Part shown: in pieces, positions 1 to 40,161 of the stretch | Layout: the number at the start of each line of letters is the position of its first letter | Numbering within the stretch: position 1 is the first letter of the stretch | Origin: Candidatus Sigynarchaeum calidifontis | Lineage (GTDB): Archaea; Asgardarchaeota; Lokiarchaeia; Sigyniarchaeales; Sigyniarchaeaceae | Assembly: GCA_030587475.2 (NCBI GenBank) | Contig: JAUQYZ020000268.1 | Location: forward strand, 1-40,161 | DNA: 40,161 nt | Direction: 5' to 3' | The notes under the pieces: generated by a model | The model's database searches: none | Told to the model about the DNA's origin: nothing | What the model saw: only the letters and a program-made list of their open reading frames with translations | Translations under genes and position numbers: made by a program

Positions 1-2
1 CG

Positions 3-1811
3 CGATTCCACCATGCTGGCGGGCATCTTGTTCTGCTCGGTTCCAGGTACCAGGAGTTCTCGATCGATGGCGGGAACGCGGTGCTGAAGGCGCTCGGGAT
101 GAAAACACGCTTCGTGCCCACGAACCACGAATACATCCGCGACAATGGCTGGGAACACAAGACCATCGACATAATCCTTACAGCTGTCAACTCGAGCCAC
201 GTGCTGGGAACGAACGTCACGAGGCTCATGTGGAAAGCGGGTTGCATGCTTAATAACACGGACTCGCGTGCCCAGGTTGTCGCAACTTCCGCTTCAGGCG
301 ACGATCTAATAGCCTTTTTGCCCGCGCTCGGAGGGAATGGTTCGATTCTCGTGGCCGGTAGCGAATCGACCTTGCCGGCATCGATGACCGACGCCAGCAG
401 CGCGGGCAACGCGAAGTTTTTCGGCAATCTCTTCGAGCACGTGATGAACATGGCAGGTTCCGTGCGGATTGACGTGCACATGCCAACCGGTATCTTCTAC
501 AACGAGACGTCCTTGCACATGTTCTTCCACGTGACCAACACGACGACGGGGATGCATTACGTTCCGGCAAACTTGACTGCCGCATCGTGCAAGATATCCA
601 ACGGTTCCGGCGTGCTGCTGCAAGTCGGCCTGGACGACCTGGCAAGCCAATGGTTCGGCAATTCTAGTGTCGACATCACCACTCTCGCGTTTTCGCCCGA
701 ACCGTACCAGGTGATGCTAAACGTCACCATCGGCACGCAACAATTCACGAGGTCATTTTCGTTCTCGAAATATAACCGGTCCGCCACGGTGCCCCGTCTT
801 AGCGCGATCGCGTTTTCGGGTTTCCGGGGCAGCAATCTAACCCTTTCATTTGATGCCACCTTCCAAAACGAGACCGTGATGCTGAGCGGGAACCCCGGGG
901 ATAACGGTTCGCCCGAGTCCGAAACCATCTTCTCGATAAAGACGATCGTCTCGTCGATCCATGATATCGTGAACAGCAATACCCTCACGGTGCCCATCGG
1001 CAAGACCATGCCGGCCGGATGGTACGTGCTCCATTTCATGCACGGGACCAGGACCGATGTCTATCCGTTCGAGACGAACCAGAGGACAATGATCTTCGTC
1101 GACAACCACAATCCTGACATCGACCAGCAAAAGACGATCTTCGATGGAACGTCCCTTGATGATGTCGATCTGGGAAACGGGCGAGTCCGGGTACTTACCG
1201 CTCGAGCAAATCAAGCATTGCAAGTTGTCGTGGCTGGAACCGACAACGAATCAAGTCAAGGTGTGCTCTCAGCTTTCGCCATGTTTTACCCGATTTGTAT
1301 CATCAACGATACCGCCTACTTGATGCCGTACGGCTCGCAACTCATCATGCGAAAGTTGTCGTATTCCGCCGCTTCTAGCAATTTCAAGGGCGCGATCACG
1401 ATCCCGGCATCCGTCACGTTCACGATCGGCTCTAACCAACTCACGAGGCAGTTTACCTCGTGGGGTAGCTTCGCGGGAGCGGTGATCCTCGTCTTGCGGG
1501 ACGATGACGGCGCCTACGACCTGGCCTTCATCTTCATCAATCTCACGTCGGGTCTCACCATAGACTCGTGGCTCATATTGATGTTGGTGCTGATCGCTGG
1601 TGGAATCCTTGGACTCGTGATCGCCATGATCATTATGCGCCGCAAGCGTTCCAGGGAACAGATGGCCAACCCGAACATGGTGTCGGGCGTGAATAACCGG
1701 CTTGCCGTTAGCAGTAATTTGAAATTGCGATTCTGCCCATATTGCGGGGCGGAGATCAAGGTGAAGACCAAGTACTGCTTGTATTGCGGCGAGTTCATCA
1801 ATTTCACATGA
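3..1811 (+). CDS. 5'-truncated large single-pass membrane/surface protein with C-terminal TM helix and cytoplasmic double zinc ribbon
   Basis: The frame is open from nt 3 (RFHHAGGHLVLLGS...), so the true start lies upstream of the window. It has a Ser/Thr/Asn-rich beta-type ectodomain with many NxS/T sequons, a TM helix WLILMLVLIAGGILGLVIAMII followed by RRKR, and a terminal CPYC-x10-CLYC. Confidence 0.8.
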   Translation, partial: RFHHAGGHLVLLGSRYQEFSIDGGNAVLKALGMKTRFVPTNHEYIRDNGWEHKTIDIILTAVNSSHVLGTNVTRLMWKAGCMLNNTDSRAQVVATSASGDDLIAFLPALGGNGSILVAGSESTLPASMTDASSAGNAKFFGNLFEHVMNMAGSVRIDVHMPTGIFYNETSLHMFFHVTNTTTGMHYVPANLTAASCKISNGSGVLLQVGLDDLASQWFGNSSVDITTLAFSPEPYQVMLNVTIGTQQFTRSFSFSKYNRSATVPRLSAIAFSGFRGSNLTLSFDATFQNETVMLSGNPGDNGSPESETIFSIKTIVSSIHDIVNSNTLTVPIGKTMPAGWYVLHFMHGTRTDVYPFETNQRTMIFVDNHNPDIDQQKTIFDGTSLDDVDLGNGRVRVLTARANQALQVVVAGTDNESSQGVLSAFAMFYPICIINDTAYLMPYGSQLIMRKLSYSAASSNFKGAITIPASVTFTIGSNQLTRQFTSWGSFAGAVILVLRDDDGAYDLAFIFINLTSGLTIDSWLILMLVLIAGGILGLVIAMIIMRRKRSREQMANPNMVSGVNNRLAVSSNLKLRFCPYCGAEIKVKTKYCLYCGEFINFT

Positions 1812-2151
1812 CCCTTGCATATCAAAGCAACGTTCTGCCTTTTTCTACCTTTTTCGATAGATTCTGTCTTTGTCGATGGTTTTAGACTCCTATAAAGGTC
1901 TTTTATGGACGCATGCCGCGTTTAAAAAGTGCATATCGAGATCTTGTAAAAAGCAAGAAATGATCCTCATTTAGCCTGTGTTTTTTCATAGCTGGTTTTT
2001 CACTCGATCTTCTCGAAATGGCGGGGATATATACGGCGAATGATGCCTTCATTCATTAATGGAAATGAAAGAGGCCCTGTAGTCGCGTGACCTGGCCCGT
2101 GCAGGCAAACCGTTAACAATAAAGTGAAAAAATAATGCTTTTTTAGCGCAT

Positions 2152-4950
2152 TCATCCTTGCTTGGCGGAAAGGTGCCTCGCTTGAACTAGCCGAACGATG
2201 TCGAGAGCGACGATGCCCACGAGCACGGAACCTGCGATCCTGAGCCAATCGATCCAATCGAGAGGGACGAGCTCGAAGATCCCGGCTGCGTCGACTTCGT
2301 AAATGATGAAGAGTTGCAGTCCAAACGCGAGGCCGACCGCGAGTAGCAGATACTTGTTGTTAATTGGCGAGTGCCGCCAGACGCTTTTCCCGTCCGGAAC
2401 GCGGGTCACGAACACGACCCCGAGCTCGAAGAGAACCGACGCCGTGAGTGCCACTGTTCTCGCGTGCATCAATTTCGTGACGAACTCCGGGTTTGGGTAT
2501 CCACCTAAAACCGGCTCGATCCCGACAGGATAATATGCCGCATAAAGTAACAACGTGGCGAAGAACGCGATGATACCGCCAACGATTGCAAATAGTAAGA
2601 TTTCATGAAGCAGCGAAGCACCCTTGCCACGCGGTTTTCTTTTCATGATGCTCGGGTCGCCTGGGTCGACAGCAAGGGCCATTGCAGGTAGACCATCCGT
2701 GAGTAAATTGATCCAGAGAATTCCTAGTGCCGTAAACGGGGAATTCCACCCAAACACGACGGTCGCAACAAAGACGACGAAGATCTCGTCGAAATTGCTC
2801 GATAACATGAACCGGATGAATGCCTTCATGTTGTCATAGATCTGGCGTCCTTCCTCGACCGCCGAGATTATGGTTGCGAAGTTGTCATCAGCAAGAACCA
2901 TGTCCGCGGCACTCTTGGCAACATCGGTACCCGTTATGCCCATCGCGATGCCGATGTCCGCCTTTTTCAGCGCGGGCGCGTCGTTCACCCCGTCTCCGGT
3001 CATGGCGACGACTTGATTGTAATCTTTTTGCAACGTCTCCACGATGCGCGCCTTTATAGACGGGGATGCCCGTGCGCACACGTCCAGGTCCTTCATCACC
3101 TTCTTGAACTGGGCATCATCCATGGCTTCCAACTCAGCCGCAGTGAAGCAAGTATATTCCGCGTCCTCGTACGGCTTGAGGTCGAGGGCCTTGGCAATCG
3201 CGAGAGCCGTGTTCTTTTGATCGCCCGTGATCATGATGATGCGGATGCCCGCGTGCTTTGCTGTTGCGATGGCATCTGCAACCTCCTCGCGAGGCGGATC
3301 GATCATCGCTGCCAAACCGAGGAAGGTCATGTTCTTCTCGGTCGATTCCACCGTGTATTCTTCCAGGGTATCTGGCAACTTGCGCTTGGCCATACCGAGC
3401 ACGCGGAACGCCTTGTCTGCAAGGCTCTTGTTGGTTGCAAGGATTGTCTGGAGCATCTTTTGATCGAGAGCGACGATCTTGTCGCCGATCTGCACGCTGT
3501 CACATGTATCGAGGACGCTTTCTGGGGAGCCCTTCATAAAAGCCATCGTGCCCTCGCTTCCGGGCATGCGGGATGTGTAGACTATCGTCATGCGCTTCCG
3601 TTCGCTATCGAAGAAGATCTCGCCATTTGGTTTGGGATCCGTCTGCTCGTCCCACGTCACCTTGTAGGAGGTCTTCATCGCGGCGACGACGAGCGCACCT
3701 TCCGTGGGATCCCCCTCGCAGTGCCATGCGTTGTCCTTTGACGAGTATTGGATAGTCGCCGTGCTGGCCAAGAATCCCGCCTTGAGCAACTCGAGCAAGT
3801 CTCTCTCGTCGTCGATCGCCAATTGCTTGCCATCTTCGACGGTAATGAAATTCCCCTTGGGCACGTAACCGATCCCGGTCACCTCGACCATGCCCTTCGC
3901 GGGGGTCCAGAGGCGCTGCACGGCCATCTTGTTCTGCGTCAACGTACCGGTTTTATCCGTGCAAATGACTTGAACGCTGCCCAAGGTCTCGACCGCGGGC
4001 AGCTTTCGCACGATGGCACGCTTGCGGGCCATGCGCTGGACTCCAAGGGCGAGCGTGAGCGTGATGGCCGCGGCAAGGCCCTCGGGAACTGCCGAAACCG
4101 CAAGGGCGATCGATGTCTCGATGACTTCGGGAATGTTCGCATCCATATGGATAAGGAATTCAGCGATCATGACGAAGAAAACGATGACAATAACAAGGAT
4201 GCCAAGAAATTTGCCTAATTTCTCCAGCCGTTCTTGGAGCGGGGTTTTTTGCTCGGCGGATTCGATCGTGGCCTTGGCGATCTTGCCCATCTCGGTGGCC
4301 ATGCCCGTCCTCACGACGATTGCTTTACCACGCCCCTTCACCGTGGTCGTGCCCATGAACGCCATGTTCTTCTGCTCGGCGAGCATCACCTTTCCTTCAT
4401 TGATGATGCTGGAATTCTTGTCAACGGGAACAGATTCGCCCGTTAAGATACCTTCCTCGACTTTCAAGCGACTGTCCTCGAAAATCCGTGCATCTGCACC
4501 GATGGTCTCGCCTTCCCACATCACGAGGATGTCCCCGACGACGATGTCCTTGATATCCACGCGGGTCTCGTTCCCGTCACGGATCACGAGCGTGTCGTCC
4601 CCGGCGAGTTCCTTCAGCTTCTTGAGGCTTTCCTCGGCCCGGTGCTCTTGCACGAAGCCGAGCACGCCATTCAATATCACGATGATAACGATAACGAATC
4701 CCTCGACAAAGTCCCCGAATGCGAACGAAATGACCGCGGCGATCAACAGCAAGATGACTAGGAAGTCCTTGAATTGCAAGAGAAACTTCACGATCGGCGG
4801 TACCGTCTTCTCCTCGGCGAGCTCGTTGGGGCCATATTTCTCCAGCCGCCGCTTTGCCTCCTCCGAGGACAAGCCGTGCTGCAACGACGTTTCGAGCTCC
4901 TTGGCGATGTCGCCTGGGCTCTTTGCATAATAGAAGGTAGTGGTTGACAT
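2152..4950 (-). CDS. P-type cation ATPase, type IIA (SERCA-like Ca2+ ATPase)
   Basis: Motifs TGES, PEGL, DKTGTLT, KGSPE, MITGD and GDGVND are present. M5 SSNFDE, M6 WINLLTDGLPA and an M8 Glu (VLFELG) match SERCA Ca2+ ligands. Confidence 0.93.
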   Translation of the reverse strand: MSTTTFYYAKSPGDIAKELETSLQHGLSSEEAKRRLEKYGPNELAEEKTVPPIVKFLLQFKDFLVILLLIAAVISFAFGDFVEGFVIVIIVILNGVLGFVQEHRAEESLKKLKELAGDDTLVIRDGNETRVDIKDIVVGDILVMWEGETIGADARIFEDSRLKVEEGILTGESVPVDKNSSIINEGKVMLAEQKNMAFMGTTTVKGRGKAIVVRTGMATEMGKIAKATIESAEQKTPLQERLEKLGKFLGILVIVIVFFVMIAEFLIHMDANIPEVIETSIALAVSAVPEGLAAAITLTLALGVQRMARKRAIVRKLPAVETLGSVQVICTDKTGTLTQNKMAVQRLWTPAKGMVEVTGIGYVPKGNFITVEDGKQLAIDDERDLLELLKAGFLASTATIQYSSKDNAWHCEGDPTEGALVVAAMKTSYKVTWDEQTDPKPNGEIFFDSERKRMTIVYTSRMPGSEGTMAFMKGSPESVLDTCDSVQIGDKIVALDQKMLQTILATNKSLADKAFRVLGMAKRKLPDTLEEYTVESTEKNMTFLGLAAMIDPPREEVADAIATAKHAGIRIIMITGDQKNTALAIAKALDLKPYEDAEYTCFTAAELEAMDDAQFKKVMKDLDVCARASPSIKARIVETLQKDYNQVVAMTGDGVNDAPALKKADIGIAMGITGTDVAKSAADMVLADDNFATIISAVEEGRQIYDNMKAFIRFMLSSNFDEIFVVFVATVVFGWNSPFTALGILWINLLTDGLPAMALAVDPGDPSIMKRKPRGKGASLLHEILLFAIVGGIIAFFATLLLYAAYYPVGIEPVLGGYPNPEFVTKLMHARTVALTASVLFELGVVFVTRVPDGKSVWRHSPINNKYLLLAVGLAFGLQLFIIYEVDAAGIFELVPLDWIDWLRIAGSVLVGIVALDIVRLVQARHLSAKQG

Positions 4951-5077
4951 GATGCGGTTCGCGCCCTATTGCATATGAGCATGAGAAGGCAGATTGGCTA
5001 TTAAAATCGACATATGGAGGCGCGTGATGAGGCAAATAATCGTGCACGGTGGCTCGTGATCGATGAAATCCGAGGGA

Positions 5078-5812
5078 TCATCGCAATGTGGGCGGGCCTG
5101 GAGGGGGTGGGGGCAAGCCGGTTGAGGAGCGTGGCAGCCCCGGGCGCGGTGGCCCTGGTAACGGAGATGTTGCTTTCAACACCCGATTCGACACGCGTGT
5201 GGAAGCATCGCCTTCCCGAATTGCCTTCACCACGCCCGCGGCGAGTTTATTCAATATCGAAAGGCGGGCAGACCGGATCTTCACCGCCATCCCCGTGAGC
5301 TGGCCCCATTCACGAATCACGTAGAGGTTAACAAGATGCGAGAACTCTGAGCCGAATTGGGAGGATAGCAATTTGTTCAAGTTATCTCGAGACGTGCTTG
5401 CCTTGTCACAGCCCCGGTTTCGAGCGATCTCCCCGATTTCCGAGAGCACGGTTTCGTATGCATCGTTCTGCCATTGTTCCCGGAGAGCGCTCAAAAGCAT
5501 GACGAGTCGAAGCCGCGCATCAACGGTCGGATCGTCCCTTGGCAAGCTGGCGAGTTTCGCGTCGAAGATGGTTTTTGCGATGCCGAATTTATGTGCTAGA
5601 TTATCCACGATTGCAGTAAAATCTGTTTTTTGCAATTCTATCGGTATCGCTGCAAGAATGGATGATTTGATGGCCGTGAAAGCGGCTTTTGTCCCGGGCA
5701 CGACCAGGGCTCGCCGCTGCAACCTATCGACAACGCGGAAGCTGCTCGAAAGAATCTGTTGCTGCAATACTGCATCTATAGTCTCTTCGATGATGTGCCT
5801 GGACGCGGCCAT
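5078..5812 (-). CDS. hypothetical helical protein with C-terminal polyproline tail
   Basis: 244-aa ORF with an upstream TTTATA box (minus strand, ~5843-5848). It ends in PLPGPPRPGLPRSSTGLPPPPPGPPTLR. Confidence 0.75.
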   Translation of the reverse strand: MAASRHIIEETIDAVLQQQILSSSFRVVDRLQRRALVVPGTKAAFTAIKSSILAAIPIELQKTDFTAIVDNLAHKFGIAKTIFDAKLASLPRDDPTVDARLRLVMLLSALREQWQNDAYETVLSEIGEIARNRGCDKASTSRDNLNKLLSSQFGSEFSHLVNLYVIREWGQLTGMAVKIRSARLSILNKLAAGVVKAIREGDASTRVSNRVLKATSPLPGPPRPGLPRSSTGLPPPPPGPPTLR

Positions 5813-6210
5813 GGGTCATCATTCCATATGAGAAAACGCGAATATAAACCTATTTACAATTATGTGGCAGTGCCACGATTTTGTGTGGGAAGGTCCGGAT
5901 ATGCTCCATGCAAGCATTAATACCTAGAAAAAAGCATGATCTCGGCCATTAAACCAGTTTTGCCCCATTCGATTTCTATACAGGCCGGCGCGTGCGATCA
6001 TTTTTCTTGATCGGGATCGATGGAACCGCCCTCGTGTTGAAACAGTGATTCCTCGATCTCCTCTATTTCCTTGCTCTTGATGCGCGCGTACTCCACCATG
6101 AACGGGTTGCTTATCGTGGTTGCCATCATGATTGGTCACGGATGACATCGCCACGCGCAATCAAGAACGCGTCTCAACCAAAAGCGGTCTTTTTCGGTCC
6201 ATGCATTATC

Positions 6211-6999
6211 TTAGGAACCAGCTTTCCGATGCGCGCGGTTCTCCGGCAAGAACTTCCGGGGGTCTAGTAGATCGAGGTCATATTTCTCAACGATCTCGTA
6301 CATGTGCTGGCTATAATTGAGTTCATCGAGGATATCTTTCTTGAACCCATGGAAGTCACTGCATAACGAAAATTTCACACCATACTCGTGTCCATATTCT
6401 AGGAATGGCTTGAGCCGGTTCTCGTTGAATTTATTCTTGTTCAATTCGAGTGCCACGCCATATTTCCTCGCGTAAAGCACGAGTCGCTTCATCTTTTCCT
6501 TCGGCAAGTGCTTGGGGAAGTTCTCGTGCGGGTGGGCGAGCACGTCGGGCCTGTAGTCGGCAAATGCCTTGTAAATGCCCGCTTCCCACATGTACTCGTG
6601 CGTTTCGCGCGGAAAGGGGGGCACTGTTTGATGTTTCACGACGAGCAAGTAGTCGAAAAAATCAGGGGTAATGCCTCGCGGGAGCGTCAGCTGGCCGCGC
6701 GGGTTGATGTCGACCTCGGCCGAATGGAGGAACCGGATCTTCGGGAACTTCTTGTTATAGATCCGGAAGAATTCCTTCCGGTACCGCAACATGTCGGCCG
6801 AATAGCCGTTGTTGAATCGTCGCTGGTTTCCAAACCGCTTGGGGTTATGATACATTGCGAACGGGAACACGTGATCCGCGAAGCCCACGATCTGGATCCC
6901 GTTGTCGATCAAGCCTTGAACGATCGTGTCGAGGGGGAACTGGGCGTCCGAAAATGGCGTGTGGACGTGCAAGTCGAAGAAATGGAATTGCTCGCGCAT
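6211..6999 (-). CDS. PHP-domain metallophosphoesterase (HisPPase/YcdX-like)
   Basis: PHP motifs DLHVHT, FADH, AHPH and SDFH. The start was moved to ATG 6999 (MREQFHF) because the longer ORF overlaps the upstream gene. Confidence 0.85.
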   Translation of the reverse strand: MREQFHFFDLHVHTPFSDAQFPLDTIVQGLIDNGIQIVGFADHVFPFAMYHNPKRFGNQRRFNNGYSADMLRYRKEFFRIYNKKFPKIRFLHSAEVDINPRGQLTLPRGITPDFFDYLLVVKHQTVPPFPRETHEYMWEAGIYKAFADYRPDVLAHPHENFPKHLPKEKMKRLVLYARKYGVALELNKNKFNENRLKPFLEYGHEYGVKFSLCSDFHGFKKDILDELNYSQHMYEIVEKYDLDLLDPRKFLPENRAHRKAGS

Positions 7000-7051
7000 G
7001 GTGATGTCAGAGGATCCTTCGTGGGAGTAGATTTGAACGCGCCGGTTCTTG

Positions 7052-7897
7052 TCACCGCGAGGCGACGCGACCGAATTCCACGCGCTGCCCGTCCTCCGCG
7101 CCGATGACGCGCGTCCCTTCCCCGATCGCCGCCTGGATCTTTTGGACTTGTGCTGGAACCCGGTTGCCGTCGATTTCGTTGTCCATCCGCCTGCCGAAAT
7201 GCACGAGGATGCAGATTGCAGGCCTGATCTCGCACAATAAAGGTATGAACTGGTCCGTGCAGATGTGGCCGCGGCACGTGATGCTGTCGGGACGTAGCAA
7301 GTTCGCCACCAGAACGTCGACACCCTTGTACGTCCGGACGTAACCATCGAAAGGCTCCGAGTCGGAGGTAAACGCGAGCTTGTAATGCGGCTTGCCGCCT
7401 GGCGAACCTACCTCGATGATGTAACCGTTGTTCGGAACCGTGTCGCTGTGCCATGCGGGCGTGGCCGTCACGGAAAGGCCAGCTTCGAGCTGGATGGTTT
7501 CCCCTTGCTGCATGCCGACGAGGCGCTCGAGCATGCGGAAGTAATATTTCTTGGTGTCGAAAAACCGTGCCGGCGCGACAAACGTCCCTTTTTTCGACTT
7601 GAATTCCATGTCGTCTTGCATCGCCTCCACGACGGTCGACGCCTCGCAGTCGTGATCGTTGTGCTCGTGCGTGAGGAAGATATACTTCGTGCGCTTCGGG
7701 TCTATTTTCCAATCACGCAAATCCCTTGCCGCACTCGGGCCGGGGTCAACGTGGCACTGAACGCGACCATCAAGCAACTGCAGGATGAAACCACCCGTTG
7801 AACGCCGCTGGGTCGTGGCCATGTAACGCGCGCCGCCCGATCCAAGCACGACCATGCAGTCCCGGCCGAACCGTGCTCCCGCGTTCGTGGAAGTCAT
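7052..7897 (-). CDS. MBL-fold metallo-hydrolase
   Basis: LGSGG, VDPGP, THEHNDH (HxHxDH), AWH, TSD, GH and VHFG motifs. Confidence 0.88.
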   Translation of the reverse strand: MTSTNAGARFGRDCMVVLGSGGARYMATTQRRSTGGFILQLLDGRVQCHVDPGPSAARDLRDWKIDPKRTKYIFLTHEHNDHDCEASTVVEAMQDDMEFKSKKGTFVAPARFFDTKKYYFRMLERLVGMQQGETIQLEAGLSVTATPAWHSDTVPNNGYIIEVGSPGGKPHYKLAFTSDSEPFDGYVRTYKGVDVLVANLLRPDSITCRGHICTDQFIPLLCEIRPAICILVHFGRRMDNEIDGNRVPAQVQKIQAAIGEGTRVIGAEDGQRVEFGRVASR

Positions 7898-8048
7898 TGC
7901 ACGGGATCACGAGAAGCGTCGCTTAAGAACCCGCGCACCACCACTTGCAGCGATCGCAGACCCAGATGTTCCCTTTTTTTCGCATCTTGTAACCGCACTT
8001 GCATCGCATCGATGATGGTCACCCGTGGAAGGAATGATGGAGCTAGTG

Positions 8049-8240
8049 CTAGCGTGCCTTGTTCCGTCGCTTCTCCACGGCCGCAAGGTGCTCGACCTGG
8101 GAAATATAATCGTAACATTTGCCGGAGATGAACGATCGCGGGTCAATCCCCATTCGTTTCAAGTGTTTCAAGTCATCCTTCAAGTCCGAGGCGATTTTTT
8201 GCAAGTTATAGTAGTCGGCGTTGTTTTTCATTGCTTCCAT
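8049..8240 (-). CDS. small hypothetical protein (63 aa)
   Basis: Fills an intergenic gap, has plausible amphipathic-helix composition, and has a GGTGA SD-like sequence just upstream. Confidence 0.55.
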   Translation of the reverse strand: MEAMKNNADYYNLQKIASDLKDDLKHLKRMGIDPRSFISGKCYDYISQVEHLAAVEKRRNKAR

Positions 8241-8415
8241 GGCATTTCACCAGACATTTTATCAATCACGATCGAATGGAATTTGATGGTAAATACCACG
8301 AGGATCCTATGAGCCAGAGGAATACCGGGAGATTACGAAGGATCAATGGAAGCGGGATAGAACGGCGCGATGGAACATTTTATCAGCCTTAATCGTGTAT
8401 TGTTCTTGAAAACCG

Positions 8416-9843
8416 ATGGAACTCAAGATCGATTCCGGCTGGGCGAAGCCAGTCAAGGAGGTCATGAAGCGATTCCAGGACGAGATCAAAAAGCTCAATG
8501 CTGCTGGTGCCCGCCGTTGCTTGATAGACCTCGTGACGATGACCCGTTCGAAGGACATGGATGAATCAACCCGGAAAGATGCAAGCATCGCGTTGGAAAT
8601 CATCCAACAAATCGATTATAGCCACCCGGAGCAGGTCTTGATCACCATGGCCGACTGGAAGGGCGACATCGACCTGATCAAGAAAAACGCCTTGAATGAC
8701 TTGAAGCTCAAGAATTACGACAGCGTCGCGGACCTGGTTCCCAAGATCATCTACCTCGTGGAAACGAACAAGGACTTGTACATCAAGGTCAAGAGTGCCG
8801 AGATCTTGTCAGAGATCTCGAAAAAACATCCGATGCTGCTTGAAAAATACCAGCCGAGATTTTTCAAGTTGATGTTTGACGATAGCCTCGACGTGACCAA
8901 TTTCATCTCGGAAGTGCTCTACAATGTCGATTTCCAGACCTTCGGCACGCACAGCCCGGAAAAGATCCGCAAGATACTCTCGGAACGGTTCGAGGAGAAC
9001 CTGGTCAACGCGTGGATGAATATCGGATACCACCAGCATTTGCTTCGCTTGGAGATCAACGTCGAAAACTTCACGCGAAATTGGATCTTCAACGTTGCCG
9101 TGCGTCTTAAGAACGATCCAGGCTTTGTCGTGGCTAGCATCGAGCCAGAATATCCCTCCATGCAAGAACCGGCCGAGAATGCCACGTCCATTGATATAAA
9201 CGTGGTGCAGAACAAGGCGGCAAAGAAAGTTTTCATCTACATCGAGCCGCAGTACCAGCAGACCATCCCGATTCATGCGAAGATCGCGTATAAAAATAAC
9301 GAGGGAAAGTCTTTCGACAGGGAATTGATGAAAGATACCATCGACCTCTTTGCGTTGGTGCCTCAATTCTTGACAAACGTGAATTTTGGCCTTGTACATT
9401 GCAAAGAATTCTTTGAATTTCAAGCAAAAATTAAACAAATAAGGAAATTCGCCATTCCCGAGGTTATCAAATCCGATCAACTCACGATCGCGATCAAGGA
9501 TGTCATGAATGCCGAGTCCATCGTGTCCGTGAACGAATATATCACGGACAACGTGAAGGACGAGACGGAATATTACAGCGAGCTCTACTTCCACGGGCAG
9601 ACCAAGATAGCCCGTGATGAAGTCGTCATCGTCACTCGTGTCGCGGGCGAGGACAAGACTCTAACCTTGATGATCGCGGCAATGAAGGAGATCTACTTGC
9701 CCGGCTTGTATAACAAGCTGCTAGCGAAACTCTTTGCCCGTCTCAACCACAGGCCGTTCACGGCTCTCGAATGCCCGCGATGCCTCGCGACGCTGGACAG
9801 GGGCATGACGTTTTGCCCGAGTTGTAAAGCGAAATTGCGCTGA
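8416..9843 (+). CDS. HEAT/ARM-repeat protein with Ig-like and alpha/beta platform (adaptin-appendage-like) region and C-terminal zinc ribbon
   Basis: The N-terminal half has HEAT-like helices (LVPKIIYLV..DLYIKVKSAEILSEIS; LMFDDSLDV). A beta-rich segment follows (LRLEINVEN..NVAVRL..KVFIYIEP..IHAKIAY), then a helix/sheet segment and CPRC-x10-CPSC. Confidence 0.7.
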   Translation: MELKIDSGWAKPVKEVMKRFQDEIKKLNAAGARRCLIDLVTMTRSKDMDESTRKDASIALEIIQQIDYSHPEQVLITMADWKGDIDLIKKNALNDLKLKNYDSVADLVPKIIYLVETNKDLYIKVKSAEILSEISKKHPMLLEKYQPRFFKLMFDDSLDVTNFISEVLYNVDFQTFGTHSPEKIRKILSERFEENLVNAWMNIGYHQHLLRLEINVENFTRNWIFNVAVRLKNDPGFVVASIEPEYPSMQEPAENATSIDINVVQNKAAKKVFIYIEPQYQQTIPIHAKIAYKNNEGKSFDRELMKDTIDLFALVPQFLTNVNFGLVHCKEFFEFQAKIKQIRKFAIPEVIKSDQLTIAIKDVMNAESIVSVNEYITDNVKDETEYYSELYFHGQTKIARDEVVIVTRVAGEDKTLTLMIAAMKEIYLPGLYNKLLAKLFARLNHRPFTALECPRCLATLDRGMTFCPSCKAKLR

Positions 9844-9849
9844 GACGAG

Positions 9850-10884
9850 TCATTTTTTCGTGGCCGAAACGAGCTGCAGCGCGAGCTTGATGAACGCTGC
9901 TTGCACGTTCTTGCCCGTGAGGGCGGATGTCTCGAGATAATCGAGCCCGAGGCTCGCCATGCACGGGTCGATGTCATCCTTGGTCACGGCGATCCGGCTG
10001 GTCAAGTCGGATTTATTCCCGATCACGAAGCCCGGGATATCCTTCTTCAACGCGAGCTTGATGTCGCGATGCCATTTCGCGACACTCTCGAACGTGTTCG
10101 GGCGCGTCAAGTCAAACACGATCAACTGGCCACTTGCGCCCTCGTAGAATGACCGGCGTGCTAGATCGAACTTGGATTGTCCCGCGATGTCCCAGATCAC
10201 GAATTCCACTTGAAGATCCCCAATTTCGATGATCTTCGTGGTGACGTTCACGCCAATTGACATGATATAGGTCTTCCTGAACGCGTTCTCGGTGAACCGG
10301 AGGATCATCGATGTCTTGCCAACTTCGGGATCCCCGATGACGACGATCTTGTACCGGTACACGTGCTTGGCAGGCATTTTCTCGTCCATCGCGAACGCGG
10401 TCTTGCCACCGGCAGGCATCTCGGCCTTATAGAGCTCCTCGAGCAGTCTCGTGACCCGGCCAAGCAAGTTCTCGATCTCGCTCGTGTAATCCGCCTCGCT
10501 CGCGCCTTTCCCATGCAATGCTTGGAAATGCTTGGCTGCCTCGTCGAATTCCGGATTGAACTCGTTGATGTACTTGTAAAACACCGCGTCGTTCGCGTCG
10601 CTGAAGAGCAGCGTGAGGGTGGCGTTTCCAATCTTGCCCGGGGCGCTTGAAGGATCGAGGGAGAAACACTTGATCAACCCCTTCAACTCGAGGGCGGGGA
10701 AGGTGATCAACTCGACGCCTTTCGGGATCGAATCGCCCCCGCCCGTGCACAAGTTCATGGATTTCGCGCTCACGTGGTTCCGCGTCTCCTCGTCGATCTC
10801 GTCGGGGATCCAACTGACCGCGGTGGGACCGAGCTTCTCATCGTGTTTCGAGAACACGATGCCATACACGAGTTCGTGCTTCAT
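9850..10884 (-). CDS. longin/uDENN-like domain fused to a Rab-like small GTPase
   Basis: The C-terminal G domain has GDPEVGKT, SIGVN, WDIAGQ, FYEGA, NKSD and ETSA. The N-terminal YGIVFSKHDEKLGP..WIP resembles the first strands of NPRL2/AVL9-type longin domains. There is no C-terminal Cys prenylation motif. Confidence 0.88.
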   Translation of the reverse strand: MKHELVYGIVFSKHDEKLGPTAVSWIPDEIDEETRNHVSAKSMNLCTGGGDSIPKGVELITFPALELKGLIKCFSLDPSSAPGKIGNATLTLLFSDANDAVFYKYINEFNPEFDEAAKHFQALHGKGASEADYTSEIENLLGRVTRLLEELYKAEMPAGGKTAFAMDEKMPAKHVYRYKIVVIGDPEVGKTSMILRFTENAFRKTYIMSIGVNVTTKIIEIGDLQVEFVIWDIAGQSKFDLARRSFYEGASGQLIVFDLTRPNTFESVAKWHRDIKLALKKDIPGFVIGNKSDLTSRIAVTKDDIDPCMASLGLDYLETSALTGKNVQAAFIKLALQLVSATKK

Positions 10885-10966
10885 GTTTTTCTAGTCCTGG
10901 AGATGTTTTTGACGCGACAACGAATTTCGCTGCCTGAGCACCCATTTAATGCCTTATAAAACCGGG

Positions 10967-11608
10967 TTAGAAGGGGATGGACAAGAGATTAGTGGTGAGG
11001 TCGAGCATGTCTTGAAACGTGTCCCTCCGGTATTCTTTCGCCAAGCTCGTGAGGTGCACGTTGAAGTCCAGGAACTTTCTGGTTTTCTTGAACGCGTAGT
11101 CTTGCAGCTCGTTCTTGATCCTGGACCTGGTTCCCTCGAGGCTGGCCTTCCCGCCGGGAACAAGGTCATACTTGTGCCCGACCACGTGGAACACGGATTG
11201 GGGGGCTTTCTCCAGCCGGGCCGTGTTTGTAAAGCAAATGAAATCCATGAGATATTCCCTCCGCATTTCGTTTTCCCATTCGGACACATCGAGAACGAAT
11301 AGCACGATGTCTGCGCCCTTGAACACTTGCTCCCCCGCGGATGTCGTGAGGAATTTCTCTAGCTCCTGACCCGACGTGTCAACCAAAGCCAACTCCACGG
11401 GAATCTTCTCGGGTGTCACGCCGTCCTTTTCAACGGGATAGGAATACACGTAGTTGAAGCGGTTGTATTTGACGCCGATCGTCGGGGCTTCTTGCTCAGA
11501 TAAAATCTTGTCCGCGGGTACCCCTTCAAAGAAGAATCGTCGCAAGCTTGTTTTGCCAGAATTAGGCGGGCCTACCAAGACGACCTTTTTCATCGAAATG
11601 TTCATCAT
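10967..11608 (-). CDS. small GTPase, Gtr/Rag- or Arf-like
   Basis: GPPNSGKTS, APT, DTSGQE, HKYD (Rag-type HKxD G4) and TSL. G domain only. Confidence 0.85.
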   Translation of the reverse strand: MMNISMKKVVLVGPPNSGKTSLRRFFFEGVPADKILSEQEAPTIGVKYNRFNYVYSYPVEKDGVTPEKIPVELALVDTSGQELEKFLTTSAGEQVFKGADIVLFVLDVSEWENEMRREYLMDFICFTNTARLEKAPQSVFHVVGHKYDLVPGGKASLEGTRSRIKNELQDYAFKKTRKFLDFNVHLTSLAKEYRRDTFQDMLDLTTNLLSIPF

Positions 11609-11859
11609 CCTCCTAAAATGATTCCACGTTCGACTCCAAGGTTTAAAATATTTGCATTCTCGTGCAAATCATCGTTAATTCTTTCCGTGAAAATTGGTTT
11701 TTTAATTCGGTTTCAGCTTGGTCGGGTTAAATGCCAGCACTATATCCGATACGGCGATCGTGTTCGACACGTTGATTTCAATCTTTATATATCTAGTCGT
11801 TGTGGGTGGCTTGTCTTGGAAAAAGTTTCACAAGCACCCGACATTGAGTAGGTCTTGTT

Positions 11860-13161
11860 ATGAATCTGCAATCCGAACCGGGACAAGCACGACAAGTGCA
11901 CTTGTTTGTACTCATGGTCGCCTCGATTGGAAACGCCATCGTGTGGGGAATGAATACTTTCTTGCAATTCCATGCGGGCTTGCGACAGTCGGAAGGTGGA
12001 TTTGGCTTGTCCTCGCTGGAAGTTGGCATCATTTTTGGCGTTGCAGCCGTGTTCGGAGCGTTCAGTAATGTTATCTGGGGAGCCGTGTCGGATAGGACGA
12101 ATAGCCGGTACGGGAAACGCAAGCCGTTCATGTTCATCTTCCCGCCACTCGTCTTGTTTACGCTGTGGATGGCGTCGAAGGTGGATGTCTTGTTCGGCAT
12201 TTCTATCGTGTTCTGGACCTTCTTGGTGATCATGGTCGTGAAAGGGATTTTTCATGCCGCTGCCAACGTCCCTTATTCTACCGTGATCCCGGAAGTCGTA
12301 CCACCTGAAAAGCGCATGATGGCTTCCCAGCTCAGCGCGTTCGTCCAGGGGATAGGCTTTGCGGCGGGTGCGGTCGTTCCAGCCTTTCTATTTGAGACTT
12401 TCGATGACTTCGGGATTCCATTTATCGTGGCTGGCGTGATAATGGTAATACTATATTTAATATCGTCCATCGCAGTGCCACCAGGCACGAAGCCCGTTAA
12501 AGTCGAGAGCATTTTCCAGTCCATGAAAGAAACGCTCAACAACCGCAACTTCATGGTATTCGAGGTGGCACAATTTTTCTGGACGCTGGGCTTGAACATC
12601 GTCATATTCGTGCTTCCGTTCCTTGCCCAAGACGTCGTGGGGATCCTGGACGAGAGCGTGTTTGGCTGGTTTTTCGTCTCGTTTTTACTTATCGCCGGGG
12701 CATTCTTGCTCGGGATGAATTTCCTCATGCAGAAGCGCCGGGTCGAGAAAAAAAAGACACTCTTGATCTCGCTGCTCATCACCGCGATCGCCCTCCCGTT
12801 CGTCGGGTTTATCGGTACCCCGGTGTTCTCGTTCATGCCCATCATGGCCCAGGTTTATTTGTTTGGATCCATCGTGTTCGCGGGCCTGGTCGGAATATTC
12901 ATTTTCCCGTATGCCATCATGATGGGGCTCATCGATTACTCGTCGGGATCCGAGGGTGCCTATAACGGGACGAACGGGACGGTACTCGGGTTCGCGGCGA
13001 TACCGGCTGGCCCCATAGGTGGCTTGCTCGTTTATCTCGGCTATCCCTACGTGGGCATCGTCGGCGCCTTGCTGTTCCTCGTCTCCATCGCGGTGATGCT
13101 CCGCGTGCACGTCCCCGAGCATCTATTCGAGAAGCGCGAGGCGAGAGACAACAAGGAATAG
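11860..13161 (+). CDS. MFS transporter (GPH/MelB-like)
   Basis: About 12 hydrophobic segments, the loop motif GAVSDRTNSRYGKRKPF, and NVPYSTVIPE. Confidence 0.9.
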   Translation: MNLQSEPGQARQVHLFVLMVASIGNAIVWGMNTFLQFHAGLRQSEGGFGLSSLEVGIIFGVAAVFGAFSNVIWGAVSDRTNSRYGKRKPFMFIFPPLVLFTLWMASKVDVLFGISIVFWTFLVIMVVKGIFHAAANVPYSTVIPEVVPPEKRMMASQLSAFVQGIGFAAGAVVPAFLFETFDDFGIPFIVAGVIMVILYLISSIAVPPGTKPVKVESIFQSMKETLNNRNFMVFEVAQFFWTLGLNIVIFVLPFLAQDVVGILDESVFGWFFVSFLLIAGAFLLGMNFLMQKRRVEKKKTLLISLLITAIALPFVGFIGTPVFSFMPIMAQVYLFGSIVFAGLVGIFIFPYAIMMGLIDYSSGSEGAYNGTNGTVLGFAAIPAGPIGGLLVYLGYPYVGIVGALLFLVSIAVMLRVHVPEHLFEKREARDNKE

Positions 13162-13251
13162 CTATCCACGTAACCACGAGGGATATCAAGGCACAAAGAA
13201 AGATGAACGCGCCAGGAACGAAAAGGAATTCAATAACCTTCGAATCCGGCT

Positions 13252-14169
13252 CTAGAGCTGGCCGCCTGGTTTGCGTAATGTCCGGGCCGCGACCCGTGTC
13301 GCGTTCAAGAGGCATTCTTGCTTCGACTTTTTATCGATCCACGCGTCGATGAACCCGGCATCGAATGAGTCACCCGCGCCGATCGAATCCACGATCTCGG
13401 TGAACGGGATCTTCTCGGCAGGTTGGGAGATCACGCCCTCGCCGTCGACGAGGATCGACCCCTCCTCGCCGAGCTTGACGATCACGGTTTTCGGCCCTTT
13501 GGCCAGCAGCGCCCGCGCCGCTCCAACATGATCGTCCATGGCCATGAGACTGCAAGCCTCGTGCTTGTCGACGAACAAGATGTCGACTAGCGGGAGTATC
13601 GGCTCGACAGCGCGCACCCACGGCACCGGATAATCGGTCAAGGGAAATTGCGGGTCGAGACTCGTGCCGATTCCATGTTTTCTCGCGAGCGTGAAGAGTT
13701 CCAGCACGGACCCCTTCCACGCGGGAGGGAAATGGAGGTACCCGCCGTGGTGGAACCAGCTTGCGGCGCGCACCGCGTCCAGCTGCTTCGGAGTGAAATC
13801 GAGCGGCCACAAGTCGTGCGTGGGCATCTGGTAGGTGAGCGGCCGCTTCTTCGAGCCGAAGAGCAGCATGTAGATGCCGATGGCCGTGGTTTTACCGTGC
13901 TGGATCTCGACGAGTTCCGTGTCGCTGTGCAGCCGCTTCAAGCAATCGAGAACGATGCCACCCAGGGGGTCGTCTCCGAGGGTCGTGATAACGGAGATAT
14001 CGTGTCCCAGCGAGCGGATGACGCCGGCGTAGTATCCGATAGCACCAGCGGCGAGAACCGACACCTCGGACGTGCCGACCCACTCGAGCAGCGCTTCTTT
14101 TTTTTCAGGAGCAGTGCCGTGGATGATCAAGTCCACGTTCATCGGCCCCAGTATCGTGATCTTGGCCAT
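13252..14169 (-). CDS. PfkB-family carbohydrate kinase
   Basis: LGPMNVD, AGAIG, LGDDPLG, VKLGEEG and the signature DSIGAGDSFDAG. The start was moved to ATG 14169 (MAKITIL). Confidence 0.9.
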   Translation of the reverse strand: MAKITILGPMNVDLIIHGTAPEKKEALLEWVGTSEVSVLAAGAIGYYAGVIRSLGHDISVITTLGDDPLGGIVLDCLKRLHSDTELVEIQHGKTTAIGIYMLLFGSKKRPLTYQMPTHDLWPLDFTPKQLDAVRAASWFHHGGYLHFPPAWKGSVLELFTLARKHGIGTSLDPQFPLTDYPVPWVRAVEPILPLVDILFVDKHEACSLMAMDDHVGAARALLAKGPKTVIVKLGEEGSILVDGEGVISQPAEKIPFTEIVDSIGAGDSFDAGFIDAWIDKKSKQECLLNATRVAARTLRKPGGQL

Positions 14170-14206
14170 CGACCATGCACCTAGGACGGGCTTGGTGATT
14201 CCTGGT

Positions 14207-15457
14207 TTAATGGCTCCCGGGCGGGAATATCGCGCCCCAAGCACGTGCGTGTTTCGGGATGTTGCTCCGCTGGCAATCGGGATTGATCGTGCCATCGGCC
14301 ACCGCGAAATAATACGGGATGATCTGGAGGATCGGCACGGCGAGCAGCGCGAAGATGTACTCGTTCTTCGTCGGGACGCGCACGACGTAATCGACCTGGT
14401 CCGCGATGACGTGCTCGTCCGCATCCACGATTGCCACGGCTGGTGACTTGAGCAAGGTGGTTACCTGGGCCACTTGCTGGAGCCATTTCTCGTGGGGGGA
14501 TCCCGGCGGGGCGATGATGAACGTCACGATGTTCTCGTCCGTGAGGCCGAAGACCCCATGCAGGTGACGCGTCGGGCACATGGGCTGTGCAGGCATGCTG
14601 GCCATCTCGTTGAACTTGAGCGCCATCTCCTCTGCCGAGCCGATGTTGGGGCCGCCGCCAACCACGAGAACCGCCCGCTTCTTGCAGAACCGCTGGGCGA
14701 TGCTCCACGCGCGCTTGTCCCACGCGTCGAAGTTGGCTGCCATCACCTTCGGTGCCGCCTTGAGCTCGGCGAGCAGCGCGTCGAAATCGTGCGTCTTGGG
14801 TTGCAGCAATTTACCCAGCTTGAACGACAGCAAGAACCCCGCGGCGATGCGGGTCGCATAGTGGAAAGTGTCCGAGCCGCCCGTGTCCATCCCACCAGCG
14901 CAAACGATTGACTCGGTGCATTTTTGCGTGATCGGGCTGCCCGCGATCGATGTAAACGCGACCGAGTAGGCACCCTTGTCTTTTATCAATTGCGCGGCGG
15001 CATTCGTGTCGAACGTCGACCCGCTGCCCGAGTATAGGAAAAACGCCGTCTTCTTGGGGTCGTACGGGATGTTTCCGAGCATGAACTCGGTGGAATCGAC
15101 ATGCCATGACTGGATCCCGCAATGGCGCACGAGGGACGCGGCGATCACCATGCCGACAAAAATGCTGGTCGGGAGCCCGACGTTGATGACTTGCGTGATG
15201 CCCCGCTTGGCAAGCTCCGTCGCGATGCGCGTGGTGATCTCGTCAGTTATTTCAAGTGTCTTGCCGACCGCCTCCGGCTCCGACGAGATGTCCCGGTATA
15301 AATTGAATGGGTGCTTCGTCTTTGGCTCCGAGTTGAGCGCCTTGTACATGACGGGGTATTCGGACGTGGCCTCGAGATCTGCCCGGTTACCAAAATCGAA
15401 CTTCTTGCGTTGCTTCTCATCCAAGACCTTCTTCGCTTGTCCATCATCTTTCGACAT
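14207..15457 (-). CDS. double-SIS-domain sugar-phosphate isomerase/deglycase (GlmS-C/FrlB/AgaS-like)
   Basis: DISSEPE, SGSGST.D, AFTS..GSPI, GGGPN...AEEMALKFNE and HLHG motifs. It has no glutaminase domain. Confidence 0.85.
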   Translation of the reverse strand: MSKDDGQAKKVLDEKQRKKFDFGNRADLEATSEYPVMYKALNSEPKTKHPFNLYRDISSEPEAVGKTLEITDEITTRIATELAKRGITQVINVGLPTSIFVGMVIAASLVRHCGIQSWHVDSTEFMLGNIPYDPKKTAFFLYSGSGSTFDTNAAAQLIKDKGAYSVAFTSIAGSPITQKCTESIVCAGGMDTGGSDTFHYATRIAAGFLLSFKLGKLLQPKTHDFDALLAELKAAPKVMAANFDAWDKRAWSIAQRFCKKRAVLVVGGGPNIGSAEEMALKFNEMASMPAQPMCPTRHLHGVFGLTDENIVTFIIAPPGSPHEKWLQQVAQVTTLLKSPAVAIVDADEHVIADQVDYVVRVPTKNEYIFALLAVPILQIIPYYFAVADGTINPDCQRSNIPKHARAWGAIFPPGSH

Positions 15458-15519
15458 TTCTTATCACGAATCTACTCTTCGCTAGCTGGTAATTTATGCG
15501 TGACGGGGGAAACGTTATC

Positions 15520-16458
15520 ATGGAGCCTATTACTGTGATTGACGGTCACATTGATACTATCCTCACGAGCAAGATCCGGTTCTACCACGAGGTCGAGTCG
15601 ACGCCGGCAAACATGCGAGCGGGGAACGTGCAAGCCGCGTTTTACTCGCTGTGTCCCGTGAACAAGCCGTGGCTCGTGAAGCGATTCACGAAGTTCTGGT
15701 TCTCGTACGTGAGATCCCCCCGCAACAACTTGATGCAAGTTCGATCGCTCGAAGATTTCGACCGCGCACGGAGAGAGGGCAAGATCGGCGCGATCTTGCA
15801 TTACGAGGGAGCGGGGGGCATCGACGAGGGCTTCACGCTGCTCGAGGAGGGAGCCAAGCTGGGGCTGCGAGGCTTGTGCATCACGTGGGCCGACACGAAC
15901 AAGTTTGGCCACGGCGCCAGGTTCAAGGGGGAGCAGTCGACGGAGGGACTCACGGACCTTGGCAAGGAACTCGTCACGAGGGCCGAGGCCCTCGGCATCA
16001 CCATCGACGTTTCGCACTTGAACGACCCGTCGTTCTGGGACGTGGTCTCGGTCGCCAAGAAACCATTCATCGCGTCGCATTCCAACGCCCGAGCCGTGTG
16101 CAAGCATCCCCGCAATCTCACCGACGAGCAGATCAAGGCGGTGAAGGAGAAGGGGGGCACGATCGGCATCAACTTCAGCGTCAAGTTCCTCGACGACGGC
16201 TGGAAGGTAACCAGCGGGAACGGCGTCACGTTCGCCACGCTCAAGAAGCACATCGACCACATCTCGAGCATCGCCGGCGTCGAGACGGTGGCCATGGGGT
16301 CGGACTTCGATGGCACCAGGGTGCCCCCGTGCTTGCAAACACCAGCGAGTTATCCCGCGCTTTTCCAATACCTCGGCGAAAACGGGTACAGCAAGCAAGA
16401 CCTGGACAAGATCGGCCACGCGAACCTGCTGCGGGTCTTCAAGGCCACGTGGACGTGA
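15520..16458 (+). CDS. M19 (renal/membrane-type) dipeptidase
   Basis: DGHID, YEGA, IDVSH, ASHSNA..HPRNLTDEQI and GSDFDG motifs. Confidence 0.92.
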   Translation: MEPITVIDGHIDTILTSKIRFYHEVESTPANMRAGNVQAAFYSLCPVNKPWLVKRFTKFWFSYVRSPRNNLMQVRSLEDFDRARREGKIGAILHYEGAGGIDEGFTLLEEGAKLGLRGLCITWADTNKFGHGARFKGEQSTEGLTDLGKELVTRAEALGITIDVSHLNDPSFWDVVSVAKKPFIASHSNARAVCKHPRNLTDEQIKAVKEKGGTIGINFSVKFLDDGWKVTSGNGVTFATLKKHIDHISSIAGVETVAMGSDFDGTRVPPCLQTPASYPALFQYLGENGYSKQDLDKIGHANLLRVFKATWT

Positions 16459-16470
16459 TCGTGCATCGTG

Positions 16471-17682
16471 TCATCGTATAGGATACCTGCCATCGCGCAC
16501 CCGGGCGAGCACGTACGCGCGGTAGTTCTCGTACTTGCAGGTTGGAATGACCGAATGCGAGCTCGATATGATGAACCCGCCGCCGGGCGCCACGTCGCGG
16601 ATCAACCGGGTGACGTGGGCATCGACCCCCGTCGGCGTGCCGTGCGACAGCAATTCAACGGGCACGTTCCCGACCAGCGTGAGCTTGTCTCCCCAGCGAC
16701 GTTTCCCCTCGGCAATGTCCATCCCGGCCGAGCCCTCCCACGGGTGCAGCGCGTCGATGCCGGCCTCGATGAAGTCGGGCACGAGATCCAGCACGCAGCC
16801 GTCCGAATGCAGCATGACCTTCCCGCCGCCCGCGTGGACGGCCTTGCAAAAGCGCGAGACGCCTTGCTTGAAGTATCGCCGGTACATGGCGGGGGATATG
16901 AGCGGGCGCTGTTTCTGCCCGAGGTCATCGGTCATGTAGAAGATCCTGGCGCCGTTATCCAGCAGCCGCGTGGCGACCGCCACCGCGTAGTCCGACATGT
17001 CCTTGACCGCCCGCTTGATGAAGCCGGGCTCCTTCACGAGCAACCTGAAGAGAGTCTCGTAACCGAACATCTCGCACAGGTGCTCGAAGTACGCTGCACC
17101 GAAGACCGTGAAGGCGAGGGCGATGCGTCCCTTGCCGAACTCGATCAACTTGCGGGCGAGGCACGTGTTGGCAATGCTGTCCGCGTCGAAGGCCATGTAC
17201 TTGTCGTAATCGGCGATCGACCGCAAGAAGCCACGACGGTCGACGGCTCCGTGCCCCGATGGTAGCCCGGTGGCCACGTCGCCCGCGGGCGCGAGGATTG
17301 CATGCTTGAGAACGCGGATATCATCGAACAGCCTCGGCGAGAGCACCACGGGCAAGCCACCAGCGGCGCCCATCAGGTCCACGCGCAGCCGGCGGTAGAC
17401 CGACGAGATCGAACCGAAGACGGGGGCAACGACGGGCTGCAAGAGCGTGGCGATGGCGCGGGGTCGTTGTATCGCCGCGAACGCGAGCTTTCGCAAGGGC
17501 CGTGCCCACGGCGCGGCCATGTACCGCAGCAACGCCGCTGGATAGAACAAGATGCCCGGCTCGACGTTCACGGGCCTGGATCCGACGATCTCGGGGATCT
17601 CGATCGCGCCCTCGTACGCGGGAACGCGATCCGGCTCCACGTGGTCGAGCGCTGCCAGGACGCGTGCATCTGGATCCATCAC
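16471..17682 (-). CDS. uroporphyrinogen decarboxylase/methylcobamide methyltransferase-like family protein
   Basis: RVLAAL..EPDRVP, DDLG...LISP, HSDG, GIDALHP, LVGNV and GGGFIISSSHS motifs. Confidence 0.88.
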   Translation of the reverse strand: MMDPDARVLAALDHVEPDRVPAYEGAIEIPEIVGSRPVNVEPGILFYPAALLRYMAAPWARPLRKLAFAAIQRPRAIATLLQPVVAPVFGSISSVYRRLRVDLMGAAGGLPVVLSPRLFDDIRVLKHAILAPAGDVATGLPSGHGAVDRRGFLRSIADYDKYMAFDADSIANTCLARKLIEFGKGRIALAFTVFGAAYFEHLCEMFGYETLFRLLVKEPGFIKRAVKDMSDYAVAVATRLLDNGARIFYMTDDLGQKQRPLISPAMYRRYFKQGVSRFCKAVHAGGGKVMLHSDGCVLDLVPDFIEAGIDALHPWEGSAGMDIAEGKRRWGDKLTLVGNVPVELLSHGTPTGVDAHVTRLIRDVAPGGGFIISSSHSVIPTCKYENYRAYVLARVRDGRYPIR

Positions 17683-17782
17683 TCTTGCTCATGCCTCATG
17701 CTACCTTGCGCCAGCCGACTCAAAAAACAGGGTGCGATCGCGGCGGTGGCTAGGCCAGCCGCCATCGACGAGGATCACGTGG

Positions 17783-18037
17783 TCAGTCGTCCTGGTACTC
17801 GATTTCCTCGTCCTCGATGAGCTCGCGATCGTCCTCGGTGACGGACGGCCCGGTCACTTCCTCGGCAACGTGGGTCATGTCCTTCGCACCATGCTCTATA
17901 ACGGTTGATATGGTGTAAAGCTTCTTGTGCTCGTCATCGAACGGCATCTGGTGGCCACAGCTCGGGCATTGCAGCACCTTGGCCTTGCCTTTTTTCCTGA
18001 TGAGCATCACGTTGTCACATTTTTCGCAGAATTGCAG
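17783..18037 (-). CDS. RpoM/TFS (Rpb9/A12/C11-like) N-terminal zinc-ribbon protein with acidic tail; probable CTG start
   Basis: Extending the ORF to CTG at 18037 gives (M)QFCEKCDNVML...LQCPSCGH, which completes the two CxxC pairs. An in-frame TGA lies three codons upstream, and a GGAGTTGA SD-like sequence ends 6 nt before the CTG. Confidence 0.78.
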   Translation of the reverse strand: MQFCEKCDNVMLIRKKGKAKVLQCPSCGHQMPFDDEHKKLYTISTVIEHGAKDMTHVAEEVTGPSVTEDDRELIEDEEIEYQDD

Positions 18038-18384
18038 ATCGCATCAACTCCATGTTGGTCTTTAGATAAATATGGTTTTCAGTAATGTGCACTATCTAAT
18101 AAACTCGTCCTCAATGCGTAAATTTTAGATAAAAAACGTTTCGCAAATGCTACAAATGTTATTTCCCGGCATCGATGATGATCTTGCATCCCATCCGTCC
18201 GATCGAGTTGGGTTACAAGGGTTCCCGGCACGACATTGGACCCGGAGACGTTGCACCCGGAGAGGTGTTATATCTTGTTCGTTTTCATTCTTGAAAATGG
18301 ATTACATGGCCGTGTTCGTGCCGTGAATGGCGGGAAATGATGAGCGGGAATTGAACCCGCAAAATGACCATGGCATGCCGATGC

Positions 18385-19485
18385 TCAGATGATCATCATC
18401 AAGATCATGTACTGGTTCCTCGTTATATCGTCAAGCAGCTCGCTCACGACCTTGTCCGCATCCGGAACGCCCATGCTCGCGAGCCGGCGCTGCAGCGTCG
18501 TCGAAATCACATCCTTGAATTCCAAAAAATTGATTGCCAGCTTCCCGGATGTTTCTTGCCATTCTTGCACGGCGAGGAGCAACAAGCCCTTGATAGCCCC
18601 CGGGCTCTTGGCGATTTTTGGCGCGAGGAGGTCACCGATGAAATCGATGATGACCATGGTCTCGCGCGACGAGAGAGCCTTTTGGACGAGTTCAGGCATC
18701 TTTTCGGGCAAGCCTTCGGGAATCACTGCAAGGGGGCGTGTATACCCCCTGTTCAGCCAAGCCTTGAACCAGGGCGGCATGACCCACGAGAAAAAGTTAA
18801 TCGATGCGTGCAAAAGTCCGACGACCATGATGCAAATTCCGACGAAGAAGCCAGCCCACGATCCCACGTAAGCATGTCCATCGATGGGAACGAAAATCCA
18901 GAGAACTGGTTGCGCGGCGTAGATCAAGCTGCCAACCCCGATTAACAAGTTCCGCTTCACGATCCACGGTTCGAGATGCTGCTTTTCGGCCACGCGATGC
19001 GTTTTGAACGACGCCGCGGCAAGGTACCCGAGCGCGATTGCATGCATGCACGAGATGACGGCGACGTGGAACGCGTATTGCACGAGCTTCTCGGGTGTAT
19101 TAATGGGATTGGTGGGAGGCATCGTTTGGTTGAAAAATTGGAGTTCGATAAAATGAACCAGGCGCAAGGCCGAGACAATGCCAAGGACAAGTCGGAAATG
19201 AGAACGCGATCCCTGGTAGAAGGTATATTTCGTGAACAAGACGTAGAAAATGGGATAATTCATCATGATGAGATCGCGGACGATTCGCGGACCCAATTTG
19301 AAATCAGTAACGAGCACGTCTAAGACCATAAACAGCCCGATCACGAAAAGCGAGATCAATGCGTGAACGCGGGTCTTGAGTGCCCGGTGAAACAGAAAGA
19401 TGCCGTAGGCAAGCTGGAACCCTATATAAATGGGATAGAGAACCGACGCCACGGCCATGAAATCGATCATGATGCACAACTTCAC
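18385..19485 (-). CDS. polytopic (~7 TM) membrane protein with soluble C-terminal helical domain
   Basis: About 7 hydrophobic segments ending in FFSWVMPPWFKAWL, followed by a ~120-aa hydrophilic domain. The exact start is uncertain. Confidence 0.75.
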   Translation of the reverse strand: MKLCIMIDFMAVASVLYPIYIGFQLAYGIFLFHRALKTRVHALISLFVIGLFMVLDVLVTDFKLGPRIVRDLIMMNYPIFYVLFTKYTFYQGSRSHFRLVLGIVSALRLVHFIELQFFNQTMPPTNPINTPEKLVQYAFHVAVISCMHAIALGYLAAASFKTHRVAEKQHLEPWIVKRNLLIGVGSLIYAAQPVLWIFVPIDGHAYVGSWAGFFVGICIMVVGLLHASINFFSWVMPPWFKAWLNRGYTRPLAVIPEGLPEKMPELVQKALSSRETMVIIDFIGDLLAPKIAKSPGAIKGLLLLAVQEWQETSGKLAINFLEFKDVISTTLQRRLASMGVPDADKVVSELLDDITRNQYMILMMII

Positions 19486-19585
19486 TGTGTTCCAACGGAT
19501 TTACAATCGAATGCATATAAGGATTTCATTATGTTCTCGTAGTATTTTTTTTTTATTTCGGGTACGGATATCGAGATCGATGAGG

Positions 19586-22162
19586 ATGTTTTCAAAGGCT
19601 GCACGCTGGATCTGGCTCGATTACATCACGCCGTGGGTTGTAACTGGTGAGTTCATGCACGATCGCGTCGTCGGCTTGAAGCCATGCGAGAAAAACCGGT
19701 TCGGGATGTTCCGTAAAAGCTTCACCTTGCCAATCGTGCCTGAATCCGCGATGCTTGATATCACGGTCGATGGACGCTATGAAGTATTTATTAATGGACA
19801 ATATATTGGCCGCGGGATCTACCGGTGCAACAAGCACAGCTGGTACTATGATGAATACGACATAGCACGGTTCTTGCACGAAGGCAAGAACGTGATCTGC
19901 GTGATCGCTCAATTTTTCGGCGAGCAGATGTCATGGTACGAACCCATGCCGCACGGCGGCATCGCGGGCCGCAGCATCGGCAAGGGGGGATTGCTCTTCC
20001 AGGCCGATATCAAGACGAGATGTGGAATCCTATCCTTCCACAGTGATGCAACGACCCGCGCCCGCCCGTGCGACGCGTGGCAGCAAGACGTCCCACTCGT
20101 GCAAATCGGGCTGCCCTACGTCGAAATTTTCGACGCGAGGCGGTTCCCGTGGTCGTGGCTCGACCTCGATTTCGACGATTCTGGGCCGGAATGGGGGCAC
20201 GTGGTCGAACTGCGACTCAACGACATTTTACCGGAGTTGGTTCCTTGCGACATCCCGCGGCTCGTGGAAACAAAGCGGCGAGCAGCGAGCATCACCAGCA
20301 CGGGGATCATCCAGGAGTTCTTCGACGATGAAGATATCCGCGAGTCGATGACGGACCCGGCGACCGGTCCCATAGACTTTTTCGTCCAGATGGGCAAGTC
20401 CACCTATAAATCGACGAGTTGCAGCACCGCTGCGACGTGGGCGAGCGGTCAGCCACTTGTGCTCGAGCTCGGTTCCGATCCTCGAGGCATCGTTTTCGAC
20501 ATGGGCGAGGAAGTCACCGGTTTCGTGTATCTCGATGCCGTTGCGTCCGAGCCCGGCATCACCATCGACCTCGCGTGGGGGGAGAAACTGGATCCCGCGA
20601 AGGGAAACACGATGCCACTCGTGCATGCTTTCAAGGAAAAACACGGGAGCCGGTACATCTGCCGCCAAGGAGAGAACGTGCACCGGCTATTCCACTGGTT
20701 CGGTTTTCGGTACATCCAGGCGAATGTCAAGGGGCGTGGAACGCTAATCATCCGGGATCTCGGCACGATCCTCTATAACTATCCCGTGGAACAAGCCGGC
20801 TCGTTTTCGTGCGATGACGAGCGGATCACCAAGCTCTACGAGGCTTGCACCCGAACCTTGCGAAACTGCATGCATGACGGCTACGAGGACTGTCCCAGCC
20901 GCGAGCAGCGGCAGTGGATCGGCGACGCCTACATCGAGATCCTCGTCAATTTTGCCGTGTTCGGTGACACCGCTCTCGCCAAGAAACTCATCAAGCAATG
21001 TGCCCAGAGCCAGCGGGGCGATGGCTTGACGGAGATGTGCTGCCCGGGGGATCACGAGATCCACGGCTTGCTCATCCACGATTATTGCCTGTACTGGATG
21101 AACATCGTCTACCAGTACTACTGGTACACGGGGGAGACGTCCATCATCGAGTCGATGATGCCGTCGATGCTCAAGGCCATCGGGTGGTTCACCAGGCACG
21201 TGCATCCCGTCACAGGCTTGGCCACGAACCTGCCGAACTGGACATTCATCGATTGGAGCGTCAATGACAAGTGGGGGGCGTGCTGCCCGCTAAACGCCCA
21301 CTTGTACATCACGATCAAGCAACTTGCCGAGATGGGGAAGATAATCGGTTGGGACAAGGCAATCGAGCATCTTGAGGGCATTGCAGATTCCATCGCCAAG
21401 GGAATCAATCATTACTTGTGGGACGAGCAGCGCGGTGCCTACGTCGACGCTGTCGATGTGGATGACAAGGGAGTGGTGACGCGCCGGAGCAAGAAGGTCA
21501 CGTTCCACTCCAATGCTCTCGTGATCTTGCACGGCATCGCCTCCGAGCCGAGGGTTAATCGCATCATAACCGGCGTGTTCGAGCGGCCTTACAAGGACTT
21601 GTACATCCAGAACGCGGGCACCATCTGGAGAGGCATCACGGCACCACGCCTCGACGAGGAGAGGCACGTCATAGTCGCCGAACCCTTCTTCTTTCACCAC
21701 GTCAACCAGGCGCTCGCGAAAGTGGGTCGACACGACATCATCGCACGGTTCCTCAAGGATGGCTGGTGCAAGATGCTGGATCTCGGCTCGACGACCATCT
21801 GGGAGACCTGGGGGGACTTTGGTTCGCTTTGCCACGCCTGGAGCACGACCCCGGCGCACGACCTCGCCCGGCATTGCCTCGGCGTGCGGATCACGAGGCC
21901 CGGGGCCGCAGAGGTGCTCGTGGCGCCCGCGCTGATGGGTTTATCGAAGGCCGAAGGAGCGGTTCCCACGATAAAAGGTCTCGTGAAGGTACGCTGGCGA
22001 TATGACGAGCAGCAACGTTCTTTCCTTCTCGAAATCGACGTGCCCGCTGGCATGAGCGTCTCCTGCAAGGCCCCGCGAATCGAAGGGCATGAATGCATCG
22101 AGGAAACCAGGATGGCACCGGAACGCGAGTATTCGACAAGGATGGTTTTTCAATACAAGTGA
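19586..22162 (+). CDS. GH78 alpha-L-rhamnosidase-like glycoside hydrolase
   Basis: ARWIW, FRKSF, VDGRYEVFING, GFRY, DCPSREQRQWIGD, FIDW, TTIWETW and SLCHAWS motifs. The start is near ATG 19580/19586, and no signal peptide is evident. Confidence 0.92.
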   Translation: MFSKAARWIWLDYITPWVVTGEFMHDRVVGLKPCEKNRFGMFRKSFTLPIVPESAMLDITVDGRYEVFINGQYIGRGIYRCNKHSWYYDEYDIARFLHEGKNVICVIAQFFGEQMSWYEPMPHGGIAGRSIGKGGLLFQADIKTRCGILSFHSDATTRARPCDAWQQDVPLVQIGLPYVEIFDARRFPWSWLDLDFDDSGPEWGHVVELRLNDILPELVPCDIPRLVETKRRAASITSTGIIQEFFDDEDIRESMTDPATGPIDFFVQMGKSTYKSTSCSTAATWASGQPLVLELGSDPRGIVFDMGEEVTGFVYLDAVASEPGITIDLAWGEKLDPAKGNTMPLVHAFKEKHGSRYICRQGENVHRLFHWFGFRYIQANVKGRGTLIIRDLGTILYNYPVEQAGSFSCDDERITKLYEACTRTLRNCMHDGYEDCPSREQRQWIGDAYIEILVNFAVFGDTALAKKLIKQCAQSQRGDGLTEMCCPGDHEIHGLLIHDYCLYWMNIVYQYYWYTGETSIIESMMPSMLKAIGWFTRHVHPVTGLATNLPNWTFIDWSVNDKWGACCPLNAHLYITIKQLAEMGKIIGWDKAIEHLEGIADSIAKGINHYLWDEQRGAYVDAVDVDDKGVVTRRSKKVTFHSNALVILHGIASEPRVNRIITGVFERPYKDLYIQNAGTIWRGITAPRLDEERHVIVAEPFFFHHVNQALAKVGRHDIIARFLKDGWCKMLDLGSTTIWETWGDFGSLCHAWSTTPAHDLARHCLGVRITRPGAAEVLVAPALMGLSKAEGAVPTIKGLVKVRWRYDEQQRSFLLEIDVPAGMSVSCKAPRIEGHECIEETRMAPEREYSTRMVFQYK

Positions 22163-22308
22163 TATTCCGTGGTTACAAATCGCGCGGGGAGCAACTTTCT
22201 GTCGCGCGGTCCGGGTTGAGAAAAGGCTTCAAACCACACGCGTGATCTGTTTTGGAAACACAAAACACATATATGTGTAAAGCGTTCATACAATTAGTTG
22301 GTGCGAAA

Positions 22309-23208
22309 ATGATCGATCAGAACGATAAGCAAGATGAGGCTCAGAAGACGGACTCATCCCTGCTGGATAAGCAAGATGAGGCTCAAAAGACACCAGACAT
22401 GAAAAGATTCGAGGAGGAAACCGGCCTGCGGAGCATATGGCGAGGCGTTATTACTGAAACCTATAAAAAATGGGCAAAAGGCGAAAAAGTCTACACCCGC
22501 GAAAAAGAGCGCATTGCGCTGTATGTAAGCGAGGAAGACAAGAATAAATGGCAAGAATTCATCGACAAGCAAGAAAACATGACCTTGAGCAAGCTTATCC
22601 GCACGTCGGTGAATTTTTACATCAATTTCCAACCCCGCATACCCGCGCTCGAGAAGTTGTCGAAGGTCTCGCACGACCTGAAGGAACCATTGACAATCAT
22701 AAAGGGATTTGCACAGCTCTTGATCGACAATTACAAGAACCGCCTTGACCCCGAGGTTCAAACAAAGATCAAGGAAATTTTCGACAAGAGCATCTACCTC
22801 GAAAACCAGATCAAGAAAATTCTCGAAGAAGGCGGAACCGAGACGCCATCGCTCTTCGACATCTTCATCGTCGACGATGACAGCGCTACCGTGGAGCTCT
22901 TGACCTCGTATTTTCAATTCAAAGGTGTCAAGGCCAAGGGGCTTTCCGGTAGCGATAATATCATCAAAGAGATCAAGGAAGCAAACCCGAAACTGATCCT
23001 TCTCGACGTGATCCTTCCCGAAATCGATGGATTCAAGCTTTGCAAGCAAATCAAGTCAGACAAGGCGCTCAACAAGATCAAGGTGTTTTTCGTGACAGCG
23101 GTGCCGGGTTACGAGGTAGAAAAGAAGATGGAAGAGACCCAGGCCGATGGATATTTTCTCAAGCCCTTCGACTTTTCCCAGCTCGACGGGTTAAAAAAAT
23201 ACCTGTAA
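22309..23208 (+). CDS. regulator: short N-terminal module, ribbon-helix-helix, HisKA (DHp) and receiver domain; no HATPase
   Basis: RHH-like ERIALYVSEEDKNKW..LSKLIR, H-box SHDLKEPL, and REC motifs IVDDD, LLDVILPEIDG, VTA and KPF. Start at ATG 22309. Confidence 0.85.
   Translation: MIDQNDKQDEAQKTDSSLLDKQDEAQKTPDMKRFEEETGLRSIWRGVITETYKKWAKGEKVYTREKERIALYVSEEDKNKWQEFIDKQENMTLSKLIRTSVNFYINFQPRIPALEKLSKVSHDLKEPLTIIKGFAQLLIDNYKNRLDPEVQTKIKEIFDKSIYLENQIKKILEEGGTETPSLFDIFIVDDDSATVELLTSYFQFKGVKAKGLSGSDNIIKEIKEANPKLILLDVILPEIDGFKLCKQIKSDKALNKIKVFFVTAVPGYEVEKKMEETQADGYFLKPFDFSQLDGLKKYL
22324..22391 (+). repeat. in-frame direct repeat, 26 bp x2 (42-nt period, 1 mismatch), encoding DKQDEAQKT twice
   Basis: gataagcaagatgaggctcagaagac (22324) versus gataagcaagatgaggctcaaaagac (22366). 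Confidence 0.9.
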
Positions 23209-23550
23209 CGCGCCACGATATAGTACCGTTATTTTAACTTTTTTTTCAAGCCGCCTTTTCGCTTTGATATCGCATGTCAATAAAGGCAACCAGGCCAATC
23301 GAGAAAGGCATTGATTGTCCGGTAATGACAAGATTGTACAGACGGGCTCGGTTAGGCAAGCTCAGCACGCGTTTGCACGATAATTCTGTGGCATTGCATC
23401 ATTCTTTTGCAAAGGTTTATTAAGACGTTTTTTCTCTATCACTATCAGCTGGTGCGAATTGAAACGAGACTTGAGACGTGCGGGTGGTAATAAGATGCGA
23501 TCGCCACTTCACCACGCAAGAAAAAAAAAGACAGCCCGAGGCGAACATGA

Positions 23551-23976
23551 ATGATAATCGAAAAACAAGCCAACGAGAAAAAATTCGACGATGTGGAGCT
23601 GGAAAGGATGGTTAAAGACATGGTGAAACAAGCCGATGATGCGATGCAAAGGGGAGATTTCGAGGGCGCCGCGCGTGCGTTCAAGGAAGCTGCCGTGGCA
23701 TCTTTCGAGCTCGGGAAGATCGAGGAGGCAATGCAGCTTCTCGACCGCCAAGAGAACGCGAGCCGCCAACAGGTGGCCGCGGGCCCGCGGATCGCTAAAT
23801 ATCTCATTGCTTTGCAAGTTAAGGTCAACAATGCCCTGGAATCAGGGAAACACGGCCAGGCGAGGGATTTGCTCAAGCAGATGCTGGCCATTGCAGAGCA
23901 AGCACGGGACATACCCGCGATCAAGTCCATCAAGCAGCAACTCGTTTTCGTGATGCGGCTGCAAGAGAAAAAATGA
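23551..23976 (+). CDS. small TPR-like alpha-helical protein
   Basis: TPR-like helix pairs (ADDAMQRGDFEGAARAFKEAA; ALESGKHGQARDLLKQMLAIAE). Confidence 0.7.
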   Translation: MIIEKQANEKKFDDVELERMVKDMVKQADDAMQRGDFEGAARAFKEAAVASFELGKIEEAMQLLDRQENASRQQVAAGPRIAKYLIALQVKVNNALESGKHGQARDLLKQMLAIAEQARDIPAIKSIKQQLVFVMRLQEKK

Positions 23977-24006
23977 TCAAGTGGAAGTAAACCCGTTCCA
24001 ACCATT

Positions 24007-24855
24007 CTATTTCTTCGTGAATCCTCGCATGAGCAGGATGCCAGCGATGATCATGGCAGCCCCAAGCACCGTGGTCCACCAGATCTCGTAACCAGGCAGC
24101 AGCAACACTTGATACAAAAGCGGGACGATCACGTACGCCGTATCGTAGGCCGGGACGAGGATGCTCGCTGGCGCTTTCCGCGCGAACCCGAGCTGCGTGA
24201 AGAGAAAGGCGAGAAACGCGATGGCGAAAGACGACAGGAATATCACCCACCCGATTACACTGCCTAAATCTTGCTGGCCCAGCATCTTGAAGATGATGTC
24301 CTGCCCGCCGAATCCCCCGGCCGTGATCCCGAACGCGATACCGATGTTCCTGGTGTTCTTTGTCCGCATGGCGGCTATCATGAGGGCGGCCGCAAACACG
24401 GCGAAGATGATCGTGAACAAGTAGGAGGCCCCCTTACTGATGGTTTCCTCGGCATATTCCGGCCGGAAAAATGCTTCCAGGCCGAGCACCAGCGTCCCCC
24501 CGATGATCACCGCGGCACCTATTGCTTCCCGGCGGTTCACGGGCTCGTGCAAGACCTTGACGGAGTAGACCATGAGCACGACGAGGCCAATCCCGAACAT
24601 CGACGTCACGAGTGACGGATATGCACCGAATGAATTAGCGATGATGAGCCAGACAGGCTCGACGTTGTTCAAGACAACGCCGGCGAGATAGAGCACGGGT
24701 TTCTTGACGCTTCCCTCGATTTCCAGGTGTTCCTTCCGGATCTTGGCGCGGATCTGGTCATAGATCTCTATCCCTTGGCGCTGCATCGACTTCGCTATGT
24801 GTAACTGCACGGTGTCGGCGATGCCACAAAGGATAGCCGCGATAATCGCCCACAT
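24007..24855 (-). CDS. DMT-superfamily (NIPA/EamA-like) membrane transporter
   Basis: About 9 TM segments, the DMT-like VLHEPVNRREAIGAAVIIGG motif, and a NIPA-like N-terminal helix followed by QRQG. Confidence 0.72.
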   Translation of the reverse strand: MWAIIAAILCGIADTVQLHIAKSMQRQGIEIYDQIRAKIRKEHLEIEGSVKKPVLYLAGVVLNNVEPVWLIIANSFGAYPSLVTSMFGIGLVVLMVYSVKVLHEPVNRREAIGAAVIIGGTLVLGLEAFFRPEYAEETISKGASYLFTIIFAVFAAALMIAAMRTKNTRNIGIAFGITAGGFGGQDIIFKMLGQQDLGSVIGWVIFLSSFAIAFLAFLFTQLGFARKAPASILVPAYDTAYVIVPLLYQVLLLPGYEIWWTTVLGAAMIIAGILLMRGFTKK

Positions 24856-24881
24856 GATGGAATAATGGAGTGCGCGGGTGA

Positions 24882-26318
24882 TTAAGGACCTTGCCAGCGA
24901 AACGTGGCGATCGACTGGCGCGGCAGCTCGAGCGCCGCGTTATGCCCCCGCCACGAAAGCGTGACGTTCAAGGGCTTGCGCCGGCGATTCACGACGATCG
25001 ACACGATCGTGCCGTCAGGATTCTTGAAGGAAACCTCGGACACCAGCAGCGGCGTGCGGGTCGTCGACGCGACCCGCATGGCTCCCCGCTGGATGAATTT
25101 CGAGAAATGGGAGATGATGTAATACTCGAACCGTGCCAGGATGCCGGGTAGCGGGAAGGCATGTTCCTTGGGAAGAAAGTCCTCGATGGCAGCCTCGGTG
25201 CCTGGCACGACCGGTTGCAAGAGCGACCGTCTCGCCTTGAAGGGACCGATGTTCGGGTTCCCGGCCGTGTCGATGAAGGGCACCCAACCCGTGTAGGACA
25301 TGCACCAGTTCTTGAAATAAGATGCGACCAGGCTTGCACCGAAAAGCCAGGGGATACTCCCTTCTGTCACGTGGAGCGACTTCGTGGGAAAATGATCGTG
25401 GAACTTGCCGAGCACGCCGGGCGTGAGAAGGCTCTGCTCGTAAGGATGAAATGCGATTCCATCCACGAACCGCGCAGCTTCGGCATCGCGCAATACCGTG
25501 AACGGATATTTGTACGGCTTGAGAAAGCCCCAGTTGTGATCGAAGCACCAGATCCGCGTGGCCAAGCCGGCCTTCTCGATCTTGGGGCCGAGGTGATGCT
25601 TGATGAAGTCCCGCTCGTTCTCCGCGTCCCACCAGCACGTGGGCATCAAGTACCAGTTATGATGGGGTTCATTCTGGACGGTCATGGCGTGGATATCGAT
25701 GCCTTCTGCCTTGTAGGCTTGCAAGTACCGCACCAGGTACTCTGCATACGCGTCGTAGTAGGCCGGGTTCAGCTTACCGCTACACATGCCCTTGCCGCCT
25801 TCGACCTCCACCTTTCCCTTCCGAAACTTCCCCCCGGGCAGTTTCATCCACCCGGGCGGGCTCCAGGGCGACGAGAAGAACAAGATGCCCGGGTTGATCT
25901 CCTTTGCCAACTTGGCGACAGGGATGATGTATTGTCTATCTTTCTCGATCGAGAAGCGCTTCAGTTCCGGGTCGATTTCTCCCGCGGGCATGTCATCGTA
26001 TGAATAGAATTCATAGGTAAAATCCGGGGTGCCGATGCAGAGCCGCCACAAGTTCATTCCAGCGCCTTTCACGGGATCGACGAGCAATTCCAGCACTGCC
26101 CGGCGCTTGTCAAGCGGCAGTTGCATGAGGTTATAGCAGCTGGTGTGCTCGAAGCTGTAGCCGATGCCCAGGACGTCCTGGTACGTTTTCGTCTCGTCGA
26201 CCTTGATTTCCAGCCCACGATGCGCTGGTGATTGGCGATCCGCGAATTCGAGCGGATCCATGCGCTTCAAGCAATAACCCTTGAGCCTCGTCGAGAGATA
26301 GACTTCGATGGAGGTCAT
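24882..26318 (-). CDS. GH30 glycoside hydrolase (glucosylceramidase-like)
   Basis: TYQDVLGIG, YSYDD, SSPWSPPGWMK, TVQNEP (acid/base), FDHNW, AFHPY, VTEG (nucleophile) and HFSKFI motifs. The start was moved to ATG 26318. Confidence 0.92.
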   Translation of the reverse strand: MTSIEVYLSTRLKGYCLKRMDPLEFADRQSPAHRGLEIKVDETKTYQDVLGIGYSFEHTSCYNLMQLPLDKRRAVLELLVDPVKGAGMNLWRLCIGTPDFTYEFYSYDDMPAGEIDPELKRFSIEKDRQYIIPVAKLAKEINPGILFFSSPWSPPGWMKLPGGKFRKGKVEVEGGKGMCSGKLNPAYYDAYAEYLVRYLQAYKAEGIDIHAMTVQNEPHHNWYLMPTCWWDAENERDFIKHHLGPKIEKAGLATRIWCFDHNWGFLKPYKYPFTVLRDAEAARFVDGIAFHPYEQSLLTPGVLGKFHDHFPTKSLHVTEGSIPWLFGASLVASYFKNWCMSYTGWVPFIDTAGNPNIGPFKARRSLLQPVVPGTEAAIEDFLPKEHAFPLPGILARFEYYIISHFSKFIQRGAMRVASTTRTPLLVSEVSFKNPDGTIVSIVVNRRRKPLNVTLSWRGHNAALELPRQSIATFRWQGP

Positions 26319-26379
26319 ATGGATAGTAACGATGCTGACACGACTAATAAAAGCGATGCTGGAAAAAAGGGAGAAGATA

Positions 26380-26446
26380 CCTGGCCCGCCGTGGCTAGAC
26401 ACCGGGCACGGGACCTCGCCGGGTTTGCATCCCGTGCCTGGCCAGG
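26380..26446 (-). promoter_or_regulatory. nested stem-loop in the 3' UTR of the selenoprotein gene (candidate SECIS element)
   Basis: mRNA CCUGGCC-A-GGCACGGGA-UGCAAACCCGGCGAGG-UCCCGUGCC-...-GGCCAGG forms a 9-bp inner and a 7-bp outer helix starting 8 nt after the stop. No canonical AUGA/GA quartet is visible. Confidence 0.45.
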
Positions 26447-26454
26447 ATGCGAAT

Positions 26455-26931
26455 TCACTTGTTGAGACCATCGAGCACCGCGAGTATCGCGTCGTTTTTC
26501 GGGATATCAGACATGGAATCACCGAAATACGCGTACCGGATGATGCCTTGCTTGTCGGCGACAAGGATCGCTGGCATCCGGCCGAGCTTGCTGATAGCGA
26601 CTTCCTGGTGCAATTCTTTCACGACGGTCTTTTTCTGGTCAAAATATATCGGGATCTGACAATCATCGCATGTTGATGCGAGTTTTTTTGCTCCATTCTC
26701 ATTATCAACAAGGATCGGGACGAGTACCGCGTTTGCCGCCTCGAACTTGCCACGATCCTTGTTTAATTGGCGCAGATGCGCTTGACAATAGGGTCATAGC
26801 TTGTTCCGCAGCAAAACGACCACCACGTTCTTGGATCCCTTGAACGAATCCAAAAGAACGTGCCGTCCACCGATACCGGGCAACTCGACCGTGCCGATTG
26901 GCTTCCCGACCATGGAATACTTGTCCTTCAT
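26455..26931 (-). CDS. peroxiredoxin-like (AhpC/TSA, thioredoxin-fold) selenoprotein, UxxC motif
   Basis: Manual translation: MKDKYSMVGKPIGTVELPGIGGRHVLLDSFKGSKNVVVVLLRNKL-TGA-PYCQAHLRQL...LVPILVD...IPIYFDQKKTVV...GRMPAILVADKQGIIRYAYFGDSMSDIP...LNK*. The TGA at 26794-26796 is codon 46, at the redox-active position. Confidence 0.88.
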
Positions 26932-27053
26932 GGTGATAGAATTCGCGTCGACGCGGGAGATTAACCTTGCGTGTATCGATTATTACCGTCGGCGTGGTAT
27001 TGCAGAAATGAGTCTTTTTTTCCACGCCCGACCCTATTCTTTCTAGATCCCAG

Positions 27054-29708
27054 ATGTCTCAAGATGAACATCACAGTGGAAGGCAAGATCCCATGAAAGA
27101 TGGAGGCGCTTTTGGCGCGTGGTCATGGGACGACAATGCTTTGCCCGCGTTCGAGTATTATTGCAAGGAATTCGAGGAACAAGCAGCAAAATACTTCACC
27201 ACGTGGGGCTACGACAACACCCATTACCACTTGCTAGGGAACGGGTGTTGGTTCGGCATTGCTACCAATCACGGGCAGGTCTACTTGATCGACCCCCGCC
27301 GCGGCTTCACGCTCGTCGGGGGGGATCCCGGCGTTACGATACCCGCCCGATCGAGCCTCGTGACCTTCGGCATCGAGGACCAGGACGGGACTGCATGGAA
27401 GGATATCAACACGGCCAGCAGCCAGCCACTCACGCGCCGGGTGTTTGGCGCTGGCTATTACCAGAAAGGGATCGACGCCGGTGCCTTGCACATCTCCTCG
27501 AAAGTGTCATTTCCGTCGGGTGGTGATCCTGTCATCGTGGCCGAATGCATCGTTGAAAATAAGACGAACGAGCCGAGGCAAATCCGACTGGAATCCTCAT
27601 GGAACCTCTTCCACTTGCCCTTGAGCAAGTCCCTCATCGTCAGCTGGAATGGTCGCAAGAAGTATCAGAACAAGGGAATCCTGGACGGGTTGCTCCGCTT
27701 TGCCGTCGCGTTACAAAAACTCGTGATGGCCGATACGGATGGCGCGAGACGCAAGCACTCCGAAGGTATAACATTCACGTTCTCCGAATCTGGATCCAAA
27801 GTGATCGCCATTCCCCGCCACAAGGATGCGGGCAAGCATGATCCGATGGAGCCATCGGGCATAAATTACCATTACAAGCCAATGGCCGTCGCGTGCATCG
27901 ACGATCATCCCGTACCGGCGAAGATTGTTGCAAGGATCCCAGATGGGCAACATGGGCAACGATTGGTGCCCAACGCGGACGCGCGGGTTGTCATGGCATG
28001 TGATATCGAGGTTCCTGCGAAAACTGCCATAACCAAGCGGTTCTTGCTTGCATGCGCCGCGAAGGATGAACTCGATCCTTTGATCGAGAAATACGTGGCC
28101 CTTTCTCGCAGCGGGGGCATGCAAGCGGCGTCATCCGCGTGGTTCAAGGATCGTACGGTTTCCCTCGACGTGCCCCGCATGCAATGGTTAAAGCGCGAGA
28201 TGGCTTGGCACTGCGTCTACGTGTTATCATCGATATTCGCCGACGATTATCACGGGTTTCACCGCGTCCCGCAAGCCTCCACTTATTTACTCGGCCATGG
28301 ATTCGATGGTTCCATCAGGGATTTTTGTTTGTTCTTGTTTCCACTCGCGTTCATGGATCCGGTTCTCGCACGCGAGTTCTTGAAGTTTATCTATACTTGT
28401 ATCGACGAGAAAGGCAAGATCACGTATGCACTTCACGGGTTCGGCATGAAACTCGTCGTTCCCGGAATTCACGAGAACCCGTCGGACCAGTATTTCTTCG
28501 TGATATGGGCAACCGCGGAATACGTTTTCCTCACGAGGGATTTCCAGCTCCTGGACGAGCTAATTCAAATCGAGGGCCGCAATGATAACAAAAAACATTT
28601 GCCCGTCAAGGAATTGCTCGTGCGTCTAATCAAGTACGCGATGTCTCCGGAGATCGGTCTCGGCGAACACGACATGGTACGCGTCCGGGACGGGGATTGG
28701 AATGATGGCATCTCCCTCATGGCAAAGAATCGCAAGGACTTCATTAAAGCGGGCGAGTCAACGTTCAACTCGGCAATCTTGCTGCTCTCGTTTACAAAAA
28801 TATTGCCGCTTATCGAGAGATTTGATTCTGCCCTAGCGCGGGAAATGGAATCGATGCTGGGGCGTGTAAGCCGAGCCGTGGACACGGCGTGGAACGGCAA
28901 GTGGTACTACCGGGGGTACGATGGCAAAGGAAATCCGCTTGGCAACGAGACGCTCTTCCTCGATCACCACGCCTGGATGCTCCAAAACCGGGCATTACCC
29001 GCGGACAAGATCAGCGTGCTGTTGGAACATCTCAACAAGGTGCTCGTAGCAAAATCGAGATGTGGCGCCGCGATCATGCACCCGCCGAACCCGAAGTCAT
29101 CCATCCTCCCGCCAGGTTGGGACATCAACGGCGGGACATGGCACGCGCTGAACTCGCTGCTCGCGTGGGGGCTTCGAATCCGGAGCCCGAACACGACTCT
29201 GGATTTCCTCCAACGCATGAGCATGCACAACCGTGCAGAGCAATACCCGCAGATCTGGTATGGTATTTGGAGCGGGCCTGATTCCTACAATGCAGATGAT
29301 GCCGAGAGGCCGGGCGAGGCTTTTTTCCATGCCTCCACGCCCATGTGCGATTTTCCTTTCATGAATAACAATCTTCACGCGGGGTTCATTGCCGCTGCCA
29401 TCCGGTACGCCGGGATAGAAGCTTGTCACGACAAGCTGCGCGTGGATGTTACCGCCAGTGTTCCATTCACGTTCACGTCTCGCATCATGAACATCAAGAA
29501 AGAAGCAACTTCGATAGAAATCGAACCAGGATGCTCGTTCAAGGAGCCAATAACGATAGAAATCGTGGTTCCGGAAGATTTCAAGACTACCGCGCAGATC
29601 CGCGTGGAACCGGCTAGCGAAAGCTCTCCGACGGTCGTGGAGGGGGTCGCGCGCGTCGAGTGGTCGCCCGAGCGGCCCATTCACAAGATCACGATCACGA
29701 AGGTTTAA
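27054..29708 (+). CDS. GH94-like (alpha/alpha)6 glycoside phosphorylase/hydrolase
   Basis: IRDFC, SDQYF, DGDWNDG, GESTF, WNGKWYYRGYD and NGGTW motifs resemble the cellobiose phosphorylase-family catalytic domain. Substrate unknown. Confidence 0.78.
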   Translation: MSQDEHHSGRQDPMKDGGAFGAWSWDDNALPAFEYYCKEFEEQAAKYFTTWGYDNTHYHLLGNGCWFGIATNHGQVYLIDPRRGFTLVGGDPGVTIPARSSLVTFGIEDQDGTAWKDINTASSQPLTRRVFGAGYYQKGIDAGALHISSKVSFPSGGDPVIVAECIVENKTNEPRQIRLESSWNLFHLPLSKSLIVSWNGRKKYQNKGILDGLLRFAVALQKLVMADTDGARRKHSEGITFTFSESGSKVIAIPRHKDAGKHDPMEPSGINYHYKPMAVACIDDHPVPAKIVARIPDGQHGQRLVPNADARVVMACDIEVPAKTAITKRFLLACAAKDELDPLIEKYVALSRSGGMQAASSAWFKDRTVSLDVPRMQWLKREMAWHCVYVLSSIFADDYHGFHRVPQASTYLLGHGFDGSIRDFCLFLFPLAFMDPVLAREFLKFIYTCIDEKGKITYALHGFGMKLVVPGIHENPSDQYFFVIWATAEYVFLTRDFQLLDELIQIEGRNDNKKHLPVKELLVRLIKYAMSPEIGLGEHDMVRVRDGDWNDGISLMAKNRKDFIKAGESTFNSAILLLSFTKILPLIERFDSALAREMESMLGRVSRAVDTAWNGKWYYRGYDGKGNPLGNETLFLDHHAWMLQNRALPADKISVLLEHLNKVLVAKSRCGAAIMHPPNPKSSILPPGWDINGGTWHALNSLLAWGLRIRSPNTTLDFLQRMSMHNRAEQYPQIWYGIWSGPDSYNADDAERPGEAFFHASTPMCDFPFMNNNLHAGFIAAAIRYAGIEACHDKLRVDVTASVPFTFTSRIMNIKKEATSIEIEPGCSFKEPITIEIVVPEDFKTTAQIRVEPASESSPTVVEGVARVEWSPERPIHKITITKV

Positions 29709-29712
29709 CAGG

Positions 29713-30216
29713 CTATTCGTGCTTTTTATTCTCCGCGTGCGTGATCTTTTTCTCGACCGTGATGTAACTGGGCTCGAACCCGATAGCCTTGACGATCGAC
29801 AGCATCTTGGCCGGGTCTGGCTTCATCGCGATCTTTATGCGGATGAGATCCGCGTGCATGGCCGTGAGCATGGCGATGGCCTTCTCCGCGAGTGCCCTAC
29901 CCACGCCCGCACCCCGGAACTCCTTCTTCACGCCCCAGTTCGAGAGGTACCCGATCGAAATGCCGTCGGGAGTGTTCGTGTGTAACTCGATGAACCCCAT
30001 GCCCACGACCTTTCCATCGATTTCCGCAATGAGCGTGGTGCGGCTGTATCCCGGCTGAAACAATCGAAGGCCAGCAGATTCATTCCACTTTTTCTTGTCG
30101 AAATAAAAGCTGAATGTCTCGCTGATCTCCTCCATGAGCTCGATCGTCGCCTCGTAATCGCTCTTCCGGTAGTTTCGCACGAGGACCTTGCTCGCAAGGG
30201 AATCGGGCTTGGACAT
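29713..30216 (-). CDS. GNAT-family N-acetyltransferase
   Basis: LIAEIDGKVVG and GVKKEFRGAGVGRAL (acetyl-CoA binding motif A). Confidence 0.9.
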   Translation of the reverse strand: MSKPDSLASKVLVRNYRKSDYEATIELMEEISETFSFYFDKKKWNESAGLRLFQPGYSRTTLIAEIDGKVVGMGFIELHTNTPDGISIGYLSNWGVKKEFRGAGVGRALAEKAIAMLTAMHADLIRIKIAMKPDPAKMLSIVKAIGFEPSYITVEKKITHAENKKHE

Positions 30217-30217
30217 G

Positions 30218-30676
30218 TCAAATCTCCTTCTTCTTCAAAGTGATATCGAACGACCTTGAAAAATGGCCGATTTTTTTCAAGAAGTTCGTGTTCAAAACGC
30301 CGATGAGCTTGTCGTTGTCGTCGATGATCGCGACGCGGTTTACTCGATTGTGCTTCTTGGAAAAGGTTTCCTTGAGTTTTTCCCACGGTACAACCGTCTC
30401 GTTCGCTTTCACGCAGTAGACGGGCGTTGCCATCACGTCCCTGGCAACCAAGTTTTTCGGATCTCTCGCCTTGGAAACGAGATTCAAGATGACGCCGTCC
30501 GTGATTATACCAAGGATGTGCTCTTCCTTGTCGACGATGAAGATGCTATCGATCCAATGGTCGACCATGGTACGCGCGATCTCGGCTATGCTCGTCTCGG
30601 GAGCGGCCATGAACACCTCGTCCTCGGCTATGTCGAGGTACGTGAGGCGTGGGCCCTTGTAGATTTCGTTTGACAT
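30218..30676 (-). CDS. stand-alone CBS-pair (Bateman) protein
   Basis: IFIVDKEEHILGIITDG, ARDVMATPV and VAIIDDNDKLIGVL. The start was moved to ATG 30676 (MSNEIYK). Confidence 0.88.
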   Translation of the reverse strand: MSNEIYKGPRLTYLDIAEDEVFMAAPETSIAEIARTMVDHWIDSIFIVDKEEHILGIITDGVILNLVSKARDPKNLVARDVMATPVYCVKANETVVPWEKLKETFSKKHNRVNRVAIIDDNDKLIGVLNTNFLKKIGHFSRSFDITLKKKEI

Positions 30677-30690
30677 GCTGCTTTCACGCT

Positions 30691-31743
30691 TCAGATAGCC
30701 TTCAACTTGGTCGTGACCAACTTTTTCTGGAAAATGGGCTTGCCGTCTTGCTTCACGGTCACGAGGTACTCCTCTTTCATTTTTTTCCCGCCGACACGCT
30801 CGAACTGGAAATTGAGCTCCTCGCCCGCGAACCAACAATCGATGGTAACATCGTAAAAATATTTCTCGAAGAATTCTTCCATGTAGGCGATACTCACGAC
30901 ACAATTGTAGATTTCATCGCTCGATGAATTCACCAGCGTGATGTGGATCTTGTTCTCGTCGTTTTTTAACAAGGCCTCGGTCATCGTGATCTTCGAGCGT
31001 GCAGCCGAGCCGATGTCGACGATCGGGGGCCGCTCGATCGCTTCGAAGAAGCCGTTCTCGCCCTTTGAGGCGGCAGGCTTGCCCTTGATGTCTTGATAAA
31101 GCAAGTAGGCGAGGGCCTTGCGCTTGTCATCCTCGGTTGAAACGTTCAATTCAAGCTGTTTTGCAAATTCTTGAAGGACCGTGCGGATGGTGCGGGTCAT
31201 GGAATCGAGGATTTTCTGGCCGGCGGCGGATACATCCTTGTCGTGAGGGCTTTTTATGATCTTCGCGTCGCAGATGGCCTTTTCTATGGCTGTGGAGAAT
31301 TCGTCCATGTGGCGAGCCGTGATTGCTTGGTATAGCTTCGAGAGGAGGTCGCCGCCGAATGGATTGAGGCTGATGGGGATGCTCAAGATGAGGACGATGG
31401 TCTCCGGCGTTTTTTCGTCCATGCCGCTCCGTTTCTTTTCCCTGTGGCTCGGAGCCAGGAATTTTTTCGCCAGGTAGTTCCGGCCACCGAACTCCAGATC
31501 GACATGGCTTAACTCGGCCTGGACATCGACCCCCATCCACCAGATCGAGTGGATGAAGACGGTTTTCGATTCTGCTTGCAAAAACTCGGTGTCATTTTTC
31601 AGCTCGGGAGGGTGGACGAGGAGAAGCTGGTGGCCGCGAGCCTCGTCAAAATAAGCCAGGTAGATCACGCAGAGCTTTTCGAGATTTATAGCTGCGCCGC
31701 CATCTGTTCCCGCTGGTTCACTCTTCTTTTCAAAGAAATCCAT
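30691..31743 (-). CDS. longin/uDENN-like N-terminal domain plus shared C-terminal Ig-like domain
   Basis: IYLAYFDEARGHQLLLVHP is an NPRL2/DENN-type beta1-beta2 motif. The C-terminal region reads IHITLVNSS..FFEK..WFAGEE. Start at ATG 31743 with a GGGGGA SD-like sequence. Confidence 0.7.
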   Translation of the reverse strand: MDFFEKKSEPAGTDGGAAINLEKLCVIYLAYFDEARGHQLLLVHPPELKNDTEFLQAESKTVFIHSIWWMGVDVQAELSHVDLEFGGRNYLAKKFLAPSHREKKRSGMDEKTPETIVLILSIPISLNPFGGDLLSKLYQAITARHMDEFSTAIEKAICDAKIIKSPHDKDVSAAGQKILDSMTRTIRTVLQEFAKQLELNVSTEDDKRKALAYLLYQDIKGKPAASKGENGFFEAIERPPIVDIGSAARSKITMTEALLKNDENKIHITLVNSSSDEIYNCVVSIAYMEEFFEKYFYDVTIDCWFAGEELNFQFERVGGKKMKEEYLVTVKQDGKPIFQKKLVTTKLKAI

Positions 31744-31797
31744 GCTCAATCCCCCGATAGCCCATACCGAGCTTGATATCGGCACGCGTCAGTGCAT

Positions 31798-32997
31798 TCA
31801 AGCCCCGTTGATGCTGCTCTTCAAGATCCCGAGTTTGCCCTCGTTTGCATCGATTTCGAGGGTCAACTCGGTCACGCCCTTCGCCAGCTTGATGCCTTCA
31901 AGCCGCTTCGATTCACCGGGGGCGATCGCTGAGAAGCCGGCCATCCAGGGCTTCGTCTCGAAGAACATGTCCTTTATACCCGTGACCTTGCACGTGCAGC
32001 CGTGGAAGGCAGAGGAACCACTGTTTACCAGGGTGATGTCGATCTCGTCCTCGCCGCGCCGCTGCATGCTTGCGAGCTTGAGCGGTTTGACCTGGAACGC
32101 GGGCTTCATGGCTTGCTCGCTTTTCATCGCGGATTCCGGCGTTTCAAAAAACGGCACGGTCTCTTGCTTCTCGGTGGAGAGATGGCCCTCGTCGATCTCG
32201 ATGGGTATCTCGAAGCTGATGTCCTCGCCGTTGAATTTCGTCCCGGTGACCGCGAGGTACCACTCGTTGAAATCGCCGAACTTGTCATTCCACGTCGTCT
32301 TGTCCTTCGGCTCCCACTCGTGGCGCGTGCTGAGCTCGGCCGATTTTGGAACCGTCAGCAAGAGGAAGCCGGTCGTCGGGTTCCCCGTCCTCGCAGCGCC
32401 GGCCGCGGATGGCGGTATCTTGGGGACTCGCGTGCAGACGCGGCCGTACTGCGTGCAATTGCACAGGATATTCGAGCGTTCCATGAGCAATACTTTCAGC
32501 TCCTTGAGATCCCTCGCTTCGAACGTGATCTTGATGGTCTCGCCTGGTCGATAAATGTCCTTTTGCAAGTTGAGCTTGAGCCCCTTGATCGCGAGCACGA
32601 TGGGGTTGACCTCGAGGATCTTGTTCTTGTTGCGATCCTCGACCAGCAAGATCTCGCCGGCGTCGAAATATTCCTGATCCGACGCGCCGTCGCTTTCGCC
32701 GCCGGGGACGCGCGAGTAAGCCTCCATCTTGTACCGCACGCCGCGCTGGCCGGAGGAGGGAACGACGTTCGCGGGCAAGGGGATGGACACGGATCGTACA
32801 TATTCCCCCGCCTCGAACTTGCCGTTGCAAAAGATCTCCCGCTGCTCGATGATGAGGGGCTTCTCGCACGGGCGGATAGCGCTCAATCGAACGCCCGTGT
32901 ACTTCACTTCCGCCTTCCCGTCGATGGTGACCTTCACGTTGACGTTAACCGGCGCCCCTATCTTGGCTCGTTGCGGGAAATCTATCTTGAGCTCCAC
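31798..32997 (-). CDS. arrestin/Vps26-fold protein with Cys cluster plus shared C-terminal Ig-like domain
   Basis: Arrestin_N-like GKFEAGEY..SIPLPANVVPS..VRYKMEA, arrestin_C-like LNLQKDIYRPGETIKITF, a CNC-x6-C cluster, and a C-terminal IDITLVNSG..FFET..IAPGE. Confidence 0.72.
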   Translation of the reverse strand: MELKIDFPQRAKIGAPVNVNVKVTIDGKAEVKYTGVRLSAIRPCEKPLIIEQREIFCNGKFEAGEYVRSVSIPLPANVVPSSGQRGVRYKMEAYSRVPGGESDGASDQEYFDAGEILLVEDRNKNKILEVNPIVLAIKGLKLNLQKDIYRPGETIKITFEARDLKELKVLLMERSNILCNCTQYGRVCTRVPKIPPSAAGAARTGNPTTGFLLLTVPKSAELSTRHEWEPKDKTTWNDKFGDFNEWYLAVTGTKFNGEDISFEIPIEIDEGHLSTEKQETVPFFETPESAMKSEQAMKPAFQVKPLKLASMQRRGEDEIDITLVNSGSSAFHGCTCKVTGIKDMFFETKPWMAGFSAIAPGESKRLEGIKLAKGVTELTLEIDANEGKLGILKSSINGA

Positions 32998-33078
32998 GCG
33001 GGATCACGGGAATTGCTGAATTCGTCAATTTATCATTGGAATTGGAAACAAAAAAGCTATTGTTGGAACGGGCGGCCA

Positions 33079-33999
33079 TCACTTGCTGTGTGAGGAAATC
33101 ACGACCTCCGCGAACAACTGCAAGTCCCGAAGCAGTTCCGAGATCTTCTCCTCCGTGCTGGTGGATGCACCCTTTGGCTTCATGACCAGCACCGCGAGCA
33201 CGTACTTGAAGATGTGGAGTTCCAGGTCCTTGTCGCCATCGACGGGCGTGCCCTTGAATGCTGCTGACTCGGCCATGAAGAGGTTTTCGCGGATCACGTT
33301 GCACGAGTGGATGAAGTCCCGGAAGTCGCTGCGAAGTTGGAGGCCGGCGGAAACGCCGGGAACGTTGTGAACGATGACGTTGCCAGAGATGTCGGCCACG
33401 ATGATCTTGGCATCGATCTCCTTGAGTTGCTTCTCGGCTTTCTCCACGTGCGCCTTCAGCGTCTCGTAACTGCCAACCAGGATGTCTCGGAAGATACGAT
33501 TGAGCTTCTCTTGCTCGTAAATTGACGTGGTGTAGGTCTGGACCTCGAAACCCTTGAATAGGGTATCGAAGAGATCCTTCGCCTTCTTGTAGTTCGCGTC
33601 GAGCATTTCCTTTGGATAGTCATGGGTATCGAATTTATGGTAGAGCAAAAACACCTTGGGTTTCAAGGCCTTCTTTCGAAGCGCGTCGATGACTTTTTCG
33701 AAATATGACTTGGCTTTCTCGAGCTTATCTGGGTCATGCATATCAACGATGGGGACAAGCACGTCGGTCTCGTTGAAAACGTCCGGCTTGTCGATATAAC
33801 TCTGTCGATAAGAGTCTTGACCACCATAGTCGAAGATAGACACTTCCAGTCCGAGATATGGATGCCGGCGCACCTCATACATGATGGTGGGGCTTAAGCA
33901 TTCTGTACTCTCGGGAGACTTCATCGCAAACGTCGTGGCATAGATAGATGTCTTCCCAGAGCCGCTAAGACCGATTAAGGCGATTTTCACGATTTTCAC
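33079..33999 (-). CDS. Gtr1/RagA-like GTPase with C-terminal roadblock/longin-like domain
   Basis: GLSGSGKTS, LSPT, FDYGGQ, HKFD and TTSIYE are Rag-like G1-G5 motifs. A ~115-aa C-terminal alpha/beta domain follows (IIVADISGNVIV). Confidence 0.85.
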   Translation of the reverse strand: MKIVKIALIGLSGSGKTSIYATTFAMKSPESTECLSPTIMYEVRRHPYLGLEVSIFDYGGQDSYRQSYIDKPDVFNETDVLVPIVDMHDPDKLEKAKSYFEKVIDALRKKALKPKVFLLYHKFDTHDYPKEMLDANYKKAKDLFDTLFKGFEVQTYTTSIYEQEKLNRIFRDILVGSYETLKAHVEKAEKQLKEIDAKIIVADISGNVIVHNVPGVSAGLQLRSDFRDFIHSCNVIRENLFMAESAAFKGTPVDGDKDLELHIFKYVLAVLVMKPKGASTSTEEKISELLRDLQLFAEVVISSHSK

Positions 34000-34043
34000 C
34001 AGTTTTTGACTTTTCTCCTAGTTGTTATTCGACTGATATCATT

Positions 34044-35582
34044 TTAAGGCTTTTGTTCCTTCGCTGGTGGCTCGCCTTTTTTCTTTTCTTTCGCAGCCTC
34101 CTTTGCCACCTTTTCAACCGCTTCGTCTTCCAGCAATTTCTTGATGCTGATCTTCTCGCTGAGCAAGTTGTCCGTCGCCGTCCGCACGTCGATTAATATT
34201 TCGAGCGTGGGTACCTGGTCGTCTGGCACGCTGAGCGGATAGTCAAAGACCATCGATTCATAGGGGTAGAGCTCGGCCACGGACGTGCGCCACGCGATCT
34301 TCTCGAACACGTCGATCGACAGGCTGATGCGGAGGTCAAGCCCCTCCATCGTGTACCCGGACTCGTTGTCGAGCGAGAAGCGGACGGTCTTGGTCTTGCT
34401 GGAGAGCTTGACGTTCTTGAGCTTGAGTTTCTTGGCAAGAAAGGGTGTTTTTGGCAGGTTAGACGCTTGGACAACCGTTCTCTGGGTGCTGGTCTCGCCT
34501 GGCGTTTCAGGTGTCGTGAACACGTACTGCGTGCGCACGTTCACCGTGTACTGCGAGACCTTCTTCATGCGCGCGAGCTTCAGCAATGTCTCGAGCCCGT
34601 CGTGCTCCAGCGGCTTGATCTCGAGGTAGCCGTGCGCCGCCGCGTCCTCGACCAGCAGCTGCCCGAGCGTCGTGCGGCACAAGACCGTGTTGTACCCTTC
34701 CGGCGACCCGACCGACCCGACCGAGACGTCGGCGGCTTCCGACGTGAGGTCCGTGCAGAAATTGCACGACGACGACTTGTACCTGTTGAGCTGCGGGATC
34801 CTGTATTCCTTCAATTTCTCGCCTTGCTTGTTGAAGATGTTGAACTTTCCCGATGCAATGTTCATCTTTCCCACGTCTTTGAGACTGACGCCATCGCGCT
34901 CGAAGAACCCGTAGAGGGTCTCCGGCTCGAAGCTGTCCATGCAGAACAAGCCGATCTTGACAACGTTCGCGCGCAAGTTGTACAGTATCATGCCATACGG
35001 CGACTTTTGCATCTTGTCGACCGCGTCGATGTTGCAAGGCGTGCCCACGAACGCGACGGCGTGATTGCCGGCTTTCAAGGCCTTGAACAGTGCCCTGACG
35101 GTCTGCGAATGGACGTATAGCGACCCCGACGCCGCAAGGATGTCCTCGCGGGTGTTGACGAACGCCGGGATCGCCCGCCACGACTCGTCGTGCTTGGTGA
35201 CGACAGCCCCGTCGATGAGTCTTTTTTCGAGCATAAAGAGAAGCAGCGTGGTCACGGTTCCCCCGTCCTGTCCCTTGACGTCCGGAACCTTTGACTTCGC
35301 GATGTATGCGGCCTGGAAGGAGCCAATCAAGTCCTGGGGAACGGTTTTCGTCCGAGGGCACTGGTTGTAGCACACGCCGCAACCCGTGCATTTGCCGACC
35401 AGTTTCGGCTCGTTGTCGACCCAATCGAGCACGTCGCAGGTGGCGACGCACGCGGAGCACGCGCAACAAACGCCGGATTTCACGACTTCCTTCATGAGTT
35501 TCCCGAACGCATCCTTTCCCTTCTCGATCCTCGTCTGGAGATACGCGTACGGGATTTTATCGCTTGATTCTTGCTGTGCCAT
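34044..35582 (-). CDS. FrhB/FdhB-family F420-interacting flavo-FeS protein with N-terminal 2x[4Fe-4S] and an extra C-terminal Ig-like domain
   Basis: CCACSACVATC and CTGCGVCYNQCP ferredoxin motifs, plus GQDGGTVT, VGTPC, IGLFC, CNFCTD and DVSVG. An atypical ~150-aa C-terminal extension follows. Confidence 0.9.
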   Translation of the reverse strand: MAQQESSDKIPYAYLQTRIEKGKDAFGKLMKEVVKSGVCCACSACVATCDVLDWVDNEPKLVGKCTGCGVCYNQCPRTKTVPQDLIGSFQAAYIAKSKVPDVKGQDGGTVTTLLLFMLEKRLIDGAVVTKHDESWRAIPAFVNTREDILAASGSLYVHSQTVRALFKALKAGNHAVAFVGTPCNIDAVDKMQKSPYGMILYNLRANVVKIGLFCMDSFEPETLYGFFERDGVSLKDVGKMNIASGKFNIFNKQGEKLKEYRIPQLNRYKSSSCNFCTDLTSEAADVSVGSVGSPEGYNTVLCRTTLGQLLVEDAAAHGYLEIKPLEHDGLETLLKLARMKKVSQYTVNVRTQYVFTTPETPGETSTQRTVVQASNLPKTPFLAKKLKLKNVKLSSKTKTVRFSLDNESGYTMEGLDLRISLSIDVFEKIAWRTSVAELYPYESMVFDYPLSVPDDQVPTLEILIDVRTATDNLLSEKISIKKLLEDEAVEKVAKEAAKEKKKGEPPAKEQKP

Positions 35583-35669
35583 TCCATGTCACCATCTCGC
35601 TTTCGCGACAAGCGAGGATGATCCAAGTCCAAAGAATCCTTCGTGATTTTGTTCTATCATGTCGTTGCC

Positions 35670-35681
35670 ATTAATAATTTT
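35670..35681 (-). promoter_or_regulatory. putative archaeal TATA-like box for the FrhB-Rag cluster
   Basis: Minus-strand aaaattattaat, about 90 nt upstream of ATG 35582, an AT-rich island in GC-rich DNA. Confidence 0.4.
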
Positions 35682-35956
35682 GCGCGGCCTTGAAAAAAGG
35701 ATCGCTGCCCGTGCACGAAACCGGCGAATCGATCGCCCGTTTGGATCGGCCATTCGCCGGATCTAATACCGCGTGCGGCGGCGTTTCTTGAACCAAGCAC
35801 TAAACGGCGCATTGCCGGTAGATGAGCATACCAACCGGGTCTTTAACTGATGAGAAAAGAGGAGGACCAGATGAAACGGCAGGAGAAACACGCATTGGCG
35901 GCTAGCAATTGCAACAGGTCGAGCCGTAGCGTGAAAAGATCCCCGATGCGATCCGG

Positions 35957-36454
35957 TCAGCCTTTCTGTTCCGGCGGCGAGTATTTTTCCAGAACGATCT
36001 TCGACTCCTCGATCAAGGCATTGCGAACCTCGTTCGATGAATCGTACTCGCCCAGGTACACGATGCGCTTGATGCCCGCGTTGATGAGAATTTTCGTGCA
36101 ATCGATGCAAGGGAAGGCGGTCACGTAGATGGTCGTGTTACCTTCGATGGAGGTGCCATGGCGTGCTGCTTGGATGATGCAGTTGAGCTCCGCGTGTACC
36201 GCGCGGCACAAGTGTGGGTCCTTGCCCGATGGAATGTTCAATCTCTTGCGGACGCACGTGTCCGGCGTGCAGTGTGGCAATCCCGCGGGCGTACCATTGT
36301 ATCCTGTGCTGATGATGTGCGAATCTTTCACGAGGACAGCACCAACGTCCCGTCGCAAGCAAGTCGATCGCTTGGCAACGATCTTTGCGATTTCCATGAA
36401 ATACTCGTCCTTCTCGAGGCGCCGTTTGGGCACGAACTCGTCCTTTTTCGTCAT
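35957..36454 (-). CDS. dCMP deaminase (ComEB-like)
   Basis: RSTC.RRDVGAV, TGYNG, VHAELN and FPCIDC motifs. The start was moved to ATG 36454. Confidence 0.92.
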
Positions 36455-36482
36455 CGATGCCGCGACCTCCACGTGATGAACA

Positions 36483-37898
36483 TCATGATACCGGGGTTTT
36501 AATGAACTTCTGGTGGAGGGCATGGATGGCGGCCTTCAAGTCCTTCGGCTCGATGAGGAAAGAAATGTTCAGCTCCGAAGACCCTTGCGCGATGGCGCGG
36601 ACATTCACGCCCGCATCGCCGAGGGCAGTGAACACCCGGCCCGCGACGCCTTTTTGATAAGCCATGCCGTGCCCGACCACGGCGACGAGGCTCGTTTCCT
36701 CGCGAGAGATGTCGAACCACGCCTTGCCGAAGTCGGGGTCCTCGAATAAAGCCTTCACGGCGAGTGGGCCTTCTTGTTGGCTCACCACGAACGTGATATT
36801 GTTCTCGGATGACGCTTGACTGATGAACATGATGTTTATTTTCTCGCGGGCCATGATCGTGAATAGCCGCGCTGCGATGCCTGGCAGTGAAACCATCGCC
36901 GCGCCTTGCAACGTGATCATCTCGCAATTCTCGACGCACGCGATGGACTTGACGATACTACCGGTTTCTTGCTTTTCGCTGGAGATGCGCGTGCATTTCG
37001 CATCCAGGTCCTTGTTGAAGTTCCGGATCTGGACGGGGATGCCCTTTTCCAAGGTCATCCGCAAGCAAATGGGATGGAGCACCTTCGAGCCGAAATAAGC
37101 GAGTTCCTTGGCCTCGTCGTAGGAGATGTCCTCGATCAACATGGCCGACGGCTCGATCTTCGGGTTGGCCGTGAGCAGCCCGTCGACATCCTTCCAAAAG
37201 AGTACCTCGGGATCGTAAAACTGGGCGAGAATGTTCGCGATGATCGTGGCCGTGAAGTCTGAACCACCCCGCCCTAAGGTGGTGGTCAAGTGATCCTCGG
37301 TTTCCGCATAATATCCGGTGATGATCGCAAAGGCACCTTTCTCGAGCACGGGAAGGATGGCCTTCTTGACCTTCTCCTCCGTCTTGTCCATCATCGGCAT
37401 CGCGTTCCCGAAATCAGCGTTGGTGGTGATGACGACCTCCCCCGAGAGATACTCGGCGGGGATGCCGCTCGATCGCAAGAAGCACGCGAAGAGGAAGGTG
37501 GACAAACGCTCGCCGAATGAAACGATGTAATCTTGCAAGTGCGGGGGAAGGCCGCCCTTGTAAATGTCCCGCGTGGCACCGAGCAGCTTGTTGAACCGCA
37601 CCGAGATGAAATCGAGCGCATCCTGGAGCGCCACGTCGTCCTTGATCATCTGCCGGGCCATGTCGACATGGAAGGCTTCGAGCCTCGCGCAGAAAGATTC
37701 CGCTGCGGCCAAGTCATCGAGGGCAAGCTTGATCAGCTGGAGCAACTGGTCGGTAACGCCCTTGAATGCCGATAGCACGGCGACGGTTGGCGTGCCGGTG
37801 TACCGCTTCATGATGGACAGGGTCTTGGAGAAAGACCCGGCGTCGGCCAAGCAGCTGCCTCCAAATTTATGAATGACCACTTTTTGTTTGCTCGGCAT
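36483..37898 (-). CDS. lysC: aspartate kinase with two ACT domains
   Basis: [49 protein letters not shown], and ACT repeats (QASSE, QGSSE). Confidence 0.95.
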
Positions 37899-38151
37899 CA
37901 GGTGAATCGCCCTTTCACGGTGTTTTTTTATTTTACCATGCCACGCGAATATACCATCACGAACCTTTGATACGGGTCATGCCCGGAAACTATTTTCGAC
38001 TCGATCATGCTGGACCTCACGATAAAGACTTTTTCTCGCCAAAAGCGAGAGCCATTTCGTGGAGTGATCGAGACCATTATCATCATTATCTTTTACCAGG
38101 TGGTGCGCATTAAAATAAATGGGAATTTAGCGGAAAAAAGGCAAGGTGGGT

Positions 38152-39399
38152 TCACAAGAGCCAAAAATCCTTGAACGTGTTCTTGGCGGTTTGTTCCCGG
38201 CGGATGCGCAATTCTCCCCAACCCTTCTTGTCGGCCATGGCGGTGTTGCAAATGGCCTTGCCCAGGAGCACGTTCGGGTTGTCGCTCCAGTTCACGTTGA
38301 AAAGCAAGCAGAGCCAGTACACAGTGGACTGGATGAATGCGATGAGGTGGCCTATGTTCTTGACCGTGGGCACGTCGATCGAAAGCATCGCAGAGGGGAT
38401 TGCTTTCTCGATCAAGGCCTCGAGCGTCGCGTTCGCCTGGTAAAGGATCGTCTGCGCCGCGGTTTTCCCTTCGATGTACGATATCGACGAGTTGAGCGGC
38501 ATGTCGTTGGGATCCTTGTCCACGACCCAGAGCAGCGGCATCGTGTGGAATTGCTTGTTGAGGAGCAGCTCGAGCACGCTATGCTGGCACATGGGCGCGG
38601 GCTGGCTCGTGCCGAGCAGGCCGAGGCCGTTCTTGCCCGTGCTTTCCGACAGCTCTTGCACCCACAAGCCGACAGCGCCTTCCAGCCAGGAGAAATAAGG
38701 CATGGAAAACACGTTCCTGAAGCCGTTCTTGTAGAGCCGGAAGAGATAATAGGCGAATCTCTTTGCGATGTTGGCCGAAAAGGGAAGCTTGGGGCCATAG
38801 AGCTCGTAGCCCTCCTCGAGCCCGCTGACGAACACGTCGATGTTGATCCCGGCCAGGTAAGCAGGGACCAGTGCCACGTTCGTGCAAGATGCGGCGAAAC
38901 GCCCGCTCAAGTCGGGCACGTCCATGATGGTGGCCCCGTAGGTCCTGAGAATGCTGTTCATGACACCCTTCGAGTTCAAGCCGAGGATCTTGTACCGGCC
39001 GAAGAGCCCGAGCACGGAATTGATGTCGAGGGTCTCGCCACCCCGTGAAATGGGCACGACGATCGATTTATCCTTGATGCCGGGCACCTTGAAGAGCTCC
39101 TTCAACGCGGTTGGCCGGGAACTCGTGATGGTATGCACGCGCCTCTCGACGAACGGCAGCAATGCCAGAAAGGCCTGGATGCTTCCACCGGTCCCGATCA
39201 CGACCACGTGCTCGATGCCCCGCTCGAGGATCGGATCGCAATGCCGCTTGATCTCGCCCATGTCGAAGCATTTTCTGGGCTCGAAAAAGAACGGCTTGTC
39301 CCAGTTCTTGGCGTTTTTCTTGAGCTCGAAATCGACGTCCATGTTGTCCGCGGGGAGCGCCGGGTAAAATTCTATGTCCAGTACGGGCATGGTTTCCAC
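38152..39399 (-). CDS. pgi: glucose-6-phosphate isomerase (PGI superfamily), divergent
   Basis: IGTGGS, ISRGGET, SGRF, QELSESTGK (catalytic Glu), QHS (His) and terminal GK (Lys). The start could be GTG 39399 or ATG 39390. Confidence 0.75.
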   Translation of the reverse strand: METMPVLDIEFYPALPADNMDVDFELKKNAKNWDKPFFFEPRKCFDMGEIKRHCDPILERGIEHVVVIGTGGSIQAFLALLPFVERRVHTITSSRPTALKELFKVPGIKDKSIVVPISRGGETLDINSVLGLFGRYKILGLNSKGVMNSILRTYGATIMDVPDLSGRFAASCTNVALVPAYLAGINIDVFVSGLEEGYELYGPKLPFSANIAKRFAYYLFRLYKNGFRNVFSMPYFSWLEGAVGLWVQELSESTGKNGLGLLGTSQPAPMCQHSVLELLLNKQFHTMPLLWVVDKDPNDMPLNSSISYIEGKTAAQTILYQANATLEALIEKAIPSAMLSIDVPTVKNIGHLIAFIQSTVYWLCLLFNVNWSDNPNVLLGKAICNTAMADKKGWGELRIRREQTAKNTFKDFWLL

Positions 39400-39465
39400 T
39401 CGTGTAGATGCCTTCTTCTGGGTAGTTATAGAGCGAAGCGATACAAAAAGCTTGTATCGCGGCCG

Positions 39466-40011
39466 TCATGGAGGGCCCCGCCGGGCGCTAGTGAAGTTCG
39501 TTCCGGGGGTCTTGGCATCGTCAAGCCGGGCGCCGCGCAAGTCGGCAAAAGAAAGATCGGCGTTCTCGAGGTCTGTGCCGGACAAGTCGGCACCGCGAAA
39601 GTCGCAATGGACGAGCTTCGACCTGGAAAAGTCGTCGCGGGAGAGCTTGGCGTTTCGGAAGGATGTGCCCGTGAAGTCCGCGTCCGTGAGCACGCTGCCC
39701 GTGAGATCCGCACCACTAAGGTCTTGCCCCCGGCAAAGGGAGCCGATCCACTCGGAATACGGGAGCACGAGGCCGTGCAGCGCGAGCCCCTCGATCTTCT
39801 TGTACCGCAACTCTGCCTCGTTCCCGGCCGGGCCGCGGTATATCGCGAAGACCACGCCGGCGGCGAGCAGCGTCTCCCAGGTTCCACCGCCGCCACCCGA
39901 CGCGATGAATGCCTGGTGCTTCTTGACGATGGCATCCAACTGCTCTTGCGACAAGGGCGAATCCTCTGCTATCTCCCACATGAGCCTGGTGTCGATCTTG
40001 CTGTCGGTCAT
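39466..40011 (-). CDS. pentapeptide-repeat protein
   Basis: Tandem A(D/N)LxX repeats (QDLSG ADLTG SVLTD ADFTG...). The start was moved to ATG 40011. Confidence 0.88.
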   Translation of the reverse strand: MTDSKIDTRLMWEIAEDSPLSQEQLDAIVKKHQAFIASGGGGGTWETLLAAGVVFAIYRGPAGNEAELRYKKIEGLALHGLVLPYSEWIGSLCRGQDLSGADLTGSVLTDADFTGTSFRNAKLSRDDFSRSKLVHCDFRGADLSGTDLENADLSFADLRGARLDDAKTPGTNFTSARRGPP

Positions 40012-40098
40012 GGCGCGTGCCTGGTTCGGGTGTAAAAAGGTGTATGAAAAAAAGCAATACCAGGTACGACCATGCAAGTTATGCCCCGAGGAACACTC

Positions 40099-40161
40099 TT
40101 ATTTTTTCTCGGTCTCCCGGTACCACTTGTTGAGCGTCTCGATAGCGGCTTGCAAATCCTC
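40099..40161 (-). CDS. 3' end of a gene starting beyond the window
   Basis: An open frame from the window edge reads EDLQAAIETLNKWYRETEKK, then TAA. Confidence 0.5.
   Translation of the reverse strand, partial: EDLQAAIETLNKWYRETEKK

What the first reader, a model, noticed from the sequence alone, without database searches (positions are those of the whole stretch)
26455..26931. Hidden selenoprotein: peroxiredoxin-like gene with in-frame UGA (U-P-Y-C) missed by the ORF track
Reading TGA 26794-26796 as Sec gives an uninterrupted 158-aa thioredoxin-fold AhpC/TSA-like protein. The TGA sits at the first position of the CxxC-equivalent motif, right after the beta-strand VVVVLLR, and 112 sense codons of coherent Prx-like sequence follow. 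Lokiarchaeia are known to encode selenoproteins, so recoding is more likely than pseudogenisation. The terminal stop is also UGA, so the cell must distinguish two UGAs in one mRNA.
Basis: partly seen in the sequence, partly recalled or inferred. Interest (0 to 1): 0.8.

Follow-up and report, generated by a model that had tools for sequence, protein, structure and literature searches.

The report
Known Prx-like selenoprotein gene, Lokiarchaeon

Summary
On the minus strand, ATG 26931 to TGA 26455 reads as one 158-residue AhpC/TSA-fold protein if TGA 26794-26796 (codon 46) is decoded.

- The same codon is TGA in all of about 190 orthologous loci, never TGG or TGY. These come from Loki-, Jord-, Frey-, Atabey-, Borr-, Hermod-, Thor-, Hod- and Odin-labelled assemblies.
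- dN/dS downstream of the UGA is 0.11.
- The genome holds tRNA-Sec, a Sec-containing SelD, SepSecS, an EFSec-like factor and a probable PSTK.
- TGA is otherwise the commonest stop codon.

The family is the published PrxL / Prx-like selenoprotein (Mariotti 2016; ISME J 2024). The same-genus ortholog is listed in the 2024 supplement, so novelty is low.

One part is less ordinary. The only structured element between the stop codon and the oligo-T tract is a three-armed RNA at 26380-26446. Its helices covary and its third arm carries an invariant UAGCCA loop. It occurs only behind prxL genes and lacks the AUGA..GA kink-turn core that hdrA's signal in the same genome has. Earlier runs of this scan reached the same reading on other genomes, so it is not new to the scan.

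The terminal UGA lies 8 nt before this RNA, probably too close to be recoded.

The parts
26455..26931 (-). prxL coding sequence, 158 codons plus terminal TGA; Prx-fold thiol/selenol oxidoreductase
   Evidence: AlphaFold2 model has pLDDT 90.3. Peroxiredoxin fold matches have TM 0.80-0.84.
26794..26796 (-). UGA codon 46 = selenocysteine, first position of the U-P-Y-C redox box, immediately before helix 47-58
   Evidence: TGA at the aligned codon in about 190 loci. Secondary structure.
26785..26787 (-). Cys49 codon, second position of the redox box. It aligns with the peroxidatic Cys of BCP/PrxQ peroxiredoxins and is replaced by Ala/Ser/Thr in one orthologous clade.
   Evidence: UPYC/UPFC versus UPYA/S/T; alignment to 2ywn.
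26455..26457 (-). Terminal UGA, read as stop; 8 nt separate it from the first base of the 3' UTR structure
   Evidence: Orthologs end at the same place, mostly with UAA.
26380..26446 (-). Three-armed 3' UTR RNA, the probable SECIS. P1 26440-26446 pairs with 26380-26386. P2 26429-26438 pairs with 26405-26414, with a 14-nt loop GCAAACCCGGCGAG. P3 26398-26401 pairs with 26387-26390.
26391..26397 (-). P3 loop UAGCCAC. UAGCCA is invariant in the 64-row A3 set; a few loci outside that set differ. It is the only sequence the GC-rich window shares with AT-rich orthologs.
   Evidence: (invariant columns).
26363..26368 (-). Oligo-T tract 12 nt after the structure, a likely archaeal transcription stop. 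Similar T-runs follow the element in orthologs.
   Evidence: read directly from the sequence; function inferred.

Best explanation
This is a functional selenoprotein gene, a member of the Asgard PrxL (peroxiredoxin-like thiol:disulfide oxidoreductase) family.

Shown:
- The reading frame continues through UGA46 under purifying selection.
- The UGA is fixed in all orthologs.
- The genome has the archaeal/eukaryotic Sec pathway: tRNA-Sec, SelD, a PSTK-like gene, SepSecS and EFSec.
- The protein models as a peroxiredoxin fold, with Sec46 at the N-terminal cap of the helix that carries the active site. Arg118 is invariant in the family and lies in the GRMP motif, which aligns beside the conserved peroxiredoxin Arg.

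Inferred:
- EFSec with Sec-tRNA(Sec) is brought to UGA46 by the three-armed RNA that begins 347 nt downstream in the 3' UTR.
- Sec46 is the attacking nucleophile. It forms a selenenylsulfide with Cys49, which a thioredoxin-type reductant resolves. A clade with U-P-Y-Ala and no other Cys shows that Sec alone is the indispensable residue.
- The terminal UGA is not recoded because it lies 8 nt from the structure. A ribosome paused there would already be melting or covering helix P1.
For: - Frame and family.
- UGA conserved in 40 of 61 genomes of the same order, every full-length hit with exactly one TGA, at the same aligned codon.
- Invariant residues after the UGA.
- dN=0.16, dS=1.45, dN/dS=0.11 for codons 47-158 against the same-genus ortholog; differences by codon position 20/14/52.
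- Sec machinery.
- TGA ends 1609 of 2886 long ORFs in the genome, so it is not reassigned.
- Fold.
- Published family: PMC4989117. PMC11227280 supplement file 79 lists the same-genus ortholog GCA_016932935 with X at this position.
- 3' UTR element: 18 of 22 pairs have compensatory changes; 91.5% of cells are paired versus 33-57% when partners are slid.
- In the window all three helices are re-written in G+C yet still pair.
- The model R1, built without the window, gives its only hit in 3 kb at 26377-26449 (weak: 9.8 bits, E=0.66).
Against: - There is no protein-level or 75Se evidence.
- The PSTK candidate scores below the curated cut-off (103 versus 290 bits), and EFSec falls 0.6 bit short of the bacterial selB cut-off.
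- The 3' UTR element lacks the AUGA..GA core that published Asgard SECIS models treat as defining. Its role as the SECIS rests on position, exclusivity and conservation, not on a test.
- The substrate is unknown. The neighbouring genes are glycoside hydrolases and give no functional hint.
Confidence: 0.95

Rival explanations
1. It is a pseudogene: a TGG or TGY codon mutated to TGA in a decaying peroxiredoxin gene.
For: Table 11 ORF calling breaks the gene. Public databases hold only 88-103-residue C-terminal fragments of the closest relatives.
Against: The same TGA is present in about 190 independent loci down to 41% identity. dN/dS after it is 0.11. No other frame disruption is present.
Confidence: 0.01
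2. TGA is read as tryptophan, or is otherwise generally reassigned, in these organisms, as the W in full-length database homologues suggests.
For: Twelve database proteins are 156-178 aa long; the seven I fetched have W at the site, e.g. ..SKSWPYAKAH...
Against: P0016, which has W, is 96% identical to the product of L042, whose codon is TGA. Not one of about 190 loci has TGG there, although TGG and TGA would alternate if they were synonymous. TGA is the commonest terminator of long ORFs in this genome. A tRNA with anticodon UCA of tRNA-Sec type is present.
Confidence: 0.01
3. The TGA is a sequencing or assembly error at one base.
For: The genome is a 269-contig assembly, 89% complete with 5% contamination.
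Against: The site is in the middle of a 40-kb contig. The identical codon occurs in the same-genus genome and in independent metagenome contigs that are 84% identical.
Confidence: 0.01
4. The gene is a real selenoprotein, but the three-armed RNA is not its SECIS. It could be a terminator or stability element or a regulatory protein site, with recoding driven by something else.
For: There is no AUGA..GA core: the strict pattern hits 8 of 132 UTRs versus a shuffled mean of 4.0 and maximum of 9. An oligo-T tract follows directly.
Against: It is the only conserved structure between the stop codon and the T-tract in all lineages. It has the same arm order as the hdrA SECIS of this genome. It occurs only behind Sec-encoding prxL genes in 60 related genomes and only once in this genome.
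Confidence: 0.12

Closest known systems
PrxL (Prx-like) selenoproteins of Lokiarchaeota / Asgard archaea (Mariotti et al. 2016, PMC4989117; 'Prx-like thiol:disulfide oxidoreductase' of the 2024 ISME J Asgard selenoproteome paper, PMC11227280)
   Same: Same fold family, with Sec at the first position of a UxxC redox box and a 3' UTR signal. The same-genus ortholog (GCA_016932935, 77% identical) and another 81%-identical sequence (GCA_012798355) are printed in the 2024 supplement with X at this residue.
   Different: This exact sequence is not in the lists I could read. Mariotti et al. state that PrxL proteins have no Cys outside the redox box. This protein and its GC-rich relatives carry an extra C88-D-D-C91 pair.
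BCP/PrxQ and AhpE/Prx6 peroxiredoxins (solved: 2ywn, 3drn, 3hjp, 6q5v, 1xxu)
   Same: Same fold, TM 0.80-0.84. Profile match 7e-10 to 2ywn. The family's invariant Arg118 (GRMP motif) lies beside the conserved Prx Arg in the 2ywn alignment (my reading). Cys49 aligns with the peroxidatic Cys.
   Different: The defining P-x-x-x-T/S-x-x-C motif is replaced by R-x-x-x-U-x-x-C. Sec sits where the Thr is. One clade has lost the Cys that aligns with the peroxidatic Cys.
SelL / SelL-related redox proteins (NCBIfam NF040769)
   Same: It is the best NCBIfam match: a Prx-like thioredoxin-fold protein with a selenium redox box.
   Different: The score is 48 bits against a cut-off of 120, so it is not a member by the curated threshold. 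From my own knowledge, SelL has UxxU; this protein has UxxC.
lokiSECIS / Asgard type I eSECIS-like element (PMC4989117, PMC11227280)
   Same: It sits in the 3' UTR next to the stop codon. [quoted passage not shown] The arm order is the same as in the hdrA signal of this genome.
   Different: There is no AUGA before the main stem and no GA after it. The third arm carries an invariant UAGCCA loop, which the papers I could read do not mention.

Membership tests
Selenoprotein (UGA decoded as Sec) | In-frame UGA conserved among orthologs, with coding conservation on both sides | tested here: met
Selenoprotein (UGA decoded as Sec) | Sec synthesis and insertion genes in the same genome (tRNA-Sec, SelD, PSTK, SepSecS, EFSec) | tested here: met
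   The PSTK candidate is below the curated cut-off but has no better family.
Selenoprotein (UGA decoded as Sec) | Cys-containing homologues at the Sec position | tested here: inconclusive
   No TGY codon was seen at this site in about 190 close orthologs. Distant Prx/Trx relatives have Thr or Cys there. The literature reports Cys forms of Prx-like proteins.
Selenoprotein (UGA decoded as Sec) | Selenium in the protein | not testable with these tools
   This needs 75Se labelling or mass spectrometry.
Asgard PrxL / Prx-like selenoprotein family | Prx-like thioredoxin fold with U-x-x-C in place of T/S-x-x-C | tested here: met
   Definition from PMC4989117.
Asgard PrxL / Prx-like selenoprotein family | Sequence orthology to listed members | tested here: met
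   77% identity to the listed GCA_016932935 sequence, which is L022/L051.
Typical peroxiredoxin (Prx) | P-x-x-x-T/S-x-x-C active-site motif | tested here: not met
   The motif here is R42-x-x-x-U46-x-x-C49.
lokiSECIS / eSECIS-like type I | AUGA (or GUGA) directly 5' and GA/AA directly 3' of a 7-15-bp stem (kink-turn quartet) | tested here: not met
   Window: A before and CGG after the main stem. Across 132 unique prxL UTRs the pattern is at shuffle level, while hdrA and a second gene of the same genome are found by the same scan.
lokiSECIS / eSECIS-like type I | 3' UTR position close to the stop codon, a stem of about 9 bp and an A-rich apical loop | tested here: met
Euryarchaeal SECIS (GAA_A bulge) | GAA_A internal bulge between two G+C-rich stems | tested here: not met
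   No such bulge appears in the fold or the parse. Rfam gave only a sub-threshold chance match.

The most novel reading that the evidence does not exclude
prxL mRNAs across the nine Asgard-labelled lineages sampled use a distinct SECIS class. It is a three-way junction that lacks the kink-turn (AUGA..GA) core and depends instead on a third arm with an invariant UAGCCA loop. If so, the still-unknown archaeal recoding factor (or EFSec itself) would recognise something other than a kink-turn. The papers I could read do not describe this, but I could not see the supplementary SECIS alignments of Mariotti et al. 2016. Earlier runs of this scan have already reported the same element on other genomes.
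Probability: 0.45. Interest if true: 0.55.

Novelty: already known. Interest (0 to 1): 0.2.

Why it matters
For annotation, this is one more case where standard gene calling truncates an Asgard selenoprotein to a 103-residue fragment, or mis-prints Trp at the Sec site. Anyone using "Trp in homologues" as a test against Sec would be misled.

Biologically the gene adds nothing new to the published Asgard selenoproteome. The GC-rich lineage of this window is still useful as a natural compensatory-mutation experiment. Every helix of the 3' UTR element is re-written while the UAGCCA loop is kept. That points to the loop and the junction geometry, not the kink-turn, as what matters for this gene's recoding signal.

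Tried and rejected
1. Rfam scan of the region gave only sub-threshold chance matches and no SECIS family.
2. RNAalifold on a plain MAFFT alignment that included the GC-rich rows recovered only the outer helix. A cleaner alignment with a structure I supplied was needed.
3. Model R1, built from AT-rich orthologs, found nothing in the window or the whole genome with default filters. With filters off it gave a weak hit (9.8 bits, E=0.66) at the right place. The model is biased by composition.
4. I considered that the kink-turn core is circularly permuted to the top of the main stem, because many loops read GAAAA..AUGA. I rejected this. The window's loop does not fit the pattern. The loop resembles canonical apical loops. 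The hdrA signal of the same genome has the same arm order with the core at the base.
5. I looked for a k-junction reading, with G.A pairs at the base of the main stem. The positions are Watson-Crick or G.U pairs.
6. I looked for complementarity of UAGCCA to tRNA-Sec. There is only a 5-nt match (UGGCU) in the variable arm, which is within chance, and I did not follow it up.
7. Two weak R1 hits away from prxL (G060, G036) lie in or behind unrelated ORFs without any UGA and are false positives.

Full report
**Observation.** On the minus strand an ATG at 26931 opens a frame that meets TGA at 26794-26796 (codon 46) and ends at TGA 26455-26457. Under table 11 the ORF list shows only fragments of 45, 44 and 55 aa. 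Read through, the 158-residue product matches Pfam AhpC-TSA (3.3e-15, residues 8-133) and Redoxin (6.5e-11). The coordinates and the description are correct.

**Is the UGA decoded?** Three independent lines say yes.

- *Conservation.* A six-frame search of 61 genomes of the same order found the gene in 40. Every full-length match carried exactly one TGA. I extracted 31 genes from these loci. In all of them the TGA is at the same aligned codon, in the motif R-x-x-x-U-P-[YFH]-[CAST]-[KRQ]-x-H. The same holds for 79 loci from one-genome-per-species contigs labelled Promethearchaeota (Lokiarchaeota), Jord-, Frey-, Atabey-, Borr-, Hermod-, Thor-, Hod- and Odinarchaeota. It also holds for 80 of 80 metagenome contigs. 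No locus has TGG, TGC or TGT there.
- *Coding constraint after the UGA.* An alignment of 21 proteins has 26 invariant columns. Twenty of them lie downstream of the UGA. Against the same-genus ortholog, codons 47-158 give dN 0.16, dS 1.45 and dN/dS 0.11. Differences fall 20/14/52 over the three codon positions.
- *Machinery.* The genome (269 contigs, 4.99 Mb, 89% complete) has the following components.
  - A tRNA-Sec: 67.5 bits, above Rfam's cut-off, and called tRNA-SeC(tca) by ARAGORN.
  - A selD gene that itself contains one in-frame TGA.
  - SepSecS at 473 bits against a cut-off of 225.
  - A 476-residue EFSec-like factor whose best family is selB. It scores 241.6 bits, with EF-Tu far behind at 158.
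  - A protein whose only family matches are the two PSTK models, below their cut-offs.

**Rivals.** A pseudogene or a base-calling error cannot explain a codon fixed in about 190 loci. A general TGA reassignment is excluded because TGA ends 1609 of 2886 stop-to-stop ORFs of 300 aa or more in this genome.

One trap deserves a warning. Twelve hits in the large protein collection are 156-178 aa long; the seven I fetched print W at the Sec position. One of them is 96% identical to the product of locus L042, where the codon is TGA. None of the DNA I could read has TGG. These W residues are therefore almost certainly TGA=W gene calls on short contigs. The closest database entries are 88-103-residue C-terminal fragments named "hypothetical protein" or "peroxiredoxin". 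This shows how gene callers normally truncate this gene.

**What the protein is.** An AlphaFold2 model from the 21-row alignment is confident, with mean pLDDT 90.3 and pTM 0.88. It matches solved peroxiredoxins (Prx6, BCP, AhpE) at TM 0.80-0.84. A profile search of solved structures finds BCP-type peroxiredoxins of Sulfolobus and Aeropyrum first (7e-10 to 1e-8), followed by thioredoxin-family proteins, a Prx6-type peroxiredoxin, AhpE-type peroxiredoxins and ResA.

- Strand 35-41 (VVVVLLR) leads to Sec46, which caps helix 47-58.
- In the alignment with 2ywn, Sec46 falls on the Thr of the peroxiredoxin T-x-x-C motif, and Cys49 falls on the peroxidatic Cys.
- The invariant Arg118 of the GRMP motif lies beside the conserved peroxiredoxin Arg in that alignment (my reading).
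- The protein therefore has a peroxiredoxin fold with a thioredoxin-like redox box. This is exactly how Mariotti et al. define "Prx-like" proteins.
- A whole orthologous clade reads U-P-Y-Ala/Ser/Thr. The members I read in full have no other cysteine. Sec is thus the one indispensable redox residue. The selenenylsulfide with Cys49 that I propose for the window's protein is an inference.
- The neighbours are a GH30 and a GH94-like glycoside hydrolase and give no functional clue.

**Comparison with what is known.**

- Mariotti et al. 2016 reported PrxL as one of five selenoprotein families of Lokiarchaeota.
- The 2024 ISME J survey found Prx-like selenoproteins in 43.2% of Sec-using Asgard archaea.
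- A 2021 paper reports a peroxiredoxin selenoprotein in Sif- and Jordarchaeia.
- The supplement of the 2024 paper prints the same-genus ortholog (GCA_016932935, my L022/L051, 77% identical) and a second close relative with X at this very residue.

The finding is therefore correct but already known. At most it is one more ortholog. A small difference is the extra Cys88-x-x-Cys91 pair, found only in the window's GC-rich family.

**The 3' UTR.** Between the stop codon and an oligo-T tract (26363-26368) there is one structure, at 26380-26446. It is a three-way junction made of the following parts.

- Outer helix P1: CCUGGCC/GGCCAGG.
- Main hairpin P2: 10 bp with the loop GCAAACCCGGCGAG.
- Third hairpin P3: 4 bp with the loop UAGCCAC.

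AT-rich orthologs have the same three arms with entirely different helix sequences (GAUUUGG/CCAAAUC, GAAUAAAAU/AUUUUAUUC, AAGU/ACUU) and the same UAGCCA loop. The evidence for the structure is as follows.

- On 64 distinct sequences, 18 of 22 pairs show compensatory changes. 91.5% of cells pair, against 33-57% when partners are slid. No shuffle in 500 reaches the observed values.
- A covariance model built without the window's lineage hits 32 places at E of 7e-10 or lower in the 60 related genomes. All those I compared with the coordinates lie directly behind prxL. The two weak extra hits are false.
- In the window the model finds only this site, and only with filters off and weakly (9.8 bits, E=0.66). 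The model is biased toward A+T.
- A structural scan of all 1147 TAGCCA sites in the genome finds no second good example.

**Relation to the published SECIS.** The lokiSECIS is described as AUGA, a 9-bp stem, an 11-nt A-rich loop ending in AG, then GA. The 2024 models keep the GA_[G/A]A quartet as defining.

- The same genome has textbook examples: behind hdrA (C153:14294-14328, AUGA-9 bp-CCAAAGGCAGC-9 bp-GA, overlapping the UGA stop) and behind a second gene on C14.
- When folded, the hdrA element also shows an outer helix and a third hairpin on the 3' side.
- The prxL element therefore has the same arm order as hdrA's signal, but the bases flanking P2 are ordinary (A before, CGG after).
- Over 132 unique prxL UTRs the strict core pattern occurs in 8, against a shuffled mean of 4.0 and a maximum of 9. 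Those 8 are alternative registers.
- I first considered a circularly permuted core at the top of P2. I dropped the idea because the window does not fit it and the comparison with hdrA explains the layout more simply.

Earlier notes of this scan, on other genomes and on hdrA of this genome, reached the same "three-armed, core-less" description. I treat them as leads. My own tests agree with them. The scan has therefore found this before on other DNA. I could not read Mariotti's supplementary alignments, so "undescribed" stays provisional.

**The two UGAs.**

- The Sec codon lies 347 nt upstream of P1. The terminal UGA is separated from P1 by only 8 nt.
- In orthologs the terminal codon is mostly UAA, for example 62 of 79 metagenome loci. 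Where it is UGA (13 of 79) it often overlaps the first bases of P1. PMC11227280 notes such overlap for Lokiarchaeial SECIS elements in general.
- The simplest explanation is inferred, by analogy with the minimum UGA-to-SECIS spacing known for eukaryotes (my own knowledge). A ribosome at the terminal UGA already occupies or unwinds the signal, so release factor wins.
- If it were read through, the next in-frame stop is the UAG of the UAGCCA loop (26395-26397). This is a coincidence of this locus.

**Verdict.** The family and near-identical orthologs are already published, so interest is low. The core-less three-armed signal is the only part that may go beyond the literature, and it has already been reported by this scan elsewhere.

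Noticed in passing
G000 contig C153, 12177-14357 (+); SECIS 14294-14328: This is hdrA with an in-frame UGA (..DDCSI-U-ILGP..). Its UGA stop codon overlaps the AUGA of a textbook lokiSECIS (AUGA, 9 bp, CCAAAGGCAGC, 9 bp, GA). Folding also gives an outer helix and a third 3' hairpin with loop AGCAA.
   Followed up: partly
G000 contig C14, about 2381-3274 (-); SECIS 2411-2447: An open frame ends in ..TTDPGC-U-U-HKFEERMN.., with two adjacent UGA codons. A GUGA-type canonical SECIS overlaps its UGA stop. I did not assign a family.
   Followed up: no
window 26659-26670 (-), residues 88-91: There is an extra C-D-D-C pair (STCDDCQIP) in this protein and its GC-rich relatives L022 and L023 only. It is absent from the 18 other aligned orthologs, and Mariotti et al. 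say PrxL proteins have no Cys outside the redox box. It may be a second redox or metal site.
   Followed up: no
database proteins P0006, P0010, P0011, P0014, P0016, P0019, P0020: Full-length public translations of this family print Trp at the Sec position. This is almost certainly because short metagenome contigs were gene-called with a TGA=Trp table. It is a trap for Sec-versus-nonsense tests.
   Followed up: partly
L052, L102, L121 (genome contigs); L202 (metagenome): prxL loci sit in MAGs labelled Bathyarchaeota, Nanopelagicaceae and Anaerolineae. L052 and L102 carry the Asgard three-armed UTR and look like mis-binned Asgard contigs. L121 and L202 (..TRGFL-U-PYCRAH) have a different, G+C-rich 3' region without UAGCCA and may be a truly different lineage.
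   Followed up: no
L036/L107 (P. syntrophicum MK-D1), L098 (L. ossiferum), L133: In the Promethearchaeum and Lokiarchaeum genera the third-arm loop reads (G)UGCCC(A/U) instead of UAGCCA. In some Jord/Frey loci it reads UAGCAA or UUCGCCA. The loop is therefore not absolutely invariant outside the main set.
   Followed up: partly
window 24885-26318 (-) and 27054-29705 (+): The flanking genes are a GH30 glycoside hydrolase and a GH94-superfamily protein. prxL appears to be a stand-alone transcription unit between them.
   Followed up: partly
L001 1497-1589 (-), tRNA-Sec: The variable arm contains UGGCU, which is complementary to the AGCCA of the third-arm loop. A 5-nt match is within chance (about 9%). 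Its conservation in other genomes was not checked.
   Followed up: no

Follow-up and report, generated by a model that had tools for sequence, protein, structure and literature searches.

Does a row of six genes in Candidatus Sigynarchaeum calidifontis that combines a Rag-type GTPase with an FrhB-type iron-sulfur flavoprotein belong together, and if so, what would it do? The window, meaning the whole stretch of 40,161 nucleotides that was analysed, holds six co-oriented open reading frames on the minus strand (29713–35582). These encode, in order, an FrhB-family protein (G1), a Rag/Gtr1-family GTPase (G2), an arrestin/Vps26-fold protein (G3), a longin-domain protein (G4), a stand-alone CBS pair (G5) and a GNAT acetyltransferase (G6), separated by gaps of 44, 81, 54, 14 and 1 nt. 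The orientation and gaps given in the original prediction both match the ORF coordinates, and all six of its fold or family calls held, with G1 (FrhB), G2 (Gtr1/RagA), G5 (CBS pair) and G6 (GNAT) assigned by Pfam, and G3 and G4 assigned by predicted fold. As set out below, the gene set is a real, conserved module. Our preferred reading, held with moderate confidence, is that of an Asgard module for signalling or assembly with the Rag/Gtr1-type G2 at its centre, docked through a shared tail domain and regulated by the longin protein.

Upstream of G1 the minus strand carries genes for a dCMP deaminase (35957–36523) and, beyond it, an aspartate kinase (36483–37898); downstream of G6, a GH94-like gene (27054–29708) converges on the row. 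The 374-nt intergenic region preceding G1 (35583–35956, minus strand) is a candidate promoter region, because it contains an A/T-rich box (aaaattattaa), located ~90 nt 5' of the G1 ATG, as well as an oligo-T run. From the same reading of the sequence, the 81-nt spacer between G2 and G3 (32998–33078, minus strand), in which a TTTTTTGTTT run after the G2 stop is followed by an A/T-rich stretch, may represent a putative internal terminator and promoter, and the oligo-T run 3' of G2 may divide the row into two transcripts. The start of G4 was placed at the ATG at 31743 because its homologs begin with MDFFE or MEFFE. Orthologs of G2 begin with MKISLIGL and the genome search alignment starts at 33990; the true G2 start is therefore probably the GTG at this position, which would make the first gap (G1–G2) 53 nt.

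G2 (33079–33999, 306 residues) is composed of a G domain (residues ~1–180) and a conserved C-terminal domain of ~120 residues. It is matched by Pfam Gtr1_RagA (PF04670) with 81.3 bits (cut-off 22, E = 9e-23), and its best PDB matches are 8yl2_A (5e-20), followed by the best eukaryotic ones, human RagA (1.5e-16) and yeast Gtr1 (7e-14). Rag-type GTPases such as RagA and Gtr1 are marked by HKxD replacing NKxD and by the G5 motif TSI[WY]. The corresponding G2 residues, H121-K122-x-D124 and T158-S159-I160-Y161, are invariant in 15 orthologs, as are the P-loop GxxGxGKTS and DxGGQ motifs. G2 accordingly shares with the eukaryotic Rag/Gtr proteins the Rag G domain, both signature motifs and an additional C-terminal domain; for the latter, a PDB-sequence profile search for a roadblock-type match returned spurious matches only. 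Whereas eukaryotic Rags act as heterodimers of two paralogs, the row contains one Rag gene and no heterodimer pair. Most genomes with the GTPase carry one ortholog, and a second paralog was found in one genus (E = 1e-121). Ragulator-like or TOR components were not seen among the neighbouring genes; in contrast to eukaryotic Rag complexes, the GTPase is accompanied here by a redox enzyme of the FrhB type, a protein with an arrestin fold and a CBS protein.

Eukaryotic Rags are served by longin-domain GAP complexes, namely FLCN–FNIP for RagC/D and GATOR1 NPRL2–NPRL3 for RagA/B. G4 (30691–31743, 350 residues) contains a longin domain (residues ~19–125), a helical region to ~221, a disordered linker and an Ig-like domain (residues 250–346). 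A Pfam scan of G4 gave no significant match, and failure in profile searches had been named as grounds for rejecting the longin-like call; the call is sustained by fold. The AF2 model (pLDDT 72.7) shows the order of the longin fold (ββαβββα in the form bbabbba), and VIA places it nearest to FLCN (6nzd_H, Z 11.3 over 146 residues), FNIP2 (Z 10.2) and the NPRL component of GATOR1 (8fw5_B, Z 9.4), together with the Lokiarchaeal Roadblock-Longin protein 8yqg_B (Z 10.4) and BLOC-3 (Z 10.2). Two motifs of G4 are invariant, YFDEARGH preceding strand 2 and SxRxKxRSGM..TPET within the b4–b5 loop. GAP longins have a GP motif at strand 2 or immediately ahead of it (PMC12290439), and FDExRGH is invariant at this structural position in the G4 family. 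Here R36-G37-H38 retains the glycine, and the proline is replaced by histidine in nearly all members, canonical GP occurring in only 1 of 34 representatives. G4 thus resembles FLCN–FNIP and GATOR1 in conserving a glycine-containing motif ahead of strand 2 and an Arg-rich b4–b5 loop (GAP longins place a catalytic arginine finger next to the GP motif, and the invariant arginines of G4 are R36, R88, R101 and R105), but differs from them in having GH instead of GP and no DENN domain afterwards. In the model, the longin domain is followed by three long helices and the Ig-like domain, with the central DENN domain absent, and the match to DENND1A (Z 8.7) spans only residues 17–212, i.e., the longin and helical regions. 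Of the proposed longin/uDENN-like assignment, the longin fold therefore stands, whereas the uDENN label denotes fold likeness only, because no DENN core follows.

G1 (34044–35582, 512 residues) starts with a 2x[4Fe-4S] ferredoxin domain followed by FrhB_N (68.4 bits, E = 6e-19) and FrhB_C (135.7 bits, E = 1.5e-39), both above the Pfam threshold; a linker, a ~100-residue Ig-like domain (residues ~385–490) and a Lys-rich tail complete the protein. The same ferredoxin-type 2x[4Fe-4S], FrhB_N and FrhB_C arrangement is found in FpoF, the N-terminal half of Fsr and FrhB, which are F420H2-oxidising electron-input modules. The best solved relatives of G1 are 8riu_B (1e-49), 7np8 (Fsr N-terminal half, 2e-46) and FrhB (3zfs_C, 3e-40), and its scores lie under the NCBIfam cut-offs for PRK09325 (226 against 269), frhB (182.6 against 331.5) and FpoF (145.6 against 475). 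All cluster cysteines are kept; the eight ferredoxin cysteines, QDGG and C183, C214, C273 and C276 are invariant in 20 orthologs. Because every cofactor ligand is retained, G1 resembles a working enzyme. Unlike in the known systems, no hydrogenase, Fpo or sulfite-reductase partner adjoins G1, nor do FrhA/G, Fpo or Fdh partner genes in the window; the observation that the FrhB-like gene has no hydrogenase or formate dehydrogenase catalytic neighbour agrees with our inspection of the surroundings of the row in the window. G1 also differs from these modules in its additional C-terminal Ig-like domain, which it has in common with G3 and G4.

G3 (31798–32997, 399 residues) comprises two beta-sandwich lobes (residues 1–120 and 133–270), a disordered linker carrying a conserved FFE, and an Ig-like domain (residues 306–395). 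Searched with the AF2 model (pLDDT 83.7, pTM 0.72), Foldseek returned VPS26C as the best match (4e-11), along with VPS26, arrestins, TXNIP and Rgp1, at probability 1.0. VIA identified Spo0M (Z 14.4), Vps26 (Z 13.2, 239 residues), ARRD-6 (Z 12.7, 256 residues) and arrestin (Z 12.5, 232 residues). As for G4, failure in profile searches had been named as refuting the arrestin-like call; Pfam Arrestin_C lies under its threshold (E = 0.017, 15.9 bits against a cut-off of 27.7), and the call is supported by both fold comparisons. G3 shares the two-lobe beta-sandwich of the arrestin clan (Vps26, alpha- and beta-arrestins, TXNIP, Rgp1, Spo0M) over 232–256 residues, but has a third, C-terminal Ig-like domain and an invariant cysteine set (C44, C179, C181 and C188).

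The Ig-like domains of ~100 residues that end G1, G3 and G4 are homologous (hhalign 96–99.5%). The tail of G4 aligned with that of G1 at 99.5% (E = 3e-23) and with that of G3 at 96.4% (E = 1e-9), and the G3 and G1 tails aligned at 96.1% (E = 4e-9); when the remaining beta-sandwich or longin regions of these proteins were used as controls, scores stayed below 2%. A G4 profile matched ~100 proteins among 1.84 billion representatives, including the C-termini of five ~500-residue proteins that are FrhB by Pfam. The shared tail domain is a rare, specific link among G1, G3 and G4, and has no counterpart in eukaryotic Rag complexes. It is the strongest link among the genes and had been missed in the original prediction.

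Conservation of the neighbourhood across Asgard archaea, proposed as a check, was found in ~10 families, with order and flanks rearranged. The order is G1-G2-G3-G4-CBS-GNAT in family f1, CBS-G4-CBS2-G1-G2-G3 in f5, CBS-G4::CBS-G1-G2-G3 in f7 and CBS-G4-(peptidase C25)-G1-G2-G3 in f20 and f21. In f2, GNAT-GNAT-G4 is divergent from G1-G2-G3; in f16, G4'-G4-CBS-G1 converges on G2; and in f32, G4, an HdrA-like gene, FrhB2 and G1 are followed by G3-G2 on the opposite strand. G1 and G2 are direct neighbours in all cases inspected, four f4 genomes among them, G3 is usually next after G2, and G4 with its CBS partner lies beside or near this trio. Because the arrangement recurs in many genomes, the six-gene row is more than chance. 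The G2 ortholog, one per genome, is present in 155 and the G4 family in 174 of 400 Asgard genomes, and the G2 ortholog, G4 and G3 co-occur in f1, f2, f4, f5, f6, f7, f20, f21 and f32 (f16 is without G3), that is, in 9–10 of ~33 families, related genomes being non-independent samples in all these counts. All three are absent from the ~23 other Asgard families, including f3 of the same order (0/14). The largest family, f4, is loosened, its G4-GNAT pair lying 11–75 kb from G1-G2(-G3). In the closed genome G189 the module parts are 80 kb to ~0.7 Mb apart, and the 92%-complete genome G170 has G4-GNAT and no G2 or G3 ortholog. The closest relatives also keep the flanking aspartate kinase, dCMP deaminase and GH94 genes, so their loci add no independent support.

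G5 (30218–30676, 152 residues) is a stand-alone Bateman module, with two stretches matched by Pfam CBS (58.5 bits against a cut-off of 24, E = 8e-16). CBS genes adjoin G4 homologs in f1, f5, f6, f7, f16, f20 and f21, and the suggested tie between CBS and the longin protein is corroborated by G4-CBS gene fusions in other Asgard lineages (P0025, P0057, and 644–645-residue frames in L038 and L041). G6 (29713–30216, 167 residues) matches Pfam Acetyltransf_1 (36.4 bits against a cut-off of 20.7, E = 7e-9), its NCBIfam and PDB matches being weak and generic, and retains an intact acetyl-CoA motif (R/Q-x-x-G-x-G/A), RGAGVG within FRGAGVGRAL. GNAT orthologs directly follow G4 in f1, f2 and f4, and no GNAT occurs in the module clusters of f5, f6, f7, f16, f20, f21 and f32. 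The GNAT is lineage-specific, paired with the longin gene and outside the conserved core. Of the proposed acetylation output, the GNAT gene is present and, in three families, paired with G4, but acetylation cannot be the general output because the clusters of these seven families contain no GNAT.

In the module that we favour, the shared tail would serve as a common docking module that gathers the redox enzyme G1, the adaptor G3 and the longin regulator G4 on the GTPase, on each other or on a membrane patch. By analogy with the longin complexes of eukaryotic Rags, G4 would act on G2 as a GAP or GEF, and the CBS pair would tune G4 through a bound nucleotide-type ligand. G1 would link the switch to the cellular redox state, as a sensor or a regulated effector, and the GNAT would be a lineage-specific G4 accessory that may acetylate one component. 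The points that count against this reading are the loosening in f4, genomes G189 and G170, GH in place of GP, the missing DENN domain, the single Rag gene, the possible division of the row into two transcripts after G2, the flanks that the closest relatives also keep and the relatedness of the genomes compared.

The FrhB protein could equally be an effector or cargo instead of a sensor. On this alternative, which we regard as possible but rather unlikely, the GTPase, adaptor and longin regulator would recruit the FrhB-type enzyme to a membrane site or into a larger complex, perhaps together with FeS flavoproteins encoded nearby, and redox chemistry would be the output. Arrestin/Vps26 folds are cargo adaptors, and Vps26 and Rgp1 are among the nearest folds of G3; the complete cofactor ligands and FpoF/Fsr-N electron-input architecture of G1 are likewise consistent with this, as is its Lys-rich tail, which is present in its own clade. 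FeS-flavoprotein genes (HdrA-like, Nfn/GltD-like, polyferredoxin, a second FrhB) also adjoin the module in f5, f7, f16 and f32. However, these redox neighbours vary by lineage and none lies beside the row in the window, whose cluster is also without a membrane anchor, lipidation motif or acceptor enzyme, and the CBS association suggests small-molecule sensing within the system.

The full scheme of the original prediction, in which F420/FeS redox state (G1) and adenylate charge (G5) would act through a longin GAP/GEF on the Rag switch with the GNAT as output, appears improbable. Every part is present and contiguous in the window, and the intact GNAT motif and the tight coupling to G4 in three families would fit. 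F420 could provide an input into G1, because the host genome has F420 biosynthesis genes (CofD and CofG pass the cut-off, and a CofE-like gene falls short of it). Against this stand the clusters without a GNAT, and two elements of the scheme are putative: the route of the signal, from F420/FeS and adenylate as inputs to acetylation as output, and adenylate as the CBS ligand. Inherited synteny with no joint function, the tail being an Ig-like module common among Asgard archaea that has its own role in each protein, is very improbable: the flanks conserved in the closest relatives, the separated pairs of f4, the broken sets of G189 and G170 and the commonness of Ig-like folds agree with it, but re-clustering with different orders, orientations and flanks in ~10 families, the rarity of the tail and its specificity to three set members, the G4-CBS fusions and the agreeing family-level presence/absence patterns all speak against it.

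Our literature search found no paper in which FrhB and a Rag GTPase are linked to an arrestin-fold and a longin protein, and the original prediction likewise knew of no description of the combination. With this row, an archaeal relative of the eukaryotic nutrient switch acquires a set of partners that can be tested. Rag-like GTPases, many longins and FLCN/NPRL2-like longins are among the Asgard "eukaryotic signature proteins" (10.1101/2020.10.19.343400; PMC10933270; PMC12290439). GTPase genes of MK-D1 are generally outside operons with roadblock or longin genes, and their partners are therefore unmatched (Tran et al, 2024, PMC10933270). An Asgard operon has been reported that combines a LAMTOR1-like roadblock protein, a Rab-like GTPase and a DENN protein (10.1101/2020.10.19.343400; PMC10933270; PMC12290439); its GTPase is expressly placed outside the Rag family, to which G2 belongs.

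The row at positions 29713–35582 of the window is composed of six co-oriented ORFs on the minus strand. From upstream to downstream, these encode an FrhB-family FeS flavoprotein (G1, 34044–35582, 512 aa), a Rag/Gtr1-family GTPase (G2, 33079–33999, 306 aa), an arrestin/Vps26-fold protein (G3, 31798–32997, 399 aa), a longin protein (G4, 30691–31743, 350 aa), a CBS pair (G5, 30218–30676, 152 aa) and a GNAT (G6, 29713–30216, 167 aa). The ORFs are separated by 44, 81, 54, 14 and 1 nt, exactly as in the original prediction. We placed the start of G4 at the ATG at 31743 because all its homologs open with MDFFE or MEFFE. The orthologs of G2 open with MKISLIGL and the genome search alignment begins at 33990; on these two grounds, G2 probably starts nine bases after the start of the longest ORF. 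Genes for dCMP deaminase and aspartate kinase lie upstream of the row on the same strand, and a GH94-like gene converges on it from downstream. As had been claimed, no hydrogenase or formate dehydrogenase subunit was found in the flanks of the FrhB-like gene. Among named relatives, Candidatus Sigynarchaeum springense is the closest (88% for G4). The 374-nt region upstream of G1 contains an A/T-rich box, and the 81-nt spacer between G2 and G3 contains a TTTTTTGTTT run as well as an A/T-rich stretch. Our reading of this spacer suggests that the row may be expressed as two separate transcripts, G1–G2 and G3–G6.

G1 matched the Pfam families FrhB_FdhB_N and FrhB_FdhB_C, carries a ferredoxin-type di-cluster domain at its N-terminus, and fell under the NCBIfam cut-offs for both FrhB and FpoF. 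Its best solved relatives were 8riu_B (1e-49), the N-terminal half of F420-dependent sulfite reductase (2e-46) and FrhB (3e-40). Conserved across 20 orthologs are eight ferredoxin cysteines, QDGG, C183, C214, C273, C276 and a DLTSExADISVGSVG stretch. Because the cluster cysteines, QDGG and this stretch are conserved, G1 looks like a working FeS flavoprotein. The FrhB core is followed by about 170 extra residues. At the C-terminal end (34044–34110, minus strand), after an Ig-like domain shared with G3 and G4, we observed a Lys-rich tail, KEAAKEKKKGEPPAKEQKP; similar K-rich tails were found in close relatives only (L001, L003, L006 and L060).

G2 scored 81 bits against Pfam Gtr1_RagA, and its best matches in the PDB were 8yl2 (an archaeal-looking “GTP-binding protein”, for which our search of the literature turned up no publication), human RagA and yeast Gtr1. 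The P-loop, DxGGQ, HKxD and TSIY are invariant in its orthologs. The G domain is followed by a conserved 120-aa C-terminal domain, a candidate roadblock fold, whose profile matched only designed repeat proteins in the PDB. A complex prediction for G2 with G4 scored 0.00, where the mark is 0.32, and was not used for or against binding.

G3 gave no significant Pfam match. Its predicted model contains three beta-sandwich domains (pLDDT 83.7, pTM 0.72), the first two of which together match the arrestin clan, bearing out the arrestin-like assignment made earlier. Foldseek returned VPS26C (4e-11), VPS26, arrestins, TXNIP and Rgp1, and VIA-align returned Spo0M (Z 14.4), Vps26 (Z 13.2 over 239 residues), ARRD-6 (Z 12.7) and arrestin (Z 12.5). 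Four cysteines, C44, C179, C181 and C188, are invariant in 18 homologs with identity down to 32%. A metal, FeS or redox-active site made up of these residues is conceivable in this arrestin-fold protein, which is encoded beside a redox enzyme. TXNIP is itself a redox-regulated arrestin.

G4 also lacked a Pfam match. In its predicted model (pLDDT 72.7), a b-b-a-b-b-b-a domain leads into long helices, then a disordered linker and finally a beta-sandwich at the C-terminus. Foldseek with the whole model gave a list dominated by the generic Ig-like tail (RhoGDI, Kir and GH2), in which the longin domain was not seen. A fold search independent of Foldseek ranked FLCN first (6nzd_H, Z 11.3), followed by the longin domain of a Lokiarchaeal Roadblock-Longin protein (Z 10.4), BLOC-3, FNIP2 (Z 10.2), SNARE and adaptor longins, and GATOR1 (Z 9.4). 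Since a profile of G4 returned zero longin matches among PDB sequences, and only a weak match to Topo VI-B helices, we identify the longin by its fold. The original longin/uDENN-like assignment thus stands for the longin; no DENN core follows this domain. The b4–b5 loop contains invariant R101, K103, R105, S106 and G107, and this is presumably the loop that houses the Arg fingers in FLCN and NPRL2. The loop before strand 2 features an invariant FDExRGH at the position of the GP motif of GAP longins, reading GH and not GP; the GP motif is confined to GAP longins and some Asgard longins (PMC12290439). Taken together, the nearest folds (FLCN, FNIP and NPRL), this loop motif and the Arg-rich b4–b5 loop provide support, from sequence and model, for a putative GAP-like longin.

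The remaining two proteins are a CBS pair (G5) and a GNAT whose RGAGVG motif is intact (G6). The FrhB-like, Rag-like, CBS and GNAT calls of the original prediction hold. Fusions of G4 homologs to CBS domains were identified in P0025 (34% identical) and P0057 (641 aa, four CBS repeats), and fusion frames of 644–645 aa are present in two further families.

The C-terminal ~100 residues of G1 (about 385–490), G3 (306–395) and G4 (250–346) are homologous. By eye, all three follow the pattern [TS]LxNxS ... FFE ... W ... EEL.F. BLASTP linked G4 to G3 (E 8e-7) and gave no match of the G1 tail to either of the other tails; its homology is visible by profiles only, and a word-based search with it matched only close FrhB orthologs. 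In hhalign comparisons the tails were matched at 99.5% for G4–G1 (E 3e-23), 96.4% for G4–G3 and 96.1% for G3–G1, and the controls (the longin domain and the remaining G3 sandwich domains) stayed below 2%. Although the fold, an Ig-like sandwich, is generic, the sequence family is rare: the G4 profile matched only about 100 proteins among 1.84 billion representatives. Five of these were ~500-aa proteins matched at their C-termini, which Pfam assigned to FrhB. We also observed P0096, a 215-aa metagenome protein that joins a metallophosphoesterase N-terminus to the final ~65 residues of the tail domain (E 7e-25 against the G4 profile); it may be a gene-call artefact or represent a further tail architecture. 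The linkers that precede the tail domains (31033–31059 and about 32134–32163) contain FFE motifs, as does the N-terminus of G4 (31729–31743). The linker FFE is kept across the G3 family, with an invariant FF (F284 invariant), and in close relatives of G4; in the wider G4 family, the only general FFE is the one inside the tail domain, and N-terminal FF motifs occur in a minority. An FFAT-like role for these motifs therein finds partial support at best.

We surveyed 28 loci, up to 10 kb either side of G4 homologs, scoring all ORFs against the six window proteins and two profiles. Clustering was conserved across Asgard families, in rearranged orders, as the original prediction requires. The order G1-G2-G3-G4-CBS-GNAT of the window organism's own family (f1) is replaced by CBS-G4-CBS2-G1-G2-G3 in f5, CBS-G4::CBS-G1-G2-G3 in f7 (:: denotes fusion), G1-CBS-G4::CBS in f6 and CBS-G4-(peptidase C25)-G1-G2-G3 in f20 and f21. 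In f2, GNAT-GNAT-G4 is divergent from G1-G2-G3; in f16, G4'-G4-CBS-G1 converges on G2 and there is no G3; and in f32, G4, an HdrA-like gene, a second FrhB and G1 are followed by G3-G2 on the other strand. The FrhB–Rag adjacency is invariant in the cases examined. The closest relatives add nothing independent because their flanking genes are kept too. Locus L005, reached via a 34%-identical G3 homolog, reads HEAT-G1-G2-[IS605 TnpB]-G3'-G3 with unrelated flanks; in this distant relative, an IS605 OrfB/TnpB-type gene (L005:4182-6131) has inserted after the Rag gene and before the two tandem G3 paralogs. The large peptidase C25 (gingipain-family) genes of f20/f21 (L042:7336-9408, L044:6933-9545 and L051:2642-5188) separate the longin gene from the FrhB-Rag-arrestin trio and contain DUF4350/GIFT-like domains in two cases. 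Genes for FeS flavoproteins (HdrA-like, Nfn/GltD-like, polyferredoxin and FrhB paralogs) adjoin the module in f5, f7, f16 and f32 (L059:8637-12245, L057:4793-8073, L038:2535-3896 and L039:12464-13816); no HdrA-like, Nfn/GltD-like, polyferredoxin or second FrhB gene lies beside it in the window.

Among 400 genomes of the phylum, G4 was found in 174/400, the G2 ortholog (E <= 1e-70) in 155/400 and G3 in 134/400, given as counts and not statistics because genomes of relatives are not independent samples. Small GTPases and longin or roadblock proteins number in the dozens in Asgard archaea, and the G2 ortholog is one copy among 20–70 small-GTPase candidates per genome. The distributions match: G2, G3 and G4 occur together only in f1, f2, f4, f5, f6, f7, f20, f21 and f32; f16 has G1, G2 and G4 and lacks G3; and about 23 families have none of G2, G3 and G4 (f3, of the same order, 0/14). 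Linkage has limits. In f4, the largest family, G4 is followed by GNAT, but at least 22 genomes place it 11–75 kb away from G3 on the same contig; in the four f4 genomes examined, G1 and G2 are adjacent (4/4) and G3 is adjacent, about 4 kb off or 80 kb off. The module parts are dispersed in the closed genome G189, and genome G170 (92% complete) has G4-GNAT and no G2 or G3 ortholog.

Rag-like GTPases, longins and FLCN-/NPRL2-like proteins are known Asgard signature proteins (10.1101/2020.10.19.343400; PMC10933270; PMC12290439). The Asgard operon of Liu et al (10.1101/2020.10.19.343400) contains a Rab-like GTPase, whereas the window row contains a Rag-type one. According to Tran et al (PMC10933270), MK-D1 GTPases are generally outside operons with longin or roadblock genes, and Asgard GTPase partners cannot be matched from genome layout. 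No description of the FrhB-Rag-arrestin-longin set was found in the literature searched, in line with the earlier claim of novelty. We conclude that this is a real, conserved module and a variant of Rag-longin signalling, set apart from the known form by a redox enzyme, an arrestin-fold protein and a private shared domain. Three independent genomic signals (rearranged conserved neighbourhoods, the rare tail and longin-CBS fusions) pick out one Rag paralog and its likely partners: a folliculin-like longin protein, a CBS sensor, an arrestin-fold protein and a redox flavoprotein.

In the mechanism that we propose, the shared tail would serve as a common docking module, G4 would act as GAP or GEF of G2, CBS would tune G4, and G1 would couple the switch to redox state. 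The genome has genes for CofD and CofG that score above cut-off, together with a CofE-like gene, so F420 is plausible in this organism. The main rival is an effector or cargo model, in which G1 would be a regulated effector and not a sensor. The originally predicted scheme, in which F420/FeS redox state and adenylate charge feed a Rag switch with an acetylation output, is partly supported, in its domain calls and conserved neighbourhood; because GNAT pairs with G4 in f1, f2 and f4 only, we consider it accessory and not core. Possible, and in our view rather unlikely, is that the module is a surviving archaeal Rag nutrient-sensing hub. Here, a CBS ligand sensor would set the activity of an FLCN/NPRL2-like longin GAP on the Rag protein, and the private “ear” would dock a redox enzyme linked to F420/ferredoxin, together with an arrestin-type adaptor, onto this same switch; if so, the ancestral input of Rag-longin signalling would be redox and energy state, not amino acids. 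The conserved Rag-longin module itself suggests that a eukaryote-type switch is, unexpectedly, tied to archaeal F420/FeS redox metabolism. Its interest is high because it offers a small, testable partner set of five or six small soluble proteins, through which the role of Rag-longin signalling before TOR and lysosomes existed becomes testable.

Three other genes in the window deserve mention. A protein encoded at 22252–23208 (plus strand) has HisKA and receiver domains, with no HATPase domain detected. A 344-aa protein (9850–10884, minus strand), a further Asgard small GTPase, contains a Ras/Rab-like G domain in its C-terminal half (Pfam Ras, E 6e-44), preceded by ~175 N-terminal residues without a Pfam match. 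Upstream of the aspartate kinase gene, a 415-aa ORF (38152–39399, minus strand) with no Pfam match has counterparts of 414–415 aa at the same position in the relatives L001, L003 and L004.
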